DNA of 64,000 nucleotides. Origin: an uncultured bacterium (GTDB lineage: Bacteria; Bacillota_I; Bacilli_A; RF39; UBA660). Of this stretch, positions 1-64,000 are shown piece after piece (within the stretch, counting starts at the first letter, position 1; the number at the start of each line of letters is the position of its first letter). Where the stretch lies: contig CAMPCD010000001.1 in assembly GCA_946643435.1 (NCBI GenBank), positions 4,908 through 68,907 of the forward strand, in the 5' to 3' direction. A program made the translations under genes and the position numbers. The notes below the pieces were generated by a model that ran no database searches, had not been told where the DNA came from, and was given only the letters and a program-made list of their open reading frames with translations.

Positions 1-2369
1 CAATAATTAGAATCATATATATCATTAGCTGAATTACTAGTAATTACATCAACGGTAACATCCTTACCGTATTCGCTTATTGCATCATAACTTGTATAAA
101 CAGGAAAATCAAAATAGTAATTTATCCAGTAAGGAGAAAAATATATAAGACCATTATCATATTTATAGTTTAATGTATAATCAAATGGATCATCACTAAA
201 ATCAAATGTGAATTTTATAGCTTGTTTATTTGTATTTTTGAAGTTGTTAATTATTTCAACAGTATAATGGTCCTGAACATACTGACTAAATTCTTCAGTA
301 TTTTTGAAGAATCTTCCAGATTGAGTTTTAACAACTTGAATCTTAGGCTTGTTACGCCCAGTCGGATCATTAATAGTTGGTAATTCAGTTCTAAATTCTA
401 AATCATCAAGACTTTCTATATAGGACCCTTCTGATAATAAAACATAGCCTACAAATCCAGGGTCATAATCGGATACTAATTGAATACCAAAGTTCATCTC
501 TACAGAATTTCTATATAAACCATTCGATATATTCTCAAAAATCTGCGTATATATACTTGGCCTATAATCTTGTTTGACATCAGTAATATCTGCAGACTCT
601 CTCATCCAATATCCTATCTCTCCATATTGTTCTTCATATTCTGTAAGATATGAATGCTCGGAACTACTAATTTTATAAAATGAACTTCTATATTCCGAAG
701 CAAATTCACCATTCTCGTATGCCGTAATATGTGGATAAAAATGAACTTGATCACCAACATTTATGTTGTCGCCATATAATTTGAATGAACTAGGTGCATT
801 TAAATAATTCATAGATTTATCAAAATTATGAATTATGAAATAGTAACCAACTACTCTCTTAGGAAAGTTTTTATAGAGTTTTCCTGTATTCTTAAACGAA
901 TCATATAATACGTAGTCCGTTTCATTCTGATACCTTACATATAAATCAACATCATAGCTTCCGTCAGGTATCGATTTTTTTGCTCCATTATAGAAAACAC
1001 CAGATAAATATCTACTGCCAGAATAGTTTCCTGGGAATGAAATCAACTCATAATTATATTCGTCATCATTTAACTTTCTGTAAGTAGAATCTTCTTTTTG
1101 TAAAATAGGAAAATCATATCCAACTTTAACATCTATTGTTCTATATTTATTATTAGTTACAAAGAATTCTGCATCTAGTGCATTAAGGTCATTTTCAGTA
1201 TTCATTATATTATGGTTATAAGTAATATGTTTTGAATTATCATATAAAGAAGCATTAACACTTATAGTTCCATCTATTTCATAATCAGATAGTTTTACAG
1301 TTTTCTCAAAAGTAAAAGCATCTTCATAATCATAACTATTATGATCATAACCAGCGTAATTATATATTCCACCAACAGTTACACTAAATGTGAAATCATC
1401 ATCATAAGTGTTTGGAACACCAATATAAACAGAAGAGAAGCATAATATAGGAGCAATAGACCCACTTAATGAGTCAACTTGTGGAAGTAAAACACTACAG
1501 AATACACTAGCCGACAAATACCCATTATGATTAGATAAAGATGAATCACTTCTTATTAAAACATCATCTGGAACATTAAATTTAAAACCACTGCTACCTA
1601 ATACTCTTGTTCCTTCACCATAAGAAAGACTAAAACTATATTTAAACCAAGTATAATCTCCCGAAGGAAGAGATTCATATGAGCTTGGTTTATATGCAGA
1701 TTGATAATCTAGGATTATTTCTTTTTTGTTAGAATTAAAATAAAAGTAAATTTCATTAGAAGTTTTGGTATTATTCAATTTAGCATAAAGATGTGATGCA
1801 ATATCTGGAAGTAAAGATGGTGCTGGTAATACATATGTAATTTGAACACTACCTTCAAAATTTTCGCTTGCAGGGATTGCATTATTATTAGTTAAAATTA
1901 TCTTTGATTTATCACTATTATATTTATATGACCACACATGTGTTTTAGTCGAACTATCAGATTTATCAGCACTGACAACTATAAACCTATCAATATAAGT
2001 GTCATATACTTTAGCCATATTAACATAGTTATAATACAAGTTATCTATTTCTATTTGTAAATCCCCTGCACCATAACTAGTAGATGTACCATTCTTTTTA
2101 TAATTTATTTGATATTTTAAAGTTTTTGATTCCTCATAATCAGTAGCAGTCCATTCGTATGAAGTTACTGAATTATTATTTTCATCAATTAAGATAGTAG
2201 ATATTTCCATATTTGATACATCTACTGATGCTAAATACACTCTTCGTACAGTTTCACTTATTGTTAAAGATATTTTATTAAAATTTAGCGTAAATAAAAA
2301 CAATAATGATATTCCTATCACCAATAAAACAAGCAATAGTTTTTTATTTACTTGTCTTTTGCTTTTCAT
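1..2369 (-). CDS. Large secreted or cell-surface protein with N-terminal signal-anchor; partial, C-terminus lies beyond the window start
   Basis: The minus-strand frame is open from the ATG at 2367-2369 (AGGAG 5 nt upstream) down to position 3. I hand-checked several 60-nt stretches and found no in-frame stop. N-terminus MKSKRQVNKKLLLVLLVIGISLLFLF. It is missing from the supplied ORF track, presumably because it has no stop inside the window. Confidence 0.7.
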   Translation of the reverse strand, partial: MKSKRQVNKKLLLVLLVIGISLLFLFTLNFNKISLTISETVRRVYLASVDVSNMEISTILIDENNNSVTSYEWTATDYEESKTLKYQINYKKNGTSTSYGAGDLQIEIDNLYYNYVNMAKVYDTYIDRFIVVSADKSDSSTKTHVWSYKYNSDKSKIILTNNNAIPASENFEGSVQITYVLPAPSLLPDIASHLYAKLNNTKTSNEIYFYFNSNKKEIILDYQSAYKPSSYESLPSGDYTWFKYSFSLSYGEGTRVLGSSGFKFNVPDDVLIRSDSSLSNHNGYLSASVFCSVLLPQVDSLSGSIAPILCFSSVYIGVPNTYDDDFTFSVTVGGIYNYAGYDHNSYDYEDAFTFEKTVKLSDYEIDGTISVNASLYDNSKHITYNHNIMNTENDLNALDAEFFVTNNKYRTIDVKVGYDFPILQKEDSTYRKLNDDEYNYELISFPGNYSGSRYLSGVFYNGAKKSIPDGSYDVDLYVRYQNETDYVLYDSFKNTGKLYKNFPKRVVGYYFIIHNFDKSMNYLNAPSSFKLYGDNINVGDQVHFYPHITAYENGEFASEYRSSFYKISSSEHSYLTEYEEQYGEIGYWMRESADITDVKQDYRPSIYTQIFENISNGLYRNSVEMNFGIQLVSDYDPGFVGYVLLSEGSYIESLDDLEFRTELPTINDPTGRNKPKIQVVKTQSGRFFKNTEEFSQYVQDHYTVEIINNFKNTNKQAIKFTFDFSDDPFDYTLNYKYDNGLIYFSPYWINYYFDFPVYTSYDAISEYGKDVTVDVITSNSANDIYDSNY

Positions 2370-2442
2370 ATGCACTCCTATTATATTTAATTATACTATA
2401 TTATATAATAGGAAAAAATATTAAAAATGTAAATTTAGACAT

Positions 2443-2476
2443 AAAAAAACTTTATCGCTCTTTTCCCCGATAAAGT
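2443..2476 (-). terminator. Intrinsic terminator ending the 2443-2947 non-coding transcript
   Basis: Minus-strand ACTTTATCG-GGGAAAAGAG-CGATAAAGT followed by TTTTTTT. Confidence 0.7.
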
Positions 2477-2947
2477 GTTTCTTTTTGTATGGTATATCAT
2501 AAATCAATTTTACGGCTTAGGTCGAGATGTGTTTCACTTTATCTCACTTAAAATTACTCTTAAGCACTTTCGTATTATGAGATAAAACTATAGAAATATA
2601 GTTTCTCGATTGCCACTTAGTCCGCACCTTAATACTTATGACATATACACGCTAGAGGTTTTCCCTAACAATAGTGACTATTCTTATATGCTTTTGCATT
2701 TATTATTTCATCTTACGAATCCCAAATAAACACTCACATCATGTATGTTATTATATTATTTACTTATTTCGTGACGGGGTTAAAGGAATTATCAGCTACA
2801 TGCCATTGTAGTTATCCTAAAACCTTAAATCAATTAACCACCCAACCCTGGCAGATCAAGCAATTAATTGAAGTGTCATATCTACAATTGGTAGATTTTT
2901 AGCCCTACCTTCAAATAGTATAATGACTAGCATAATGCACCACACAT
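2443..2947 (-). ncRNA. Candidate large structured RNA, copy 1 (about 505 nt, class unknown)
   Basis: Coding-free interval bounded by a TTGCAA-17-TATAAT promoter and an intrinsic terminator. It contains many local hairpins and is colinear in conserved blocks with 24476-25030. The downstream CDS has its own TTTACA-17-TATTAT promoter after the terminator. Confidence 0.5.
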
Positions 2948-2953
2948 AAGTAA

Positions 2954-2982
2954 ATTATAACAAAAAAAGCGATTTTTTGCAA
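2954..2982 (-). promoter_or_regulatory. Sigma-A type promoter (TTGCAA-17 nt-TATAAT)
   Basis: -35 at 2977-2982 and -10 at 2954-2959 on the minus strand, spacer exactly 17 nt, directly after the stop of the 2984-3394 CDS. Confidence 0.6.
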
Positions 2983-2983
2983 A

Positions 2984-3394
2984 TCACTTCAACATATCTA
3001 TAAGCATTGGTAATTCAAAAATGAAGAAACCAAGAATAATAACTGCAAGCACTAGTATTAAAGCTAGAACTACTTTAGGATTTTCTTTTTTTATTTGTTT
3101 AACTTGAACAATATCATTAATTTCATTTAATTTTTGAACATTAATTTGTTGATTATATTGTTGAGCATCATTAACATTAATAGTTTGAGTTGGATCAACT
3201 TGTTTAACTTCTGTTATTTGTGCCTTAATTTCTTCAACAGATTTACTCTCTTCAAGAGGAATATCTGCTTTAGGTTGATTAGCATTTTGTGCTCTTGCTA
3301 TTTCTAAAGCTTGTTCACTAGTTACTGCTATTGGTGCAGCAACTCCAGCATCTAATGTTTTAGTTACCACTTTTACATCTTGTTCTTCATTCAT
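2984..3394 (-). CDS. Tail-anchored membrane protein, function unknown
   Basis: 136-aa ORF. The body is Q/N/E/K-rich and low-complexity, with a single C-terminal TM helix (VVLALILVLAVIILGFFIF). Confidence 0.5.
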   Translation of the reverse strand: MNEEQDVKVVTKTLDAGVAAPIAVTSEQALEIARAQNANQPKADIPLEESKSVEEIKAQITEVKQVDPTQTINVNDAQQYNQQINVQKLNEINDIVQVKQIKKENPKVVLALILVLAVIILGFFIFELPMLIDMLK

Positions 3395-3403
3395 TTTATC
3401 ACC

Positions 3404-5023
3404 TTAATTACTTAGTACTTCTAATATATTTGGTACCATTTGTTTCTTTCTTGAAACTACACCTTCAAGTAAATATCCTTGATGAATACTTTCAATACCA
3501 TATGCATTTTCTAATACTTTATTAGAGTTATCAGAATATATTAAATATGAATTGTTATTCATAAAGTCTGTTACATATAATGCACATACTTCAAGTCCAT
3601 TTCTTTCAGCTTCTTTATTTAATTCAGAAACAATTTCTTCCATTCTTGCTTCAAATTCACTAAAGTCTAATGTAAATACTTGAGATATAGATACCTTATG
3701 ATCATTTATTTCATATTGCTTACTATCTTTAAAGATAATATCTTCTGCAGATACACCTTCTATAGATACTCCTGATTGTAATAAATCTACACCATATTTA
3801 TAAATATCTACACCAGCTATCTTAGCTAAATCTTCTGCAACCATTTTATCCATTTCAGTAGTTGTTGGACTCTTTAAACATAATGTATCAGATAAAATAC
3901 CTGATAACATAATACCAGCAATATCCTTAGGTATTTCAACTTTATTATCTTTATATATTTGATAAATAATAGTATTAGTTGAACCAACAGCCATTGCTCT
4001 AATATTAATAGGTTCTGTAGTAATTAAATCACTTAAGTTATGATGATCTACTATTTCTACTATTTCAGCTTCATTTATACCATCAACAGATTGTCTTGGT
4101 GCATTATGATCAACTAAAATAATCTTCTTCTTATTAACCTTCTTAACATCTACAGTTCTTAACATACCTAAACAAGTATTATCATTTGTAATAATTGGAT
4201 AGTTAGTATGTTTTAACTTAGCTATTACATCTTCTGCATCTGATAAGTAATCATTAACATTAAATGTAGTACACTTTTCATTTCTTTGTATTGATTTAAT
4301 TGGATTAGCTAAACATAATACTCTTGCTACTTTAAATGATGATTTGTTAGATGAAATAATATTAATATTATTTTGAGCAGCTAACTTCATTTGTTCTTCA
4401 CTTAATTCTTTAGCATGTACCATGATAATTAATTTAACTCCAACCTTTAATGCATGTTCAATGATTTGTTTTCTATCACCAACAATTAAAATAGATTTAT
4501 TATCCAAATGAACATCTTTAATGAATGTTGCATCATCAAAAGTTGTAGCATGAGCATAACCTTCAATGTTATCATCTACTTTATAAAAACTTTTAGCATC
4601 AAGTACTTTTACTAAATTATCAAATGATGTATCAACATATAATGATTCATTATAAATCATATTAGCAGCTATCTCTTTTAAAGAAACATAACCTTTAAAC
4701 TTATTATTATCATCAACCAAAGGTACACCAGTTATACCATTGTCATGCATAAAATTAAATGTATCAATAATTGATGCGTTTTCATTAACCATGAAATTCT
4801 TACTAAAATTAACATCTTTAATTTGTAATTTAACATCGTTTAAATATTGCGGAACTTGTACTTTAAACTTCTTTAAAGCATATGCTGTTTCAGCAGTAAT
4901 TGCACCCAATATTCTTGGTTCAGCATGAACTCCAATTTCATGTTTAAAGTGTGCTAAACTAATTGCACTAGTAACAGAATCTGTATCTGGATTCTTATGT
5001 CCTACTATATAAATCTTATCCAT
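3404..5023 (-). CDS. ppaC: CBS-domain-containing family II (DHH/DHHA2) manganese-dependent inorganic pyrophosphatase
   Basis: N-terminal DHH motif GHKNPDTDS, later LVDHNAP and GILSDTL (DHHA2). A long CBS/DRTGG-like insert lies between the DHH motifs. 539 aa. Confidence 0.85.
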   Translation of the reverse strand: MDKIYIVGHKNPDTDSVTSAISLAHFKHEIGVHAEPRILGAITAETAYALKKFKVQVPQYLNDVKLQIKDVNFSKNFMVNENASIIDTFNFMHDNGITGVPLVDDNNKFKGYVSLKEIAANMIYNESLYVDTSFDNLVKVLDAKSFYKVDDNIEGYAHATTFDDATFIKDVHLDNKSILIVGDRKQIIEHALKVGVKLIIMVHAKELSEEQMKLAAQNNINIISSNKSSFKVARVLCLANPIKSIQRNEKCTTFNVNDYLSDAEDVIAKLKHTNYPIITNDNTCLGMLRTVDVKKVNKKKIILVDHNAPRQSVDGINEAEIVEIVDHHNLSDLITTEPINIRAMAVGSTNTIIYQIYKDNKVEIPKDIAGIMLSGILSDTLCLKSPTTTEMDKMVAEDLAKIAGVDIYKYGVDLLQSGVSIEGVSAEDIIFKDSKQYEINDHKVSISQVFTLDFSEFEARMEEIVSELNKEAERNGLEVCALYVTDFMNNNSYLIYSDNSNKVLENAYGIESIHQGYLLEGVVSRKKQMVPNILEVLSN

Positions 5024-5052
5024 GCTCTCACCTCCTTTAACATATAAAAGAA

Positions 5053-5835
5053 CTACTTAGTTGTAGTTCCTGTTTTTTTAGCTCTACTATGATGATGTGT
5101 TCTTTTCTTCGTTGCAGTTTCTTCTGCCTTTGGAGTAGCTGTTTCTGTTGATTGAGTTTTAACTAATTTCTTAAGTTCTTTTAACTCAGCTTCTCTCTTT
5201 ATAGATTGAATCTTTAATTCATCTATATCAGCTTTATAATCATCAATTGTTCTATCAATTCTTGAATTCTCTTTAACTATTTGAGATCCACGAGCAATTA
5301 CTACTTTCATTATTCCACCAAATAACATGAAGAATAATCCATGGAAGTTAATAGTTAAATACATATCTAAGAACATATTAGTTGTTGTTGATAATATAAA
5401 TAGCATAATAGGCATTAAGAATGTAGACATAAATGAAATACTAATTATTTCAGTAGCTAAATTATCACTCTTCTTAGTAAATAAATCACCTATAGTAATA
5501 TTTCTAAATAAAATAATAAATTTAGAAACAAGAACATATAATAACACATTATTTAAAGAATTAGCAATAGTATAACCTAAAACAGCAGTTAAAACTTTTT
5601 CCATACCATAATTGATTACAAATATACTAACTTTTATCTTACTATATGGTAATAACACACTTGTGAATTTTGTTAATAAAGTTGCATCTAGATTATTACC
5701 CGCAATTAATACAGTAACAATTAGACCTAATGTCATACCTATATATAATACAGCAAATATTAGTATTATCCATTTAACAACTAATAATAAACTGTTACCA
5801 ACATAATAAATCTTTTTTCTATCAGACTCACTCAT
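5053..5835 (-). CDS. Polytopic membrane protein with C-terminal coiled-coil and Lys/Thr-rich basic tail, unknown function
   Basis: 260 aa with about 5 hydrophobic helices, then IDELKIQSIKREAELKELKKL and the tail KKRTHHHSRAKKTGTTTK. Confidence 0.55.
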   Translation of the reverse strand: MSESDRKKIYYVGNSLLLVVKWIILIFAVLYIGMTLGLIVTVLIAGNNLDATLLTKFTSVLLPYSKIKVSIFVINYGMEKVLTAVLGYTIANSLNNVLLYVLVSKFIILFRNITIGDLFTKKSDNLATEIISISFMSTFLMPIMLFILSTTTNMFLDMYLTINFHGLFFMLFGGIMKVVIARGSQIVKENSRIDRTIDDYKADIDELKIQSIKREAELKELKKLVKTQSTETATPKAEETATKKRTHHHSRAKKTGTTTK

Positions 5836-5945
5836 ATAGCCACACCCTATTCTATTAATAATATTATCATATTATATCTTTTTTTAAAAGTATTTATTTT
5901 TAATTATATTTAATATATAATTAATCTAGTTAAAAGGTGGTATAT

Positions 5946-7337
5946 ATGGCAAAAAGGAAAAAGAAAAAACTAAGATTGAAAAAAAGAATTACTTTGTTCT
6001 TAGTTATTACCGTATTAGTTATAACTGCTGCAGTACTTGCTGGTAATGAAATTAATAAGTTAATTATGGCTAGTAAGTTAAATGAAAAGCATTTAACTAT
6101 ATCATACGATAATATAGATGAAACTAAGTATAAAGTTAATATAACATATGATGATTTAGATGGTGTTGAATGTTCAATAGATAATAATGAATTTAAACCT
6201 ATGAATGAATGTACATTTGAATTACCTGTTGGTAAATATACTATTTATATCAAAAAAGATGAAAGTTTATTAAAGAAAGACTTCGAAGTTAAATCTAAAT
6301 ATGATGGATATTTTAGAACTACTTTAGATAATGTAGAAACATATTATTTAGCATTAGGAGGAAGTAAAGAATTAGAATTTACTTTCAATTATCCTGAAGG
6401 ATATGATACTACACGAACTTATGAAATAGATGATGATAGTATTATTAATATGGAAAAGGATACTATTAAAGGATTAAAGAATGGTACTACTACATTACAT
6501 GTTAAAATGAAAGATGGTTATACAAGAGATTATAATATCATGGTAACAGATATTATTAGTCCACCTACTTTAAATAATAATAAAGAGTATCTTCCATGTA
6601 TGAGATACAATCAAGAAGAAGCAGATTTATTAGATAAAATATTAGAGTCAAGAGTTCAAGAAGCTGGATATGGTACAAGAGGTGCTGTAGTAGCAGTAGC
6701 AAGATTCATTAATCTTGAATTCAAATATCAAATGAAATATTTCAATGAAAATGGTAGATTAAATGATCATGGTATTAGACCACATGTTGATGGTGAAGGT
6801 AGATTCTTCCATAAAGGAATGTATCTACAAACAGATAAATATTCAGTACTAGAAAAAGGTGCTAGTGATACAGGTCCTAAACCATGGGGATGTGAAATAT
6901 ATGATAGATTCATTTCAAGAATGAATAAAAATGGATTCGATTGTTCAGGATTTGTAACATGGGCAATGTATAACGGTGGATTCATTTATCATGATTCAGG
7001 TGCTGGTGAATTTAAACAATTTGATGATGACTTATCTGACTTAGGTCCACATCATGAAATAACAGATGAATATATGAAAAATGGACACTATCAAGTTGGA
7101 GACTTTATTGCAAGAGATGGACATGCTGCCTTAATAATTGGTATATCTGATGATACAATTTATACAGCTGAATCACTTCCACCTAAACTTAAAATATATA
7201 TCTATGGTAGATATACAGGAATAACTAAACATGGTGGAACTTGGAAGAGTTTAGTTAATGATGATAACTTAACTTATGTAGTTGAAATGGATGACATATA
7301 TCCTAATGGAGCTGGATGGTTCCATAATATGTGGTAA
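5946..7337 (+). CDS. Membrane-anchored NlpC/P60 (C40) cell-wall peptidase
   Basis: ATG at 5946 preceded by AAAAGGTGG. N-terminal TM anchor. Catalytic Cys context FDCSGFVTWAMY and His context ARDGHAALIIG. Confidence 0.8.
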   Translation: MAKRKKKKLRLKKRITLFLVITVLVITAAVLAGNEINKLIMASKLNEKHLTISYDNIDETKYKVNITYDDLDGVECSIDNNEFKPMNECTFELPVGKYTIYIKKDESLLKKDFEVKSKYDGYFRTTLDNVETYYLALGGSKELEFTFNYPEGYDTTRTYEIDDDSIINMEKDTIKGLKNGTTTLHVKMKDGYTRDYNIMVTDIISPPTLNNNKEYLPCMRYNQEEADLLDKILESRVQEAGYGTRGAVVAVARFINLEFKYQMKYFNENGRLNDHGIRPHVDGEGRFFHKGMYLQTDKYSVLEKGASDTGPKPWGCEIYDRFISRMNKNGFDCSGFVTWAMYNGGFIYHDSGAGEFKQFDDDLSDLGPHHEITDEYMKNGHYQVGDFIARDGHAALIIGISDDTIYTAESLPPKLKIYIYGRYTGITKHGGTWKSLVNDDNLTYVVEMDDIYPNGAGWFHNMW

Positions 7338-7339
7338 TT

Positions 7340-7372
7340 AAAAAAGATACTTATTTTAAAGTATCTTTTTTG
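7340..7372. terminator. Bidirectional intrinsic terminator between the convergent NlpC/P60 gene and uvrB
   Basis: AAAAAAGATACTT-ATTTT-AAGTATCTTTTTT, with an A-run and a T-run flanking the stem. Confidence 0.75.
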
Positions 7373-9328
7373 TTATTCAGATTTCATTTCGAAGATTAAA
7401 TCTCTTAATTCTGCTGCTTTCTCAAAGTCTAAGTTAGCTGCAGCTTGTTTCATTTCTTCTTCCATAACTGCAAGAATTTGTTCTTTATCTTGTTTAGTTA
7501 ATTTCTTATCTTCAAGTTTTTCCATTTCTTCATTTGTAACAACATCTTTAATCTTCTTAATAACTGTCTTAGGAACAATACCATGTTCTTTATTATATTG
7601 ATCTTGTATTTCTCTTCTTCTATTTGTTTCCTTAATTGATTGATCCATTGCTTCACTTACAGTGTCAGCATACATGATTACTTTACCTTCAGCATTTCTT
7701 GCACATCTACCAATAATTTGGATAAGTGATCTATAACTTCTTAAGAATCCTTGTTTATCAGCATCCATGATAGCAATCATTGATACTTCAGGTAAATCAA
7801 TACCTTCTCTTAATAAGTTAATACCTACAAGAACATCATATTTACCTTGTCTTAATTCTTTAATTATTTTTAATCTTTCTAATGTTTTAACTTCAGTATG
7901 TAAGTAAGCTACTTTTATACCTACACCTTTAAGGTAAGCAGTTAATTCTTCTGCCATTCTAATAGTTAATGTAGTGACTAATACTCTTTCATTTTTAGCT
8001 ATTCTTTCATTTATTTCACCAATCAAATCATCTATTTGACCTTCACTAGGTCTTACATCAATTAGTGGATCTAATAAACCTGTTGGTCTAATTAATTGTT
8101 CAACAGTTTTATTATTAACTAATTCTAATTCATAATCACCAGGTGTTGCAGATACATATATTACTTGATTTAATTTTTGTTCAAATTCATCAAACTTCAA
8201 TGGTCTATTATCTAATGCACTTGGTAATCTAAATCCATAGTCAACTAGAGTTTGCTTACGCATTCTATCCCCATTATACATACCTCTTACTTGAGGTAAT
8301 GTTATATGTGATTCATCAATAAATAATAAATAATCTTCAGGGAAGAAATCCATCAATGTCCCCGGAGTAGAACCTTCTTCTCTTAAAGCTAAATGTCTAG
8401 AATAGTTTTCTATACCATGACAGAAACCTGTTTCTCTAAGCATCTCTAAATCATAGTTACATCTTTGTTCTAGTCTTTCTGCTTCCAATAATTTATTATT
8501 ATCTCTTAATTCTTTTAATCTAGCATGTAATTCTTCTTCAATTCTATCACATGCTATATTTAATTTATCTTTATTAGTTACAAAGTGTGTTGCAGGGAAT
8601 ATCATAGTTGTTTTCTTTTGTTTAATAATATTACCTGTTAATACATCAAATTCACATATTCTATCTACTTCATCACCAAATAGTTCTATTCTTATTCCAT
8701 TTTTCTTTTCGGCTGCAGGAACAATATCAATAGTATCTCCTTTAGATCTAAAGGTACCACGATGAAAATCAATTTCATTTCTCTCATAGTTCATATCTAT
8801 TAATCTATATAAGATATCTTCTCTTTTCTTTATATCTCCAACTGATACTACTAAACATTCATTTTTATAATCTTCCTTATCACCTAAACCATATATACAT
8901 GATACGGATGCAACTACTATAGTATCTCTTCTTGTTAATAATGATTCAGTAGCAGAATGTCTTAGTTCATCTATTTCATCATTAATAGAGGCATCTTTTT
9001 CAATGTATGTATCAGAAGAAGGAACATATGCTTCAGGTTGATAATAATCATAGTAACTAACAAAATATTCTACTCTATTATTAGGAAATAATTCTTTCAT
9101 CTCAGCATATAATTGCCCGGCTAGAGTTTTATTAGGTTCTAATATTAAAGTTGGTCTGTTCTCTCTTGCTATAACATTTGCCATGGTAAAAGTTTTACCT
9201 GAACCTGTTACACCTAATAATACTTGATTCTTATTACCTGCATCTATAGACTTACATAACTCATCTATTGCTTTAGGTTGATCACCTGAAGGTTTAAATT
9301 CAGATATTAATTCAAACTTATTATCCAT
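7373..9328 (-). CDS. uvrB: Excinuclease ABC subunit B
   Basis: Walker [16 protein letters not shown], helicase motifs, and the C-terminal UVR domain [16 protein letters not shown]. Start set at MDNKFEL (GAGGTGA RBS) rather than the upstream in-frame ATG at 9358. Confidence 0.95.
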
Positions 9329-9443
9329 GTTATCACCTCTTTTACTGTATTCTATCATATATGTAACTCATGGTAAAACTATTATTTTTTAGTTGAATAA
9401 TAAAAACAATAATAGTATTATAAGCATAAGGAGTGTGAAAAGT

Positions 9444-9800
9444 ATGATTCAAAAAAGAGATATAGCTGTTTCAATTATCTTATCTATAGTTACATGTGGT
9501 ATCTATGGTATTTACTGGTTTATTGTTATGACTGATGATGTTAAGCTTGCTGCAGGAGATAATCAATTAGCTTCTGGTGGAATGGCATTTATTTTAACAT
9601 TAGTTACATGTGGTATCTATGGTATTTATTGGGCATATAAAATGGGTGAATTAATGTCTATTGCTCAACAAAAACGTAACTTACCAGTTAAAGATAATGC
9701 TATCATTTATTTAATACTAGAAATCTTTGGTCTAGCTATAGTTAATTACATTTTAATTCAAAATGATTTAAATACAATAGCTACTATGACAGAGAAATAA
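9444..9800 (+). CDS. DUF4234-like small membrane protein
   Basis: Duplicated TCGIYGIYW motif within two TM hairpins. ATG at 9444 preceded by AAGGAGTG. Confidence 0.6.
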   Translation: MIQKRDIAVSIILSIVTCGIYGIYWFIVMTDDVKLAAGDNQLASGGMAFILTLVTCGIYGIYWAYKMGELMSIAQQKRNLPVKDNAIIYLILEIFGLAIVNYILIQNDLNTIATMTEK

Positions 9801-9822
9801 GCCTTATGGCTTTTTCTTTTTT

Positions 9823-10200
9823 ATGAAAATAATTAAAAGACATATCATATTATTTTTATTACTGATAGCTTACTTTATATTTGGTCACTTTACTCACCTA
9901 TATATTCCATGTCCAATACATACAATATTTCATGTATATTGTCCTGGATGTGGTGTTACTAGAATGTTAATAAGTATAATACATTTAGACTTTGTATCTG
10001 CATTTAGATACAATCAATTATTATTTATACTATTACCATTTGGTATAGCATTATATATAAACTATATATATTCGGTGATAATGAAGAAAAAAGCATGGTA
10101 TGAAAGAATACCAGTATGGGTATATTACCTAATTATTATTATATTATTAATATTTGGTGTAATAAGAAATATTATTCCTGCTCTTACACCAATAATATAA
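9823..10200 (+). CDS. DUF2752-like membrane protein
   Basis: CPIHT...CPGCGVTR motif followed by TM helices. No Shine-Dalgarno sequence; the ATG abuts a terminator-like hairpin. Confidence 0.55.
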   Translation: MKIIKRHIILFLLLIAYFIFGHFTHLYIPCPIHTIFHVYCPGCGVTRMLISIIHLDFVSAFRYNQLLFILLPFGIALYINYIYSVIMKKKAWYERIPVWVYYLIIIILLIFGVIRNIIPALTPII

Positions 10201-10230
10201 AAAGATAGTTTTTTTCAACTATCTTTTTTA
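10199..10230. terminator. Bidirectional intrinsic terminator
   Basis: AAAAGATAGTT-TTTTTC-AACTATCTTTTTT between convergent genes. Confidence 0.7.
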
Positions 10231-11271
10231 ATGTTTAACTATTACAGGTACTCCAACTGATGTGTTTTCGTATAAATATTCTGCGTCTTCATATTTAGTA
10301 TTTACACATCCATGAGAACCAATTTGATGTTTTTCTTCAGCTGTTTTATCAAAATCATCTAGAGGTCTCCAACCATGTTTAAATCCATTTGGATCAACAT
10401 GATAATCAGAATCATGAATATATATTTTTCTTTCTCCATCAAATGCTATCTTAAATGATACATATGATGCATAGTTTTCTCCTCTTAGTGTTTGATTTCT
10501 TTGCATAGCATATATTGGGAATACACCAACTGATGTTTCGTGTCCTTTTTTACCAGTTATAACTGATATAGTACGCACGTTGGTATTATCTTTATAATAG
10601 TTTAATACTTGTTCAGATAAATCGACAACTATTACTTCAGTTGGTAAATCTATACAATCACTTTTTAATACATTTCCACTGAAATCTATTGTTTTTACTT
10701 TATAAGTATTTCCCTCTTCACCATACACTTCACATACTTCATATTGTGGTAAAGTACCAAGTGTTTCTCCTTGTTCATTAAAAATTGGTGTATCATTATT
10801 AATATATACTAATTTTGTAATATCACTTTTATATATTGGTTCAGTTTCTTCTCTTACAAAGTCTTTAGATACATATGCTATATTGCCATTATAATAAACC
10901 ATATAGAATCCATCTACTTCACCTATTTTATATAATTTACAACCTTCACTTAAAACACCTAATGTATCTGATTCAAGATTAGAAGAGACTCTAATATTAA
11001 CATTAGAAGTAGCTCTTACAATAGGATTATATTCTGGTTCTTCATCTTCTTCTTCACAAAGATTAATTGCTTTATCAATAATTTCTATTTGGTCTAATTC
11101 TTCATTAGCTTCTATTTCTTTTTCTTCAGTTATTTCTCTAAATTGTTCATATGTTACTACAGGTGCAATTTCCATTGTTTCTGCTTTAGTTTCTTTTAAA
11201 CCACATGAAGTTAAAATTGTTGTAGCTAATGTTAAAGTTAAAACTCTATCAAATATTGTTAATTTTTTCAT
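10228..11271 (-). CDS. Lipoprotein L,D-transpeptidase (YkuD fold) with SH3b-like domain
   Basis: Lipobox LTSCG after a signal peptide (start at MKKLTIF). SH3-like VRVSSNLESDTLGVL segment. Catalytic motif GSHGCVN near the C-terminus. Confidence 0.8.
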   Translation of the reverse strand: MKKLTIFDRVLTLTLATTILTSCGLKETKAETMEIAPVVTYEQFREITEEKEIEANEELDQIEIIDKAINLCEEEDEEPEYNPIVRATSNVNIRVSSNLESDTLGVLSEGCKLYKIGEVDGFYMVYYNGNIAYVSKDFVREETEPIYKSDITKLVYINNDTPIFNEQGETLGTLPQYEVCEVYGEEGNTYKVKTIDFSGNVLKSDCIDLPTEVIVVDLSEQVLNYYKDNTNVRTISVITGKKGHETSVGVFPIYAMQRNQTLRGENYASYVSFKIAFDGERKIYIHDSDYHVDPNGFKHGWRPLDDFDKTAEEKHQIGSHGCVNTKYEDAEYLYENTSVGVPVIVKH

Positions 11272-11323
11272 GTCTAAACCCCTTTTGAACAATGAATATT
11301 ATATACCTTTTAATTTGTTTGTC

Positions 11324-11350
11324 AAAAAAAAGAATTACTTAAGTAATTCT
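11324..11350 (-). terminator. Intrinsic terminator after trxA
   Basis: Minus-strand GAATTACTT/AAGTAATTC stem overlapping the stop codon, followed by a T8 run. Confidence 0.7.
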
Positions 11351-11625
11351 TCTATATCTGTTTTAGATCCTACACCAATATGTCTCTTATATTCTTTTCC
11401 ATCTTTAAATGAAATAATACATGGAATAGACATAACCCCATAAGAGAATGCTAATTCATCTTCATCATCAGTGTTAACTTTATAAACAGTTTTATTTTTA
11501 CTAATTTCTTCCATAACTGGCATCATCATTTGACAAGGTCCACACCAATCAGCATAGAAATCAACTATACATTCTTCTTTTCCTTCAATTACTTTCTTTT
11601 CAAATTCTTCTTTAGTAATATTCAT
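11335..11625 (-). CDS. trxA: Thioredoxin
   Basis: 96 aa with the WCGPC active site. Confidence 0.9.
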   Translation of the reverse strand: MNITKEEFEKKVIEGKEECIVDFYADWCGPCQMMMPVMEEISKNKTVYKVNTDDEDELAFSYGVMSIPCIISFKDGKEYKRHIGVGSKTDIEELLK

Positions 11626-11626
11626 A

Positions 11627-12058
11627 TTAATCCTCCTTTATATTACCTAATATTTTATATAATGTCTTATATAAGTTTTCTGCTTCTTCTTTAGTTATAT
11701 TAACACATCCAGCTACACATCCAGGAATGTTTTTACACATGTCCTGTAATTCCAAGCCTTTTTCAGTTACTTTAACTATTAAGTTTCTTTCATCACTAGA
11801 TAATCTATTTCTTTCAACATATCCTTTACTTTCTAGTTTCTTTAATAATGGTGTTAAAGTACCAGAGTCTAAGAATAATTTATTTCCTAATTCTTTAACA
11901 TTTATTTCTTTTACTTCCCACATAACCATCATAGTTATATATTGAGTATATGTTAGATCTATATCTTTAAGATATGGAGTATATAATCTAACTATTTCCT
12001 TAGATGCAGCATATAAAGGAAAACATATTTGATTTTCTAGTTTTAGTTCATTATTCAT
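11627..12058 (-). CDS. MarR-family peroxide-sensing repressor (OhrR-like)
   Basis: 143 aa with a winged-helix MarR layout. An N-terminal reactive Cys lies in the QICFPLY context typical of OhrR. Confidence 0.75.
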   Translation of the reverse strand: MNNELKLENQICFPLYAASKEIVRLYTPYLKDIDLTYTQYITMMVMWEVKEINVKELGNKLFLDSGTLTPLLKKLESKGYVERNRLSSDERNLIVKVTEKGLELQDMCKNIPGCVAGCVNITKEEAENLYKTLYKILGNIKED

Positions 12059-12524
12059 TTATTAATTCACCTATCTTTTCATCGATTTGTTCTGGTGTAG
12101 TAGTTGGTAAATATCTTTCAACAACATTACCTTCTCTATCAACTAAAAATTTTTCAAAATTCCATTTAATATTACTTAATAAACCATGTTTTTGTTTCTT
12201 TAAATATTTATATAATGGAACAGCATTCTTACCATTTACATCAATCTTCTTTAATTGATCAAATGTAGTTTTATAATTAGCAGTACAGAATTCATGTATT
12301 TGATTATCATCTCCAGGAGCTTGATGACCAAATTGATTACAAGGAAAATCTAATATCTCTAAACCTTTATCATGGTATTTCTTATATAAATTTTCTAATC
12401 CTTCATATTGTGGAGTAAAACCACATCCTGTAGCTGTATTAACTATTAATACAACCTTTCCTTTTAATTCAGATAAATCATATTCAGATCCATCTCTTCT
12501 TTTTACTTTATAATCATATATCAT
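12051..12524 (-). CDS. gpx: Glutathione peroxidase-family thiol peroxidase
   Basis: Motifs VNTATGCGFTPQY, FPCNQFGHQAPG and WNFEKFLV. Confidence 0.9.
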   Translation of the reverse strand: MIYDYKVKRRDGSEYDLSELKGKVVLIVNTATGCGFTPQYEGLENLYKKYHDKGLEILDFPCNQFGHQAPGDDNQIHEFCTANYKTTFDQLKKIDVNGKNAVPLYKYLKKQKHGLLSNIKWNFEKFLVDREGNVVERYLPTTTPEQIDEKIGELINE

Positions 12525-12592
12525 AAAATTATTTTCTCCTTTAATTAATTGTATACAATCTAATTATAATCAACTGATTTATAAATGTCAAT

Positions 12593-12615
12593 AAAAAAAG
12601 AGTATTTCTACTCTT
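12593..12615 (-). terminator. Intrinsic terminator
   Basis: Minus-strand AGAGTA-GAAA-TACTCT followed by T7, immediately after the stop at 12616. Confidence 0.7.
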
Positions 12616-13800
12616 TTAGTCAACTAATGTAGTTCTAAGTGAATAAATAGTACCATCTATTTCAGCATATAAAGCTTTATTTCCCATGAATTGTTGTCTA
12701 ATTATTCCTTTAGTATCCATATTATATGCATATAAGTGTCCTTCACTTGTAACTATTAATAATTTACCAGGTTTATCAATCTTATAACCTATAAAGTCTT
12801 CCATGTATGAAATTGCATATTCTCCTTTATACGTATCAGCTTTAATTAATTTATCTTCATACTTATCTATATCTAATTCATTAATAACAGGATCATATGA
12901 ATCATTTGATACTACATCATCGAAAGTATAATTACTTATCATATCTGAATATAGATAATATGATGAACCAACGAAGTCTATTAAGTCACCCGATATATTT
13001 GGTTCATAGTTTATTTCATTTGTATTAGATGTTATATATGATATTCTTCCCATATAATCAATATCTAATCTTAAATCATTTGGTACATCTTTAGTTTGAT
13101 TATAAGCTATAGACATCTTATTCTTATATAATGTTAATCCACCTATATAATCAAATGATATATAACTAATCATATTACCAAGTCTATCAAAACCTCTTAA
13201 CTTAGAATCATTTTCATTTACATTTCCTACCATATAATAAATATCATTCTTACCTATTTGAGATTTAACATCAAATGAATAAATGTTATTATCATATGCT
13301 TCTATTTGTAAATCAAAACTATGAGTTGAACCATCTTCTAATTTTAAAGTAATAGTATTTAATGAATCAGAATATAATCCATATAAAGGAATTATATGAT
13401 ATTTACTTCTTTCAACTTTAGTTTTTACTTCATCATTAATAGAAACTTCTACTCTAGTTTCTTCTTCTGTATTAAATATAATTACAGCTGTTAATGGATT
13501 AAGTTTATATGGATTCTTAATTACACATGGATCATCAAATTTAAAATCACCATTTATAGATAATTCTTTAATCTTTTCATCCATTTCTCTTTGCTCTTTT
13601 AAAATATTTCTTAAATTATTATTTATCTTAGTATTATATTTAGAAAAGAACTTATATGAAGGTGCAGTTAGTTTCATTCCAAAGAATGTAACGAATACCA
13701 TACCTATAATAAAAATTATTAATATAGCTGCCATCATAATAGGTGATACATCATTATTAACATTATTTATTGTTTTTTTCCTTGTTTTCTTCTTAGCCAT
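12616..13800 (-). CDS. N-terminally anchored extracytoplasmic protein, beta-rich, unknown function
   Basis: Start at MAKKKTRKK (AGAGGGA RBS). One TM helix, then about 330 aa rich in Y/D/N/S. It has its own TTTACT-17-TATAAT promoter downstream of the 13862-13892 terminator. Confidence 0.6.
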   Translation of the reverse strand: MAKKKTRKKTINNVNNDVSPIMMAAILIIFIIGMVFVTFFGMKLTAPSYKFFSKYNTKINNNLRNILKEQREMDEKIKELSINGDFKFDDPCVIKNPYKLNPLTAVIIFNTEEETRVEVSINDEVKTKVERSKYHIIPLYGLYSDSLNTITLKLEDGSTHSFDLQIEAYDNNIYSFDVKSQIGKNDIYYMVGNVNENDSKLRGFDRLGNMISYISFDYIGGLTLYKNKMSIAYNQTKDVPNDLRLDIDYMGRISYITSNTNEINYEPNISGDLIDFVGSSYYLYSDMISNYTFDDVVSNDSYDPVINELDIDKYEDKLIKADTYKGEYAISYMEDFIGYKIDKPGKLLIVTSEGHLYAYNMDTKGIIRQQFMGNKALYAEIDGTIYSLRTTLVD

Positions 13801-13861
13801 ATATAATCCCTCTATTCTATAAAAATTATAACAACACAATATAAAAAAGTAAATACAACCA

Positions 13862-13892
13862 CAAAAAAACTCTGGCCTGATAAACCAAAGTT
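13862..13892 (-). terminator. Intrinsic terminator of the 13862-14148 transcript
   Basis: Minus-strand ACTTTGG-TTTATCAGG-CCAGAGT (one G-U pair) followed by T7. Confidence 0.65.
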
Positions 13893-14148
13893 TTTTGAGT
13901 TTTTTAGTGAATAAACATAAATAATAATTATCAGTTACTATCCATATCTTGCAACTTTAAAATAGAGTATCTTTCTCTAATATGATCATATACTAAGTAA
14001 CAGTTACAACCTCTTGGCATTCTTCAATAGGATGAAACGAACTGAATTGAACTAAATCAAGACATCATTTACTTTCCTAACAAGATAAAATATAAAGTAA
14101 TTAATCATACTAATAAATTATCTTTTAAATAACATTTAACTTACTTAG
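13862..14148 (-). ncRNA. Candidate sRNA of about 285 nt (possibly 6S-like), class unknown
   Basis: Lies between a perfect consensus promoter and an intrinsic terminator, with no ORF carrying an RBS. A 12-bp long-range helix (ATACTAAGTAA near the 5' end with TTACTTAGTAT about 175 nt downstream) closes a domain of about 190 nt. Confidence 0.45.
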
Positions 14149-14155
14149 TATCTTC

Positions 14156-14184
14156 ATTATATACTTATATAACATCCTTGTCAA
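14156..14184 (-). promoter_or_regulatory. Perfect consensus sigma-A promoter (TTGACA-17 nt-TATAAT)
   Basis: -35 at 14179-14184 and -10 at 14156-14161 on the minus strand, counted base by base. It abuts the topB stop codon. Confidence 0.75.
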
Positions 14185-16269
14185 TCATTTAAATAAAAAA
14201 TTTATTTTTTTATTTTCAAGTGTCAACATAGCACTAAATTCCTTGCCTTGTTTCGACGTAAAACCGTTAATCAAATCTGTTTTTCCATCTTTAATTAACT
14301 TGTCAAATATATCTTTTGTTATATATTTTTTACAAATATAATAATTAATATTAAACTTACATTCTTTATAATCTTCACATGCATATGAATATTTTGTTAT
14401 TTTCATATTCTTTCCACAGTAAGGGCATGTACCAACTACATCACCAAAGAAAGGAGTTTCATCTTTTTTATCAAAAACTTCACTTATTTCTTTTTCAGCA
14501 AGTTTAACTGAATCATCAACTGTTATCTCATCATGGAATACTTTCTTTAAAGCTTTACCTAATTCAGATGTTTTATATTTATCCATCGATATACCCATAT
14601 GTATTAAAGACTCAATTAAGTATTCACCATCAGGTAAGATGTAATATACATCTTTCTTTAATTCTATATATTTACTCTTACGAGCATTATCAATAATACC
14701 CGTTCTTGTGGCTTCAGTACCTAATTCTAATCCTTCAAATATAGCTTTATATTCTTCTACATCATCTATTTCTTCATTAGTGTCTTCTTCTAATTTCTTT
14801 TTGTCTTCTTTAAATGGATTCTTTAAATAATTATTTAATGTTTCAATTGTATAGTGTTTAGGTGGTGTTGTTTCTTTTTCTTTAGGCTTAAAGATATGAT
14901 TTACCTTATCACCTATATTTAAGTTAGGTAATATCTTATCTTTTGAATTTGGTTCTTCATATTTAGTCCAACCTGGTTCAAGTATCATCATACCCTTTAA
15001 ATTAAATTCTTCATAATCACCAACCATGATTTTAATTTCAGTCTTTTGAACAATACATTCATTTGCACAGAAGACTGCTACAAATCTTTTAAATACAGTT
15101 TGATATACAATTCTTTCTTCTTCAGATAAATTCTTAGGATCAGGAATCTTATATGTAGGAGTTAATGCTGAGTGTGATTCAATCTTACTATCATCAAAGA
15201 TAGTCTTCTTATCAATAAACTTAACAGGATAACCTATTTCTTTAATATTATTGATAATCTTTTTAATCTTATCTTTTTCAGCAACTGCTAAATATTCTGA
15301 ATTTGTTCTTGGGTAAGTTAAGAAACCTTTTTCATATAATCCTTGAGTAATAGCTAATGATTTTTCCATACTCATTTTATATTTCTTACCTAAATAATTT
15401 TGTAACTTAGTTAACGAGAATAACTTAGGAGGATTCATGCTATCCTTCTTTTGTTTTTTTTCTGTAACAATAGCATCTGCCTCATTATATTTTTTACATA
15501 ACTCTAAAGCTTTATTTTGTTCATTCTTATCAAACTTTTCTTTAGAATTCAATTCCACATATTCACCATTAGTTATTTCATTAGATGTTATTCCATAATA
15601 GATTTCAGATACAAAGTTCCTTATAGCCATATCTCTATCATATATAGCTTTTACTATTGGTACTATTACTCTACCTACTCTTAATAATGTACCTGTCTTT
15701 AAAGTAGCATATCTAGTTAAGTTGACTCCATATAACCAATCTATATATGTACGTGCAAATCCTTCATTAGCAAGATTATCATATTCCTTATCTTCTTTTA
15801 AATCACTTAAACCTTCTTTAATAGTTTCAGGTGTTTGATCTGGTAACCATAATCTTGTTTTAAGTTTATTCTTATCTTCAAGTGCATTAATAATTATTAA
15901 TCTTACTATAACTTCACCTTCACGGTCAGCATCGCCTGCATTAATAATGTTATCAACATCATCTCTATTGATAAGACTTTTAATTATGTTAAATTGTTTT
16001 TCTATACCTTTATCTACTTGTTTAGTAGCATCCTTCTTTAAATTAAATTTAAAAGTATCTGGATAACATGGAATATTCTTCATACTCCATTTACCATCAC
16101 CTTCATATCCGTGATAATCCTCTATATCAGCTAAAGTAAATAAATGACCAAATACATAAGTTACTATATACTCATCATTGATGTAATATCCTTGTTGTTG
16201 TTTCATATTACCAATTGCAGCAACTATATTACGTGCTAAACTTGGTTTTTCAGCAATAATAGCTTTCAT
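14185..16269 (-). CDS. topB: DNA topoisomerase III (type IA)
   Basis: Toprim start MKAIIAEKPS, DADREGE, active-site LTYPRTNSEYL, and C-terminal Cys-rich zinc ribbons (CPYCGKNMK, CEDYKECKF). Confidence 0.9.
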   Translation of the reverse strand: MKAIIAEKPSLARNIVAAIGNMKQQQGYYINDEYIVTYVFGHLFTLADIEDYHGYEGDGKWSMKNIPCYPDTFKFNLKKDATKQVDKGIEKQFNIIKSLINRDDVDNIINAGDADREGEVIVRLIIINALEDKNKLKTRLWLPDQTPETIKEGLSDLKEDKEYDNLANEGFARTYIDWLYGVNLTRYATLKTGTLLRVGRVIVPIVKAIYDRDMAIRNFVSEIYYGITSNEITNGEYVELNSKEKFDKNEQNKALELCKKYNEADAIVTEKKQKKDSMNPPKLFSLTKLQNYLGKKYKMSMEKSLAITQGLYEKGFLTYPRTNSEYLAVAEKDKIKKIINNIKEIGYPVKFIDKKTIFDDSKIESHSALTPTYKIPDPKNLSEEERIVYQTVFKRFVAVFCANECIVQKTEIKIMVGDYEEFNLKGMMILEPGWTKYEEPNSKDKILPNLNIGDKVNHIFKPKEKETTPPKHYTIETLNNYLKNPFKEDKKKLEEDTNEEIDDVEEYKAIFEGLELGTEATRTGIIDNARKSKYIELKKDVYYILPDGEYLIESLIHMGISMDKYKTSELGKALKKVFHDEITVDDSVKLAEKEISEVFDKKDETPFFGDVVGTCPYCGKNMKITKYSYACEDYKECKFNINYYICKKYITKDIFDKLIKDGKTDLINGFTSKQGKEFSAMLTLENKKINFLFK

Positions 16270-16316
16270 TTATTCACCTACTTTCTTTTTATACAAGTAT
16301 TATCTATTATACCATA

Positions 16317-17252
16317 TCACTTTAAAGGAATATAACATTCTTTAATTAAAAAATCATATATTTCTTTCTTCTTATTTGTTTCATAATAATTAATTAATAA
16401 ATCTTTATATTTATTAGAATTATCTGCATCTATTATTAATAAACCTTTTCCGTGTGATATTAAATAATGGTTAGCTATAATTAATGCTGTTCTTTTATTT
16501 CCATCTTTAAATATTTGAGTCTTACATATATATAGTAATAGATCTATAGCTATATCAGCTTTAGATTTATTAGAGTTAATAATATGATTTATATCATCTA
16601 TTATATTTTCTTTATTAGGTAATATTGGTAACCATTTAGTACCACTTATCTTAACTGGTGTACTTCTTATAACTCCTGCATCATAATAAAAATTAGATTC
16701 AACTATTTTATTAACATTAGATATTAAATCAAATGTTGTAGTTAGAGTTAATATATATTCATTTAATATAAAATCCCAAGCTCTTTTTAGATTTGTTATT
16801 TTAAGTACAGCTTCCTGATTCATATTTCTAACTTTGCCATTTTCAATTAATTCTTCAGTATCTAAATATGTTGTAGCAATACCTTCGACTATTGATTGAT
16901 CGTATATCATATTAACAATATTAGACTTAGCGAAATCAACATTTAACCCATACTTAAAATCTTTTATACTTTCATATACCTTAAAACTATTTAACTTATT
17001 ATTAATAGTTCTTAATCTCTTTTTAATTTCTTTTGCTTTGATATTATTATTAATAATTAAATTATATAAATCATCAGAATATTCTCCTACATATTTAGTT
17101 AAAGTTATTCCATTATCTCGGTAATGAGAATAAATATATTTTCCATCCTTACTTTCTCTTACTTCAACTGAACCGTAAATAAGTTTATCTAATTCTTGTT
17201 CTAGTGTTTGCTTTTCTCGCATTAACACAATTATTTCTTCACTAGTGCTCAT
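16317..17252 (-). CDS. Fic/Doc-family protein with a variant active-site motif (QIFKDGNKRTA)
   Basis: 311 aa. The C-terminal motif Q-I-F-K-D-G-N-K-R-T-A matches the Doc-type HxFx(D/N)(A/G)NKR except that His is replaced by Gln (codon CAA at 16515-16517). Confidence 0.7.
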   Translation of the reverse strand: MSTSEEIIVLMREKQTLEQELDKLIYGSVEVRESKDGKYIYSHYRDNGITLTKYVGEYSDDLYNLIINNNIKAKEIKKRLRTINNKLNSFKVYESIKDFKYGLNVDFAKSNIVNMIYDQSIVEGIATTYLDTEELIENGKVRNMNQEAVLKITNLKRAWDFILNEYILTLTTTFDLISNVNKIVESNFYYDAGVIRSTPVKISGTKWLPILPNKENIIDDINHIINSNKSKADIAIDLLLYICKTQIFKDGNKRTALIIANHYLISHGKGLLIIDADNSNKYKDLLINYYETNKKKEIYDFLIKECYIPLK

Positions 17253-17268
17253 AATATCACCTTCTTAC

Positions 17269-17310
17269 ATGTGAAACTTTTTTATGATTATCTCTTTTTT
17301 TGTTTCACAT
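17269..17310. promoter_or_regulatory. 9-bp inverted repeat ATGTGAAAC-N24-GTTTCACAT upstream of the fic-topB operon
   Basis: Perfect arms at 17269-17277 and 17302-17310. The proximal arm ends 16 nt from the Fic-like start codon. Confidence 0.4.
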
Positions 17311-17324
17311 ATATGATAACATAT

Positions 17325-17355
17325 AAAAAAAGAGAATACAACTAATATTGTATTC
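17325..17355 (-). terminator. Intrinsic terminator after proS
   Basis: Minus-strand GAATACA-N8-TGTATTC overlapping the stop, then CTCTTTTTTT. Confidence 0.65.
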
Positions 17356-18766
17356 CCCAAATAACATGATGCTTAGCTTCTTTACCACAGCATACACATT
17401 TATCATCTATTCTTTCTCCATCTTCCACTATACAACGAGACTTACAACCTTTAATCTCTTTAATCCTGTTCTCACAAGCTTCATCTCCACACCACATAGC
17501 ATGAATAAATCCTGGTTGAGTATTTAAGATTCTTTCCATATCTTCTAAGTTATGAGCTTCAAAAGTTAATTTATCTCTTCTTTCTTTAGCTCTATCATAC
17601 ATATCTCTTTGAATAGTATCTAATAATACTTTTACATATGTAACTATATCTGTATCAGCTTCAGTAGTAAGTTTTTCTCTTGTATCTCTTCTAGCTACTG
17701 TTATTTTATTTTCAGCTAAATCTCTTGCACCTACTTCAATTCTTACAGGTATACCATTTACTTCTGCTTCAGCAAATTTAAATCCTGGAGATTTATCTGT
17801 ATTATCAATATAACAATCAATACCTGCTCTAGATAATTTATCTTTATATTCATTACATAACTTATCTACTTTTTCATCATCACCAATTGGAATAATTACT
17901 ACTTGCTTAGGAGCGATTCTTGGAGGAAGAACTAAACCATAGTCATCAGAATGAACCATGATTAATCCACCAATCATTCTTGTAGTTGTTCCCCATGATG
18001 TTTGATATACATATTCTTGTTTATTATCTTTATTTAAAAATTTAACATCATATGCTTTAGCAAACTTTTGACCAAAGTAATGAGAAGTACCTGATTGTAA
18101 TGCTACACCATTATACATTAATGCTTCATTAGTTAATGTATATTCAGCACCTGCAAACTTTTCTTTTTCAGTCTTAACACCAGTTACAGATGGAATAGCA
18201 AGTATTTCATGATGGAACCATCTATATACTTCCATCATTTGATCAGTTTCTTTTTTGGCTTCTTCTTCTGTAGCATGAATTGTATGTCCTTCTTGCCACC
18301 AGAACTCTCTAGATCTTAAGAATGGTCTAGTTTCTTTTTCCCATCTAACTACATTACACCATTGATTATATAATTTAGGTAAATCTCTATATGATGAAAT
18401 ATGATCTTTATAATAATCACAGAATAATGTTTCTGATGTAGGTCTAAAAGCTAATCGTTCTTCTAAGTCTTTTGAACCACCTTGAGTAACCCATGCAACT
18501 TCAGGAGCAAAACCTTGAACAAGTTCTCCTTCTTTCTTAAGCAAGTTTTCAGGAATAAATACTGGCATTGCTACATTAACATGTCCTAATTCCTTAAACT
18601 TCTTATCTAATATTTCTTGCATCTTTTCCCAAATAGCATAACCATTAGGTTCAATTACCATACAACCTTTTACTGATGAGTAATCACATAACTTAGCAGC
18701 TCTTACTACGTCTGTATACCATTGAGCAAAATCTTTATCTCTTTCTGTAATTGCTTTATTTCCCAT
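17342..18766 (-). CDS. proS: Prolyl-tRNA synthetase, archaeal/eukaryotic-like type
   Basis: 474 aa with class II motifs (FRPTSET, RSREFWWQEGHT, TSWGTTTR) and a C-terminal Cys-rich domain ending WGIQY. No bacterial INS editing insertion. Confidence 0.95.
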   Translation of the reverse strand: MGNKAITERDKDFAQWYTDVVRAAKLCDYSSVKGCMVIEPNGYAIWEKMQEILDKKFKELGHVNVAMPVFIPENLLKKEGELVQGFAPEVAWVTQGGSKDLEERLAFRPTSETLFCDYYKDHISSYRDLPKLYNQWCNVVRWEKETRPFLRSREFWWQEGHTIHATEEEAKKETDQMMEVYRWFHHEILAIPSVTGVKTEKEKFAGAEYTLTNEALMYNGVALQSGTSHYFGQKFAKAYDVKFLNKDNKQEYVYQTSWGTTTRMIGGLIMVHSDDYGLVLPPRIAPKQVVIIPIGDDEKVDKLCNEYKDKLSRAGIDCYIDNTDKSPGFKFAEAEVNGIPVRIEVGARDLAENKITVARRDTREKLTTEADTDIVTYVKVLLDTIQRDMYDRAKERRDKLTFEAHNLEDMERILNTQPGFIHAMWCGDEACENRIKEIKGCKSRCIVEDGERIDDKCVCCGKEAKHHVIWGIQY

Positions 18767-18782
18767 TTATATTTCCTCCTTA

Positions 18783-19000
18783 TAAAAATAAAAAGGATAA
18801 TACCCAAAGAGTCTCACGACGGTACCATCCTTTATTTAACTTATTTATCTTTAACGCAGATCATACGGATTAGTTTACTAATCTCTCCGAGGTAGGAATT
18901 ATTTACTTATATTATCTATTCACACCAAACATAGACTCTCTTTAATACTTGTTAAATAACTATGTCCTCTTCATCAAGTTATCTATATATTACTATTATA
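18783..19000 (-). promoter_or_regulatory. T-box riboswitch leader (proline specifier CCU) controlling proS
   Basis: Minus strand shows stem I AGAGAGTC...GGTGTGA and a specifier context AATTCCTACC. The T-box sequence GGATGGTACCGTCGTGAG overlaps the terminator AAAGGAT...ATCCTTTTTATTTTT. Confidence 0.85.
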
Positions 19001-19015
19001 ATAATTAAAAATCAA

Positions 19016-19606
19016 TTATTTTTCTTCGAATGGTATTACTTTTGAATCATCAGTTATAGCTTCTTTTATTTCTTTAATAGTACCCATTACATAAGCAGAT
19101 TCAATTAATTCACCAATTGCACCTAATGCAATAATAATACCAATTAATCTTAAGAACCATTCAACTGTTCCATCTGGATATATAATCATTATTAATCCCA
19201 TAGTTAATGTTAATAATGCAACTAATAAATTATATTTCCATGCTTTACTTATCTTTCTAATATTTAATGCTATTTGTAATTTATATATAGCTTTAACTAT
19301 TAATACAATACCAACTAATTTAACTACAAGTTTAGTTAATGCTGTTGGATTAACAAATATAAATAATCCTATACCAATTAAAACTATACCAAATGCTAAT
19401 GAGAATGATAATAATTTATTCTCTCTTGGAGTTCTTATATAATCATATACAAAATATCCACCTATTAACATAGCAATAACAGCAATAAACATATTCATAA
19501 TATCTATTGATGTACCTGGATTAACAGCTAAGATTATTCCAATTACTAGCATTATGATTGTATATAGAATCATACCTTTCATACTTTTTTTAATTGTTTC
19601 AATCAT
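19016..19606 (-). CDS. HdeD/DUF308-like repeat membrane protein
   Basis: 196 aa with six evenly spaced TM helices and the repeated pattern typical of DUF308. AGGTGA RBS. Confidence 0.5.
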   Translation of the reverse strand: MIETIKKSMKGMILYTIIMLVIGIILAVNPGTSIDIMNMFIAVIAMLIGGYFVYDYIRTPRENKLLSFSLAFGIVLIGIGLFIFVNPTALTKLVVKLVGIVLIVKAIYKLQIALNIRKISKAWKYNLLVALLTLTMGLIMIIYPDGTVEWFLRLIGIIIALGAIGELIESAYVMGTIKEIKEAITDDSKVIPFEEK

Positions 19607-19680
19607 TTTTTATCACCTATATATATTATATAACTTATTTATAATGTTATTCAATAACATTATTATTTAATTTGTTGCAC

Positions 19681-19702
19681 AAAAAAAGAGATATTATCTC
19701 CC
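19681..19702 (-). terminator. Intrinsic terminator
   Basis: Minus-strand GAGAT-AAT-ATCTC followed by T7, overlapping the stop codon. Confidence 0.55.
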
Positions 19703-20767
19703 TTCTTGAAATTTTACACTACGAATAAAATTATTAACTTCTTCTTTAAAATCATTATATGAAATATTATCAATTGTTATTCTTGCTTCTAATCTACTAT
19801 TTCTTTCTAAATTATATAAATATACATCTGTAGAATAATAACCTTTTTCGTCATCATCTACTTCTTCATATTTATATATGCCATATAGCCCGTATAAATC
19901 TCCTCTTAAACCATGAACTTCAGTACCATTTTGATATAAACCAAGAAAAGCTCCAGCTGCTGATGCATACATTCTTATTTCATCTAATGAAGAAAATATA
20001 TTAACTGATTTCATATTTAAATAATATTCATAAAAATCAACTATATTATAAATACCATATTTTTTTTGTATTCTTAAAGATGAATTATACGGAACTTGAT
20101 TAGATGATATTTCGTCAAATGTTATTGGTCCACTATAAACATCTACTTGATATGTTCCAACTATTTCTCCATTTTCTTTCTTAACATATGTATCATATAG
20201 TATTTCTGCACCTTCATTAATGTCATTAGTTAATTTATATTCAGGGTCTAAATAAAATTCAACATCATAATAACCATTATAAGATACTTTGTTATTTGGC
20301 TCTACATCATTCTTAATATCTTCTTTAATATAAGTAGATTTATTTTCTTCATTATTATAGATTTTATAAAATTCTTTATAATTGTCAATTTCTAATTCAT
20401 TAATAACAAATGCTTTATATCCAAAATATAAACAAACGAGCAATACAATAATAAATGCTATAGCAATTTTAATTGTAGAATGATTAATCTTTTTATTATT
20501 ATATTTCATAGTCTTTAAAAAGTTTTCTTCAAATCTCTTTTGATAATCATCTTTATTAATCTTTTCACCTGATAATAATTCATTTACAGACACATCTAAT
20601 GCAACACATAAATCATTAATAATAGAATAATCAGGTATACTATTACCATTTTCCCATTTAGATATAGTTCTATTACTTACTCTTATTTTATCAGCTAATT
20701 CTTCTTGAGTAAGTTTTTTCTCTTTTCTCCTTTCTTTAATAAATTGTCCGATTTTCTTTTGATTCAT
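19694..20767 (-). CDS. Membrane-bound XRE-family HTH regulator with extracytoplasmic domain
   Basis: N-terminal HTH_3 (IKERRKEKKLTQEELADKIRVSNRTISKWENGNSIPD), one TM helix at about residues 100-120, then about 235 aa outside the membrane. Confidence 0.8.
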   Translation of the reverse strand: MNQKKIGQFIKERRKEKKLTQEELADKIRVSNRTISKWENGNSIPDYSIINDLCVALDVSVNELLSGEKINKDDYQKRFEENFLKTMKYNNKKINHSTIKIAIAFIIVLLVCLYFGYKAFVINELEIDNYKEFYKIYNNEENKSTYIKEDIKNDVEPNNKVSYNGYYDVEFYLDPEYKLTNDINEGAEILYDTYVKKENGEIVGTYQVDVYSGPITFDEISSNQVPYNSSLRIQKKYGIYNIVDFYEYYLNMKSVNIFSSLDEIRMYASAAGAFLGLYQNGTEVHGLRGDLYGLYGIYKYEEVDDDEKGYYSTDVYLYNLERNSRLEARITIDNISYNDFKEEVNNFIRSVKFQEGR

Positions 20768-20866
20768 AAATATACCTCCTACAGTACATTTTCATATTAT
20801 CAATTACATGAAAATTATAACACGAACTAAACGTGGAATTTGGAAAATCTATGGTTAATAGACAAT

Positions 20867-20892
20867 AAAAAAACTTCTATGTAAATAGAAGT
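20867..20892 (-). terminator. Intrinsic terminator after the LOG-like gene
   Basis: Minus-strand CTTCTAT-TTACA-ATAGAAG followed by T7. Confidence 0.7.
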
Positions 20893-20898
20893 CCTTTA

Positions 20899-21450
20899 TT
20901 ATTTAGTTTTACTATTCTTTAATGATTCAACTATTTCTCTTAATTGTTCTACAGATGAAGCTTCTTCATAGTAATCATATATTGATTCTTTATTAAATCC
21001 TTCTTTTATTAATGAATCAATTAATACTTTTATACAGTCATATTGATGATCAACATTATAAACAACTAATTTAGTATCTTTATCATTACTTCTAATTTCT
21101 TCTAAGTATGCAAAGAATTCAGATATAGATCCAGTTCCTCCTGGTAATATTAAAACTAAATCAGCATCAGTAAATATATGCTTCTTTAAATCAAATGTAT
21201 CTTCATATACTGTATGAGTAGCATCTGGTAATCTTTCTATATCACTTTTATATTTTTCAGAAGTATATCCATATATATTTCTACCTTTATCTCTAAATAC
21301 TTCATAGCATAATCCCATAATAGAATAGTCTGCTGATCCCCAATTTAAATCAAAGCCTTCATCAGCCAAATATTCTAAAACTTTTCTAGATTCATCATAA
21401 TACTTTTGATCAATGTTTGTACTTGATGAAGAACTAATTGTAACTCTCAT
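20899..21450 (-). CDS. LOG/TIGR00730-family Rossmann-fold nucleotide-binding protein
   Basis: PGGTGSISEFFAYLEE matches the LOG PGGxGTxxE motif. 183 aa. Its RBS AAGGAGAG lies inside the last codons of the upstream gene. Confidence 0.7.
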   Translation of the reverse strand: MRVTISSSSSTNIDQKYYDESRKVLEYLADEGFDLNWGSADYSIMGLCYEVFRDKGRNIYGYTSEKYKSDIERLPDATHTVYEDTFDLKKHIFTDADLVLILPGGTGSISEFFAYLEEIRSNDKDTKLVVYNVDHQYDCIKVLIDSLIKEGFNKESIYDYYEEASSVEQLREIVESLKNSKTK

Positions 21451-21451
21451 A

Positions 21452-22690
21452 TTATCTCTCCTTATTTACTTTATTATACTCTCTTTTTATTGCACATTCC
21501 ATAACAGAATCACGATTATTAATATAGTCTTCTAGTGTTGGTTTTATTTCTATATCAGGTGGATTAAAGTCTGTTATCTTCCAAGCATTAGGCATATCAT
21601 CATATTCCTTTTTAGACATTGCAATATGAAGTTTATATTCTTCATCAAAATAGAAATACCTACTACTAATTTTATGTACTATAGTTGATTGAATTTGCTC
21701 TAATCCTTGCTTTCTTCTTTTCCTATTATCTTCTTTCTCTTTTATATAAACATTACCAAAAGCATTTATTGGTGTTCCTGGCTCTTCACCAATAGCTATT
21801 GTCCCTAAATTTCTTAATGCTTCATACATAAATCTACCTGACGAGAATGTTGCATTATTGGTTAATGTAATTATTTCTAATTCATCATGTCTTTTTAAGA
21901 AATCTATAATAGGAAGATTATTATTACTATTACCACCTGCATTATTTCTTAAATCAATAATAAATCTATTATAATGTCCATTTAATAAATGAAAATCTAA
22001 TTCATCTAACACTTTTTTCATATTAACACACGCATCATTAAGACATGAATTATAAACAAAATATATAGCATCACCATTAAATTCAAAATATAAATTGTCA
22101 TGTCTGATAGGTATATCTATTCTTTTATTTGTTTTTCTATAAAACTTCTCATAAGTATTATATTCTTTATCTACTCTATTACCATTTTTATCTATAAAAT
22201 TATATGTAATAGCAGGCTCTCCATGTAACGATGGTAAAGATAGCATATTTCCAATTGATGGTAAAAAGTTTTCAACTTTAAATCTTAGCCATCCTTCATT
22301 ACCACACGGAATAATATTAGCTATTTCAGCAATTATTTTATTTATATCAATACCATTTATAGATACTAGTTTACTTAATAATAATTCTTCTTCATCAAAT
22401 ACACCTACTACAAATACTTCTCCATCTATTATTTTAAATAGATATGGAAAACTTCCTGTATTCTTTAAATTAACAGTAGTATGTGCATCACTTATGCCAG
22501 ATAATCTAGTGACTATATAATTAGCCATGTAATAATATTGATAGTCATCTAATACATCATTATTAGATATATATCCTAAATATAAAGCCTCAGTTTGTTC
22601 TTTAGACATTTCATGCCAAGGACATACATGTATTTCTTCATACCTGTTAATAAAATCATCATACATTTTTTCATACTTAGGTAGTATCAT
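21452..22690 (-). CDS. Peptidase S41-like protein without a signal peptide
   Basis: IIDLRNNAGGNSNN matches the S41 DLRxNxGG motif, and a downstream TFSSGRFMYEAL segment is present. No N-terminal hydrophobic region. Confidence 0.6.
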   Translation of the reverse strand: MILPKYEKMYDDFINRYEEIHVCPWHEMSKEQTEALYLGYISNNDVLDDYQYYYMANYIVTRLSGISDAHTTVNLKNTGSFPYLFKIIDGEVFVVGVFDEEELLLSKLVSINGIDINKIIAEIANIIPCGNEGWLRFKVENFLPSIGNMLSLPSLHGEPAITYNFIDKNGNRVDKEYNTYEKFYRKTNKRIDIPIRHDNLYFEFNGDAIYFVYNSCLNDACVNMKKVLDELDFHLLNGHYNRFIIDLRNNAGGNSNNNLPIIDFLKRHDELEIITLTNNATFSSGRFMYEALRNLGTIAIGEEPGTPINAFGNVYIKEKEDNRKRRKQGLEQIQSTIVHKISSRYFYFDEEYKLHIAMSKKEYDDMPNAWKITDFNPPDIEIKPTLEDYINNRDSVMECAIKREYNKVNKER

Positions 22691-22883
22691 ATTATCACCT
22701 ATTAAAATTATAACATAAAAAAACTTATCATAATTGATAAGTTTGTCTTAAAAATAAAATATGCAGTAGGCACACTGCAATTAGATTATAACATTATAAT
22801 AATAAAAAATACAAGTATATTATAAGTAAAGTTCGTAAATAACAATTATAATATATGTTATAATCAACATAAGGAGTAATAAT

Positions 22884-23720
22884 ATGAACATTGAAGTTAA
22901 GAATTTAAACAAGAGTTTTGATGACTTCCAATTAAAGAATGTTAACATAGAAGTGCCTAAAGGAAAGATAGTTGGTCTTATTGGTGAAAATGGAGCTGGT
23001 AAAACTACACTTATTAAATGTATATTAGGTGCTATGTTTAAAGATTCAGGTGAAGTCAAGCTATTTAATAAAGAATATGATAATAGTTTAAAAGATGATA
23101 TAGGTGTTGTATATGATAATTCATTTATTATAGAAACATATAATATTAAAGATTTAAACTTAATCATGAAAAATATTTATAAGAATTGGGATCAAAAATT
23201 ATTCTTTAAATATATAGAAGAATACAATTTACCTTTGAAGAAAGAAATAAGAAAACTTTCTACTGGTATGAAAAAGAAATTAGAAATAATAACTGCTATA
23301 TGTCATCATCCAAAAGTATTAATACTAGATGAACCTACTTCAGGATTAGACCCAGTTATAAGATCAGAAGTATTAGATTTATTCCAAGACTTTGTAAATA
23401 ATAATGATAATTCAATTTTATTATCTACACATATAACATCTGATCTAGAACATATTGCTGATAATGTAATATTTATTTCTAAAGGTGAAATAATATTTGA
23501 TAAACCATTAAAAGAAATAAAAGATGATTATATAGTATTAGATGTAGATAAAGAAGAATTAAAAAATATAGCTAAAAAAGATATTATTAGATATAAAGAA
23601 AATAGGATAGATTACCAAGTATTAATTCATAAAAAGAATATGAAAACTAAATATGAAAAATATATAAAGAGAATAACAGCATTAGATGATATCATGCTTT
23701 TATATATAAGAGGTGTATAA
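22884..23720 (+). CDS. ABC transporter ATP-binding protein (ABC-2 subfamily)
   Basis: Walker A GENGAGKTT, signature LSTGMKKKLE, Walker B LILDEPTSGLD. Confidence 0.9.
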   Translation: MNIEVKNLNKSFDDFQLKNVNIEVPKGKIVGLIGENGAGKTTLIKCILGAMFKDSGEVKLFNKEYDNSLKDDIGVVYDNSFIIETYNIKDLNLIMKNIYKNWDQKLFFKYIEEYNLPLKKEIRKLSTGMKKKLEIITAICHHPKVLILDEPTSGLDPVIRSEVLDLFQDFVNNNDNSILLSTHITSDLEHIADNVIFISKGEIIFDKPLKEIKDDYIVLDVDKEELKNIAKKDIIRYKENRIDYQVLIHKKNMKTKYEKYIKRITALDDIMLLYIRGV

Positions 23721-24376
23721 TGAGAGGTCTAATAATTAAAGATTTACTTTTTATTAAAAGTACTTGGAAGAATCTAATAATATTATTTATAGGATCATTG
23801 TTAATAAGTGTAGCATTAGGTAATTATTTACTTGCTGTATGTTCACTACCTGTTATGTTATTATCATCAGGTATTAACACATTCCAAACTGATGAATTCT
23901 ATAATACTGAAAGTTATACATTAAGTTATCCACTTTCAAGAAAACAAATAGTATTAGCTAAATATTTATTTACAATTATATTATTATTAATATCTACATA
24001 TATAGGATTATTAATATACTGGTTAATAAGTGTAATAATACATCCTGGTTTCAATGGATTAAATACTGATATGTTAAAGTACTTCTTCATGACTGAAGCT
24101 GGTGCCTTAATAGTTGATTCATTTTTTTATCCAGTTATATATAAATTTGGATGTGAAAAATCAAGATTAGTATTAATGAGTATCGTAATGTTATTATTAG
24201 GAATTGGTTCTATACTATCTGTATATATCAACACTTCTAATATAACATTAGACTTAGCTGGAGGACTTAACTTTATCCAAACATATGGGTTACAAGTTCT
24301 AGGTATAACAGTAACACTATTCTTAATAATATCTTATATATTATCAATAGTATTTTATAAACATAAGGATTACTAA
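23720..24376 (+). CDS. ABC-2 type transporter permease
   Basis: 218 aa with six TM helices. The ATG overlaps the ATPase stop (ATAATGA). Confidence 0.7.
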   Translation: MRGLIIKDLLFIKSTWKNLIILFIGSLLISVALGNYLLAVCSLPVMLLSSGINTFQTDEFYNTESYTLSYPLSRKQIVLAKYLFTIILLLISTYIGLLIYWLISVIIHPGFNGLNTDMLKYFFMTEAGALIVDSFFYPVIYKFGCEKSRLVLMSIVMLLLGIGSILSVYINTSNITLDLAGGLNFIQTYGLQVLGITVTLFLIISYILSIVFYKHKDY

Positions 24377-24417
24377 TTCTTATGTTTTTTTATGTGTGTA
24401 AAATTTATTGTACACCC

Positions 24418-24433
24418 TTGTAAAATTTTACAA
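24418..24433. promoter_or_regulatory. Perfect 16-nt palindrome TTGTAAAATTTTACAA overlapping the promoter region
   Basis: Self-complementary sequence read directly. It overlaps an alternative -35 (TTTACA at 24427-24432). Confidence 0.4.
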
Positions 24434-24439
24434 ACCTAT

Positions 24440-24468
24440 ATGACAACAAATTATAAACATAGTATTAT
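24440..24468 (+). promoter_or_regulatory. Sigma-A type promoter (ATGACA-17 nt-TATTAT), with alternative TTTACA-18-TTATAA
   Basis: Hexamers at 24440-24445 and 24463-24468. No CDS follows on this strand. Confidence 0.5.
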
Positions 24469-24475
24469 AATAATA

Positions 24476-25030
24476 GATGGTAACAAAACTATTAAAATAT
24501 TAGAATATTCACGATAAAAGATCTCAATAACCGCTTTAACAGCTGATCTACTGAATATTATAAAGTTTGGATAGTAAAGTTAATATTTTGTTTGGAGTAG
24601 TTTCGTGAGTTTACAACATTGGATAACAGCAACGCCATCAAAGAAAATATAATAAAAAGTGAGTGTGAATGCACTGATGACCTGTAAGATTTATGTGATG
24701 TATAGTCATATGCGGAAATAATAGGTAATCGTAGGTATTCGTTGCTTATTATTTCACTAGCGTCATATACTTATAATCGCGATTATAAGTGCTAGGTTAT
24801 ATTCCAAAGTATAATGAATATGAAGACAATTTAATTTTTATTTAAGAAATAAACGAAAGTTTATAAGTGACTCATTCTTATGAGAAGAAAAGTTATTTAA
24901 GAGGTATTAATATGACAACCAAAAACCTTAAAATATTTCTTTTCCCCCCTTAAAAATCTTTTAATTTATTATATTAATATTTCTTAAATACTTAATTAAA
25001 AAAAAGATATCTTGAAGATATCTTTTTTCT
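24476..25030 (+). ncRNA. Candidate large structured RNA, copy 2 (about 555 nt, class unknown)
   Basis: 650-bp gap with no ORF of 60 aa or more, bounded by a promoter upstream and a bidirectional terminator downstream. It contains a 22-nt perfect hairpin (24769-24790). Conserved blocks are colinear with the minus-strand RNA at 2443-2947. Confidence 0.5.
24998..25030. terminator. Bidirectional intrinsic terminator
   Basis: A8-GATATCTT-GA-AGATATC-T6 between the candidate RNA (+) and the GT2 gene (-). Confidence 0.75.
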
Positions 25031-26035
25031 TTAGTTAAATTTAACAATTGAATGTGCAAATCTATAACCACCTATGACCATAGCTCTACCTAGTCTACCA
25101 GGTAAAGATGACCATCCAGCCATAGTTGTTAATTTGTGCATTTTTTTATAAATAATTGGATTCTTTTCTTTAATATCTGTCCAAATCTTTTTAAATTGTT
25201 CTTCTCCTTCTTTAGTCTTAGATAATCTTGAGAATACACATCCTAAAGAAATAATTAATGAACAATGTCTTAGCATAACTTTCTTATGTTTTTTATTTGT
25301 TATATCTTCTAAATCATAAGCTTGACCAACTAATGTTGATATTAAAGCTTGATGAGAACTTCTCTTTATTAATTGAGGTTCTTGAACAGATTGATCTTCT
25401 CTACCAATAAAATAATGATAGAAATCTAAATTCATATAATGAATTGTATTAACATATTTTAAAGCTAAATAGATAAATAAATTATCTTCATAGAATGTAT
25501 GTTTAGGTAATTTCATCTTAGCTTTTAAAATAGTTTCCTTCTTATACATCATTGAATGTAGAGTTAAATATTGTTGTACTTTAAATCTCTTAATATCATC
25601 CCAAGTACAATCAACATTATCTGGGAAGACGTTAGAATAATCTATTGTTTGATTCTTTCTTCCATCAGTATAAGTATATACATAATTCATGATTACAACA
25701 TCAGTATCAATCTTAGGTATTCTTTTTAATAAAGTTTTATAAGCTTTAGTATCTGCCCAGTCATCTGAATCTATAACTTTGATGTATCTACCTTCAGCCA
25801 TCTTTATTCCTTGATTAATACCTTCACCATGTCCACCATTTTCTTGATGTCTAACTTTAACAATCTTAGGATATTTCTTTTGATATTTATCTGCTATCTT
25901 TGCAGTATTATCTTTTGATCCATCATCTATAATTATTATTTCTATTTGTTCTCCACCAGGTAGTAAAGAATCTATACAATGTTCCATATAATCTTGTGAA
26001 TTATAACATGGTACAATGAATGAAATGTCTTTCAT
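25031..26035 (-). CDS. Family 2 glycosyltransferase
   Basis: SFIVPCYNSQDYMEHCIDSLL and IIIIDDGSKDNT motifs. Start at MKDISF (AGGTGA RBS). Confidence 0.85.
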   Translation of the reverse strand: MKDISFIVPCYNSQDYMEHCIDSLLPGGEQIEIIIIDDGSKDNTAKIADKYQKKYPKIVKVRHQENGGHGEGINQGIKMAEGRYIKVIDSDDWADTKAYKTLLKRIPKIDTDVVIMNYVYTYTDGRKNQTIDYSNVFPDNVDCTWDDIKRFKVQQYLTLHSMMYKKETILKAKMKLPKHTFYEDNLFIYLALKYVNTIHYMNLDFYHYFIGREDQSVQEPQLIKRSSHQALISTLVGQAYDLEDITNKKHKKVMLRHCSLIISLGCVFSRLSKTKEGEEQFKKIWTDIKEKNPIIYKKMHKLTTMAGWSSLPGRLGRAMVIGGYRFAHSIVKFN

Positions 26036-26101
26036 ATTTATCACCTAATTAATATTATAACATATTTAAATTAGACATGATATAATATAAGTGGTGATAA
26101 G

Positions 26102-26629
26102 ATGAAACCTTGGACTAAGAATCAATTAAGAAGATTAAGAATTGCTTTAATGATTAATTCAGATAAAAGAAATAAATATATAAAGAAACATAATATATTT
26201 AAAGAGATGGGTGAAAACGTTTTCTTCCAACCAAGATTCATACCATCTGATCCTAAATTAATTAAAATACATAATAATGTAATAATCACTTCTAATGTAA
26301 CTTTTGTTACACATGATGTATTTGATTTAGGTATAAATTATATGTATCCAGATAAAAAGGTACCAACACTAATGAAGCCTATAGAAATCATGGATAATGT
26401 TTTTATAGGATGCAATTCAACTATCTTAGGTGGTATTACTATAGGTAATAATGTTGTAGTTGCTGCTGGTTCAGTAGTAACTAAAGATGTTCCACCTAAT
26501 TCAGTAGTAGCTGGTAATCCTGCAAAGGTAATAGAATCATTTGATGATTATATAAATAAAAGATATGGTTCATATCATTCATATGATATAGATGACCTAT
26601 GGAAACACTTTTATGAAAATAAAAAATAA
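26102..26629 (+). CDS. Hexapeptide-repeat (LbH) O-acetyltransferase
   Basis: IGCNSTILGGITIGNNVVVAAGSVVTKDVPPNSVVAGNPAKVI left-handed beta-helix repeats. Confidence 0.8.
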   Translation: MKPWTKNQLRRLRIALMINSDKRNKYIKKHNIFKEMGENVFFQPRFIPSDPKLIKIHNNVIITSNVTFVTHDVFDLGINYMYPDKKVPTLMKPIEIMDNVFIGCNSTILGGITIGNNVVVAAGSVVTKDVPPNSVVAGNPAKVIESFDDYINKRYGSYHSYDIDDLWKHFYENKK

Positions 26630-26643
26630 GGAGTAATCACTCC

Positions 26644-27108
26644 TTATTTTATTTGTATTCCATCTATTTCTATATCTGATCCTGTATAACCATTTTTTAT
26701 ACCAAGTTTATCAACTTGTATTTCTTCACTAGTATTTGTAAAAGTCAAATCATAAGTTTGTACACTCATAGATTCAATGTTTTTCATTATCTTCTTATTA
26801 GCTGTAACTTTAACATTTTCATTAGTATGAAATATTATAAAATCATTGTTATATGGATTATTACTAATTACATTAATTGTAATAGTTTTTTCACCATAAG
26901 CAGTAAGAGTTATTTCATCACTCTTTAAATCATCTGATTGAATGAAAGTATTAATCTTATTAAGTTTCATTATTTGAGATCCATTAGAAGTATCTTCTAT
27001 ATAGTATGAAAAAGATACAGATGTTAAACCAACTACTACAATAAGCATTACTGCAATAGACATATATAAATTCTTAGGTTTTTTAATAAAGTTTATAAAT
27101 TTTTTCAT
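26644..27108 (-). CDS. N-terminally anchored small extracytoplasmic protein, unknown function
   Basis: Start at MKKFINF (GGTGAA RBS), one TM helix, then a beta-rich body. Confidence 0.5.
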   Translation of the reverse strand: MKKFINFIKKPKNLYMSIAVMLIVVVGLTSVSFSYYIEDTSNGSQIMKLNKINTFIQSDDLKSDEITLTAYGEKTITINVISNNPYNNDFIIFHTNENVKVTANKKIMKNIESMSVQTYDLTFTNTSEEIQVDKLGIKNGYTGSDIEIDGIQIK

Positions 27109-27197
27109 ACCCATTCACCATCTTCATTATATCAAATAAATAATTACTTTAAAACAAAATAATTAATAATATGCTATAATATTGCTTGGTGATAAAA

Positions 27198-28037
27198 ATG
27201 TTTAATTACTTAGAAATAATATTATTATTTTTCATATATGGATTTATTGGTTGGATATGGGAAGTAATACTATCATTATTTGAACATCATAAATTAATAA
27301 ATCGTGGATTCTTAATTGGTCCAATTCTACCTATATATGGAGTTGGAGGATTTATAGCAACTATCTTCTTTACCGGTTTAGCTAATAATACCGATAATAC
27401 TATATTAAATATAATCTATATATTCTTAGGAACTACTTTAATTTGTTCAATACTTGAATATTTCACATCTTGGTTTATGGAAAAACAATTCCACACTAGA
27501 TGGTGGGATTATTCAAAAATGTTCCTAAACTTAAATGGTAGAATATGTTTACTATGTTCATTAGGATTTGGTGCAGGTTGTACTGCAACTTTAATGATTA
27601 TAAATCCATACTTTAGAACATTATTTGATAATTTAAATTTATCTACACAAGTATTAAAGATAACTGACTTATCATTATTATTAATATTTATTATAGATTT
27701 AGCAATATCATTTAAAATTATTAACAACTTTAAACATATCTCAGATAATGTTAAGGAAGATAATACAGAAAAAATAACTACTTTAGTTAAAAAGACAGTT
27801 ATTGATAACTACAATATGTTATATAGACGTTTAGTAGAATCATTCCCTAATATTAAAATATATAATAGATTATCTCAATTAAGAGATAAGATAATTGAAC
27901 AACAAAAGAAGATTGAAAAGGCTGCATATAAACTAGATATGAGAAAGATTAAATTAAAGAATCTACAAAATGAATTAAACTATCGTAAAAAGCAAAATTT
28001 TAAAGAAAAATTAATAAATGCTTTCAAAAGAAAATAG
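27198..28037 (+). CDS. DUF1113-like (putative ABC-transporter type IV) membrane protein with C-terminal coiled-coil
   Basis: N-terminal FIYGFIGWIWEV signature, four or more TM helices, and a basic coiled-coil tail. ATG at 27198 after GGTGAT. Confidence 0.5.
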   Translation: MFNYLEIILLFFIYGFIGWIWEVILSLFEHHKLINRGFLIGPILPIYGVGGFIATIFFTGLANNTDNTILNIIYIFLGTTLICSILEYFTSWFMEKQFHTRWWDYSKMFLNLNGRICLLCSLGFGAGCTATLMIINPYFRTLFDNLNLSTQVLKITDLSLLLIFIIDLAISFKIINNFKHISDNVKEDNTEKITTLVKKTVIDNYNMLYRRLVESFPNIKIYNRLSQLRDKIIEQQKKIEKAAYKLDMRKIKLKNLQNELNYRKKQNFKEKLINAFKRK

Positions 28038-28061
28038 GACTTAAATTAGTCCTATTTTTTA

Positions 28062-28856
28062 TTAACAATTACTTTCTCCAGTACAAACATATGAATTAGT
28101 TGTAGTTGTTGATTGATTAAATTGTTTAAATAATTTATCAAATGATTCTTTAGTATAGTTTTTTATACTATCTGTTAATTCCATATAAGGATCAGTTAAT
28201 TCATCAGATATACCTGTTGTCATAACAACTGGTTTACCTTCTCTAACTAATACTATATTAGGAGCATATATTCTTTTTTCATTAACAGGAACTTCAACAG
28301 TTACCTTCTTTTTCTTAACCTTTTTCTCATATGTTAAAGGTGAATAATCATCTAATACACTATCAAGTCTTTTTAATAATTCATAATAGCCTTCAGTACC
28401 CTCAGTAGTTCTTACTGCCTCATGTTCATCATTTAATGAATATACATCTCTAATGTTTTTTACATCAACATAATAGATAGTAGATACATTATTATCTTTT
28501 GCAGTATTAATTAGTGTTTCTATAATACTTCTACACCAAGGACATGTATCAAATCCAAAGTATACAACAAAAGATTCATTATTATCTATCTTACTTACTA
28601 TATCACTTGCTTTAGCATATCTGATAGGATTATTATCATCAATACTTACACTTCTAGCAACAATACCCTCTTTTATTTCTTGTCCATTAATTGACTCATA
28701 CTCTGCTTTAAATTTTTTAGCATCTGTGGTTTCAATATTTTGAATTTCTATATCATGTTCATTTTTTAATTCATTAAAAATATATGCAACAGTTATACTT
28801 AAACCTATAAAAATAAATATTATTAAAGCAATGCCAATTATCTTCTTCTTGTTCAT
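28062..28856 (-). CDS. Membrane-anchored thioredoxin-fold protein (CPWC)
   Basis: N-terminal TM anchor. FGFDTCPWCRS active-site-like motif in a thioredoxin-fold context. C-terminal CTGESNC pair. Confidence 0.7.
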   Translation of the reverse strand: MNKKKIIGIALIIFIFIGLSITVAYIFNELKNEHDIEIQNIETTDAKKFKAEYESINGQEIKEGIVARSVSIDDNNPIRYAKASDIVSKIDNNESFVVYFGFDTCPWCRSIIETLINTAKDNNVSTIYYVDVKNIRDVYSLNDEHEAVRTTEGTEGYYELLKRLDSVLDDYSPLTYEKKVKKKKVTVEVPVNEKRIYAPNIVLVREGKPVVMTTGISDELTDPYMELTDSIKNYTKESFDKLFKQFNQSTTTTNSYVCTGESNC

Positions 28857-28950
28857 AAATATTGCCTCTTTCCATAGTAATTATAACAAATTATTGTTGA
28901 AATTGGTATATATAACAACTATAATATGTTTAACAAGAAAGGAGACACCT

Positions 28951-29121
28951 ATGAATTTTCCAACTAGATCAGATATTTTTGGATTAGGTTTTGTATATGA
29001 TTACGATAAAGGTATCAGAATGTCACAAGATACTCATAAAGTAGTTGAATCAAAAAAGAAATTCAATAAGAAATCAAATCGCAAAACTAAAACAACTTAT
29101 AAAAGAATGCAAAACAAATAA
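28951..29121 (+). CDS. Small (56 aa) basic protein with Lys/Thr-rich tail
   Basis: ATG at 28951 preceded by AAAGGAGA. Followed by the terminator ACCAC-GAATGA-GTGGT-T7. The longer 28831 ORF overlaps the upstream gene and lacks an RBS. Confidence 0.5.
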   Translation: MNFPTRSDIFGLGFVYDYDKGIRMSQDTHKVVESKKKFNKKSNRKTKTTYKRMQNK

Positions 29122-29142
29122 CCACGAATGAGTGGTTTTTTT
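29121..29142 (+). terminator. Intrinsic terminator
   Basis: ACCACGAATGAGTGGTTTTTTT. Confidence 0.65.
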
Positions 29143-29184
29143 ATTTATAAAGTAGTATAATCTTGTATTATAGGAGAAGATGAT

Positions 29185-31128
29185 ATGAAGGTATTATGGA
29201 ACAAATTTAAGAGAACAAATTTAAGTACAAGATTAGTTTATATTACATCATTCTTAATCTTTCTAGTATCTTATATAATATTTATAATAAATGCACTAAG
29301 ACTTGAAGGAATAGAAACAACAATAAGAATAATCGTACTAGTAGTATTAGGATTAATCTTATTACTATATGGATTTATAGATTTATTATTACTATTGAGA
29401 AAGAAAAGATTTACCGTATACTTTTCTTCACTATTTGTAATATTAATATCAGCAGGATGTATTATTGGTTCAATGACTATTAATAGAATATTAGGATCAA
29501 TGGATTCCTTATCAAAGGATACAGTTATTTATACCACTAATCTTATAGCATTAAATAGTACAGAGTTTGTTAATGATGGTACTTTTATTACAGGTATTAT
29601 CGACAATGATACTGATGTAGAAGGTTATATCCTTCCATACGAATTAATTAATAAAGAAAAATTAAATCTTAAAATAGAAAAATATAGTAATTACTTTGAA
29701 ATGTTAGAAGACTTATACTCAGGTAAAATAAATGGTATGTTTGTTTCATCAAACTATACTATTACTTATTCAGTATATGATGGATACGCAAACATTAAAG
29801 AAGAAACTAAAGTATTAAAAGAATATTCAAAGGAAATGAAAAACCAAGATTATATAGAAAACTTTGCATCTGTTACAGATCCATTTACTATATTGGTCAT
29901 GGGTGTAGATTCTACAGCTGATACATTAAAGAAAGCATCTTCATTCAATGGAGATACTCTAATGATGATATCATTTAATCCACATACTCTTAATGCTACA
30001 GTATTCAGTATTCCAAGAGATACATATGTACCAATTGCATGTTTAAATGGTGATTCATCTAAGATAAATTCATCTGGAGCATATGGTACAAAATGTGTAA
30101 TTAATACTGTACAAAGTTTAACAGGAATAAGTATAGATTATTATGTTAAAGTTGATTTCCAAGGTGTTGTAGACTTAGTTAATGCCGTTGGAGGAATTGA
30201 TGTAGATGTTGAAGTTCCTTCAGTTAAGAGTTTCTTAGCTAAACATAACAACCAATTATGTGAATCAGACTCACATAGAAATATGGTAAACCTTGTATGT
30301 ATGGATACAGGTTACCAACATTTAAATGGTGAACAAGCATTAGCATATGCAAGAAATAGACATGGATATCTTGATGGAGACTTTGCTAGAAATAGACATC
30401 AACAAGTAGTTGTTGAAGGTATAGCTAAAAATATTAAGAATATTTCATCAGTTAATGATTTCTATACTATATTAGATACTATTGCTCCTAATATAGATAC
30501 AAATATGCAAACAAAAGAAATGTTATCATTATATGGAGTTGCTAAAACTGCACTTCAATCCAACAATGGAACATTAATAAATGTTGAAAAAACTAGATTA
30601 ACAGGATATGACTTAACAATGTATGTTAATAACTTAAGATCTAATGTTTATACATTCCAATACTATCCACAATCATTACAAGAAATAGTAGATGCCATGA
30701 ATGTTACATTAGGTAAAAAGAAAGCTAATATGATTACTGAATTCTCATTCTCAGCTAATAAAGAATACAAAGTACCAATTATAGGTGAAAGATATTATTC
30801 AGTTGAAAGAAATGAAACAGTACCTAACTTTGCTGGTCAAACACAATCACAAGTTAAAGCTTGGTGTGATCAAAGAAGTATAACAATGTATGTTAACTAT
30901 GTTCATGAAGGTGATGAATTATATGATTCTACACTAACAGAAGGAACTGTAGTTGGACAAAATGTTATTAAAGGTAAATTAGTAAAAGATATTAACTCAA
31001 TTACAATAAATGTAGTAACTCATTATAATCCAGATGCTACTACTTCAGTAACTACTACTGAAAGTACTACTACTGAAAGTACTACAACTGGAGCTACTAC
31101 TCCAGCTGAAGAACCAATTGAAGAATAA
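29185..31128 (+). CDS. LytR-CpsA-Psr (LCP) family phosphotransferase with multi-TM N-terminus and PASTA-like C-terminal domain
   Basis: LCP core (GDTLMMISFNPHT...FSIPRDTYV, ALAYARNRHG...DFARNRHQQ). C-terminal VPNFAGQTQSQVKAWCDQRSI...GTVVGQNVIKG resembles PASTA. Thr/Ser-rich tail. Confidence 0.85.
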   Translation: MKVLWNKFKRTNLSTRLVYITSFLIFLVSYIIFIINALRLEGIETTIRIIVLVVLGLILLLYGFIDLLLLLRKKRFTVYFSSLFVILISAGCIIGSMTINRILGSMDSLSKDTVIYTTNLIALNSTEFVNDGTFITGIIDNDTDVEGYILPYELINKEKLNLKIEKYSNYFEMLEDLYSGKINGMFVSSNYTITYSVYDGYANIKEETKVLKEYSKEMKNQDYIENFASVTDPFTILVMGVDSTADTLKKASSFNGDTLMMISFNPHTLNATVFSIPRDTYVPIACLNGDSSKINSSGAYGTKCVINTVQSLTGISIDYYVKVDFQGVVDLVNAVGGIDVDVEVPSVKSFLAKHNNQLCESDSHRNMVNLVCMDTGYQHLNGEQALAYARNRHGYLDGDFARNRHQQVVVEGIAKNIKNISSVNDFYTILDTIAPNIDTNMQTKEMLSLYGVAKTALQSNNGTLINVEKTRLTGYDLTMYVNNLRSNVYTFQYYPQSLQEIVDAMNVTLGKKKANMITEFSFSANKEYKVPIIGERYYSVERNETVPNFAGQTQSQVKAWCDQRSITMYVNYVHEGDELYDSTLTEGTVVGQNVIKGKLVKDINSITINVVTHYNPDATTSVTTTESTTTESTTTGATTPAEEPIEE

Positions 31129-31156
31129 AAAAGAACTCTTATGAGTTCTTTTATTT
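31127..31156. terminator. Bidirectional intrinsic terminator
   Basis: AAAAAGAACTC-TTAT-GAGTTCTTTTATTTTTT. Confidence 0.7.
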
Positions 31157-31504
31157 TTTATCTAATTTATATTCAGCTTCATCAAACCATATAATTATAT
31201 TATTGCTATTAACTGTTCTTAAATATAATCTAGAATTAACTATTTCACCAGTATGAACATTTAAATTAAATGGTTCATTATTAAATATTTCTACTCCATC
31301 AATAGTTAAATTAAATGTTTTACCATCAGTCTTAAATGATGAATTATCATCACTCCAAGTTATATTCTTTATTTCACTTTCATTAAAGAATACATTAGTT
31401 GATTCCAAATTTCTAATATACATTAGAATATAAACTATTACTATAATAAATACTATAGATAAAGCAGCCATTATTATATTAAATCTTTTATTTTGATCTA
31501 TCAT
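31151..31504 (-). CDS. N-terminally anchored small protein, unknown function
   Basis: 117 aa, one TM helix, AGGTGA RBS. Confidence 0.5.
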   Translation of the reverse strand: MIDQNKRFNIIMAALSIVFIIVIVYILMYIRNLESTNVFFNESEIKNITWSDDNSSFKTDGKTFNLTIDGVEIFNNEPFNLNVHTGEIVNSRLYLRTVNSNNIIIWFDEAEYKLDKK

Positions 31505-31512
31505 GTTATCAC

Positions 31513-32307
31513 CTAATCATACAATGGACTCTTGTATGATCTAACCTTCCATCTTTCTTCAAATCCTAGTTCAACAGTAACAAATGAATAATTAGGAGCA
31601 CTATAACCCATATCTTTATAATTACTATTATAGTATCTAACTTTATATTTAATAGTGTAATTACCATTTTCAACTAATTCATAATCAACTATTACTATAT
31701 TAGCTTTTCCATAAGTATTAACTAATCTATATGTTTTATCTTCATCTCTATAAAATACTCTTACATCTTGATACTTATAATTTAAAAGCATATTCTTAGT
31801 TTGTCTAGTAAAGAACTTATCAACATAAGCATCAAAATTATATAGTTCAGCATATTTATGTCCTTTATTTTCAACAATGTCTTTTTCTCCCTCTTTAACT
31901 GAGTTAACTACAGCTTCTGTATCAAATAAAGAGTTATCAGTAAAATCATATAAAGGATTAACTACTTCAAATAAACCTTGTCCAACTTTTAATGCTTCTT
32001 CTCTAGATAATTCTCTCTTTTTATATATTTCATCATTCAATAAACTATCTACATCAACTTCATAGTAAGGAGAAGATTCTCTTCTTACTTTTGTGGTTGT
32101 AGTAGTTGTTGTTCCAGTTCCTGCAGTTGTTGATCTAGTTGTATATCTTCCTTGAGTAATATTTAATGAAGGTAATCCTTGATTAGGCTTCTTTAAGGAT
32201 AAACCTAACATAACACTTACTACTAATAAAATAATAAATAATATACTAGTAATAACTAACATGATAACATTACTTTTATTCATTTTAAATTTTTCATAAT
32301 CTTCCAT
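31513..32307 (-). CDS. N-terminally anchored protein with Thr-rich linker, unknown function
   Basis: 264 aa with a TM helix, the linker TAGTGTTTTTTTK, and a globular C-terminal domain. AGGTGA RBS. Confidence 0.55.
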   Translation of the reverse strand: MEDYEKFKMNKSNVIMLVITSILFIILLVVSVMLGLSLKKPNQGLPSLNITQGRYTTRSTTAGTGTTTTTTTKVRRESSPYYEVDVDSLLNDEIYKKRELSREEALKVGQGLFEVVNPLYDFTDNSLFDTEAVVNSVKEGEKDIVENKGHKYAELYNFDAYVDKFFTRQTKNMLLNYKYQDVRVFYRDEDKTYRLVNTYGKANIVIVDYELVENGNYTIKYKVRYYNSNYKDMGYSAPNYSFVTVELGFEERWKVRSYKSPLYD

Positions 32308-32424
32308 ATTATCACCTATAATAATTTTATTATTTATTATCCCAATTTACAAGGAATTTACGATAATATTAGAATAGTTAACAATCAAATATTAAAATTA
32401 TATTATAATTAATATGGTGATAGT

Positions 32425-33327
32425 ATGAATAATTATAGTTTTACTTCCAGCGATGGACATACTAAAGTATATACTAGATTTTTCCCTATAAATAATATAA
32501 AAGGAATTATAGTATTAGTTCATGGTCTAGGTGACCACATAGATAATTATGAGGATATAGCTAATATCCTAAAAGATGAAGGATATGCAATAGCCGGTAT
32601 AGATTTAATTGGCTTTGGTAAATCATCTGATATATATGGTTACTATGAAGATAGAAAGAATACATATAACTACTTCACAGATGATTTAAAAACCTATATA
32701 GATAAATTACAGGAAGAATATAAAAATATACCTATCTATTTATTAGGTTTCTCATTTGGTTCATTTATTACTAGATTATATATAAATAAATACGATAATG
32801 TTAAAGGTATGATAGTTATAGGTTCAGCATTCATCAATCCTACTTATATGAACTTTTGTAAATTCTATGCATCTTGTTTAGCAGTAGGTAAAGGTTGGAA
32901 TGATAGAAATACATTCTTATATCATAAGACTATAGTTAAATTAAATGATAGATTTGAAGATAAATCAATTCCATCATGGTTATGTAGTAATATAAGTTTT
33001 ATAAGATCACGTATAAATGATCCTTACGTATCAGCTAGATTAACTACATCAGGTTATTATGTTTTATATGATGTAATAAATAAATGTTGTAAGAAGAAAA
33101 ATGTTAATGCTATAAATAAGAACTTACCAATATTAATACTATCAGGTAAAGATGATCCAGTAACATCATTTGGAAAAGATGTTTATTTATTAGATAAAAG
33201 ATATAAAGAAAATAATGTCATGAATGTCAGATTTAAAATATATAATAATATGAGACATGACTTATTACATGAAGTTAGTCGTGATATACCAGTTCATGAA
33301 ATATTAGAATTCTTAAATAACAAATAA
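32425..33327 (+). CDS. Alpha/beta hydrolase (lysophospholipase/monoacylglycerol-lipase-like)
   Basis: HGLGDH oxyanion region, GFSFGS nucleophile elbow, and a C-terminal His (MRHDLLHE). Confidence 0.8.
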   Translation: MNNYSFTSSDGHTKVYTRFFPINNIKGIIVLVHGLGDHIDNYEDIANILKDEGYAIAGIDLIGFGKSSDIYGYYEDRKNTYNYFTDDLKTYIDKLQEEYKNIPIYLLGFSFGSFITRLYINKYDNVKGMIVIGSAFINPTYMNFCKFYASCLAVGKGWNDRNTFLYHKTIVKLNDRFEDKSIPSWLCSNISFIRSRINDPYVSARLTTSGYYVLYDVINKCCKKKNVNAINKNLPILILSGKDDPVTSFGKDVYLLDKRYKENNVMNVRFKIYNNMRHDLLHEVSRDIPVHEILEFLNNK

Positions 33328-33356
33328 AAAAGACACTTATAAGTGTCTTATTTTAT
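33326..33356. terminator. Bidirectional intrinsic terminator
   Basis: AAAAAAGACACTT-AT-AAGTGTCTTATTTTATTTT. Confidence 0.7.
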
Positions 33357-34138
33357 TTTCTCTTTGTACTTTTATTTGTAGTTTTCTTAGTTGTTTTTTT
33401 CTTTGTTGAAGTAGACTTACTTGTAGTCTTTTTAGTTGTTGTTTTTGCTTTAGCAGGTTTTTCTTCTACTTCAGCTTTAATAGGTTGTACTTTTTCTTCT
33501 TTTACTTCTTCTGTTTCAGATTCTTCATCTTCTTCAGGATTCTTAGTAAAGATAATTATTAATACAACAACAACAGTTACGCCTAAGATAATAATACCAA
33601 CTATGTCAGTATTAGATTTCTTTTCGTTTTCTTCTGAATCAATAGATGCTTCAGGATTTGATTCTACAGGTTTAACTGTCATTTGTTCAACTAATTTACC
33701 AACAACATCAACATATTTACTGTTGCTAGCTTCATCAAGAATAGTTTGTACTATTGTTGAATTATATGATTCACCATATCCTGAGAAATATTGATCACCA
33801 ATTACAAAGAATGGAACTCCTGATGGTTCAGTTCCTAAAGCTTCACCAACAGCATTGAATAATTCAATATTTTGTGAATGATCATTAGATTTATTCCATA
33901 CTTCATAATAAACTACTTGGAATTTATCTTTTACTTTTTCATCTTTTCTTAAAGTAGTTTTGATATATGTCTCTAAATCTGCACAATGAGGACATCCGTC
34001 ACCATAGAATACATATATATTTACTACACCTGGAGCAGTACTTGCTTGAGTTGTAGTAGTTGTTTTCTTTGCGCTAGCAAATGTTACTGGCATTAAAACT
34101 AGTAATGCAACAAGTAATGTTTTGACAAATTTCTTCAT
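33353..34138 (-). CDS. Secreted thioredoxin-fold protein (CPHC) with C-terminal TM helix and Lys/Thr-rich cytoplasmic tail
   Basis: Signal peptide, GDGCPHCADLE motif, TM helix IVGIIILGVTVVVVLIIIF, acidic segment, then the tail KAKTTTKKTTSKSTSTKKKTTKKTTNKSTKRK. Confidence 0.65.
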   Translation of the reverse strand: MKKFVKTLLVALLVLMPVTFASAKKTTTTTQASTAPGVVNIYVFYGDGCPHCADLETYIKTTLRKDEKVKDKFQVVYYEVWNKSNDHSQNIELFNAVGEALGTEPSGVPFFVIGDQYFSGYGESYNSTIVQTILDEASNSKYVDVVGKLVEQMTVKPVESNPEASIDSEENEKKSNTDIVGIIILGVTVVVVLIIIFTKNPEEDEESETEEVKEEKVQPIKAEVEEKPAKAKTTTKKTTSKSTSTKKKTTKKTTNKSTKRK

Positions 34139-34221
34139 ACCATTTCCTCCTAGTAATAATTATACCATATATCAAGTAAAAGTTAGCAATAAAATAACAA
34201 AAAAAGCAAGATAACTTGCTT

Positions 34222-35766
34222 TTAAATGATCATTGCTGTATGTACACCTATATGAATTTTTACTACATAGAATAATAGTAATAAGATTATCCACATAGCT
34301 GTAATTCCAATTGAGTATGGTAATAAATAACTATTACCTTTTCTAATTCCAGTTCCTTCTTTATTATATTTTTCAATATAAGATATATATATAACATAAT
34401 AAGCCATAATTGGAGTTAATATATATGTTAAAGAAGAACCAGCTGTAAATACTAATTGTGCAGCTTCAGGAGTAAATCCTGCTGTCATCATTGAAGGTAC
34501 AACACTTGCTGATAATATTTGCCATCTAGTAACAGCTGATGGTAATACCAATGTTGATAATGCTCCAATGAAGAATACTAATAGCATCAATGGTATTCCA
34601 GTAAATCCAGAATAATTAACTACGTTTGCTAAGAATGCAGTAAATACTTCACCTATATTTGTATATTTAATTATTGATATAAATGTTGAAGCAAAGAATA
34701 ATAATACTATAATCTTTCCTATATCATCTAATGAATGTGATAAGAAATTACATAATTCTCTATGATTACTAATCTTCTTAGCACCTATACCATATAGTAA
34801 ACCACATATGAAGAATAATAATGTTACTACAAATACAAAACCTGAGTTAAAGAATGATTGAGCACCAAATAATTTATCTATATATCTTGCTTGAGAATAA
34901 TCAAGTAAGTTACCACCAAATGGTAATCCAGGGATTATATTATAAATAAATATAATCATGTATATAGTTGCACCAATGAATGCAAATAACAATCCTCTTT
35001 TTTCTCTATTAGTTAAATAATCTTTATCTTCAATTATTTCATTTTCATCTACTTCATATTTAGCTAAAGCAGGTGCTGTAATTTTTTCAGTTACATAAGT
35101 TAATATAATTGAACCAGCAACAAAAGCTAATAACATGATCCATACTGTTGACCATGAACCAATTGTATATGATGTAGATATTAAATTAGCAGATTGTGTA
35201 GTAGTACTTAATAAAGCAGAATCTACACTACTGATTATTGCATGAATACCTGTACCTAATCCCGTACAAGCAAATGCATGTACAATACCAATTACAGGAT
35301 TTCTTTTACCATATTTAAATAGTAAAGCTGCAAAAGGTATCATAATAATAAAACTTATATCACCTGTTATTGAAACAGCAATACATAATACACTTACAAT
35401 GAATGTAACTAAATACTTAGGCATCTTTCTTGTAACCAAGAAGAATAATGTATCTAAGAATCCACTTTCATCCATCATGGAAATACCCATTAGTAAGATT
35501 AATAACATACTAAGCGGAGCAAAACTAACGAAGTTGGAAACTGTATTTGAGAATATATATTTAACTCCACTCAAATTTAATAATGATTCAATTGTAACTA
35601 ATGTAGTTTCAACTGCACCAGTTTTTGGATTAATCTTACTATAATTAACTGATACATCAAATAAATCTAAAATACCACTTAACAAAATAGTCACAGCCAT
35701 TAAGATGATAAAAGACATTATCGGATGTAACATGATAGTATTTTTAATCTTCTTTACTCTCTTCAT
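34222..35766 (-). CDS. AbgT-family (p-aminobenzoyl-glutamate type) transporter
   Basis: 514 aa and polytopic. The N-terminus MKRVKKIKNTIMLHPIMSFIIL and overall size and layout are typical of AbgT. AAGGAG RBS. Confidence 0.6.
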   Translation of the reverse strand: MKRVKKIKNTIMLHPIMSFIILMAVTILLSGILDLFDVSVNYSKINPKTGAVETTLVTIESLLNLSGVKYIFSNTVSNFVSFAPLSMLLILLMGISMMDESGFLDTLFFLVTRKMPKYLVTFIVSVLCIAVSITGDISFIIMIPFAALLFKYGKRNPVIGIVHAFACTGLGTGIHAIISSVDSALLSTTTQSANLISTSYTIGSWSTVWIMLLAFVAGSIILTYVTEKITAPALAKYEVDENEIIEDKDYLTNREKRGLLFAFIGATIYMIIFIYNIIPGLPFGGNLLDYSQARYIDKLFGAQSFFNSGFVFVVTLLFFICGLLYGIGAKKISNHRELCNFLSHSLDDIGKIIVLLFFASTFISIIKYTNIGEVFTAFLANVVNYSGFTGIPLMLLVFFIGALSTLVLPSAVTRWQILSASVVPSMMTAGFTPEAAQLVFTAGSSLTYILTPIMAYYVIYISYIEKYNKEGTGIRKGNSYLLPYSIGITAMWIILLLLFYVVKIHIGVHTAMII

Positions 35767-35944
35767 TAATAACTCCTTTTAATTTTTTCTTAAACTCTAA
35801 TCTATCCATCATAATTTCATGATTACATTTAGAGCATTTGATTTTTACATCAACTCCTACACGAGTAATAATCCATTCATTATTACCACATGCATGAGGT
35901 TTTTTCATAATTACTTTATCATTTAATTTAAAATTATTTTCCAT
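35744..35944 (-). CDS. DUF951-family small protein
   Basis: Start at MENNFKL (GGTGGAG RBS). KKPHACGNNEWIITRVGVDVKIKCSKCNHEIM zinc-ribbon-like motif. Confidence 0.65.
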   Translation of the reverse strand: MENNFKLNDKVIMKKPHACGNNEWIITRVGVDVKIKCSKCNHEIMMDRLEFKKKLKGVINEESKED

Positions 35945-36725
35945 TGTGAATCTCCACCTGTGGATAAGGAATCTTGATGTTCTTTTCATCAAATTCTTCC
36001 TTTACTATTTTTAATGCTTCTCTTCTTATTACATATCTATCTTCAGACTTACACTTAATTAATAATAAATAATCAACATTAGATTCATTAAAATTATTAA
36101 CACCTAAATATTGAGGAGTCTCGAGAGTTAGTTTAGTTTCTTCTAATCTCTTAATAATTGATTGCATTACTTTTTCTACTTTCTTTTCACTTACTTCATA
36201 AGCTACAGGTATGTTTAAATACCATAAAGTAGGATTTGATGATAAGTTTTGTATCTTAGAGATTTCTCTATTAGCTATAGTTAATTCAGTACCATCAAAC
36301 CCAATTATCTTAGTTGATTTTAAACCAAACTCAGAAACTATACCTGTAAAATCATTAAATGTTACTAAGTCACCAACTACAAAATAATCATCTAATATTA
36401 TATTACATCCAGCAATTATATCTTTTAAGGCATCTTGTAATGCAAGACCACCTATAACACCAACTACTCCAAGTGATGTAACTATAGCAGATACATCTAC
36501 TCCCCAAATTGATAATATAATCACTAGTGCAATTAATATAAATAAATAACTTAATATATTTGATATTAATGTTACTATTGTATTTCTTTTCTTTGTCTTT
36601 ATAGAAGCAGCATTTGTTACTTCTATTTTATCTTTTGCTCTATTGATAATAGATACAATTATAATAGTAAATAATATAGTAACTATTGTAGTTATAAATT
36701 TTTCAGATAATACAAAATCTATCAT
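35934..36725 (-). CDS. MscS-family mechanosensitive channel
   Basis: Three TM helices followed by the beta domain (VGDLVTFNDFTGIVSEFGLKSTKI). ATG at 36725 (GGTGA RBS), 1 nt after the parB stop. Confidence 0.8.
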   Translation of the reverse strand: MIDFVLSEKFITTIVTILFTIIIVSIINRAKDKIEVTNAASIKTKKRNTIVTLISNILSYLFILIALVIILSIWGVDVSAIVTSLGVVGVIGGLALQDALKDIIAGCNIILDDYFVVGDLVTFNDFTGIVSEFGLKSTKIIGFDGTELTIANREISKIQNLSSNPTLWYLNIPVAYEVSEKKVEKVMQSIIKRLEETKLTLETPQYLGVNNFNESNVDYLLLIKCKSEDRYVIRREALKIVKEEFDEKNIKIPYPQVEIHNGK

Positions 36726-36726
36726 A

Positions 36727-37608
36727 TTATTCACCAACTTCAATATCTAATATTTCCATGATTCTATCTAAATCTTTATCTGAATCAAATGGTATTGTTA
36801 TCTTATTAGATTTAATTGATACTTTATTACCTATTTTTTCTCTCATTAAATTTTCATATATTCTATATCTAGTTTTATCAACTGAATGAGTAATAGGATT
36901 TTTCTTCTTTATAGTTGTATCTTGAGAAATATTTTCAATATCTCTTACAGATAAACCTTCTTTTTTAATTCTATTAGCTAATTCAATTATTTGATCTTTA
37001 TTATCTAGTTTAGATAATACTCTAGCATGAGACATAGAAATATTTTTATTTGTTACTTCCTTTTGAATTTCAGCAGGAAGTTTTAATAAACCTAGTAAAT
37101 TGGTAATATAACTTCTTGATTTTTTAAATCTATTAGCTAATTCTTCTTGAGTAATATCCATTCTCTCCATATAGTTTTTATAAGCTTGTGCTTCTTCAAT
37201 TGGAGATAAATCTTCTCTTTGAATATTTTCAAGAATAGCTATTTCCATCATCTCTTGATCAGTGAAATCTTTAATAATTGCAGGAATTGTTTGTCTACCA
37301 GCTAAAACTGAAGCTTTAGTTCTTCTTTCACCAGCAACTAATTCATAACCTTTAATGCTCTTTTTAACAATGATTGGTTCTAATACACCAATTTCTTTAA
37401 TTGAGTCAGCTAACTCTTGTAAAGCATCATCATCAAAATGAATTCTTGGTTGGTATGGATTGCTTCTAATTTCACTTATTGGAATTTCCATTATTTCATT
37501 TTTGGGAGTAGAGTCAATTATATTTTGTTCAAATGAAGTAATATCAACTGATTCAGATGAGAATAATTCTTCTAATCCTTTTCCTAACGCTCTTCTATTT
37601 TCTTTCAT
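36727..37608 (-). CDS. parB: Chromosome partitioning protein ParB/Spo0J
   Basis: LGKGLEELF, NPYQPR, GVLEPIIV and AGERRTKAS motifs plus an HTH. Confidence 0.9.
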   Translation of the reverse strand: MKENRRALGKGLEELFSSESVDITSFEQNIIDSTPKNEIMEIPISEIRSNPYQPRIHFDDDALQELADSIKEIGVLEPIIVKKSIKGYELVAGERRTKASVLAGRQTIPAIIKDFTDQEMMEIAILENIQREDLSPIEEAQAYKNYMERMDITQEELANRFKKSRSYITNLLGLLKLPAEIQKEVTNKNISMSHARVLSKLDNKDQIIELANRIKKEGLSVRDIENISQDTTIKKKNPITHSVDKTRYRIYENLMREKIGNKVSIKSNKITIPFDSDKDLDRIMEILDIEVGE

Positions 37609-38392
37609 CTCTCTTGATAACCTCCTTAGCTAAGTTATGGAATGCTATTGTAGCACGATTCTCAGGATCGTATACATTTATAGGTTCTCCATGTGAAGGT
37701 GCTTCTACTAATCTTATTAATCTTGGAATAATAGTATCAAATGTCTTATCACCAAAGAAAGATCTTACTTCTTCAACTACTTCCATACCTAAATTAGTAC
37801 GAGAATCTAACATAGTTAATAGAACGCCTTCTACTTGTAATCTTGGATTTAATTTCTTTTGTGTATTTATAATTGTGTTTAGTAATTGAGTTATACCTTC
37901 TAGTGCAAAGAATTCACATTGTACTGGTATTATTAATGAATCAGATGCAACAAGTGCATTTATAGTTAATGTTCCTAATTGTGGAGGACAGTCTATAATA
38001 ATATAATCATATCCTTTTTTAACTTGATCAATAACCTTCTTTAGTTGTTCACTAGTCTTAAAATTGGCATCATTTTTATCTCTAAATTCATAGTCAACAC
38101 CTGCTAAGTTAATTGTAGCTGGCATAACAAATAAATTAGTGAATCTAGTTTTAATAATTGCATCTCTAGGATCTACTGCTCCTATTAAACATTCATATGA
38201 TGATTTACCATTTATATCACTTTTATTAATTCCTAAACCAGTTGATGTATTACCTTGTGGGTCTAAATCAACTAATAAAGTTCTCTTACCTAGTTTACCT
38301 AAAGCAGCTGATAAATTAATGGAAACTGTTGTTTTTCCTACTCCGCCTTTTTGATTAACTAATGATATAACTCTTCCCATTTTTCCACTCAT
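37595..38392 (-). CDS. parA: Chromosome partitioning ATPase ParA/Soj
   Basis: Deviant Walker A NQKGGVGKTT, DLDPQGN, IIIDCPP. The start could instead be M5 (38380). Confidence 0.9.
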   Translation of the reverse strand: MSGKMGRVISLVNQKGGVGKTTVSINLSAALGKLGKRTLLVDLDPQGNTSTGLGINKSDINGKSSYECLIGAVDPRDAIIKTRFTNLFVMPATINLAGVDYEFRDKNDANFKTSEQLKKVIDQVKKGYDYIIIDCPPQLGTLTINALVASDSLIIPVQCEFFALEGITQLLNTIINTQKKLNPRLQVEGVLLTMLDSRTNLGMEVVEEVRSFFGDKTFDTIIPRLIRLVEAPSHGEPINVYDPENRATIAFHNLAKEVIKRDERK

Positions 38393-38469
38393 CTACTTTC
38401 TTCTTGTACATTTATAATTATACCATAAACAAGAAGCAAAAATAAACGAAAAAAGAGTATTATATACTC

Positions 38470-39231
38470 TTAATAACATCTTACGCCATCAACGTTTTCT
38501 TCAAGCAATATAGAGCCTACATTATCTATGTTAACTTTATTTACTTTTACTTGATTATTACGGCACATATAATATGCAATTGTATTATCTTCAGGTGTAT
38601 ATACTGGATAATATTGAGGATCTACTTCATCATTTTCTATATAACCAGTTATTACATTCTTAATATTGGCAACCATTGTACCTGTTTTATCATATATTTT
38701 TAATTCACCAGGATATTTACCAACATAGTTATAAGTTAAAATAATATACTTATCACTATTGATAATATAATAATCTAATGAATGATTAGTATAGTCATCT
38801 TCTTCTTTTTCGAAAGTATATAAAGGTAATATTACGCCATCTACATCTATAGTGGCTGATCCAGCACTACATTTATTATTATCTGATAAAGTAGTACACT
38901 TAAAATTAAACTTAGCTCCTCTATAAGTTGTATTAAAATCATACTTACCACTTAATCTGTGTCTATTTACTATACTTGCTAATGAAGTATTAAAGTTTGT
39001 TGCTTTTTGTTCATCATTAGAATTTATAAAATGATTATCAGATTCATTTGTTTTAACTTCTAATGTAGTTGTTGTTTCTTCATTTACGGTAGTTGAAGTT
39101 GGTGTTAAATCTGTAGACTTTGCTCTTTTCTCCTTAGCTACAAAGTTTAATAAAATAAACATGACAACAATACCAATGATTAAAATAACAAAAGATATAA
39201 TTGTACTAGTATTAAATTTATACCCCTTCAT
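38470..39231 (-). CDS. N-terminally anchored protein with Thr-rich linker, unknown function
   Basis: 253 aa with a TM helix, the linker TPTSTTVNEETTTTLE, and a Cys-containing globular domain. GGTGAT RBS. Confidence 0.55.
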   Translation of the reverse strand: MKGYKFNTSTIISFVILIIGIVVMFILLNFVAKEKRAKSTDLTPTSTTVNEETTTTLEVKTNESDNHFINSNDEQKATNFNTSLASIVNRHRLSGKYDFNTTYRGAKFNFKCTTLSDNNKCSAGSATIDVDGVILPLYTFEKEEDDYTNHSLDYYIINSDKYIILTYNYVGKYPGELKIYDKTGTMVANIKNVITGYIENDEVDPQYYPVYTPEDNTIAYYMCRNNQVKVNKVNIDNVGSILLEENVDGVRCY

Positions 39232-39278
39232 AGTATCACCTATTATAAATTATAACATACTTTAAAATAAAAAGAACT

Positions 39279-41231
39279 CTACTTTTCAGTAGAATTCTTT
39301 ATTTCATTTTCTAGTTCTTCCTTAGTCATCTTAGTATAACCTTTGATTCCTAATTCTTTTGCTTCTTCCTTTAATTCTTTTAAAGATTCATCACTTGAAG
39401 AAGATAGTTTACCTGTTGTTACAAGTTCTTCTATTTCTTCTTTAGTAATTGTTTCTTTTTCAACTAAAGTATTAGCTATTAATTTAACTAGTTTTTCATT
39501 TTCTTTTAATATTCTAGTAGTTTCTTTATAACAAGAATTAATAATCTTTTGAACTTCCTTATCAATTTCTAATGCTACAGCATCTGAGAAATCTCTATTC
39601 TTATTATAATCTCTACCTAAGAATACACCTTCAGATTGTTCTTCTAATTCGATTGGTCCTAAATCAGACATACCATATCTTGTTACCATTGATCTTGCAA
39701 TCTTAGTAGCTTTACTAAAGTCATCTGATGCACCAGTTGTTATTTCACCTAAGAATAATTGTTCAGCAACACGACCACCAAGTAATCCTGTAATTCTAGC
39801 TAATAATTCATCCTTAGTAGTAACAACCATTTTTTCTTCTGGAGGTAACATCATTGTATAACCACCAGCTTGTCCTCTTGGGATGATTGTTATCTTATGA
39901 ACATCTTCAGCATCTTTTAATTTTAAACCAACTACAGCATGTCCAGATTCATGGATAGCTACTAACATCTTTTCTTTATCAGAATATTTTCTAGAAGTCT
40001 TAGCAGGTCCCATTAGAACTCTATCTGTTGCTTCATCAATTTCTTCCATAGTTATAGCAGGTTTATTTCTTCTTACAGCTAATAAGGCTGATTCATTAAG
40101 TAAGTTTTCAAGATCAGCACCTGAGAATCCAGGAGTTCTCTTAGATAAACTTTCTAAGTTAACACTCTTATCAAAAATCTTTCCTTTAGCATGAACATCT
40201 AATATAGCTTTTCTAGCTTTTTGATCAGGTAATGAAACAGTTACTTGTCTATCAAATCTACCTGGTCTTAATAAAGCTGGGTCTAGAACGTCTGGTCTAT
40301 TTGTTGCAGCTATAACGATAATACCTTCGTTAGCTCCAAATCCATCCATTTCAGTAAGTAATTGGTTAAGTGTTTGTTCTCTTTCATCATGACCTCCACC
40401 TAAACCCGTACCTCTTTGACGACCTACAGCATCGATTTCATCGATGAATATTAAACAAGGAGCTGTATGCTTAGCTTGTTTAAACATATCTCTAACACGT
40501 GATGCACCAACACCAACGAATAATTCTACGAAATCTGAACCACTTATATAATAGAATGGAACATTAGCTTCACCAGCAACAGCTTTAGCAAGTAAAGTTT
40601 TACCTGTTCCTGGAGGACCAACTAATAATACACCTTTTGGTATTCTAGCACCCATCTTATTATATTTTTTAGGATTCTTTAAAAAGTCTATTAATTCTTC
40701 TACTTCTTCTTTTTCTTCATCTAATCCAGCAACATCTTTAAATTTCTTGCCGCCTTCATCAACTAATTTAGCTCTTGATTTACCAAAGTCCATAGAACCT
40801 TTATTAGCTCCACTTAATCTTGAGAATAATACAAAAGCAATTACAGCCATGATTACTAATGGAACTACATTGACTAAAATCAATAAGAATGAATTATTTT
40901 CAGGGTTAGTTGATACTTCCCATTTAAATTCACTATTTTGATAATATGCAGTTAATTCTTCTTGTACATTTTCACTTAATGGAGCATATACTTTGAAGTA
41001 ATCATTATTACCATAACTCTTTAATTTACCTGTGATGTAATATACACCATCAGCTTTATGTTCTTCTGTTACTATTTCAGTAACATTACCTTGACTTAAT
41101 TCAGTAATTAATTCATTATATGTTAATTTATTCCAATTCTTAGTATTAATACCAAATGTTAATAATACTACTGCAATGATAACCATTAACACAAAATATG
41201 GAATAAATTGTCTAGCATTAAATTTCTTCAT
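39279..41231 (-). CDS. ftsH: ATP-dependent zinc metalloprotease FtsH
   Basis: Walker [22 protein letters not shown] region, HESGHA zinc site. Start set at MKKFNARQF (GGGAGGA RBS 7 nt upstream). Confidence 0.95.
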
Positions 41232-42555
41232 TTTTTTCCTCCCATTCATACTTAATTATTATATCATATTCCTTATCCATTCGTACATCTAATTTACTCT
41301 TTTTGATACCAGGAATAAATATAATATTATTATCATTATCTGTAACAATTGGATAAATATCTCTTAATTGTTTAGATAGTTTATTATCAATAAAAATATC
41401 TGACACTTTTTTGGATCCATTCATATTTTTAACACTTATTTTATCTCCATTTTTTTTATTTCTAATGTGTAATGGTAATTTAACATCTTTACTATTTATT
41501 CTAATAACATTATTAGACTTATCTTCTTTATAAAGTGATGTATCAGTTATATATTTAATAGTACCTATTGGTGTAATGATATCTTTATCAAATACATAAT
41601 CATATTCATCAGTTTTTTTATCTTGCGTATCAAAATATAATTTATCATATTCTTTTCTTACTTTTATATTATTTGGTAATACTATACTTATATTAGGTTT
41701 ATCACTAGTAATTGCTTTTAATAATTCATTAATATTATTATCATCAATTAAATATAGATTATCAGGATAATATATTCTAATTATTTCTCTTAATAATTTA
41801 TCTTTTATAAAATCATCTAATAAATCAAACTTCTTTAAATCTAGTACATTATTATCAAACATATCAGCCATATACTCATATACTTTAGTATTAATATAAT
41901 CATAATAGGATTGTGCTTCTTTATGATACTTTAAGAATTTTAAATGCACATTTTTATCTTCTTCTTTAAGAATAGGTAATACATATTTTCTATATCTATT
42001 TCTTAAATGTTCATCAGATAAATTAGTCGAATCCATATAATACTTAATACCTAAAATATCTAACTCTTTCATGATTTGAGCTTTAGTCAAATATACTAAA
42101 GGTCTAACAATATCATAACCATCTTTTTTAGTAATAATATTAAATCCTGCATATCCATTTAAAGTTGATCCCCTAACTAATCTTAAAAGAATAGTTTCAA
42201 TCATATCATCACCATGATGAGCAGTAAATAAGAACTTACTATTATACTTATCAATTAAAGTTTTAAAGAATTCATATCTTTTTTCTCTAGCAACTAGTTC
42301 AGTGTTTACCTTAGGTAAATCATGTAATTCAGTTCCTTCAAAAATAATATTGTTAATAACACAATAGTTTTTAACATATTCATATTCTTCTTTTGACTCT
42401 TCTCTTAGATTATGATTAACATGAGCACATACTACATCTAATCCATATTCTTTTAAAACATGCAAAAGAAACATGCTATCAGGTCCACCTGAACATGCTA
42501 CAATTACTTTGCCATCAATATTTAAAGATTGTAATAACTCTTCAATATTTTTCAT
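41218..42555 (-). CDS. tilS: tRNA(Ile)-lysidine synthetase
   Basis: PP-loop SGGPDS plus HHGDDMIETILLRLVRG. Start at MKNIEEL (GAGGAG RBS). Confidence 0.9.
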   Translation of the reverse strand: MKNIEELLQSLNIDGKVIVACSGGPDSMFLLHVLKEYGLDVVCAHVNHNLREESKEEYEYVKNYCVINNIIFEGTELHDLPKVNTELVAREKRYEFFKTLIDKYNSKFLFTAHHGDDMIETILLRLVRGSTLNGYAGFNIITKKDGYDIVRPLVYLTKAQIMKELDILGIKYYMDSTNLSDEHLRNRYRKYVLPILKEEDKNVHLKFLKYHKEAQSYYDYINTKVYEYMADMFDNNVLDLKKFDLLDDFIKDKLLREIIRIYYPDNLYLIDDNNINELLKAITSDKPNISIVLPNNIKVRKEYDKLYFDTQDKKTDEYDYVFDKDIITPIGTIKYITDTSLYKEDKSNNVIRINSKDVKLPLHIRNKKNGDKISVKNMNGSKKVSDIFIDNKLSKQLRDIYPIVTDNDNNIIFIPGIKKSKLDVRMDKEYDIIIKYEWEEKNEEI

Positions 42556-42628
42556 ATGCACTCCTCAAATCAATAGTATTATAACTTTAATATATGAAAA
42601 TGACAAGAAAACGCGATAATAACAAAAC

Positions 42629-43039
42629 TCAGATAATTTCTGAGTTTTTAACATAATCAAATTCTTCGTCTATATCTAATTTAACTAATTCATCGTTTAA
42701 AGATATTTTAGTTCTAATTTTATTGTTGATAAAATCATATATTTCAACAATAATAGGTGATTCTATTTCAGTATCATAGAAATGCTCTGTATCGTATATC
42801 TCAAAAAAGACATGATTCTCATCAAATGGAACTCCTTCAAATTTTTTGTTAATAAAGTTAGAGATATCAACACTAGATTCATAACCAACTGATAAATTCA
42901 TATATCCTTGTTCATTAGTATCATTATTTAAGAATTTCATAGATATATTAATATCATATCCTGGAACATCATTACAAATATATTTTTCAATATGTATTTG
43001 TTTTTCAACAATTATCACATTCTTTCCATTGATATTCAT
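42629..43039 (-). CDS. Acidic cytoplasmic protein, unknown function
   Basis: 136 aa, AGGTGA RBS, no recognisable motif. Confidence 0.5.
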   Translation of the reverse strand: MNINGKNVIIVEKQIHIEKYICNDVPGYDINISMKFLNNDTNEQGYMNLSVGYESSVDISNFINKKFEGVPFDENHVFFEIYDTEHFYDTEIESPIIVEIYDFINNKIRTKISLNDELVKLDIDEEFDYVKNSEII

Positions 43040-43065
43040 ACTATCACCTATTTGAATTATACAAC

Positions 43066-43099
43066 AAAAAAAGGAACCATAATAGGTTCCTTGAAAAAA
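43066..43099 (-). terminator. Intrinsic terminator after rpsI
   Basis: Minus-strand AAGGAACC-TATTAT-GGTTCCTT followed by T7. Confidence 0.75.
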
Positions 43100-43107
43100 C
43101 TTGTAAA

Positions 43108-43524
43108 CTATCTCTTTGAGAATTGAGGAGCTCTACGAGCTTTTCTAAGACCGTATTTCTTACGTTCTTTAGCTCTTGGATCTCTTGTAATCATACCTTC
43201 AACTTTTAAGATCTTTCTGAATGCATTTGGTGAAGATGGATCAGTATCTTCGTCAGCTATTAATAAAGCCTTAGCGATAGCTAATCTTATAGCACCAGTT
43301 TGTCCAGAATATCCACCACCACGTACTGTTACATCTATATCATATTGATTTTCAGTTCCAGTTAATACTAGTGGTTGTTTTAAGTCCATAACTAATACTT
43401 CGAATGGTAAGTATTCATTAACATCTTTACCATTAACTGTAATTTTACCAGTTCCTGGTGTCATTTTAACTTGAGCAGTAGAAGCTTTTCTTCTACCAGT
43501 AGTTCTTATAACGTTCTTTTTCAT
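43108..43524 (-). CDS. rpsI: 30S ribosomal protein S9
   Basis: [19 protein letters not shown] and the C-terminal [17 protein letters not shown]. Confidence 0.95.
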
Positions 43525-43535
43525 ACTCTACCCTC

Positions 43536-43970
43536 CTACTTAACAACCTTAACTTCAGGTTTTTGAGCTTGATGTTCATGTTCAGGTCCAGCATATACAA
43601 ATAATTTCTTAATTTGTGCTCTTCCTAATCTACCTTTTGGTAACATTCCCTTAACAGCTCTTTCAATCATTTCTTCTGGATACTTTTCAATCATTTCTCC
43701 AGCAGTTCTTTCTCTTAATCCACCTGGATATCCTGAGTGATTGTAATACATCTTATCATTTAATTTATTTCCTGATAAGTTTACTTTGTTAGCGTTAACA
43801 ACGATAACATAATCACCACAGTCAACATGTGGAGTAAAAGTTACCTTACCTTTACCTCTTAATAAGTTAGCTACTTCAACAGCTAATTTACCAAGTGTAA
43901 CACCTTCAGCATCGATTACATACCAATTACGTTTAACAGTTTCCTTTTTTTCCATGAATGTACTTTTCAT
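43536..43970 (-). CDS. rplM: 50S ribosomal protein L13
   Basis: Start at [21 protein letters not shown]. The upstream in-frame extension to 44021 lies in the leader. Confidence 0.95.
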
Positions 43971-44046
43971 ATTATATTTTTTCCTTTCAGATTCTCCATT
44001 TATTGGATTTCCCGGGTCCAAAAAACTTCGAATTTAAAATGTACCA
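43971..44046 (-). promoter_or_regulatory. rplM 5' leader (possible L13 autoregulatory leader)
   Basis: 5' UTR of about 75 nt with a TTGGA-CCCGGGAAA-TCCAA hairpin between the promoter and the RBS. Assignment to the L13 leader family was not verified. Confidence 0.3.
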
Positions 44047-44052
44047 TTTAAA

Positions 44053-44081
44053 ATTATATTAGATAAGTATATAAAAGTCAA
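44053..44081 (-). promoter_or_regulatory. Sigma-A promoter (TTGACT-17 nt-TATAAT) for rplM-rpsI
   Basis: -35 at 44076-44081 and -10 at 44053-44058 on the minus strand. Confidence 0.7.
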
Positions 44082-44097
44082 ACACTTTTTATACTTT

Positions 44098-44832
44098 TTA
44101 CTTTACTTGATTATATTCTACTTTCATTAAGTATAAACCACATGCAGGAACAGTCTTAAAATGATATATATTTTGTTTCTTATCTAACATCTCTTTAACT
44201 TGCTCAGGTTTTATTTTATCTTCTCCTACAAGTAGTAATGCTCCCATTAAGTTACGTACCATGTATCTATAGAAACTTTTACCAGTAAAAGTGAATTCTA
44301 ATACACCTTTATTATCTACTATATCTATACTTTCAATAATAGAATTATAGTTTTCTCTTTCACCTGATACGAATACTTCATAGTCATGTGCACCTAATAA
44401 ATAATTTGATGCTTTTATCATATTATTGATATTTAATTTCTTATTATAGTTATATAAATAATTATTCTTCATGATGTCATATTCATTTGTATTTATATAA
44501 TATTTATATATTTTTCTTATGCAATCAAATCTAGCATGGAATTCATCACTTACTGTTTCTATACTATTAATTCTAATATCACTTGGTAATCTTGAATTAA
44601 TAGCTCTAAGTAATCTTTCAATCGGTACATTTTGTTTCAATTCAAAATGTGCTTTTTGATCATATGCATGAACTCCTCGGTCTGTTCTTCCTGCACCTTT
44701 TATTTCAACTTTATCTTTATTAATAATAGTTAATACTTTTTCTATTTCTCCTTGAATAGTCCTTTTATTCTTTTGTCTTTCAAATCCATAAAAGTTTGTA
44801 CCATCATAAGAAATACTTATTAAATATTTCAT
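44098..44832 (-). CDS. truA: tRNA pseudouridine(38-40) synthase
   Basis: GAGRTDRGVHA catalytic motif, 244 aa. Confidence 0.9.
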   Translation of the reverse strand: MKYLISISYDGTNFYGFERQKNKRTIQGEIEKVLTIINKDKVEIKGAGRTDRGVHAYDQKAHFELKQNVPIERLLRAINSRLPSDIRINSIETVSDEFHARFDCIRKIYKYYINTNEYDIMKNNYLYNYNKKLNINNMIKASNYLLGAHDYEVFVSGERENYNSIIESIDIVDNKGVLEFTFTGKSFYRYMVRNLMGALLLVGEDKIKPEQVKEMLDKKQNIYHFKTVPACGLYLMKVEYNQVK

Positions 44833-45464
44833 GAAACACTCCTATAAATATCTTTAATCAAATCATTTCTATCAAATGTATATTGTAACTTTGCATTCTT
44901 TTCATTAGCTAATTCTATAAATTCAATAATATTTGTATCTTTAATATATTTCTTATTAACTAATAACTCATCAATTGTTCCTTCAAATACTTCTTTATTA
45001 TTATCAGTAATAATTATTCTATCTACTATTTTAGATAAGAATACATAGTTATTTGTAATAATAACAACTTTAATACCATCATCATGTAACTTCTTAATGA
45101 TATTAATTGTTTTCTTTTGTTCCTTATATGTAAGACCTGCATCAAAATAATCAAATATAATAAATCTTCTATTATTTAATAATAAATAAGATAATAATAC
45201 ATATTTTAAAATAGTATGAGATAAATCACTTATTTTATAGTTTAAATATTTTATATCTAAATCTAAATATGCAAATATATCTTTTATTCTTTTGTTTAGA
45301 TTAATATGTAATCCATTTAATAATCTTCTAACTGTCCAAGATTCTTTATAAGATATTCCATATATATCTAAGTATTTATCTAAATAATTAATATCACCAA
45401 TTATACCTATGATTTTTTTATCTGCATTTTTGAAATCTTTATTATTTGTATATACTACTTCCAT
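44829..45464 (-). CDS. Degenerate ABC-ATPase-like protein (EcfA'-position, all catalytic motifs lost)
   Basis: 211 aa. The Walker A position reads GIIGDINY, the signature position LSHTILKY, Walker B FIIFDYFDAGL and the H-loop VIITNNY. Confidence 0.6.
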   Translation of the reverse strand: MEVVYTNNKDFKNADKKIIGIIGDINYLDKYLDIYGISYKESWTVRRLLNGLHINLNKRIKDIFAYLDLDIKYLNYKISDLSHTILKYVLLSYLLLNNRRFIIFDYFDAGLTYKEQKKTINIIKKLHDDGIKVVIITNNYVFLSKIVDRIIITDNNKEVFEGTIDELLVNKKYIKDTNIIEFIELANEKNAKLQYTFDRNDLIKDIYRSVS

Positions 45465-46204
45465 ATCTTATTCACCAACTTACTTTTATCTAAATATAAT
45501 TTATCAATTATATTATATAGATTCAAATTTTGCGATAAGTCTACAGCAAATGGTAATCTTATACCCATATAAGGAATAATTGAATTATTATCTATTATCA
45601 CTTTATTATCTCCATATAATAAGCACTTCATATGATTCATGATTAATATATGTGTTCCATATACTAAATCATCTAAATCAGATGTTACTATTATAGAAGT
45701 AATATGTTTTTTCTTTAAATATTTATATATATTTGCTTTATCTTCTTGATCTAAATAAACAAGTAAATTATCTATACCAAATATAGTAGGTTCAATTATT
45801 AAATAAGATAATACTTTAACTAATATTCTTTTATTAACATTTAATTTAGCTATTCTACTTTTAGCTATATCTTCAAGATTAAAAAAATTAATTATCTTTT
45901 TTATTCTTTCATTAATTTCTTTATTAGAATAATTTAATAAAGATAAATAATAACCTAGTTCATCAATTACAAATGCTGAATGATATTCTTCATCATTTAA
46001 ACATACTACAATATTATTTTTTAAATAATCTATATCATAATCTTTTATACATTTATCATCTAAATAAATATCTTTATTATTTATTACATTTATTAACTTT
46101 TTTAATAAATAAGTTTTACCGGCATCTGTTGGACCAATTACATGTGTAATACTTCCATCTAGTTGCATATCTATACTCATTGATTTGATTACAAGTCTTT
46201 CCAT
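45455..46204 (-). CDS. Degenerate EcfA-like ABC ATPase (Walker A kept; signature, Walker B Glu and H-loop lost)
   Basis: 249 aa. GPTDAGKT Walker A is kept. LNVNKRILV replaces LSGGQ, IFGIDNLLVYLD replaces the DEPT box, and IVTSDLDD replaces the H-loop. The C-terminal GIRLPFAVDL resembles the EcfA tail. Confidence 0.65.
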   Translation of the reverse strand: MERLVIKSMSIDMQLDGSITHVIGPTDAGKTYLLKKLINVINNKDIYLDDKCIKDYDIDYLKNNIVVCLNDEEYHSAFVIDELGYYLSLLNYSNKEINERIKKIINFFNLEDIAKSRIAKLNVNKRILVKVLSYLIIEPTIFGIDNLLVYLDQEDKANIYKYLKKKHITSIIVTSDLDDLVYGTHILIMNHMKCLLYGDNKVIIDNNSIIPYMGIRLPFAVDLSQNLNLYNIIDKLYLDKSKLVNKIWK

Positions 46205-46267
46205 ATAACCATCCCTTAAGAAAATATTATAAAATAAAAAAAGATGTATTTCTACACCTTTTTAATA

Positions 46268-47713
46268 TTATATATATAATAAAATATATAAAACTACTAA
46301 TGTAATTGCTAATAATGCAATTAGGAATTTCCATATGAATTTAAAATATTCAGAATATTTAATACCTAATGTAGATAAACCTAACATAAGCATTATACTT
46401 GTAGGAGCAATAAATCCTGCAAATGCATAAGAAGCTTTTAATGCAATAGCAACTACTTCAGTTGGATTTAATCCTGCAAAATAAGTTCCTGTTAATGTAA
46501 CAAAATATTGGAAGTCTGCTACAAATGTAGAAGTAACTAATCCACTTAAGAACCAGTTAATTGGTCTTAAGAATTCAGCACTAAATAGTTTTCCAATACC
46601 AACAACTATTTGAGGAATAACAGGAAAGCTTACTGAGAATACTAACACTGTATAAATCATAGCAACTAATGCTAATGGTTTAAGTGCTAATTTTAAACCT
46701 TCACCTGTACCTTCAATAATTTCATCAATACTAATATTAGCAACAAACTTATAAACAATAATAGTAAGCATCATGAATGCACTGATTGTAAATAAATCCC
46801 ATTGCCCAAATGCTACAAATGTTGTTTGTCCTAATACAACTGCTGGAATAGTATATCCAAATATAGTAGCTTCAGTAATTGATTTATATAAATCATCGAA
46901 GAATGTTACTTGCCATGTACTCCAAGGCATAAATGCTAATAGAATAATTACAGCAAATATGACCATAAAGAATGCTAATGGAATAACATTAATATATTTC
47001 TTCTTAGCTGGCTTTTGTTCTTCAACAAATAAATCTTTTACTACTTCTAATTTTTTATTATTTAATCTAGGTAAGATTAATAATATTAATGCTGCTAATG
47101 AAACAACAGCTAAAATAATATGAGCTAATAATTCATTAGCATATGCCATATTAAATCCTGCAGTAGATATTAATGTTCCAACAATTCTATTTGAATATGT
47201 TGCAGCAAGTACACCTACCATAGTACTACCAAAAGTAGTAACTAATGAACTAATCTTATCAACTTTTAATCTATTTAATATAGATAATGTAAATGGTATA
47301 AATGCTAATAAAATGAAATAATCATTTACGATACTAGCTAATACAGTATAGAATACCATTGAAAGTATGATAAATACTAATTCCTTTCCTTCAAACATTT
47401 TTCCAACATTTGAAACTAATCTTTCATATTTTTTTGTTTTTCCCAATATCTTATAGAATGCAAATACTACAAATATAAAAATAAAGATATTTGTAAAATA
47501 ATAAAGCACTAATAATGGATATGTATGGAAATCAAACAAACCAATAGTTGATGTATCAAAAATTCCAGGTAGACCTTTTACTTCTTCATCAAAAGTCATT
47601 AATTCTGTTCCTTGGAAAACAGCATATCTTAATATCCATGTAAGTAAAGCTGCTACAACCATACAGATTCCAAGAATTTTAAATAAATCATGTTTCTTAA
47701 AAAAATCTTTCAT
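46268..47713 (-). CDS. YfcC/DcuC-superfamily-like polytopic transporter
   Basis: 481 aa with 12 or more TM helices. The N-terminus KKHDLFKILGICMVVAALLTWIL resembles YfcC-type carriers. GGAGG RBS. Confidence 0.55.
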   Translation of the reverse strand: MKDFFKKHDLFKILGICMVVAALLTWILRYAVFQGTELMTFDEEVKGLPGIFDTSTIGLFDFHTYPLLVLYYFTNIFIFIFVVFAFYKILGKTKKYERLVSNVGKMFEGKELVFIILSMVFYTVLASIVNDYFILLAFIPFTLSILNRLKVDKISSLVTTFGSTMVGVLAATYSNRIVGTLISTAGFNMAYANELLAHIILAVVSLAALILLILPRLNNKKLEVVKDLFVEEQKPAKKKYINVIPLAFFMVIFAVIILLAFMPWSTWQVTFFDDLYKSITEATIFGYTIPAVVLGQTTFVAFGQWDLFTISAFMMLTIIVYKFVANISIDEIIEGTGEGLKLALKPLALVAMIYTVLVFSVSFPVIPQIVVGIGKLFSAEFLRPINWFLSGLVTSTFVADFQYFVTLTGTYFAGLNPTEVVAIALKASYAFAGFIAPTSIMLMLGLSTLGIKYSEYFKFIWKFLIALLAITLVVLYILLYI

Positions 47714-47772
47714 ATTTTAACCTCCTACAACCAATTATAGCACAATTTATGAATATTAAATGAAAAAGAATG

Positions 47773-48588
47773 CTATTTTTTAGCATTCTCTTTATACATA
47801 TCAGCTACTCTTTTTATAGTCTTAACATAATTATTATCATTACGATATAATTCAATAACATCATTTGATGGATTTGATCTAAATCCTCTACTATTAATTA
47901 TTTTTATAAGACCATCTTTAGTACTTGGTTGTACAAATGGAACATATACTCTATATCCATTTATTTGAGGTGTAACCCTATGATATAAATTTTCATTTTC
48001 ATTTAATACATAAGTTTTACTAAAAGATTTACCAAATAATATTTTATCGAAAGAAATATAATTTGGTGTTTTATTATGTAGATAATTAACTGTTACTTTA
48101 GGATCTATAAATCCATTAATAGGATAATTCATAACTAAAGCATTATAATTCTTTTGTGATAATTGAAATGATTGTCTATAGATGATTCTTGGATTAGGAT
48201 CATCATCATTAAAAGTATCTAATAACTCTTCAGTATACCCAGTAGCACTGTCGTAATGTGTTACATGTCCATCATTTTGACATTCATAAAATTCTTCATC
48301 ATTTGATAATCTATACCCATCTCCAATATATGCAAATGCTGCATAAGAAACTTTTTCACCTAAATTATGTGACATTAAATATGTGTCTGTACCATATGTA
48401 TTAACACTAGACACTAAAACATTAACACCATCACCGCTATAAAAGCCTGGTTCTGTAGGTTCACAGTCTGTGTGTTTATTTACTTTTTCAACAAGTTTTC
48501 TTAATTCTTCAATATAATCTTTGTAATTAGCAAGAAATTCTTCATTTGTCATACTTGCTATCACTGAAGTATCATCAATAGCTGTCAT
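47773..48588 (-). CDS. Cytoplasmic protein, unknown function
   Basis: 271 aa, AAAGGAGA RBS, no TM helix and no motif recognised. Confidence 0.5.
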   Translation of the reverse strand: MTAIDDTSVIASMTNEEFLANYKDYIEELRKLVEKVNKHTDCEPTEPGFYSGDGVNVLVSSVNTYGTDTYLMSHNLGEKVSYAAFAYIGDGYRLSNDEEFYECQNDGHVTHYDSATGYTEELLDTFNDDDPNPRIIYRQSFQLSQKNYNALVMNYPINGFIDPKVTVNYLHNKTPNYISFDKILFGKSFSKTYVLNENENLYHRVTPQINGYRVYVPFVQPSTKDGLIKIINSRGFRSNPSNDVIELYRNDNNYVKTIKRVADMYKENAKK

Positions 48589-48606
48589 AGTTTTCTCCTT
48601 TATTAA

Positions 48607-49146
48607 TTAAATAATTGATACATAATATTCTAATGCTTTTTCTTCATTTTTTAAAGTAGTTTTATCACCATGCCCAGGATAAAGAACTATGTTTTTATCA
48701 TAAGTTAATATTTTCTTTATACTATTTATCATTTCCATAGGATCCCCACCAGGTAAATCCATCCTACCTATTGAACCTTCAAATATAAAATCTCCTACGA
48801 ACATACATTTATCTTTCTTAAAATAAAATACTATTTGATCTTCTTTATGTCCTGGAGTATATATTACATCAAATTCAAAATTATTTATCTTAAACATTCC
48901 CTCTTCTAAATTATATTTATCATATATAGGGCATTTAATACTATCAGTTATTGTTGGTATTGCACCTATATGATCATCATGTGTATGTGTTACTAATATT
49001 GCAATAATCTTATAACCTTCAACTTTAGATAATATTTTATCTGCTTCATCACCTGGATCAATTAATATTACTTCCTTATTTTTATCATCAAATAATAAAT
49101 AACAGTTAGTTTCTAAATTACCAACAACTACACTATCGATTCTCAT
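48607..49146 (-). CDS. MBL-fold metallo-hydrolase (glyoxalase II-like)
   Basis: THTHDDH motif, later TPGH and GDFIF...GRMD. Confidence 0.8.
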   Translation of the reverse strand: MRIDSVVVGNLETNCYLLFDDKNKEVILIDPGDEADKILSKVEGYKIIAILVTHTHDDHIGAIPTITDSIKCPIYDKYNLEEGMFKINNFEFDVIYTPGHKEDQIVFYFKKDKCMFVGDFIFEGSIGRMDLPGGDPMEMINSIKKILTYDKNIVLYPGHGDKTTLKNEEKALEYYVSII

Positions 49147-49202
49147 ATATCCTCCTTTAATTAATACCTTCTCTATGCTATAATTAATAATAGGTGATAA
49201 AG

Positions 49203-49733
49203 ATGATATTAATAATAATTTGTACTTTATTAATCATAATAACTATTATAACTTCAATTGTTTATAATTCAAATAATATTCTTACTTTTTATAAAGTTAG
49301 AGTTAATAAAGCAGAAGAAGAAATAGAAGATGAATTAGATAATAGATATTCAATAGTTAAAGAAATACAAAAAACTATAGAAAAATCAACTAAAAAAGAA
49401 TTAAAGATATATAAAGATTTAGATGAATTAAAAGATAAAAAAACAATATCAACAATAGAATATGATAAATTACTAAATGAATTAGTTGATATGATATATT
49501 TAATTGAAACAGATTATCCTAAAATAAGTAAGAAAAAAGATTTTAAAGAAACAATAGTTAAGTTAAATGAATCTAAAACAAGAATCATGGCTGCTAAAGC
49601 ATTCTATAATGATAATAATATAGAACTTAACAAATTATTAAAAAAATTCCCAACTAATATTTTAGGTAAATTTAATAATATAAAAATTAAACCTAACTAT
49701 GAAATAACAGATGAAATAGAAGATGAATATTAA
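49203..49733 (+). CDS. LemA-family protein
   Basis: N-terminal TM helix and the C-terminal AAKAFYNDNNIELNKLLKKFPTNILG LemA signature. ATG at 49203 after AGGTGA. Confidence 0.7.
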   Translation: MILIIICTLLIIITIITSIVYNSNNILTFYKVRVNKAEEEIEDELDNRYSIVKEIQKTIEKSTKKELKIYKDLDELKDKKTISTIEYDKLLNELVDMIYLIETDYPKISKKKDFKETIVKLNESKTRIMAAKAFYNDNNIELNKLLKKFPTNILGKFNNIKIKPNYEITDEIEDEY

Positions 49734-49734
49734 T

Positions 49735-50166
49735 TCATCTTCTTTTTATTCTTTCATATATGGATGCTATATCATCTATAATACATACAATCCATGCTTC
49801 TCTAGACAAAGGTAATCTTAAGCCAACAGGAAACATATGAGACAAAATTATTTGTTCTTCTTTTTTACTTAAATCAAAATATTTTTTAGAATTAGCTAAG
49901 GCTAATTTAGGATGAGTAAATAGTACTTTAATTCTAGTAAAAATATTTAACTTTTGATTATTAACTAAAAAGAAATCATGCAACAAACCAGCTCTAGCTG
50001 CAGCTTTATAATCTAATTTATGTTTTTTACAATATTTATAAGATAACTTAGATACTCTAGATACATGATCTAATCTTGTTATTCCATGATGTTTAAAATC
50101 TTTTAATTTTAAGAATTCTTTATTAGATAGAATATCCTTAGTTATTTTCATATATTCTTCATCCAT
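49735..50166 (-). CDS. HD-domain phosphohydrolase
   Basis: H...GLLHDFF HD motif, 143 aa. Confidence 0.7.
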   Translation of the reverse strand: MDEEYMKITKDILSNKEFLKLKDFKHHGITRLDHVSRVSKLSYKYCKKHKLDYKAAARAGLLHDFFLVNNQKLNIFTRIKVLFTHPKLALANSKKYFDLSKKEEQIILSHMFPVGLRLPLSREAWIVCIIDDIASIYERIKRR

Positions 50167-50188
50167 AGTATCACCACTTTTATTATAA

Positions 50189-50213
50189 CAAAAAAACTAA
50201 GGCAAGCCTTAGT
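50189..50213 (-). terminator. Intrinsic terminator ending tRNA array 1
   Basis: Minus-strand ACTAAGGC-TT-GCCTTAGT followed by T6. Confidence 0.7.
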
Positions 50214-50224
50214 TAATTTCAAAA

Positions 50225-50300
50225 TGGTGCCCCGGGAGGAATTCGAATCCTCGACCCACTGATTAAAAGTCAGTTGCTCTACCAGCTGAGCTACCGGAAC
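50225..50300 (-). tRNA. tRNA-Lys (anticodon UUU), CCA encoded
   Basis: Cloverleaf folded by hand. Anticodon loop CTTTTAA, T-loop GGATTCGAATCC context, 3' CCA. Confidence 0.9.
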
Positions 50301-50318
50301 ATATATAATTAAAAAGAA

Positions 50319-50394
50319 TGGTTGACCCGGATGGATTCGAACCATCGGAATGTCAGAGTCAAAGTCTGATGCCTTACCACTTGGCTACGGGTCA
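50319..50394 (-). tRNA. tRNA-Gln (anticodon UUG), CCA encoded
   Basis: Acceptor TGACCCG/CGGGTCA, anticodon loop CTTTGAC, T-arm GGTTCGAATCC. Confidence 0.9.
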
Positions 50395-50403
50395 ATAAAT
50401 AAG

Positions 50404-50487
50404 TGGTGGAGGGTCATGGATTCGGACCATGGAACCCGAAGGAACAGATTTACAGTCTGCCGCGTTTGACCACTTCGCTAACCCTCC
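50404..50487 (-). tRNA. tRNA-Tyr (anticodon GUA), long variable arm, CCA encoded
   Basis: Acceptor GGAGGGT/ACCCTCC, anticodon loop CTGTAAA. Confidence 0.9.
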
Positions 50488-50496
50488 ATAAAAAAA

Positions 50497-50572
<76 letters not shown>

Positions 50573-50580
50573 ACATATAA

Positions 50581-50657
50581 TGGTGGGCGATACAGGACTC
50601 GAACCTGTGACCCCCTGCTTGTAAGGCAGGTGCTCTAACCAACTGAGCTAATCGCCC
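50581..50657 (-). tRNA. tRNA-Val (anticodon UAC), CCA encoded
   Basis: GGGCGATTAGCTCAGTTGGTTAGAGC..., anticodon loop CTTACAA. Confidence 0.95.
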
Positions 50658-50678
50658 GACTTTAATAAAAAATATAAA

Positions 50679-50767
50679 TGGTGCCCGAGGCCGGACTTGA
50701 ACCGGCACGAGGGTTGAATCTCGCAGGATTTTAAGTCCTGTGCGTCTACCAATTCCGCCACTCGGGC
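50679..50767 (-). tRNA. tRNA-Leu (anticodon UAA), long variable arm, CCA encoded
   Basis: GCCCGAGTGGCGGAATTGGTAGACGC..., anticodon loop CTTAAAA. Confidence 0.95.
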
Positions 50768-50807
50768 AACACGTAAAATAATGTCTTAAATTAATTAAGA
50801 CTACTTA

Positions 50808-50836
50808 AATATAACCTATAATTTGTAAAAAATCAA
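50808..50836 (-). promoter_or_regulatory. Sigma-A promoter (TTGATT-17 nt-TATATT) for tRNA array 1
   Basis: -35 at 50831-50836 and -10 at 50808-50813 on the minus strand. Confidence 0.6.
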
Positions 50837-50855
50837 GTTTTTTTAATATTTTTAT

Positions 50856-50886
50856 AAAAAAAGATTAATACTTTTCGTATTAATCT
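50856..50886 (-). terminator. Intrinsic terminator ending the three-gene operon
   Basis: Minus-strand AGATTAATAC-GAAAA-GTATTAATCT followed by T7, overlapping the stop at 50885. Confidence 0.75.
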
Positions 50887-51136
50887 AATTATTTGCAGCG
50901 TATTTATTTAATAACAACTTAGATAATTCATTGATTTCATCAGTATCTGTAAGACTTATAATTTCTAATGAACCATCCTTATTTATTACTTCTTTTATTA
51001 GTAAATTATCTGTATCTATATCAGCTTGAGCTTCATTTATTACAGCAGCAAGAATAATATCTCTACTACCAAACTTTGTTTCTTCCAATACTAGATAAGA
51101 TATATTATCTAAATCTATAATCTTTCCTTTATACAT
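50885..51136 (-). CDS. Small (83 aa) acidic protein, paralog of the 53408-53683 protein
   Basis: AGGTGA RBS overlapping the upstream stop. The N-terminal GKIIDLDNISYLVL aligns by eye with GDVIEFDGIKAIVL of the 91-aa protein. Confidence 0.55.
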   Translation of the reverse strand: MYKGKIIDLDNISYLVLEETKFGSRDIILAAVINEAQADIDTDNLLIKEVINKDGSLEIISLTDTDEINELSKLLLNKYAANN

Positions 51137-51144
51137 ATAATCAC

Positions 51145-53397
51145 CTATATACTTCTTCCAGCTGTATTTTCAGCAGCCTTAGCTAATTCTTCTAATATTT
51201 CATCTTTTGAGAACCAAGCATAGTACATACCATTAGGTTGTTTAAATGCCCACATTACTGTACCATCTGGTGCTACAGCTTCTTTAAAGAAAGTAGCTCC
51301 ATTACCAACTATATTCTTTAAGTGTACTGAGTTTAAAGCATCTGATGAAACTTTACCAAATTCAAGTCCACTTATATCTACTGGTTGACCACTCTTAACC
51401 ATATCAGTTAATTGAGTATAATCAGGTGCTGTAGGTACATCAGGAGTAACTTGAGGTACTACTGTTGTTTGTGTATCAGCTACAGTTGGTGTTGGTTCTG
51501 GTCCAGGTGTTGGTTGTACATCTGTTGTTTGTGTTGCAGCATTCTTAGCAGCATCTAAAGCTTGTGCTTCATCAGCATTTAATGGTGTTAATCTTTCTTT
51601 AGCAGCTTCAAATAATGTATTTCCTGTTACCATTTCAAATACGTTACCTGCGATATAACCAACTGCTACACCGTTAACAAATGCATTTAATGGTGTAGAA
51701 TGCATCTTTTTGTTGAATGCTACTAACTTATCTTTTATTGGTTGAGGTACTTTGTCTAATGCTGCATCTCTTATTTGAGCTACTTTACCATCTGGATGTT
51801 TATTAGCCCATGTATTTACAACTGATCCAGTTATTTTAACAGCAGATATACCCATACGGATAACACCTACTCCAGGTACACACGATAATCCTGCACCTAC
51901 TACCATACCACCAGCAAATGCTAAGCCTTTCTTTAATGCTTCCATAGCTTTTTCTTTTTTACTTGCTGTTTGTTGTTGTTCTGGTTGTGGTTGATCAGGT
52001 AATGGTGGTGGAGTTGGTTGATCATTAGTTTGAACTGGTGCATCTACTGCAGCTGGTGGTTGGAATCCACCGACAGCATAACCAGTCTCTGGATTTGGTT
52101 TATGTTGATCATTAGTATCAACCGGTTCATCTATTGCAGCTGGTGGTTGGAATCCTCCAACAGCATAACCAGTCTCTGGATTTGGTTTATGTTGATCATT
52201 GTCATCTTTTGATGATTCTTGATCTTTAGTATTATCTTTTGATATTACATTTAAGAACATTTCAGGATATTGTTCCTTGATACCATTGAGTTTTTCTCTT
52301 AAATCAGCAAAATGCTCTTTTTCAAAATCATCTAATTGGAATTTTACTGCATGTTCATATTCATTTTCAATTCCAGGGTATGGTTCAATATTTAATATCT
52401 TACCCATGGCATTTCTGATATCATTTATTTCACCTAATATTTGAGCATATTTTTCAGGAACAGTCTTATCTAAAGAAGCTATTTCACCAACTCTAGCTCT
52501 GAATTTTTCAAATTCTTCCTTCTTTTCAGGATCCATTGTATCAGGTAGTGATTCTTTTTCTACACCTAGATATGGATCTTTGCCTAAAATATCACTCATA
52601 GAGAACATTAATCTCATGTATTCTCTTAATAATTCTTCATTAGTTTTTGTTTCTTGTTTTAAATCTTTATTAAACAATGGATCATTATGTGGATCATATG
52701 ATTCATCATATTCATCAGTATTAGGATTAAAATACCATCCGTCTGCATTCTTTCCATATCCTGAGTTTGCATATTCTACTAATACTGGATCTTTATCATT
52801 TACTAAATCTTTATTGAATAATGGATCATTATGTGGATCGTATGATTCATCATATTCATCAGTATTAGGATTAAAATACCATCCGTCTGCATTCTTTCCA
52901 TATCCTGAGTTTGCATATTCTATTAATACTGGGTCTTGTTCTTGTTGTGCAGTTGTTGTATCTACATTAGGTACAGTTTGATTAATATTTTCTGTATCAT
53001 TAGTTACAGTTTGATTAATGTTTTCTGTATCGTTACCTTGAACAAGAGCATTATAAGCATTTTGAATATCTTGATATCCTGCTTGTTTTCCATCTATAAC
53101 ATATCCAGGAACTGGATCATTCATATAAACAGCGTTAGCATCAGGTGCATTATCTAATATTTTTCCTAATTCTTCTTCAGATAATGTAGATACATCAATA
53201 CCATCAACTATTGATTGTTGTTTTTCTACTATTTCTATAGTAGAAATTGGATTATCATATCCATCATCCATAGCACCTTCACCAACTCTTAAATCATATT
53301 TGTTAGAATCATAAGGTTCACCCATAATACGTTCAAATGCTTGTTCAGGTGTTTCATTTTCTAATATATAATCTGTTTTAACTATTTTATCGTTCAT
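51145..53397 (-). CDS. 750-aa repeat-containing protein with Gly-rich hydrophobic segments and Pro/Thr linker, unknown function
   Basis: AGGGGGA RBS and no signal peptide. Internal tandem repeats of 10, 48 and 29 aa. Hydrophobic Gly-zipper-like segments GLAFAGGMVVGAGLSCVPGVGVI and NAFVNGVAVGYIAGNVF. C-terminal globular domain. Confidence 0.7.
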   Translation of the reverse strand: MNDKIVKTDYILENETPEQAFERIMGEPYDSNKYDLRVGEGAMDDGYDNPISTIEIVEKQQSIVDGIDVSTLSEEELGKILDNAPDANAVYMNDPVPGYVIDGKQAGYQDIQNAYNALVQGNDTENINQTVTNDTENINQTVPNVDTTTAQQEQDPVLIEYANSGYGKNADGWYFNPNTDEYDESYDPHNDPLFNKDLVNDKDPVLVEYANSGYGKNADGWYFNPNTDEYDESYDPHNDPLFNKDLKQETKTNEELLREYMRLMFSMSDILGKDPYLGVEKESLPDTMDPEKKEEFEKFRARVGEIASLDKTVPEKYAQILGEINDIRNAMGKILNIEPYPGIENEYEHAVKFQLDDFEKEHFADLREKLNGIKEQYPEMFLNVISKDNTKDQESSKDDNDQHKPNPETGYAVGGFQPPAAIDEPVDTNDQHKPNPETGYAVGGFQPPAAVDAPVQTNDQPTPPPLPDQPQPEQQQTASKKEKAMEALKKGLAFAGGMVVGAGLSCVPGVGVIRMGISAVKITGSVVNTWANKHPDGKVAQIRDAALDKVPQPIKDKLVAFNKKMHSTPLNAFVNGVAVGYIAGNVFEMVTGNTLFEAAKERLTPLNADEAQALDAAKNAATQTTDVQPTPGPEPTPTVADTQTTVVPQVTPDVPTAPDYTQLTDMVKSGQPVDISGLEFGKVSSDALNSVHLKNIVGNGATFFKEAVAPDGTVMWAFKQPNGMYYAWFSKDEILEELAKAAENTAGRSI
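52021..52200. repeat. Tandem 87-bp repeat x2 within the CDS (NDQHKPNPETGYAVGGFQPPAA unit)
   Basis: Units at 52021-52107 and 52108-52194 are near-identical when read side by side. Confidence 0.85.
52648..52935. repeat. Tandem 144-bp repeat x2 within the CDS (DPVLxEYANSGYGKNADGWYFNPNTDEYDESYDPHNDPLFNKDL unit)
   Basis: The copies are offset by exactly 144 nt. About 5 mismatches over about 131 aligned nt, by eye. Confidence 0.9.
52975..53034. repeat. Tandem 30-bp repeat x2 within the CDS (NDTENINQTV unit)
   Basis: Read directly from both the DNA and the translation. Confidence 0.8.
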
Positions 53398-53407
53398 AAT
53401 AATCCCC

Positions 53408-53683
53408 CTATACAGTACCTACTTCATTAGGAGTAACTCCTAATTCATTCATAGATTTTTGAATTCCTTGTTGAATTTTAGGAAATAATCTATCAAGTTC
53501 AGCTTGTTCAGTAACTTTTGTGTATGTACCATTATTGTCAATTAATAAATAAAAATCTTGAGTATTAATCAAATCTTCACCAGTTACTTGATTAACAAAA
53601 AGATAATTATAATTATCAACAAATGTAGTTAATACTATAGCTTTAATTCCATCGAATTCAATAACATCACCAATGTTTGCCAT
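53408..53683 (-). CDS. Small (91 aa) protein, paralog of the 50885-51136 protein
   Basis: AAAGGAG RBS. First gene of the operon. Shares the N-terminal motif with the 83-aa protein. Confidence 0.55.
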   Translation of the reverse strand: MANIGDVIEFDGIKAIVLTTFVDNYNYLFVNQVTGEDLINTQDFYLLIDNNGTYTKVTEQAELDRLFPKIQQGIQKSMNELGVTPNEVGTV

Positions 53684-53782
53684 ATTTATGCTCCTTTACA
53701 CTTATCATCATACTTTAATTATACTAAATGTAGATTAATAAAAATAATAAAACAATATAATTTTACAAAATACTTTGTAAAT

Positions 53783-53807
53783 AAAAAAATACTAGTAAAC
53801 CTAGTAT
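53783..53807 (-). terminator. Intrinsic terminator ending tRNA array 2
   Basis: Minus-strand ATACTAG-GTTTA-CTAGTAT followed by T7. Confidence 0.7.
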
Positions 53808-53820
53808 TTATATATAAAAA

Positions 53821-53896
<76 letters not shown>

Positions 53897-53916
53897 ATAT
53901 TTTATTATAAAAAAAA

Positions 53917-53993
53917 TGGCGGTCCGTACGAGATTCGAACTCGTGATCTCCTGCGTGACAGGCAGGCGTCATAGGCCTCTAGACTAACGGACC
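53917..53993 (-). tRNA. tRNA-Asp (anticodon GUC), CCA encoded
   Basis: GGTCCGTTAGTCTAGAGG..., anticodon loop CTGTCAC. Confidence 0.95.
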
Positions 53994-53998
53994 ACAAA

Positions 53999-54075
53999 TG
54001 GTTGCGGGAGAAGGATTTGAACCGACGACCTCCGGGTTATGAGCCCGGCGAGCTACCAGACTGCTCTATCCCGCG
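53999..54075 (-). tRNA. Initiator tRNA-fMet (anticodon CAU), CCA encoded
   Basis: 5' CGCGGG with an unpaired C1-A72, and three G-C pairs closing the anticodon stem (GGGCTCATAACCC). Confidence 0.9.
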
Positions 54076-54092
54076 ATAACTAACAAATTAAA

Positions 54093-54185
54093 TGGCGCAG
54101 AAAGAGGGATTCGAACCCCCGCGCGAGTTGCCCCGCCTCCTGGTTTTCAAGACCAGTCCCTTCAACCGGACTTGGGTATTTCTGC
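54093..54185 (-). tRNA. tRNA-Ser (anticodon UGA), long variable arm, CCA encoded
   Basis: GCAGAAATACCCAAGTCCGGTTGAAGGG..., anticodon loop CTTGAAA. Confidence 0.9.
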
Positions 54186-54212
54186 ACACCGGTGTTCTTT
54201 TCGAACAAGTTG

Positions 54213-54242
54213 ATTATAACACAATATAATTTAATTAGTCAA
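54213..54242 (-). promoter_or_regulatory. Sigma-A promoter (TTGACT-18 nt-TATAAT) for tRNA array 2
   Basis: -35 at 54237-54242 and -10 at 54213-54218 on the minus strand. Confidence 0.65.
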
Positions 54243-54262
54243 CAAAAATAATAAAAAAGGGA

Positions 54263-54619
54263 TTATTTCCCTTTTTCATCGATTTCTTTTAGCTTTTCTT
54301 CAATCCAAATTGGTAAGTGTTCTTTAAGTGGAGTAAAGCCACGAACAGTCTCATGAATCTTTCGTGGTACATCAGCACGATAGTTTAAACCCTTAACAGA
54401 TAAAATACATTTTTTACTAGTTTCATCTATTGATTTAATCTCAGCATAGACATTTTCGCCCACGCTTGCATATTTATTAACATCATTTACAAATTTTTCT
54501 GTTATCTCGGATATATGTATTAATCCAGTATAACCATTTTCAAGTTTCACAAATATACCGTAACTTTGAACGCCAGTTACTACACCTTTTACAACACTTC
54601 CGACTGAAAAGTCTTCCAT
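54263..54619 (-). CDS. S1 RNA-binding domain protein (YabR/GSP13-like)
   Basis: GSVVKGVVTGVQSYGIFVKLENGYTGLIHISE S1 motif, 118 aa. Confidence 0.8.
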   Translation of the reverse strand: MEDFSVGSVVKGVVTGVQSYGIFVKLENGYTGLIHISEITEKFVNDVNKYASVGENVYAEIKSIDETSKKCILSVKGLNYRADVPRKIHETVRGFTPLKEHLPIWIEEKLKEIDEKGK

Positions 54620-54700
54620 AATTGCACCTCGTTAAGTATTATATCAAATTAACTTTACTTTGTATATAATTTTATTTATAATCTAAATTGGTGAAGAGAT

Positions 54701-54934
54701 ATGGATGAAAAAATTGAAATTATCAAAAATGTTTTAGATTCACTTAGACCATTTATACAATCAGATGGCGGAGATATAGAATTCGTAAAATATGAAGATG
54801 ATTATGTATATATAAAATTAACTGGTGCCTGTGTAGGCTGTTCATTTATAGATTACACATTAGAAGATAATGTATATGAAGCTATAAAAGAACAAATACC
54901 TGAGTGCAAAGGTGTATTAAATATAGACATTTAA
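54701..54934 (+). CDS. NifU C-terminal-domain (Nfu-type) Fe-S cluster scaffold/carrier protein
   Basis: LRPFIQSDGGDIEFV...LTGACVGCS motif, 77 aa. Confidence 0.85.
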   Translation: MDEKIEIIKNVLDSLRPFIQSDGGDIEFVKYEDDYVYIKLTGACVGCSFIDYTLEDNVYEAIKEQIPECKGVLNIDI

Positions 54935-54960
54935 AAACATCACTATATGTGATGCTTTTT

Positions 54961-56856
54961 TTATGCAGATTTTTCTAATATTTTTGCTCCTGAATCTCCA
55001 GGCAATCCTATAGATTGAACATTGCTTTGTCCATCAGGAACAACTACAGGACCAGCATCTAAAAATGATGGAACTGTATTTTCACCAGTTGGTGTAGATA
55101 CCGATTGTACATTAGATAAATCAATTGTTGGTACATCTAATGATGGCATTTGATTTACTGGTTGTACTGGTTCTATTGGTTGAACTGTTGGTTGCACTGG
55201 TTCAGGTACTTGTGGTTCAACTTGAACTGGTTCTAATTGTGTATTTGCCATATTTGTTATTGGTTGTATTTCAGGTATTCCAGTATTTATTGAAGGAGGA
55301 GTACTAATTGTACTTTCTTCAGGTATTGGAATATTAACTGTTGTATTTTGGATCATGTCTGTTTGAACAGGATTAGCTGGCATAACACTTGTTGGTTGAA
55401 CTAATTCTGTTTGTACAGCTACTGTGTTATCAACTATTGGAGTAACTGTAGTCTCTACTGGTGTATCAGTAGTAGTTACAGTTGGTTGTTCTATTATTTG
55501 TTGTGGAGCCTCTACAGGTTGTACTAATGTTGTTTGTGTTTCAACTGGTTGTACTATTGTAGTTTGTGTTTCAACCGGTTGAACGATTGTTGATTGAGGT
55601 TCAACTGGTTGTACTATTGTATTTTGGTTTTCAACAACTGTAGGTTGTACTACTTCTTGAGTAACAGGAGCTACTGGTGCTTGTTGCACTGGAGCTGGTT
55701 GTACAGCAGGTTGCTCTACTACTTGTTGTTGTACTGGTTCAGTTAACACAGTATTTTGAACAGGAGTCATTGTATCTACTGGAACACTTGGTGTTGTAGG
55801 TACAAATGCTTCTTCATGTATTACATTTTCTTCAGCAACTGGTTCTTGTGCAGCAACAGGTAAATTATTTATATCAATAACACTAGGTTGTTGAACTACT
55901 ACACTTTGTTGTTGATTAATATTTAATGTTTCACTTATTTCAGGATAATTATTTGCTCTTAATATATTATTAACTTGTGTTGTATCAGCTCCTGTTTGAG
56001 GTAAAATAACCTTTAATACTGATACTACTTTATTCTTTTCATCATCTGTTAATACAGGTAATGTATTATTATTCACTAAAGCAATTGGTGCTTGTTCTTG
56101 CATTGGTACTTGTTGTACTGGTACAGTTTGAATAACTTGTGGTTGTACGGGTTGTACCGGTTGAACTGGTACTGTTTGAACAATTTGTGGTTGTTGAACA
56201 AATTGAACAGGTTGTTGAACTGGCACTTGTTGAACCATTTGTACTGGTTGCATTGGTACTTGTTGCATTGCTGGTTGTACAGGTACTTGTTGTACTGGTA
56301 CAGTTTGAACAACTTGTTGTTGTACAGGTGCTTGCATTGTAAATGCATTAGGTATTGCTGGTTGTTCTAAATTTTGTTGTACAGTTTGATCATTACCCAT
56401 GACTGATTGATCAAAGAATGCAATATTACCTGTAGGTTGTACAGCTACTTCCTTAGGTTGTTGCATTAATTGATTATTCAAAATATTAGCCAACATATCA
56501 TCAGTTACAGCTACCTTCTTATAAGGACCAACAACATATTGAGTTGGCTCTAATGTAGATAATTGTATCTTTTGAAGATATTCATCTCTAGTAAAATCGA
56601 CATTAGGAACAGCCATACTTTGAATAGCATCTTTAATACTTTGCCATTCATCTTGTGGAATAGGAATAAACTCTGAATTTTTATTTCCTGTTTCAGTAAC
56701 ATAAATCTTATTTAATTCTTTACCATTTTGTAATGACTTTTCATCTAAATGAAATACCAATAAATGTCTACCAGATGGAATATAAGTAAATCTAGCTAAA
56801 CCACTTGCATTTAAAATGTTATTATTGATTAAAACACTTATTGCAACTTTCTCCAT
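54961..56856 (-). CDS. 631-aa protein with globular N-terminal domain and long Pro/Gln/Val-rich low-complexity regions
   Basis: A continuous ORF through compositionally biased DNA. An N-terminal domain of about 130 aa, a short folded island around residues 260-315, and the rest VQQVPVQP-type repeats. Confidence 0.65.
   Translation of the reverse strand: MEKVAISVLINNNILNASGLARFTYIPSGRHLLVFHLDEKSLQNGKELNKIYVTETGNKNSEFIPIPQDEWQSIKDAIQSMAVPNVDFTRDEYLQKIQLSTLEPTQYVVGPYKKVAVTDDMLANILNNQLMQQPKEVAVQPTGNIAFFDQSVMGNDQTVQQNLEQPAIPNAFTMQAPVQQQVVQTVPVQQVPVQPAMQQVPMQPVQMVQQVPVQQPVQFVQQPQIVQTVPVQPVQPVQPQVIQTVPVQQVPMQEQAPIALVNNNTLPVLTDDEKNKVVSVLKVILPQTGADTTQVNNILRANNYPEISETLNINQQQSVVVQQPSVIDINNLPVAAQEPVAEENVIHEEAFVPTTPSVPVDTMTPVQNTVLTEPVQQQVVEQPAVQPAPVQQAPVAPVTQEVVQPTVVENQNTIVQPVEPQSTIVQPVETQTTIVQPVETQTTLVQPVEAPQQIIEQPTVTTTDTPVETTVTPIVDNTVAVQTELVQPTSVMPANPVQTDMIQNTTVNIPIPEESTISTPPSINTGIPEIQPITNMANTQLEPVQVEPQVPEPVQPTVQPIEPVQPVNQMPSLDVPTIDLSNVQSVSTPTGENTVPSFLDAGPVVVPDGQSNVQSIGLPGDSGAKILEKSA
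55501..55620. repeat. Tandem 30-bp repeat x4 within the CDS (TIVQPVExQx unit)
   Basis: TIVQPVEPQS/TIVQPVETQT/TIVQPVETQT/TLVQPVEAPQ at residues 413-452. The DNA periodicity is visible. Confidence 0.8.
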
Positions 56857-56858
56857 TT

Positions 56859-57143
56859 TTATTCATCTACTTTCTCTAGTAAAAAATGCTTACAATCATA
56901 TGCACAGTTAGTTTCTATATATTTATCTAAACCTGCTATATCATTTATCTTTGTAACTTTATTACTATCAGACTTATTAAATCCTTTTAATCTAAGTTTT
57001 GAATAAGCCCAATCACCAAATATATAATCGAAGTCATCAAAATATTCAGTTAATAATTCTTCTACAACTTCTTTTTCGAATCCTTCTCTATAATCTTTAA
57101 TTAATTTATACTTTTTATTATTTAATTCTACAATTTTCTCCAT
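56859..57143 (-). CDS. YutD-like (DUF1027) protein
   Basis: Start at MEKIVEL (GGGGGT RBS). FDDFDYIFGDWAYSKLRLKGF signature. Confidence 0.65.
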   Translation of the reverse strand: MEKIVELNNKKYKLIKDYREGFEKEVVEELLTEYFDDFDYIFGDWAYSKLRLKGFNKSDSNKVTKINDIAGLDKYIETNCAYDCKHFLLEKVDE

Positions 57144-57145
57144 AT

Positions 57146-57958
57146 TTACCCCCAAATAGTACTAAATAGTACTAAGCCAATCATAAAGCTTGTTGAAAGA
57201 ATACTTAATATAAGAAGTATATCAACCATGATTGAACCAGTTGATAAAGCAAATCTTGCACTTAACTTTTTATATTCCTTCTTACCATAATCTTTATTTT
57301 CTTCTTTAATGATAATTGTATTAACTTCATCTATTTCATTATCAGTTAATTCAGCAATAGTCTTAATATCATATCCATATTTAAAATATACTCTTGGATC
57401 TAGTAGGTTAGGATTTATTGCTCTTAATTTTAATTGAGTATTTGTAATTTCTTCTTTTTGTATAGCCCATTCTCTTACAATTAATCCTTGATCTGAACCA
57501 ACTAATTGTTTAAGTTGTTTCAATTCACCATTTGTAGGATTAAATATTTTATCAAATTCATTTAATTCTTCTGGACTAAATTTTTTCTTTAAGTTTCTCT
57601 TAGTAATCATATCAATTAAGATATGTTCTATTTCATTAATTAAGCCTGTAGCTTTTCTTTCTGATTTATAGTTTTTCATGAATACATAATATTCATTCAT
57701 GTATTTTATGAAAGACTCCATAGTAGATTCTTTTAATCCATACATTAGAAGATTACACTTAAAAGCCATTTCATTATCTATTTTGTAAGGTAATAAGATA
57801 GTTTTTTCTCCATATATGATTGATAAAGCATATATAACATTCATTTCAAAAGTATATATTCTATCAAAAGGCATACCTTCTATGGCTTGTTTATATGACC
57901 TTATACCATATTCAATAGCTGGATTAATGAAATATTTTTCAGTAAAAACTTCTTGCAT
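57146..57958 (-). CDS. Protein with C-terminal TM anchor, unknown function
   Basis: 270 aa with a helical body and the C-terminal TM helix IMVDILLILSILSTSFMIGLVLFSTIW. Confidence 0.5.
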   Translation of the reverse strand: MQEVFTEKYFINPAIEYGIRSYKQAIEGMPFDRIYTFEMNVIYALSIIYGEKTILLPYKIDNEMAFKCNLLMYGLKESTMESFIKYMNEYYVFMKNYKSERKATGLINEIEHILIDMITKRNLKKKFSPEELNEFDKIFNPTNGELKQLKQLVGSDQGLIVREWAIQKEEITNTQLKLRAINPNLLDPRVYFKYGYDIKTIAELTDNEIDEVNTIIIKEENKDYGKKEYKKLSARFALSTGSIMVDILLILSILSTSFMIGLVLFSTIWG

Positions 57959-58014
57959 TACGTCACACCCTACTATGTATTAATAATATCATAAATAAAA
58001 GGAAAATAAAAGGA

Positions 58015-59088
58015 TTAGAATGGTAATAATTCTAATCCTAATAAATTATCTAATATTACAACTGCTCCTAATACTAGGAGAACAAATACAATAAATATTA
58101 TTATTCTAAGCACTGATGATGCTTTATCTTTTTTATTTATATCATTAAAATCATCATAGTTACTTAAATCTATATCTAATTTATTTAATGTAGATTCTAT
58201 ATGTTCTTCTTGTTTAGATATTTTCTTTTCATAATTTAAATTTTTTTCATGATCTGCTAATATTCTTGTATTTATAGTATCTTGTTTTTCTTCAATACCA
58301 CCTATTACTACATCTGGTTTTGTATCTTCAAGTTCCTCTTTAGTTTCTTCTTTTGCTTCTTCTTCCTTAGATTCTTCTAACTCTTCTTTATTATCCTCTT
58401 TAGTTTTATTAACTTGTTCTTTGATATGTTCTAATTCTTTAGTAATATCAATTGTTTCTAAATCTATAGGATCCTTAGTATCATTCATTGAGAAACTATC
58501 AACTTTTTCATCATCAGGATCACCTACAAGATCAGATAATAAGTCTAAATCATTAGTAGTATCCTTCATTTGATTCTTTAATTCTATTTCAGTAATAGTA
58601 TTAATTAGTTGTTTTAAGTTCTCTTCTTCTTTTTTACGTTTTTCTTTAGCTTTATCTACTTCAGATAAATTCTTTATTTCATTATCAAGATTACTTAATA
58701 TCTCATATTGAGCTTCTCTAACTTTCTTTAATCTTTCTTTAGTATAATCTATATTCTTACCTTGTTTAGCTCTTTCTAGTATAGCATTTATATCATATTC
58801 TTTTGTATCCATGATAGGGTCTATTTCTTGTGTTTGGCTAATTTCAGGTACAGAAAAACCTGATCTTCTAGCTACATTATCACCATATTTCTCATCTAAG
58901 AAATTATGTACTTTATTAATATCAATAGATCTAATATTATCATCAATAACACTCATGTTATTATTAACATCATGCCTTTTAATATCAGATGATTTAATCT
59001 TATCATATAGTACTTGGTTTTTTGCAGCACGAGATGCAATTTGATTATTAGATTCAATATTGTTGTATCTATCCATTCTAGATTGCAT
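58015..59088 (-). CDS. Coiled-coil, Glu/Lys-rich protein with C-terminal TM anchor, unknown function
   Basis: 357 aa. N-terminus MQSRMDRYNN, long acidic coiled-coil, TM helix LRIIIFIVFVLLVLGAVVIL. AAGGTGA RBS. Confidence 0.55.
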   Translation of the reverse strand: MQSRMDRYNNIESNNQIASRAAKNQVLYDKIKSSDIKRHDVNNNMSVIDDNIRSIDINKVHNFLDEKYGDNVARRSGFSVPEISQTQEIDPIMDTKEYDINAILERAKQGKNIDYTKERLKKVREAQYEILSNLDNEIKNLSEVDKAKEKRKKEEENLKQLINTITEIELKNQMKDTTNDLDLLSDLVGDPDDEKVDSFSMNDTKDPIDLETIDITKELEHIKEQVNKTKEDNKEELEESKEEEAKEETKEELEDTKPDVVIGGIEEKQDTINTRILADHEKNLNYEKKISKQEEHIESTLNKLDIDLSNYDDFNDINKKDKASSVLRIIIFIVFVLLVLGAVVILDNLLGLELLPF

Positions 59089-59181
59089 TGAACATCACCT
59101 TATCATATATAATGTATTTTATCATATTATTGATTATTTTTATATATATGTTTATAATTTTTATTGAAAGGAAGATAATTC

Positions 59182-59406
59182 ATGGAAAAAGTAAGAGTAG
59201 ATTCAGATAGATGTATTAGATGTGGAGCATGTGTAGCTGTATCACCAGAAAACTTCGAATATGGAGACGATGGTGAATCAGTAGTAATTAATGAAGAAGT
59301 AAGTGAAGATACTAGACAAGCTGCTGATATGTGTCCTGTATATGCTATTGAAATAGTTAACGAAGAAGAAAACAATAATAAAGAAGAAGAAAAAGAAGCT
59401 GCATAA
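59182..59406 (+). CDS. Single-cluster 4Fe-4S/3Fe-4S ferredoxin
   Basis: CIRCGACVAVSP ... CPVYAI motifs, 74 aa, acidic Glu/Lys tail. Confidence 0.85.
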   Translation: MEKVRVDSDRCIRCGACVAVSPENFEYGDDGESVVINEEVSEDTRQAADMCPVYAIEIVNEEENNNKEEEKEAA

Positions 59407-59416
59407 GCTCCTTTTT

Positions 59417-59953
59417 TTATTCTTCAAAATCTTCAATAAATCTATTTCCTTTATGTCCTTCATCTGATGGTTCATCTCTTAATAAATCTTCATAATCTCT
59501 TTGTCTTAAAGCTTCATACAATACTAGAGCAACACAGTTAGATAGATTTAAAGCTCTTACTTTATCTGTCATTGGAATACGAGCACATCTATCTAATTTA
59601 TCTTTTAATAAAGATGCAGGTATACCAGTAGATTCTTTACCAAATACTAAATATATATTTTCATTATTATTTGATTCATCATCATATTTAAAGTCTGAAT
59701 GTGGTTTGTGACCATATCTAGTGTAATAATAGAATGATCCTTTATTCTTTGATAAGAAATCATCCCAATTCTTATACACTTCATATTCACAGTTATCTAT
59801 ATAATTAACACCACTTCTTCTTATATACTTTTCTTCCATTGAAAATCCTAATGGTTCAATCAAATGTAATTTAGTATGTGTTGCTACACATGTACGCATA
59901 ATATTACCAGTATTACCAGGTATCTCTGGTTCATATAAAACTATATTTAACAT
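59417..59953 (-). CDS. trmL: tRNA (cytidine/uridine-2'-O-)-methyltransferase TrmL (SpoU family)
   Basis: MLNIVLYEPEIPGNTGNIMRTC start, LVFGKESTGIP and LNLSNCVALVLYEALRQ. Has a C-terminal extension of about 25 aa. Confidence 0.85.
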   Translation of the reverse strand: MLNIVLYEPEIPGNTGNIMRTCVATHTKLHLIEPLGFSMEEKYIRRSGVNYIDNCEYEVYKNWDDFLSKNKGSFYYYTRYGHKPHSDFKYDDESNNNENIYLVFGKESTGIPASLLKDKLDRCARIPMTDKVRALNLSNCVALVLYEALRQRDYEDLLRDEPSDEGHKGNRFIEDFEE

Positions 59954-59961
59954 ATTATCAC

Positions 59962-60528
59962 CTATTTCATTTTATGATACTTCCAGAAAGTATCTCTATC
60001 AATTACCATTGCTCTAAGTGGTTTCTTATATATAGACTTTTCATCTAGAGCATTATAAAAATCTCTTTTAATAGCTACATTTTTCTTTAATCCAACTAAA
60101 GCAAATATTATATTATCATCTATAATTGAATCGAATCTTATATCTCTTAAATTAGTTAAATCTTCACCTTTTAACTCATTCTTAATATAAGTTTTTATAA
60201 ATTCAATTAATATATCATTTAATCCTTCTTCAAATATTAATATTTTTTCTTTAAAATCATCATATGTATCACATACTCTTGTTATTTTACCTTTTATATT
60301 TTTCTTAGATTTATTATAACCAGGAGTATAGTATAAATAATAATTAGGAGTTTCTAGATCTACTAAATAATCTATATATGTTATCTTCCCACATTTAGAA
60401 CATTTAGCTGCAAATATACTTCTATCTACTATATCTGCTATTTGGCTTTCATCAAACTTAGTATGTACTTTTATTCTTATCTTTTTTCCGCATTGTGGAC
60501 ACTTTACTTCTTCTTTTTTATATGACAT
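59962..60528 (-). CDS. CpXC-domain zinc-ribbon protein
   Basis: CPQCGKK ... CSKCGK pairs about 35 aa apart at the N-terminus, 188 aa. Confidence 0.6.
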   Translation of the reverse strand: MSYKKEEVKCPQCGKKIRIKVHTKFDESQIADIVDRSIFAAKCSKCGKITYIDYLVDLETPNYYLYYTPGYNKSKKNIKGKITRVCDTYDDFKEKILIFEEGLNDILIEFIKTYIKNELKGEDLTNLRDIRFDSIIDDNIIFALVGLKKNVAIKRDFYNALDEKSIYKKPLRAMVIDRDTFWKYHKMK

Positions 60529-60605
60529 AAGTAGACACTCCTTCTAGAGGTTAATTATATCACAAATATCCTTTTTATTATATAATTATTATATTGAGGT
60601 GCGAT

Positions 60606-61907
60606 ATGAAAAAGAAAATATTATTATATGTAATAGCTTTTATATCAACTGTTTTATTAGTTTTATTAATTCTCTTTTTTATAAAGCAAAGAAACACTAA
60701 AAAAGTAGAAGTTAATATTGAAGAAACAACAACAACAACTACTGAAACAACTACAACTACTACAATAGAAGAAACAACTACTCTCCCTTCTATTGAACCT
60801 TATATTAAATTAAAGAATACTTCTATATATAGTTATCAAACATTAAAAGATATTATTGAAGATACAAATATGCAAATAACTAATTCAAATATATCTTTAA
60901 ATACTGAAGTAATTGGTACACATGAAATTACTATAAAGTATAATGATAACAATGTAGAAAAAGAGTATAAAACAAGTTATAAAACTATAGATAATATTAA
61001 ACCAATGTTTTTAACTGCTGCTGGTACAGTTAACGTATTATTAGGTGATACATCAAATCCATGTGATACTATCAATATTGCTGATAACTATACTAAAGTA
61101 CCTACATGTAAGATAGAAGGTAATTACAATACAAATGAATTAGGTAGTTATAAGGTTAAATATGTAATAAGTGATGAAAACGGTAATACAAATGAAAAGA
61201 ATCTAACAATAAATGTTCTATCTGCATTCCCTGAACCTCAACCTGTTACACCTAAACCTACACCACCACCTACAGAATTTTCTTCAATAGTAAATAAGTT
61301 CAAATCTAATAAAACTGAATTTGGTATTGATGTATCTAAATGGCAAGGTGATATTGATTATAATAAAGTAAAAAATGCAGGTGCTACTTTTGTTTTAATG
61401 AGAATAGCAGTATCAAATAAACCTGATGAAGCTCTTGCTACAGATTCTAAATATTATCAAAATATTGAAAGAGCTAAAGCTGCTGGTTTAAAAGTTGGAG
61501 TATATGTTTATACATCTGCTATAAATGATGAACAAGCTAGAGAAACTGCAAGATATGTAGTTAACGCTTTACAAGGTGCATCATTAGATTACCCAATAGT
61601 ATATGATTGGGAGAATTGGAAACACTTTAGAGAATATCAAATAAGTATTCATGATTTAAACAATACATTTATAGCATTCTCAGATGAATTAAAGAAACAT
61701 AATTTATCAAGTATGTTATATGGTTCTAAATATTATTTAGAAAATATGTGGGAACCTAGAATTAAGAATAGTTTTCCTATATGGTTAGCACATTATACAT
61801 CTTCTCAAACATCTTATGCTGGCAAATATAAGTTCTGGCAAATATGTTCTGATGGTAAAATAGATGGTATAAATGGAAATGTAGATATAGATATTTTATA
61901 CAAATAA
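60606..61907 (+). CDS. Membrane-anchored GH25 muramidase with Thr-rich linker and Ig-like domains
   Basis: ATG at 60606 after TGAGGTG. TM helix, linker EETTTTTTETTTTTTIEETTT, and the GH25 start GIDVSKWQGDIDYNKVKNAGATFVLMRI. Confidence 0.85.
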   Translation: MKKKILLYVIAFISTVLLVLLILFFIKQRNTKKVEVNIEETTTTTTETTTTTTIEETTTLPSIEPYIKLKNTSIYSYQTLKDIIEDTNMQITNSNISLNTEVIGTHEITIKYNDNNVEKEYKTSYKTIDNIKPMFLTAAGTVNVLLGDTSNPCDTINIADNYTKVPTCKIEGNYNTNELGSYKVKYVISDENGNTNEKNLTINVLSAFPEPQPVTPKPTPPPTEFSSIVNKFKSNKTEFGIDVSKWQGDIDYNKVKNAGATFVLMRIAVSNKPDEALATDSKYYQNIERAKAAGLKVGVYVYTSAINDEQARETARYVVNALQGASLDYPIVYDWENWKHFREYQISIHDLNNTFIAFSDELKKHNLSSMLYGSKYYLENMWEPRIKNSFPIWLAHYTSSQTSYAGKYKFWQICSDGKIDGINGNVDIDILYK

Positions 61908-61932
61908 AAAAGACTTTAGATAAGTCTTTTTA
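61906..61932. terminator. Bidirectional intrinsic terminator
   Basis: AAAAAAGACTT-TAGAT-AAGTCTTTTTAT. Confidence 0.7.
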
Positions 61933-62310
61933 TTTATTCATAAATTCACTATACCATCTACTAATAAAGTCTGTTCTAGCAACAACATTAGTAATATATT
62001 CTTTATATTCTTGATCAGTTAGATTTTGTTCTTTAGTTAATTTAAAATCTAAAAAACTCTTTTCTTCATATAATTCATTTAAGAATGATTGCAATAAATC
62101 AATCTTATATTGATTTATACTACTAGATAATTTATATCTTTGTAGGCTATCGTCTACTTTAAACTTTTCAAATTCAGTATTAAGATCATAGTGTTTAGAA
62201 ATATCTATGTTATTAACATGATAAGATTTAACTTTATCTAATAGATTTAGTATATCTTTTTCACATATATCTTTTTCTTGTGCAATTTCTTCATATATAT
62301 TTTGATCCAT
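61930..62310 (-). CDS. Helical cytoplasmic protein (126 aa), unknown function
   Basis: GGGAGGA RBS 8 nt upstream. Directly follows the 532-aa ORF. Confidence 0.5.
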   Translation of the reverse strand: MDQNIYEEIAQEKDICEKDILNLLDKVKSYHVNNIDISKHYDLNTEFEKFKVDDSLQRYKLSSSINQYKIDLLQSFLNELYEEKSFLDFKLTKEQNLTDQEYKEYITNVVARTDFISRWYSEFMNK

Positions 62311-62339
62311 ATACTTATTTTCCTCCCATTTTTATTCTT

Positions 62340-63920
62340 TTAAGTTATCTTTCTTTCTGCTTCCTCAGATATAATACCTCTTTCAATAGCAATATTAGAT
62401 ATTCTATTATAATCTTTAGTATATTTATCTAATGCTATTTGATGAGTGGCTTTTGCTTTAGGATCATTAGCATGTTCTAATGCTCTTTGTTCTTTATCTA
62501 TATTTATTTTTAATGATTCCATTTCATTTGTTATTCTTAATTCATCGTGATTAACATTATTTAGACCGTATCCAATAGCATTTAATCTCTTCATTTCATC
62601 ATCTACTTCATCTAATTCATGATGCAATCCTTGAACTCCCATGTCATATGCATTATGTTTGATAGAATCAAATTGATACATAATATTATGTTTTTGTTCA
62701 GTATCTTCTTCTAAAGTTCTACTAAAATCACGATTATAATCCTTTAAATCTACTTTAGCATCTTTTAAATCTTGAGCTACCATATATCCAATATCATCAT
62801 TTTGAGATACAAATGATAATGAATTATAAGCTTTATCATAAGCTTCAAGTAATGATGAATATAACTCTTTTAATAATTGATCATTGCTATATTGTTCTTT
62901 AATAACGCTTATTATCTTAGTAATATGTTCTTCATATAATGAAAGTGTTGATAAATTCTTAGCTTCATTTATTCCTTTAATAGTTGTAATAATTGCACGA
63001 TGAAGGTCTTCTCTTCCATCTTCATAAGATATAGGAGAAAATTCAGCTTTTAAGCTTTCTTCTTCACTTGGAGATAAGAATATATACTCATTAGTAACAG
63101 TTAATTTATGTTCTTTATTATATTCAACACCAATTAATTCAACATTAGAAGGTTTAGAATCAACTGAATTATATGTATATTCAGAAATTCTCTTAAATTC
63201 ATCTTGTAAATATTGATCTAATGAAATAACTTCTAATCTATCTCTTACATCTAAATTATCTAACATTTTATTAGGTAATTCTTTTATTAAATCATAGAAA
63301 GATTTACCATTTATTTTTCTTTGAGCTAGTTCTTCAAAGTTAGAATACTCACTTCTTAAATAATTAACTACTCCCATGATAGCTTCTATTTTATCTACAA
63401 GCATAGGTGGTGTAAATTCTTGATCTAATAACTTCTTATATAATTGTTTTAATGTTATATTTTTATCGATATATGATATTGTATTATCATCATTTAATAA
63501 ATTTGTATAATTTCTTATACCTTCTTCTATATTTAAAGTATCTGTTTCTTCAATACCTGTTCTTATAGTTCCTTTATAAGGAAGAGTTGCTATAAATGAT
63601 TCAACATATTCTTTTTTAGACTCTGGTGTTGCAACAACAGGCTCTAAAGGTAACTTTGGTACATCATGTGCATAAGTAAATATTGGTTCTTGTGTCTCTT
63701 TATCAAACAAAGCAGTTCTTATATTAACTGCAATATTCTCTACATCCCATCCATCTTTAACAATTCTATCAGCATTTGCTTCTAGCATGTCTTTTACAAG
63801 GATTCCATTTTTTGAGCCATTTGAAATAGTACCATATAATAGGTCTGTTGTAAGATATTTTTCTGCTTGAATTATTAATTCTTTCTTGCCCACTTGTACT
63901 CTCCCCAATTCTATGTTCAT
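62340..63920 (-). CDS. Large helical cytoplasmic protein (about 526 aa), unknown function
   Basis: Long ORF. The start is uncertain: ATG at 63920 or GTG at 63938, neither with a clear SD. Confidence 0.55.
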   Translation of the reverse strand: MNIELGRVQVGKKELIIQAEKYLTTDLLYGTISNGSKNGILVKDMLEANADRIVKDGWDVENIAVNIRTALFDKETQEPIFTYAHDVPKLPLEPVVATPESKKEYVESFIATLPYKGTIRTGIEETDTLNIEEGIRNYTNLLNDDNTISYIDKNITLKQLYKKLLDQEFTPPMLVDKIEAIMGVVNYLRSEYSNFEELAQRKINGKSFYDLIKELPNKMLDNLDVRDRLEVISLDQYLQDEFKRISEYTYNSVDSKPSNVELIGVEYNKEHKLTVTNEYIFLSPSEEESLKAEFSPISYEDGREDLHRAIITTIKGINEAKNLSTLSLYEEHITKIISVIKEQYSNDQLLKELYSSLLEAYDKAYNSLSFVSQNDDIGYMVAQDLKDAKVDLKDYNRDFSRTLEEDTEQKHNIMYQFDSIKHNAYDMGVQGLHHELDEVDDEMKRLNAIGYGLNNVNHDELRITNEMESLKINIDKEQRALEHANDPKAKATHQIALDKYTKDYNRISNIAIERGIISEEAERKIT

Positions 63921-63951
63921 TATAGCATAGAAAAACACTTTATTAAAAGTG

Positions 63952-64000
63952 TTAGTCTATTATTTCTTTAATTATTTTTTCATCAAATTCTAAATTTTGA
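63952..64000 (-). CDS. 3' end of a CDS that begins beyond the window end (partial)
   Basis: The minus-strand frame reads ...QNLEFDEKIIKEIID-stop, with TAA at 63952-63954. Too short to evaluate. Confidence 0.3.
   Translation of the reverse strand, partial: QNLEFDEKIIKEIID

Follow-up and report, generated by a model that had tools for sequence, protein, structure and literature searches.

Introduction

Large structured RNAs are rare in bacteria, and any new class of them may hold unusual biochemistry. The described system closest to the locus reported here is OLE, the ornate, large, extremophilic RNA, which is associated with the membrane. The OLE complex is required for normal growth in the presence of ethanol, in the cold, at raised Mg2+ and on poor carbon sources (PMC11332333; PMC12265935), and a membrane-spanning ribonucleoprotein has been proposed as its model (PMC12265935). 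Two uncultured gut clades, TANB77 and RF39, carry truncated OLE variants and are largely without OapB and OapC (PMC11332333). In variant 1 the stems P7–P9 are short; variant 2, which is frequent in RF39, is without P7 and P8 (PMC11332333).

We analyzed a 64-kb stretch of bacterial DNA (the window). An earlier note on this DNA had described nucleotides 2443–2982 as an independent, structured non-coding RNA that it could not match to a family, and as a paralog of a second RNA at 24476–25030, referred to here as locus 2. We report that the first interval matches OLE RNA, that its usual neighbor oapA is not adjacent to it, and that locus 2 appears to be a separate RNA and the more novel of the two objects.

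Match of the interval to OLE RNA

The whole 64-kb window was scanned against the covariance models of Rfam 15. Outside the tRNAs, the sole match was that of RF01071 (OLE RNA) to the minus strand at 2473–2959, which scored 201.1 bits (gathering score 50; E = 5e-55). The alignment spanned the whole model, positions 1–616, with few non-canonical pairs. The conserved OLE cores were found in their canonical order, each with at most 1–2 mismatches: GUGGUGCA, the CUAAAAAU loop, CAAUGGCAUG, UGCAAAAG, GUGCGGACUAAGUGG and GACCUAAGCCG, at RNA positions 17, 58, 152, 262, 333 and 437, respectively. At the level of individual residues, the 5′ end was aligned as GUGGUGCA...CUAGUCA, followed by the first hairpin with its CUAAAAAU loop and then by CAAUGGCAUG. 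The remainder of the RNA followed as UGAGUG...UGAAA...UGCAAAAG, GGAAAAC...CUAG, AUUAAGGUGCGGACUAAGUGG and GACCUAAGCCG. The CUAGUCA core was also recovered in order by an independent motif check. We hold it as close to certain that the interval is an ole gene, encoding an OLE RNA of about 490–500 nt in an uncultured member of the rumen Bacilli with 27% G+C.

The earlier note had placed the RNA in the size class of OLE, ROOL and GOLLD, and this was correct, the locus being OLE. It had been unable to name a known family; the family is OLE itself (RF01071, 201 bits). The same note had proposed an Rfam scan and had granted that a confident match would take away the novelty of the RNA, and by that measure the novelty is gone. 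The flagged locus belongs to a known RNA family, with a published variant form and host range, and a routine Rfam scan finds it. ROOL and GOLLD are of similar size class, and ROOL is likewise of rumen origin, but their Rfam models match neither the OLE RNA of the window nor locus 2.

The transcription signals that had been read around the interval are all present, as is the separate promoter-like site of the downstream surface-protein gene (Table 1). No ORF of 60 aa or more exists on either strand between the ole promoter-like site and the terminator, again as described. The stop codon of the 136-aa ORF upstream immediately precedes the promoter-like site, and the probable transcript extends from about 2947 to about 2445. 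The terminator was absent from a simple terminator scan because its stem has fewer than three G-C pairs.

Table 1. Features of the ole locus, its neighbors and locus 2. Coordinates are those of the window unless preceded by the handle of another contig.
Feature	Position	Strand	Basis
Promoter-like site of ole, sigma-70 type	2954..2982	-	TTGCAA-17-TATAAT with TG extension before the -10; 10/12 matches
OLE RNA, truncated variant	2473..2959	-	RF01071 match, model 1-616
First OLE hairpin GGUAG/CUACC, conserved CUAAAAAU loop	2890..2909	-	model alignment
OLE signature GUGCGGACUAAGUGG	2613..2627	-	exact match; part of the pattern retrieving 120 OLE loci
OLE signature GACCUAAGCCG	2513..2523	-	model alignment, motif check and 120-locus pattern
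OLE 3′-domain helix UAUCUCA/UGAGAUA around ACGAAAGU and UUAAGAG stem-loop	2540..2584	-	model alignment
Intrinsic terminator of ole, CUUUAUCG...CGAUAAAG then U7	2443..2476	-	9-bp hairpin, folded at -11.0 kcal/mol
Promoter-like site of downstream surface-protein gene, TTTACA-17-TATTAT	2433-2405	-	sequence scan
MucBP-domain surface-protein gene, start (1947 aa in L229)	1..2369	-	translation; first gene of array
oapA (173 aa), preceded by genes of 1947, 465, 489 and 403 aa	L229:10001-10522	OLE strand	called genes
136-aa ORF, C-terminal membrane helix, directly upstream of ole	2984..3394	-	syntenic in L098
134-aa counterpart of the 136-aa ORF	L098:6630-7034		synteny
Locus 2, conserved structured non-coding unit, not OLE	24468..25028	+	homologues, covariation, no Rfam match
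Locus-2 homologue	L001:5019-5578	-	
Locus-2 homologue	L003:5545-6056	-	
Locus-2 homologue	L005:5699-6254	-	

The OLE RNA of the window is shorter than the family consensus, with 487 nt matched to 616 consensus positions. Two internal segments of the consensus, of 44 and 36 positions, are exchanged in the model alignment for 14 and 16 A/U-rich nucleotides, and a stem tip of 46 consensus positions is reduced to 2 nt. The shortfall amounts to about 50 nt over the two internal segments and about 44 nt at the one stem tip. Judged by the order of the segments in the model, the missing parts would be stems P7, P8 and P9, and with the P numbers mapped in this manner the RNA falls outside the full-length OLE class, which has central stems P7 and P8 and a long P9. 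The shortening is consistent with the published truncated variants of gut Bacillota. In common with RF01071 and the truncated RF39/TANB77 variants, the RNA has a full-length model match, all of the signatures, and the helices of the 5′ and 3′ domains. It also shares with the truncated variants a low-G+C, uncultured gut or rumen Bacillota host and, as it appears, an OapA encoded downstream on the same strand. The flagged locus is one more truncated OLE from a reduced-genome rumen bacterium, in keeping with a distribution that has already been published.

Conservation and upstream neighbors

The closest genome bins were rumen MAGs labelled Bacilli or Bacillales, and P0025 was named from a Bacilli bacterium; the host of the window belongs to the Bacillota, as expected of an OLE host. 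A search for related loci by way of the pyrophosphatase (PPase) gene gave only one close relative, L098 (contig CAMODU010000001.1). It has the same gene order, from the PPase gene through a 134-aa ORF to OLE, and its OLE scores 204 bits. Between the window and L098, the identity is 90.8% for OLE, 82.7% for the PPase gene and 76.6% for the small ORF (136 and 134 aa), which argues that the RNA is under stronger constraint than its coding neighbors.

The gene for the 136-aa protein sits between ole and a gene for a CBS-DRTGG-DHH-DHHA2 pyrophosphatase, in both the window and L098. The protein matched no Pfam family, and a single C-terminal membrane helix was predicted for it. The exact protein was found in metagenome contigs of several samples, including 'SHIW14' records, and the contigs from two look-ups of this ORF all ended just after ole. 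Elsewhere in the window, Rfam tRNA matches mark ten tRNA genes in two tight clusters, 50228–50767 and 53824–54185 (minus strand).

The partner gene oapA and the surface-protein array

A pattern composed of two OLE cores (GUGCGGACUAAGUGG and GACCUAAGCCG) retrieved 120 OLE loci across many Bacillota. At 108 of these loci, the 500 nt that follow OLE contain the start of an ORF with the OapA motif, OapA being a membrane protein with a DxxxD motif, and an OapA profile was built from those 108 ORFs. The profile found no OapA in any frame of the 64-kb window (best E 2.3), and oapA is not the gene immediately downstream of ole. In L098, OapA is located 3.6 kb downstream of OLE (E 4e-58, motif NDIVGD). 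Searching with this OapA fragment of L098 led to a further OapA homologue, P0017, a protein of 173 aa with a DIVGD motif and an E of 4e-61 against the OapA profile. P0017 is carried by the metagenome contig L229, positions 1–2136 of which are 99.06% identical to positions 1–2136 of the window.

The open-ended 789-aa ORF of the window extends in L229 to a MucBP-domain protein of 1947 aa. Next come three ORFs (465, 489 and 403 aa), none of which has a Pfam match, and after them oapA. As read from this 99%-identical overlapping contig, and not from the window itself, oapA would lie about 10.3 kb downstream of ole on the same strand. OapA is present in the same genome, strictly speaking in that of the same or a near-identical strain, as identified by the 2.1-kb overlap with L229. 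The arrangement differs from that of the other OLE loci, at most of which oapA is within 500 nt, in that four large surface-protein genes stand in front of oapA here.

The array between ole and oapA (L229:1–9957) differs among strains (L230–L232) and in the relative L098. The array of L098 has ORFs of 546 and 575 aa, which are not similar to the ORF of the window. Since OapA is kept downstream while the array varies, the partnership of ole and oapA seems to have been kept, with the usual adjacency broken by the block of surface-protein genes. Two genes that are usually adjacent are split by a strain-variable array, and ole is more constrained than the genes around it. Adjacency of ole and oapA is typical of the OLE family and not defining.

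A function can be proposed by analogy with published work on other species; the mechanism is drawn from work on Halalkalibacterium halodurans and from cryo-EM. The OLE RNA of the window would fold into the OLE architecture and dimerize, and it would bind the membrane protein OapA in a complex that sits at the membrane. This complex would help the cell to withstand stresses such as cold, ethanol, an excess of Mg2+ or a poor carbon source. Gut clades of this kind, with reduced genomes, can probably do without OapB and OapC. To this scheme the present data add the signals for transcription, the OLE model match and, by way of L229, the presence of OapA.

Alternative explanations for the interval

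The position of the interval, directly upstream of the 1947-aa gene and on the same strand, would suit a long 5′ leader or riboswitch-like control region of that surface-protein gene. However, the RNA and the gene are parted by an intrinsic terminator and by another promoter-like site, the match to OLE is full-length, and the genes downstream are not the same from one relative to the next, in contrast to OLE with its 91% identity; a leader is extremely improbable. A decayed protein-coding gene, for which the absence of annotation speaks and nothing else, would have to be reconciled with an interval that holds no ORF of at least 60 aa, that is more conserved than the genes beside it, and that matches a covariance model in which base pairing is scored. 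The probability of such a gene is negligible. The earlier description of the interval as an independent structured RNA, neither leader nor decayed ORF, is upheld by its own promoter-like site and terminator together with the OLE match.

The proposed paralogy with locus 2 fared differently. All 11 of the shared sequence blocks on which it was founded do exist at 2443–2982 and are colinear in 24476–25030, but an excess over chance was not confirmed, and they are no sign of homology. The pairwise alignment that had been suggested as a check gave scores no better than those of shuffled sequences: the local alignment of the OLE RNA with locus 2 scored 23 against a shuffle mean of 24.4, and the global alignment scored 147.5 against 136.3 ± 10.4, with 43 of 300 shuffles as high. 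A nominal signal of relationship came only from colinear chains of shared words. At k = 6, the chain for this one pair scored 129 against 103.5 ± 9 (z about 2.8), above all of 200 shuffles and all of 194 native control segments. Yet there was no such excess at k = 5 (z about 0.1) and at most a weak one at k = 7 (z about 1.6), and the k = 6 result was not reproduced when orthologues were used (22 comparisons, z between -1.4 and +3.4, averaging about 0.5). The window OLE gave z from -1.1 to 3.4 against the locus-2 orthologues, the closest of which were at 0.4–0.6; the OLE of L098 against locus 2 of the window gave z = 1.2; and for the group-B members of locus 2 the excess was absent or negative throughout (all z ≤0.3).

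Models of the two RNAs also fail to find each other. The OLE model had no match at E up to 10 in 24200–25300, nor in seven loci homologous to locus 2, and a scan of 20 locus-2 loci against Rfam brought no family, OLE included, to its gathering score. Conversely, a search with a locus-2 nhmmer profile under --max gave no match in 2443–2982 at E up to 10, and over the collected loci at E up to 0.01 the profile retrieved nothing but locus-2 homologues. The OLE cores CAAUGGCAUG, GUGCGGACUAAGUGG and GACCUAAGCCG are in none of 18 locus-2 members, and GUGGUGCA is in one of the 18, at a non-homologous position. Nor are the shared blocks the conserved parts of the two families. Within the locus-2 family, GGAUAAC and AGUCA occur in the copy of the window only, missing even from close relatives, and GUGAGUGU, GUAAGAU, GUUAAU and GCUGAUCU occur in subgroup A only. 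AUAAGU forms one side of a locus-2 helix that covaries, several blocks fall in variable helix strands of OLE in the model alignment, and CUAG is the sole block of the 11 that is conserved in both families. The TATCTCA/TGAGATA helix that the note had pointed out is indeed part of OLE, as the covariance-model alignment shows; as a compensatory counterpart of the helix at 24.4–25.0 kb it fails, and the compensatory helices that had been cited belong to two unrelated RNAs. In favor of kinship there is also the co-occurrence of OLE and locus 2 in two genomes, that of the window and that of CAMODU010000001.1, which carries L098 and the locus-2 homologue L001. Weighing these points, we find it very improbable that the two RNAs are paralogues of one structured-RNA family or that locus 2 is a much-diverged derivative of OLE, and we give an equally small chance to locus 2 being a very diverged sister family. 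The paralogy is largely refuted by these sequence comparisons, and locus 2 is best read as a separate RNA, unrelated to OLE.

Locus 2 as a separate structured RNA

Locus 2 is about 80% identical to syntenic regions of L001 and L002 over roughly 640–670 nt, and the glycosyltransferase proteins adjoining it are 89% (L001) and 73% (L002) identical to that of the window. Two pattern scans and profile searches gathered a family of 18 distinct sequences in three subgroups, which are about 50–58% identical to one another. All members are from rumen-type Bacilli MAGs or metagenome contigs, and the unit measures 500–570 nt. Locus 2 has a promoter-like site and a terminator of its own. Each complete copy has an intrinsic terminator (16 of 18, the other two being cut by contig ends), the stem of which varies in sequence while the pairing is kept. 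No ORF is conserved across the family, and neither locus 2 nor its homologues matched Rfam, including the models of RNase P, tmRNA and SRP. In a difference from ROOL and GOLLD, no phage association was found for locus 2, the search having returned no phage or viral copy. A small peptide had been considered within the unit (AAGAGG-N7-ATG, 13 codons) and was rejected, with neither the frame nor the ATG conserved in L001, L002 and L088.

Alignments of the family were made with MAFFT (E-INS-i or L-INS-i) and folded with RNAalifold. Folding the three subgroups jointly gave 18 pairs only, because the subgroups were not structurally aligned, and groups A and B were therefore folded separately. The structures were predicted from the same alignments in which the changes were counted, which favors the following counts. 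In subgroup B (7 sequences), 23 of the 137 predicted pairs had changed on both sides, compared to 9.1 ± 2.1 in 500 shuffles (0/500 as high) and 1–6 with slid partners. In subgroup A (6 sequences) the number was 13 of 142 predicted pairs, compared to 4.6 ± 1.5 in 500 shuffles (again 0/500 as high) and 1–3 with slid partners. It is the agreement of two independently analyzed subgroups that weighs most here.

The features shared by the family include a conserved 5′ UAGGUGGU and GUUUGGAAUAGUU. An element of the form CUAG...hairpin...CUAG shows compensatory changes across all subgroups, and a UCACAU/AUGUGA helix has undergone a C-G to U-A switch in the copy of the window. Just before the terminator there is a helix of about 25 bp with a large loop that contains the invariant C-rich UUCUUUCCCC. 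In the predicted structures, the 5′ end may pair with ACUACC or with CUGAUGACCU. We lean toward the view that locus 2 founds a class of large (500–570 nt) structured RNA that has not been described before, so far found only in an uncultured clade of rumen Bacilli, with several covariation-supported helices and the invariant C-rich loop by the terminator. In at least two cases this RNA and OLE are encoded by the same genome. Two genomes would accordingly hold OLE and a second, unrelated large structured RNA without a known family, and it is locus 2, more than the flagged OLE locus, that is the novel object.

The C-rich loop invites comparison with RsaE/RoxS, which are C-rich-loop regulatory RNAs of Bacillota. 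The likeness lies in the C-rich run (UUCUUUCCCC in locus 2); the differences are that locus 2 exceeds those RNAs three- to fivefold in length and has many conserved helices. A duplex scan of the loop against the start regions of the window gave no convincing target, and a regulatory role by way of this loop would be a guess by analogy.

The flanks of locus 2 hold two further conserved elements. A hairpin with a T-run (AAACATAAGGATTACTAATTCTTATGTTT, then TTTTTAT) is found at 24359–24390 (plus strand), right after the gene for an ABC-2 permease, and is conserved in subgroup A and L005. It probably terminates the ABC-2 permease operon, and locus 2 would for this reason not be the 3′ UTR of that operon. 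Upstream of the locus-2 promoter, at about 24398–24416 (plus strand), the box TGTGTAAAAyTTnATGT is conserved in the three subgroups amid diverged surroundings; it may bind a regulator or belong to the true promoter.

Follow-up and report, generated by a model that had tools for sequence, protein, structure and literature searches.

The + strand interval 24475-25030 most probably (about 85%) carries a stand-alone, highly structured non-coding RNA gene of approximately 550 nt, which would represent an undescribed family in uncultured gut and rumen Bacilli, probably of the RF39 clade. In the window, that is the whole 64,000-nt stretch of DNA that was analysed, this candidate fills most of a 654-bp gap (24377-25030) in which no ORF is longer than 41 aa, in line with the coding-free gap of about 650 bp described in the initial annotation. 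ARAGORN detected no tRNA or tmRNA in the candidate region. Of the 60 inter-ORF gaps of the window, which have a median of 44.5 bp and a 75th percentile of 87.5 bp, only one is larger, and both this one and the third in rank are occupied by tRNA clusters. All motifs listed in the initial annotation were found where it had placed them, and its proposal that the + strand of the gap encodes a free-standing structured RNA (about 555 nt) rather than a 5' leader is supported by covariation, a fixed promoter position and a convergent downstream gene. The transcription unit and its neighbours comprise the following features.

22884-24376, + strand: two-gene ABC-2 exporter operon, with the ATPase at 22884-23720 and the PF13346 permease at 23720-24376
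24362-24391, + strand: terminator-like hairpin of the ABC operon (ACAUAAG/CUUAUGU and U-run) overlapping the permease stop, as read from the sequence
24397-24414, + strand: upstream element TGTAAAATTTATTGTACA, a candidate regulator site with the family consensus TGTAAAAyTTnnTGTmTA
24418-24433, + strand: perfect 16-nt palindrome TTGTAAAATTTTACAA, specific to the sub-clade of the window
24440-24468, + strand: predicted promoter with -35 ATGACA, 17-nt spacer and -10 TATTAT, from promoter scan and conservation
24998-25030, both strands: predicted bidirectional intrinsic terminator (A-run, 11-bp stem, U-run), common to the RNA and the convergent GT2 gene
25031-26044, convergent with the RNA: GT2 gene, the next gene after the gap

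Relatives of the locus were collected through the permease. A metagenome scan with a permease profile yielded six loci, peptide patterns being unspecific, and was followed by exact-protein look-ups. In all 46 related loci, defined by a permease at least 51% identical and by the presence of downstream DNA, the family HMM found the RNA directly 3' of the permease, on the + strand and in one copy per locus; in loci with a permease of at most 38% identity it found no match. The gap RNA thus occurs well beyond the single strain from which it was proposed and invariably adjoins a Pmt-like ABC-2 exporter operon among these permease-retrieved loci, a constancy that is partly built into the sampling. 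The operon has Pfam matches to ABC_tran and ABC2_membrane_5, and the best NCBIfam match of the ATPase is PmtA-like, at 240 bits and under the cutoff of 350. Of the synteny suggested initially, the ABC-2 operon and the RNA are kept, but the GT2 neighbour is not: the gene that follows always points towards the RNA and differs in identity (GT2, Ham1p_like, DUF1307 or unknown), and the genes flanking the operon-plus-RNA unit vary from locus to locus. A cis-regulatory leader or riboswitch was ruled out because of this convergent arrangement and because the element ends in a terminator. A mobile-element origin was likewise ruled out, as neither blastn nor two family patterns gave a match in plasmids, phages or viral contigs (IMG/VR). 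Further comparisons were based on 26 non-redundant copies of 394-594 nt.

The best promoter-like site in the region is ATGACA-17-TATTAT (10/12), with a predicted transcription start at A24475 or G24476. In nearly all of the 26 lineages, the top-scoring promoter combines a -10 element TAnnnT, located 5 nt ahead of a UAGG, with an (a/t)(a/t)GACA-like -35 element 17 nt upstream, with departures from this fixed geometry in L013, L003, L005, L016 and L030. It is therefore the second of the two promoter candidates of the initial annotation that is held at a constant position across the family. Further upstream, TGTAAA lies at a constant -76/-77 from UAGG in nearly all lineages. We dropped the idea of a regulon for the TGTAAA..TGT element, as the window contains it just once and the upstream region of the ABC operon has no second copy, apart from a weak match in L016/L017. 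The palindrome TTGTAAAATTTTACAA, through which the initial annotation had suggested possible repressor control, was confirmed and is near-perfect in eight close relatives only; the upstream element common to the family is TGTAAAAyTTnnTGTmTA. At the other end, a terminator hairpin with U-run is found in essentially all relatives, its stem sequences differing, and RNAalifold recovered this helix across the family with compensatory changes. The A-run, stem and U-run proposed earlier are hence present, but a consensus terminator scan of the region made no call, because the stem has fewer than three G-C pairs. Together, we infer an RNA gene with its own predicted sigma-70-type promoter, start site and terminator.

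This bears on the question of whether the RNA is an independent gene or whether the ABC-2 operon simply has a structured 3' UTR, which might influence stability or processing or give rise to a 3'-UTR-derived sRNA. Its invariable location immediately after the permease gene, in the same orientation, would fit, and in seven of 26 lineages read-through is plausible, as no T-run separates the permease stop from the element. The remaining 19 lineages, in contrast, have a T-run of at least 5 nt between the stop codon and the TGTAAA motif, many of them with a hairpin right after the stop, and nearly all lineages keep the -35/-10 pair at a constant distance from the nucleotide at which pairing starts. 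Moreover, a 113-aa ORF is inserted between permease and RNA in L012 and leaves the promoter and RNA unit intact. We consider a 3' UTR quite unlikely on these grounds.

The 26 copies have in common the promoter, a 5' closing helix, a three-way junction, small hairpins, a helix of 12-22 bp and the terminator. The predicted architecture in the window, all on the + strand, is as follows.

24476-24639, + strand: 5' domain; its closing helix P1 (24476-24481 / 24634-24639) takes up the 5' end of the predicted transcript
24504-24511 / 24552-24559, + strand: helix P2 in the 5' domain, with a variable insert hairpin
24565-24571 and 24590-24596, + strand: two GUUUGGA motifs in the 5' domain
24613-24617, + strand: ACAAC in the 5' domain
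24662-24666 / 24671-24675, + strand: hairpin H5, an optional module, followed by the conserved ACUGAU(G/U)ACCU at 24673-24683
24717-24753, + strand: hairpin H7, with a 12-bp stem (24717-24728 / 24742-24753) plus 2 bp and the conserved loop UAGGUAUU
24753-24824, + strand: three-way junction core, from RNAalifold, with closing helix 24763-24768 / 24818-24823
24757-24760 and 24792-24795, + strand: two CUAG segments of the junction
24769-24790, + strand: junction hairpin A, with UUCG-type loops in relatives
24796-24802 / 24809-24815, + strand: junction hairpin B
24850-24854 / 24859-24863, + strand: small hairpin UAAAC-GAAA-GUUUA
24871-24875 / 24880-24884, + strand: small hairpin CUCAU-UCUU-AUGAG
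24894-24913 with 24971-24990, + strand: long helix of 20 bp including two G-U pairs
24912-24953, + strand: 13-codon micro-ORF inside the long-helix domain
24934-24949, + strand: invariant C-rich segment UAUUUCUUUUCCCCCC, enclosed by the long helix
24950-24955 / 24959-24964, + strand: small hairpin inside the long helix

Whole-alignment RNAalifold returned two helices only, owing to alignment noise, and realignment of sub-domains was needed. P1 occurs in the compensatory variants GGUGGU/ACCACC, GGUAGU/ACUACC, GAUGG/CCAUC and GACGA/UCGUC and is 81% paired on a sequence-only alignment, on which P2 is 83% paired with five of its eight pairs altered on both sides. The stem of H5 covaries as well (GUGU/GCAC, GUAC/GUAC, GUGC/GCAC), while the module as such is missing from L002, L009, L003, L047 and L055. 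In H7 the stem sequence is clade-specific and the loop, which reads GCAGGAUGC in other clades, retains AGG. A CsrA-type GGA decoy was considered and dropped, since the loop is AGGU and not GGA in the window's own clade. The perfect 22-nt hairpin singled out in the initial annotation (24769-24790) turned out to be a covarying arm of the three-way junction, the covariance model R1 of which scores 73.8 bits at 24753-24824 and gives one match per related locus. One abundant lineage (L011/L041-43) lacks both H7 and the junction core, so that the core is not indispensable. Of the small hairpins, H9 is 98% paired, with three of five pairs altered on both sides, and H8 is 82% paired. A long helix of 12-22 bp with lineage-specific sequence is found in essentially every member; as MAFFT cannot align this domain structurally, the helix was judged by per-sequence folds and duplex z-scores (median -3.1) and not by a covariance model.

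Shuffled and slid alignments served as reference for the pairing. The junction is 91.3% paired in comparison to 74.9% after shuffling and 29-53% after sliding, and 18 of its 22 pairs are altered on both sides; none of 500 shuffles, which keep the phylogenetic signal, reached the observed values. For a set of 88 pairs in 11 helices on the sequence-only alignment, the values are 81.6% versus 71.9% shuffled and 36-47% slid, with 47 pairs altered on both sides versus 32, again with 0/500 shuffles that did not remove phylogenetic signal. At least 11 predicted helices thus covary, including the three-way junction and the long helix with its invariant C-rich segment, and conserved pairing with compensatory changes is what structured non-coding RNAs show in general. 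The + strand is favoured by the excess of G-U over A-C combinations (135 versus 57) and by the promoter kept 5 nt ahead of UAGG, and the minimum free energy is -110.9 kcal/mol for this strand compared to -100.7 for the - strand. Furthermore, identity between the RNAs amounts to 79-84%, compared to 54-60% at four-fold sites of the permease in the same comparisons, in which the amino-acid identity of the permease is 67-86%. Judged from these alignments, purifying selection on the predicted RNA exceeds that on the synonymous sites of the neighbouring gene.

Alternatively, the gap may be a decayed protein gene, or it may encode a small protein, from either the 13-codon ORF or a 28-52-aa frame starting at GTG 24867. 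The latter frame (alignment column 637) is open in five of the eight closest relatives, and a sixth has a shorter frame from column 654, but it is closed in L001 and L034 of the same clade and absent in all other clades. The micro-ORF is preceded by AAGAGG, which the initial annotation had already preferred to read as a block of RNA and not as a ribosome binding site. In agreement with this, AAGAGG is base-paired as one strand of the 20-bp helix, the ATG is ATA in L008 and L028, and the micro-ORF is absent beyond the close clade. No positionally conserved ORF was found across the family, and L007 and L045 lack any ORF of at least 25 aa; substitutions are compensatory in helices and not codon-periodic. 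We therefore regard a coding origin as extremely improbable. The predicted transcript, as far as the sequence tells, combines its own promoter and terminator with purifying selection and no conserved ORF, as is typical for non-coding RNA genes.

The initial annotation had described the RNA as one of two copies, the other one being located at 2443-2947, based on an ordered series of shared blocks. This second region is in fact OLE RNA (RF01071; 2473-2959, - strand, 201 bits at an Rfam gathering threshold of 50 bits), while the OLE model gave no match at E≤10 on window positions 24300-25100 or on 11 further family members. Conversely, the family HMM and the covariance model R1 had no match at 2473-2959, and nhmmer with the OLE sequence had none in the family loci. 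Seven OLE blocks (GUGGUGCA, CUAGUCA, CAAUGGCAUG, GGACUAAGUGG, GACCUAAGCCG and others), all present in the OLE of the window, are absent from the + strand of 26/26 members. That the gap RNA is a diverged paralogue of OLE is thus very improbable, even though both are of similar size, AT-rich and from the same genome. The six shared blocks of 7-8 nt are real strings and are collinear on the - strand of 2443-2947, and the chain score of the candidate ranks second among 1217 mostly coding genomic windows. Against a k-mer chain score of 148 for the candidate, however, the other AT-rich non-coding members of the family reach 71-152 (+ strand) and 70-166 (- strand) with the same OLE, and five of the six blocks fall at lineage-specific or covarying positions; the ordered blocks are within chance for AT-rich non-coding DNA. 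An oapA-type neighbour is absent, judged from the families of the neighbours (ABC-2 permease upstream, variable convergent gene downstream). The two supposed copies would hence be unrelated RNAs, one known and one new.

In its general design the gap RNA still resembles OLE: both are large (about 500-600 nt), multi-domain, 'ornate' RNAs from anaerobic Bacillota in which a covarying scaffold carries invariant single-stranded segments, each with its own gene adjoining a membrane-protein gene. They differ in helices and motifs, share no sequence or covariance-model similarity, and OLE has oapA downstream where the gap RNA has an ABC-2 exporter upstream. OLE and the gap RNA coexist in one genome. 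A short 'variant 2' of OLE has been described in the reduced-genome gut clade RF39 (PMC11332333). The presence of both in a reduced genome suggests that streamlined gut symbionts keep two large orphan RNAs.

Beyond OLE, a search of Rfam 15 (ROOL, GOLLD, HEARO, raiA, 6S, tmRNA, RNase P, riboswitches etc.) in 11 divergent loci gave no gathering-level match, so that the Infernal/Rfam check proposed with the initial annotation assigns the candidate to no known family; at E≤10 only scattered chance or terminator-type matches were seen in 12 members. We found no description of such an RNA in the literature. Like ROOL, GOLLD, HEARO and raiA, the gap RNA is long, structure-rich and conserved and was recognised through comparative genomics, and these RNAs likewise often come from rumen or gut metagenomes and have an orphan biochemistry. 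In contrast to them, it is matched by no Rfam model, is not associated with phages or plasmids and is strictly syntenic with one transporter operon. To our knowledge, few bacterial non-coding RNAs of unknown function that are both large (>400 nt) and intricately folded have been recognised, namely OLE, GOLLD, ROOL, HEARO and a few others. Each of them has given rise to a research programme, and the gap RNA would be a further addition to this group.

With regard to function, the RNA may be a trans-acting regulator of the RNAIII or RsaE type, in which the C-rich CAUUUCUUUCCCCCUAA pairs with Shine-Dalgarno and start regions and the rest is scaffold. This motif is invariant and has a predicted unpaired probability of 0.74 compared to 0.38 overall, and its exact complement, UUAGGGGGAAAGAAAUG, can be read as a Shine-Dalgarno sequence with AUG. 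The independent and apparently regulated predicted promoter, the terminator and the PmtA-like exporter next to it fit as well; the peptides linked to staphylococcal RNAIII are exported by Pmt. The likeness to RNAIII and RsaE/RoxS thus extends to the regulatory size of about 500 nt, the numerous hairpins, a separate promoter of the activator type and a C-rich segment that is exposed and could pair with Shine-Dalgarno sequences, and for RNAIII also to the thematic link with a Pmt-type ABC-2 exporter. There is, however, no homology, the gap RNA has no conserved peptide ORF and a single C-rich site where RNAIII and RsaE/RoxS have several UCCC loops, and its structural conservation is far stronger. 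No extended target was found in the 64-kb window (none at ≤3 mismatches), and the best duplex with a start region was unremarkable. Antisense control of the 5' region of its own operon was rejected, as duplex z-scores lie around 0 and no consistent site emerged. In addition, the RNA has ten more conserved structural elements and a number of invariant loops, which exceeds what an sRNA carrying a seed would need. We consider this base-pairing role rather unlikely.

The invariant single-stranded segments (two GUUUGGA, two CUAG, the AGG loop and UUUCUUUCCCCC) on a covarying scaffold make an RNP or tertiary-structure RNA of the OLE/ROOL type a better fit than a simple antisense sRNA. That the RNA is strictly linked to a membrane exporter suggests a role together with this adjacent ABC-2 exporter or in its regulation, possibly at the membrane; a factor that binds the -77 element may control transcription of the RNA. 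It may also be speculated that the palindromic CUAG segments mediate oligomerisation, by analogy with OLE, ROOL and GOLLD, which form homo-oligomers (PMC12286853). Our best guess, based on synteny and architecture, would be a regulated RNP-type RNA that is functionally coupled to the exporter, and this invariant genetic partner, a two-gene ABC-2 exporter, offers a concrete functional hypothesis.

The RNA-bearing loci can further be compared with ABC-2 operons of the GntR(YtrA/PmtR)-ATPase-permease type, which have a homologous ATPase and PF13346 permease pair. All four out-group two-gene systems that were compared (L018, L019, L025 and L027) carry a GntR gene of about 125 aa upstream and neither gap nor RNA at their 3' end, whereas the RNA-bearing clade, in this comparison with four loci, lacks the GntR gene, the operon being followed by the RNA gene. 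The absence of the protein repressor that is usual beside this exporter may hint at a substitution of protein by RNA. In its most specific form, the RNA would be a physical or functional partner of the exporter, a membrane-associated RNP RNA with an OLE-like mode of action and unrelated sequence that replaces the lost GntR sensing and regulation or serves as transporter subunit or gate; stated this precisely, the proposal is unlikely.

In the window (G+C content 26.9%), 654 bp separate the stop of the ABC-2 permease gene from that of a convergent family-2 glycosyltransferase (GT2) gene. This is the second largest of the 60 gaps that separate ORFs of 90 aa or more (median 44.5 bp), and its longest ORFs have 41 and 38 codons, in agreement with the large coding-free gap described in the initial annotation, of which every listed string was found at its coordinate. 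The largest and third-largest gaps are explained by two tRNA clusters. Three further gaps without ORFs, 328-345 bp long (13840-14184, 54620-54960 and 59089-59416), gave no Rfam match at gathering level. With a probability of about 0.85, we consider the element in the 654-bp gap a genuine new structured-RNA gene.

Table. Candidate RNA gene and its surroundings (window positions). The RNA architecture was derived from sub-domain realignment and per-sequence folds.
23720-24376, plus: PF13346 ABC-2 permease
24362-24391, plus: hairpin and U-run ending the ABC operon
24397-24414, plus: upstream element, family consensus TGTAAAAyTTnnTGTmTA
24440-24445, plus: predicted -35, fixed family geometry
24463-24468, plus: predicted -10, fixed family geometry
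A24475 or G24476, plus: predicted transcription start
24476-24481 / 24634-24639, plus: helix P1, locks the 5' end; variants GGUGGU/ACCACC, GGUAGU/ACUACC, GAUGG/CCAUC, GACGA/UCGUC
24504-24511 / 24552-24559, plus: helix P2, with variable insert
24565-24571 and 24590-24596, plus: two GUUUGGA motifs
24613-24617, plus: ACAAC
24662-24683, plus: hairpin H5 plus ACUGAUUACCU, optional module
24717-24753, plus: hairpin H7, AGG-containing loop
24753-24824, plus: three-way junction
24850-24863, plus: hairpin H8, GAAA loop
24871-24884, plus: hairpin H9
24894-24913 / 24971-24990, plus: long helix around C-rich segment 24934-24949
about 24998-25030: terminator
25031-26044, minus: GT2, convergent with the element
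50228-50767 and 53824-54185, minus: tRNA clusters, ten tRNA genes in all

Related loci were retrieved through the permease by a scan of GTDB species genomes, a metagenome scan and ten exact-protein look-ups of homologues (61-83% identity). The 58 loci obtained by these three routes all come from gut or rumen assemblies and from MAGs labelled as uncultured 'Bacilli', 'Erysipelotrichales' or 'Firmicutes'. The gap profile matched exactly once, and always on the plus strand, in the window and in all 46 loci with a permease at least 51% identical and downstream DNA present; conservation extends beyond the strain. Ten loci with permease identities of 38% or less gave no match. The match begins a few bases past the permease stop in all matching loci except L012, where a 113-aa ORF (6665-7006) intervenes and the RNA promoter and body are intact beyond it (7023-7674). 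The downstream gene is convergent in every locus and differs in identity (GT2, Ham1p_like, DUF1307, or proteins of 168 and 179 aa without assignment), and the genes upstream of the ATPase differ as well. Of the proposed synteny of ABC-2 operon, RNA and GT2, the first two are thus constant and the GT2 neighbour is variable: what stays together is the unit of ATPase, permease and element, as measured in a permease-anchored sample, to which any copy away from the permease would be invisible. A mobile-element RNA was rejected, since searches of plasmids, phages and viral contigs yielded no match to the element.

The element had initially been read as a second copy of an RNA at 2443-2947. The Rfam check suggested for that region was run across the whole window and identified it as OLE RNA (RF01071; 2473-2959, minus strand, 201 bits; gathering score 50), in a short form consistent with the OLE 'variant 2' that is reportedly common in RF39, an uncultured gut clade with reduced genomes (PMC11332333). 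The window's organism is probably a member of this clade or close to it. Downstream of this OLE RNA, a minus-strand ORF of at least 790 aa, unlike the expected OapA in size, starts near 2369 and leaves the window. The candidate itself is not OLE RNA. With the same library and permissive filters, 24300-25100 gave no OLE match at E<=10, only chance or terminator-type ones, and 11 divergent relatives gave none at the gathering threshold or E<=10. Neither the profile HMM nor the covariance model of the candidate family matched the OLE locus, and none of the 26 family members has on its plus strand any of seven OLE signature blocks that the window's OLE contains. Six ordered 7-8-mers common to both regions rank second among 1217 genomic windows, which are mostly coding. 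This resemblance lies within chance, because other AT-rich non-coding members reach k-mer chain scores of 70-166 against the window's OLE on either strand (window element, 148) and five of the six strings fall in lineage-specific positions or covarying helix strands.

The 22-nt hairpin noted initially turned out to be hairpin A of a covarying three-way junction (order: CUAG, closing helix, hairpin A, second CUAG, hairpin B); many relatives have UUCG-type tetraloops in hairpin A. In the window, a compensatory change turns the closing helix CACAU/AUGUG into CAUAU/AUAUG. In a MAFFT alignment of 25 sequences with an analyst-supplied structure, 91.3% of junction cells were paired (shuffled 74.9%, slid controls 29-53%), 18 of 22 pairs changed on both sides (11.5 and 7-11) and the covariation score was 0.421 (0.163 and 0.038-0.091). 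For 88 pairs in 11 helices of a purely sequence-based L-INS-i alignment, not fitted to structure, the values were 81.6% (71.9% and 36-47%), 47 pairs (32 and 28-36) and 0.30 (0.16 and 0.081-0.118). None of 500 shuffles attained the observed values, on all three measures for the junction, or for the 88 pairs; as the shuffles preserve column composition and not phylogeny, and the structure was chosen after inspection of the same sequences, more robust support comes from the slid controls and from the count of independent pair types. R1, a covariance model of the junction, found one match per locus at the expected place (41.7-83.8 bits; 73.8 bits at 24753-24824 in the window) and nothing else below E=0.9.

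The most telling structural element is the long helix, a duplex of 12-22 bp in essentially every member whose sequence differs by lineage (for example UUUAAGAGGUAUUAAUAU, UUUAAGUUUAUG, AAUACUUAUGUG, UAUGUUUGAGAUAUUUG and GCUAUUAGGAAUGAUC) and whose energy lies well below dinucleotide shuffles in most members (median z -3.1). It encloses a nearly invariant segment, CAUUUCUUUCCCCCUAA, whose predicted unpaired probability is 0.74 versus 0.38 for the RNA overall. The excess of G-U over A-C in paired columns (135 versus 57), the folding energy (-110.9 kcal/mol on the plus and -100.7 on the minus strand, 10 kcal/mol better, z about -3 for both) and the direction of promoter and terminator indicate that the plus strand is the predicted RNA strand.

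Among 26 non-redundant members (<96% identity), nearly all carry a TAnnnT hexamer ending 5 nt before a conserved UAGG(U/A)GG (the best-scoring distance is 4 or 6 nt in a few, e.g. L003, L005 and L013), an (a/t)(a/t)GACA-like hexamer 17 nt further upstream, and TGTAAA, within the upstream element, at -76/-77 relative to UAGG. The second of two promoters proposed initially (24440-24468) has this geometry, on which the call rests, since strings resembling promoters are no rarer here than expected by chance, the DNA being AT-rich. The palindrome at 24418-24433 is kept in the eight closest relatives only. Three TGTA-type boxes (24397, 24409 and 24419; spaced 12 and 10 bp, about one helical turn), of which the first two are family-wide, are followed by an inverted TTTACA within 24397-24432; the arrangement looks like a tandem binding site for a DNA-binding protein, of the response-regulator type or another. 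The TGTAAA element has no second occurrence in the window, and none before the ABC operon. At the 3' end, essentially all members have a stem and U-run with compensatory changes, giving predicted lengths of 394-594 nt (median 509; window 554). That the element is instead a 3'-UTR of the ABC operon, which it follows closely, seems improbable, as the operon has its own hairpin and U-run and 19 of 26 lineages have a T-run before the element. With its own predicted promoter and terminator and no co-oriented gene downstream, the element is a predicted stand-alone RNA, as initially proposed, and not a cis leader.

Sequence identity of the element in the sub-clade of the window is 79-84%, compared with 54-60% at four-fold degenerate sites of the adjacent permease (protein 67-86%); the element is under selection. 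No ORF is positionally conserved across the family, two members have none of at least 25 codons on either strand, and the sole frame that recurs is open only among the eight closest relatives, in six of them. These results speak against a degraded gene, and the 13-codon micro-ORF, already taken as non-coding, has lost its ATG in two members (L008 and L028).

The RNA is modular, since an abundant mouse-gut lineage (L011/L041-43; permease cluster on 38 contigs) lacks H7 and the entire junction and five lineages lack H5 with ACUGAUUACCU. The former retains promoter, 5' domain, long helix with C-run and terminator, and the 5' and C-run domains are the universally retained parts. This natural deletion variant lies at 6648-7197 in L011 (3163-3685 in L041-L043).

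None of the 4227 Rfam 15 families matched the element, nor did the 11 divergent relatives give a recurrent family match (gathering or E<=10). tRNA and tmRNA were searched for and not found in it, and full-text literature on large, ornate or structured RNAs in RF39 or beside ABC transporters held no description of it. On present evidence it forms a new family, neither belonging to a known family nor a variant of one, with unnamed metagenomic-catalogue candidates (e.g. PMC8040213) outside the sequence comparison.

The comparisons show an RNA predicted to be independently promoted and terminated, strongly constrained and multi-domain, with an invariable exporter link in the permease-anchored loci. 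The exporter is putatively Pmt-like (best NCBIfam match of the ATPase PmtA, 240 bits, below the curated cutoff). The invariant unpaired segments (the AGG loop, the C-run, two CUAG copies and two GUUUGGA copies, the first of which most clades place in a hairpin loop) sit on scaffold helices free to vary in sequence, as in OLE, ROOL and GOLLD, a signature of tertiary or protein contacts, and would make such specific contacts. A regulator pairing through the C-rich segment as a seed is unlikely: this pattern is not that of a simple seed-pairing sRNA, and the segment has no partner within the 64-kb window. Since the synteny is invariant, the RNA would act together with the exporter or upon it. Every specific mechanism is proposed with low confidence; an RNP or exporter-coupled RNA is tentatively the preferred reading, at less than even odds. 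An antisense partner of the operon's own 5' region was rejected on a complementarity test. That region (22691-22883 and its equivalents in the loci) contains a TATAAT-type -10 (TGTTATAAT) that is strongly conserved and lies about 30-40 nt ahead of the AGGAG ribosome-binding site, with no GntR-type operator or RNA-complementary site evident.

Four two-gene PF13346 systems outside the clade (Tenericutes MAG, Clostridia MAG, Christensenella and Paenibacillus) all carry a gene for a GntR regulator of about 125 aa immediately before the ATPase, and the gap that follows their permease is only 27-65 bp long:
L018 4758-6663: system with GntR gene
L019 4767-6627: system with GntR gene
L025 4745-6636: system with GntR gene
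L027 4750-6627: system with GntR gene
In contrast to these systems, which lack a long 3' gap, no RNA-bearing locus has a GntR gene upstream of the ATPase, which suggests that the RNA may replace, or compensate for, the GntR regulatory layer.
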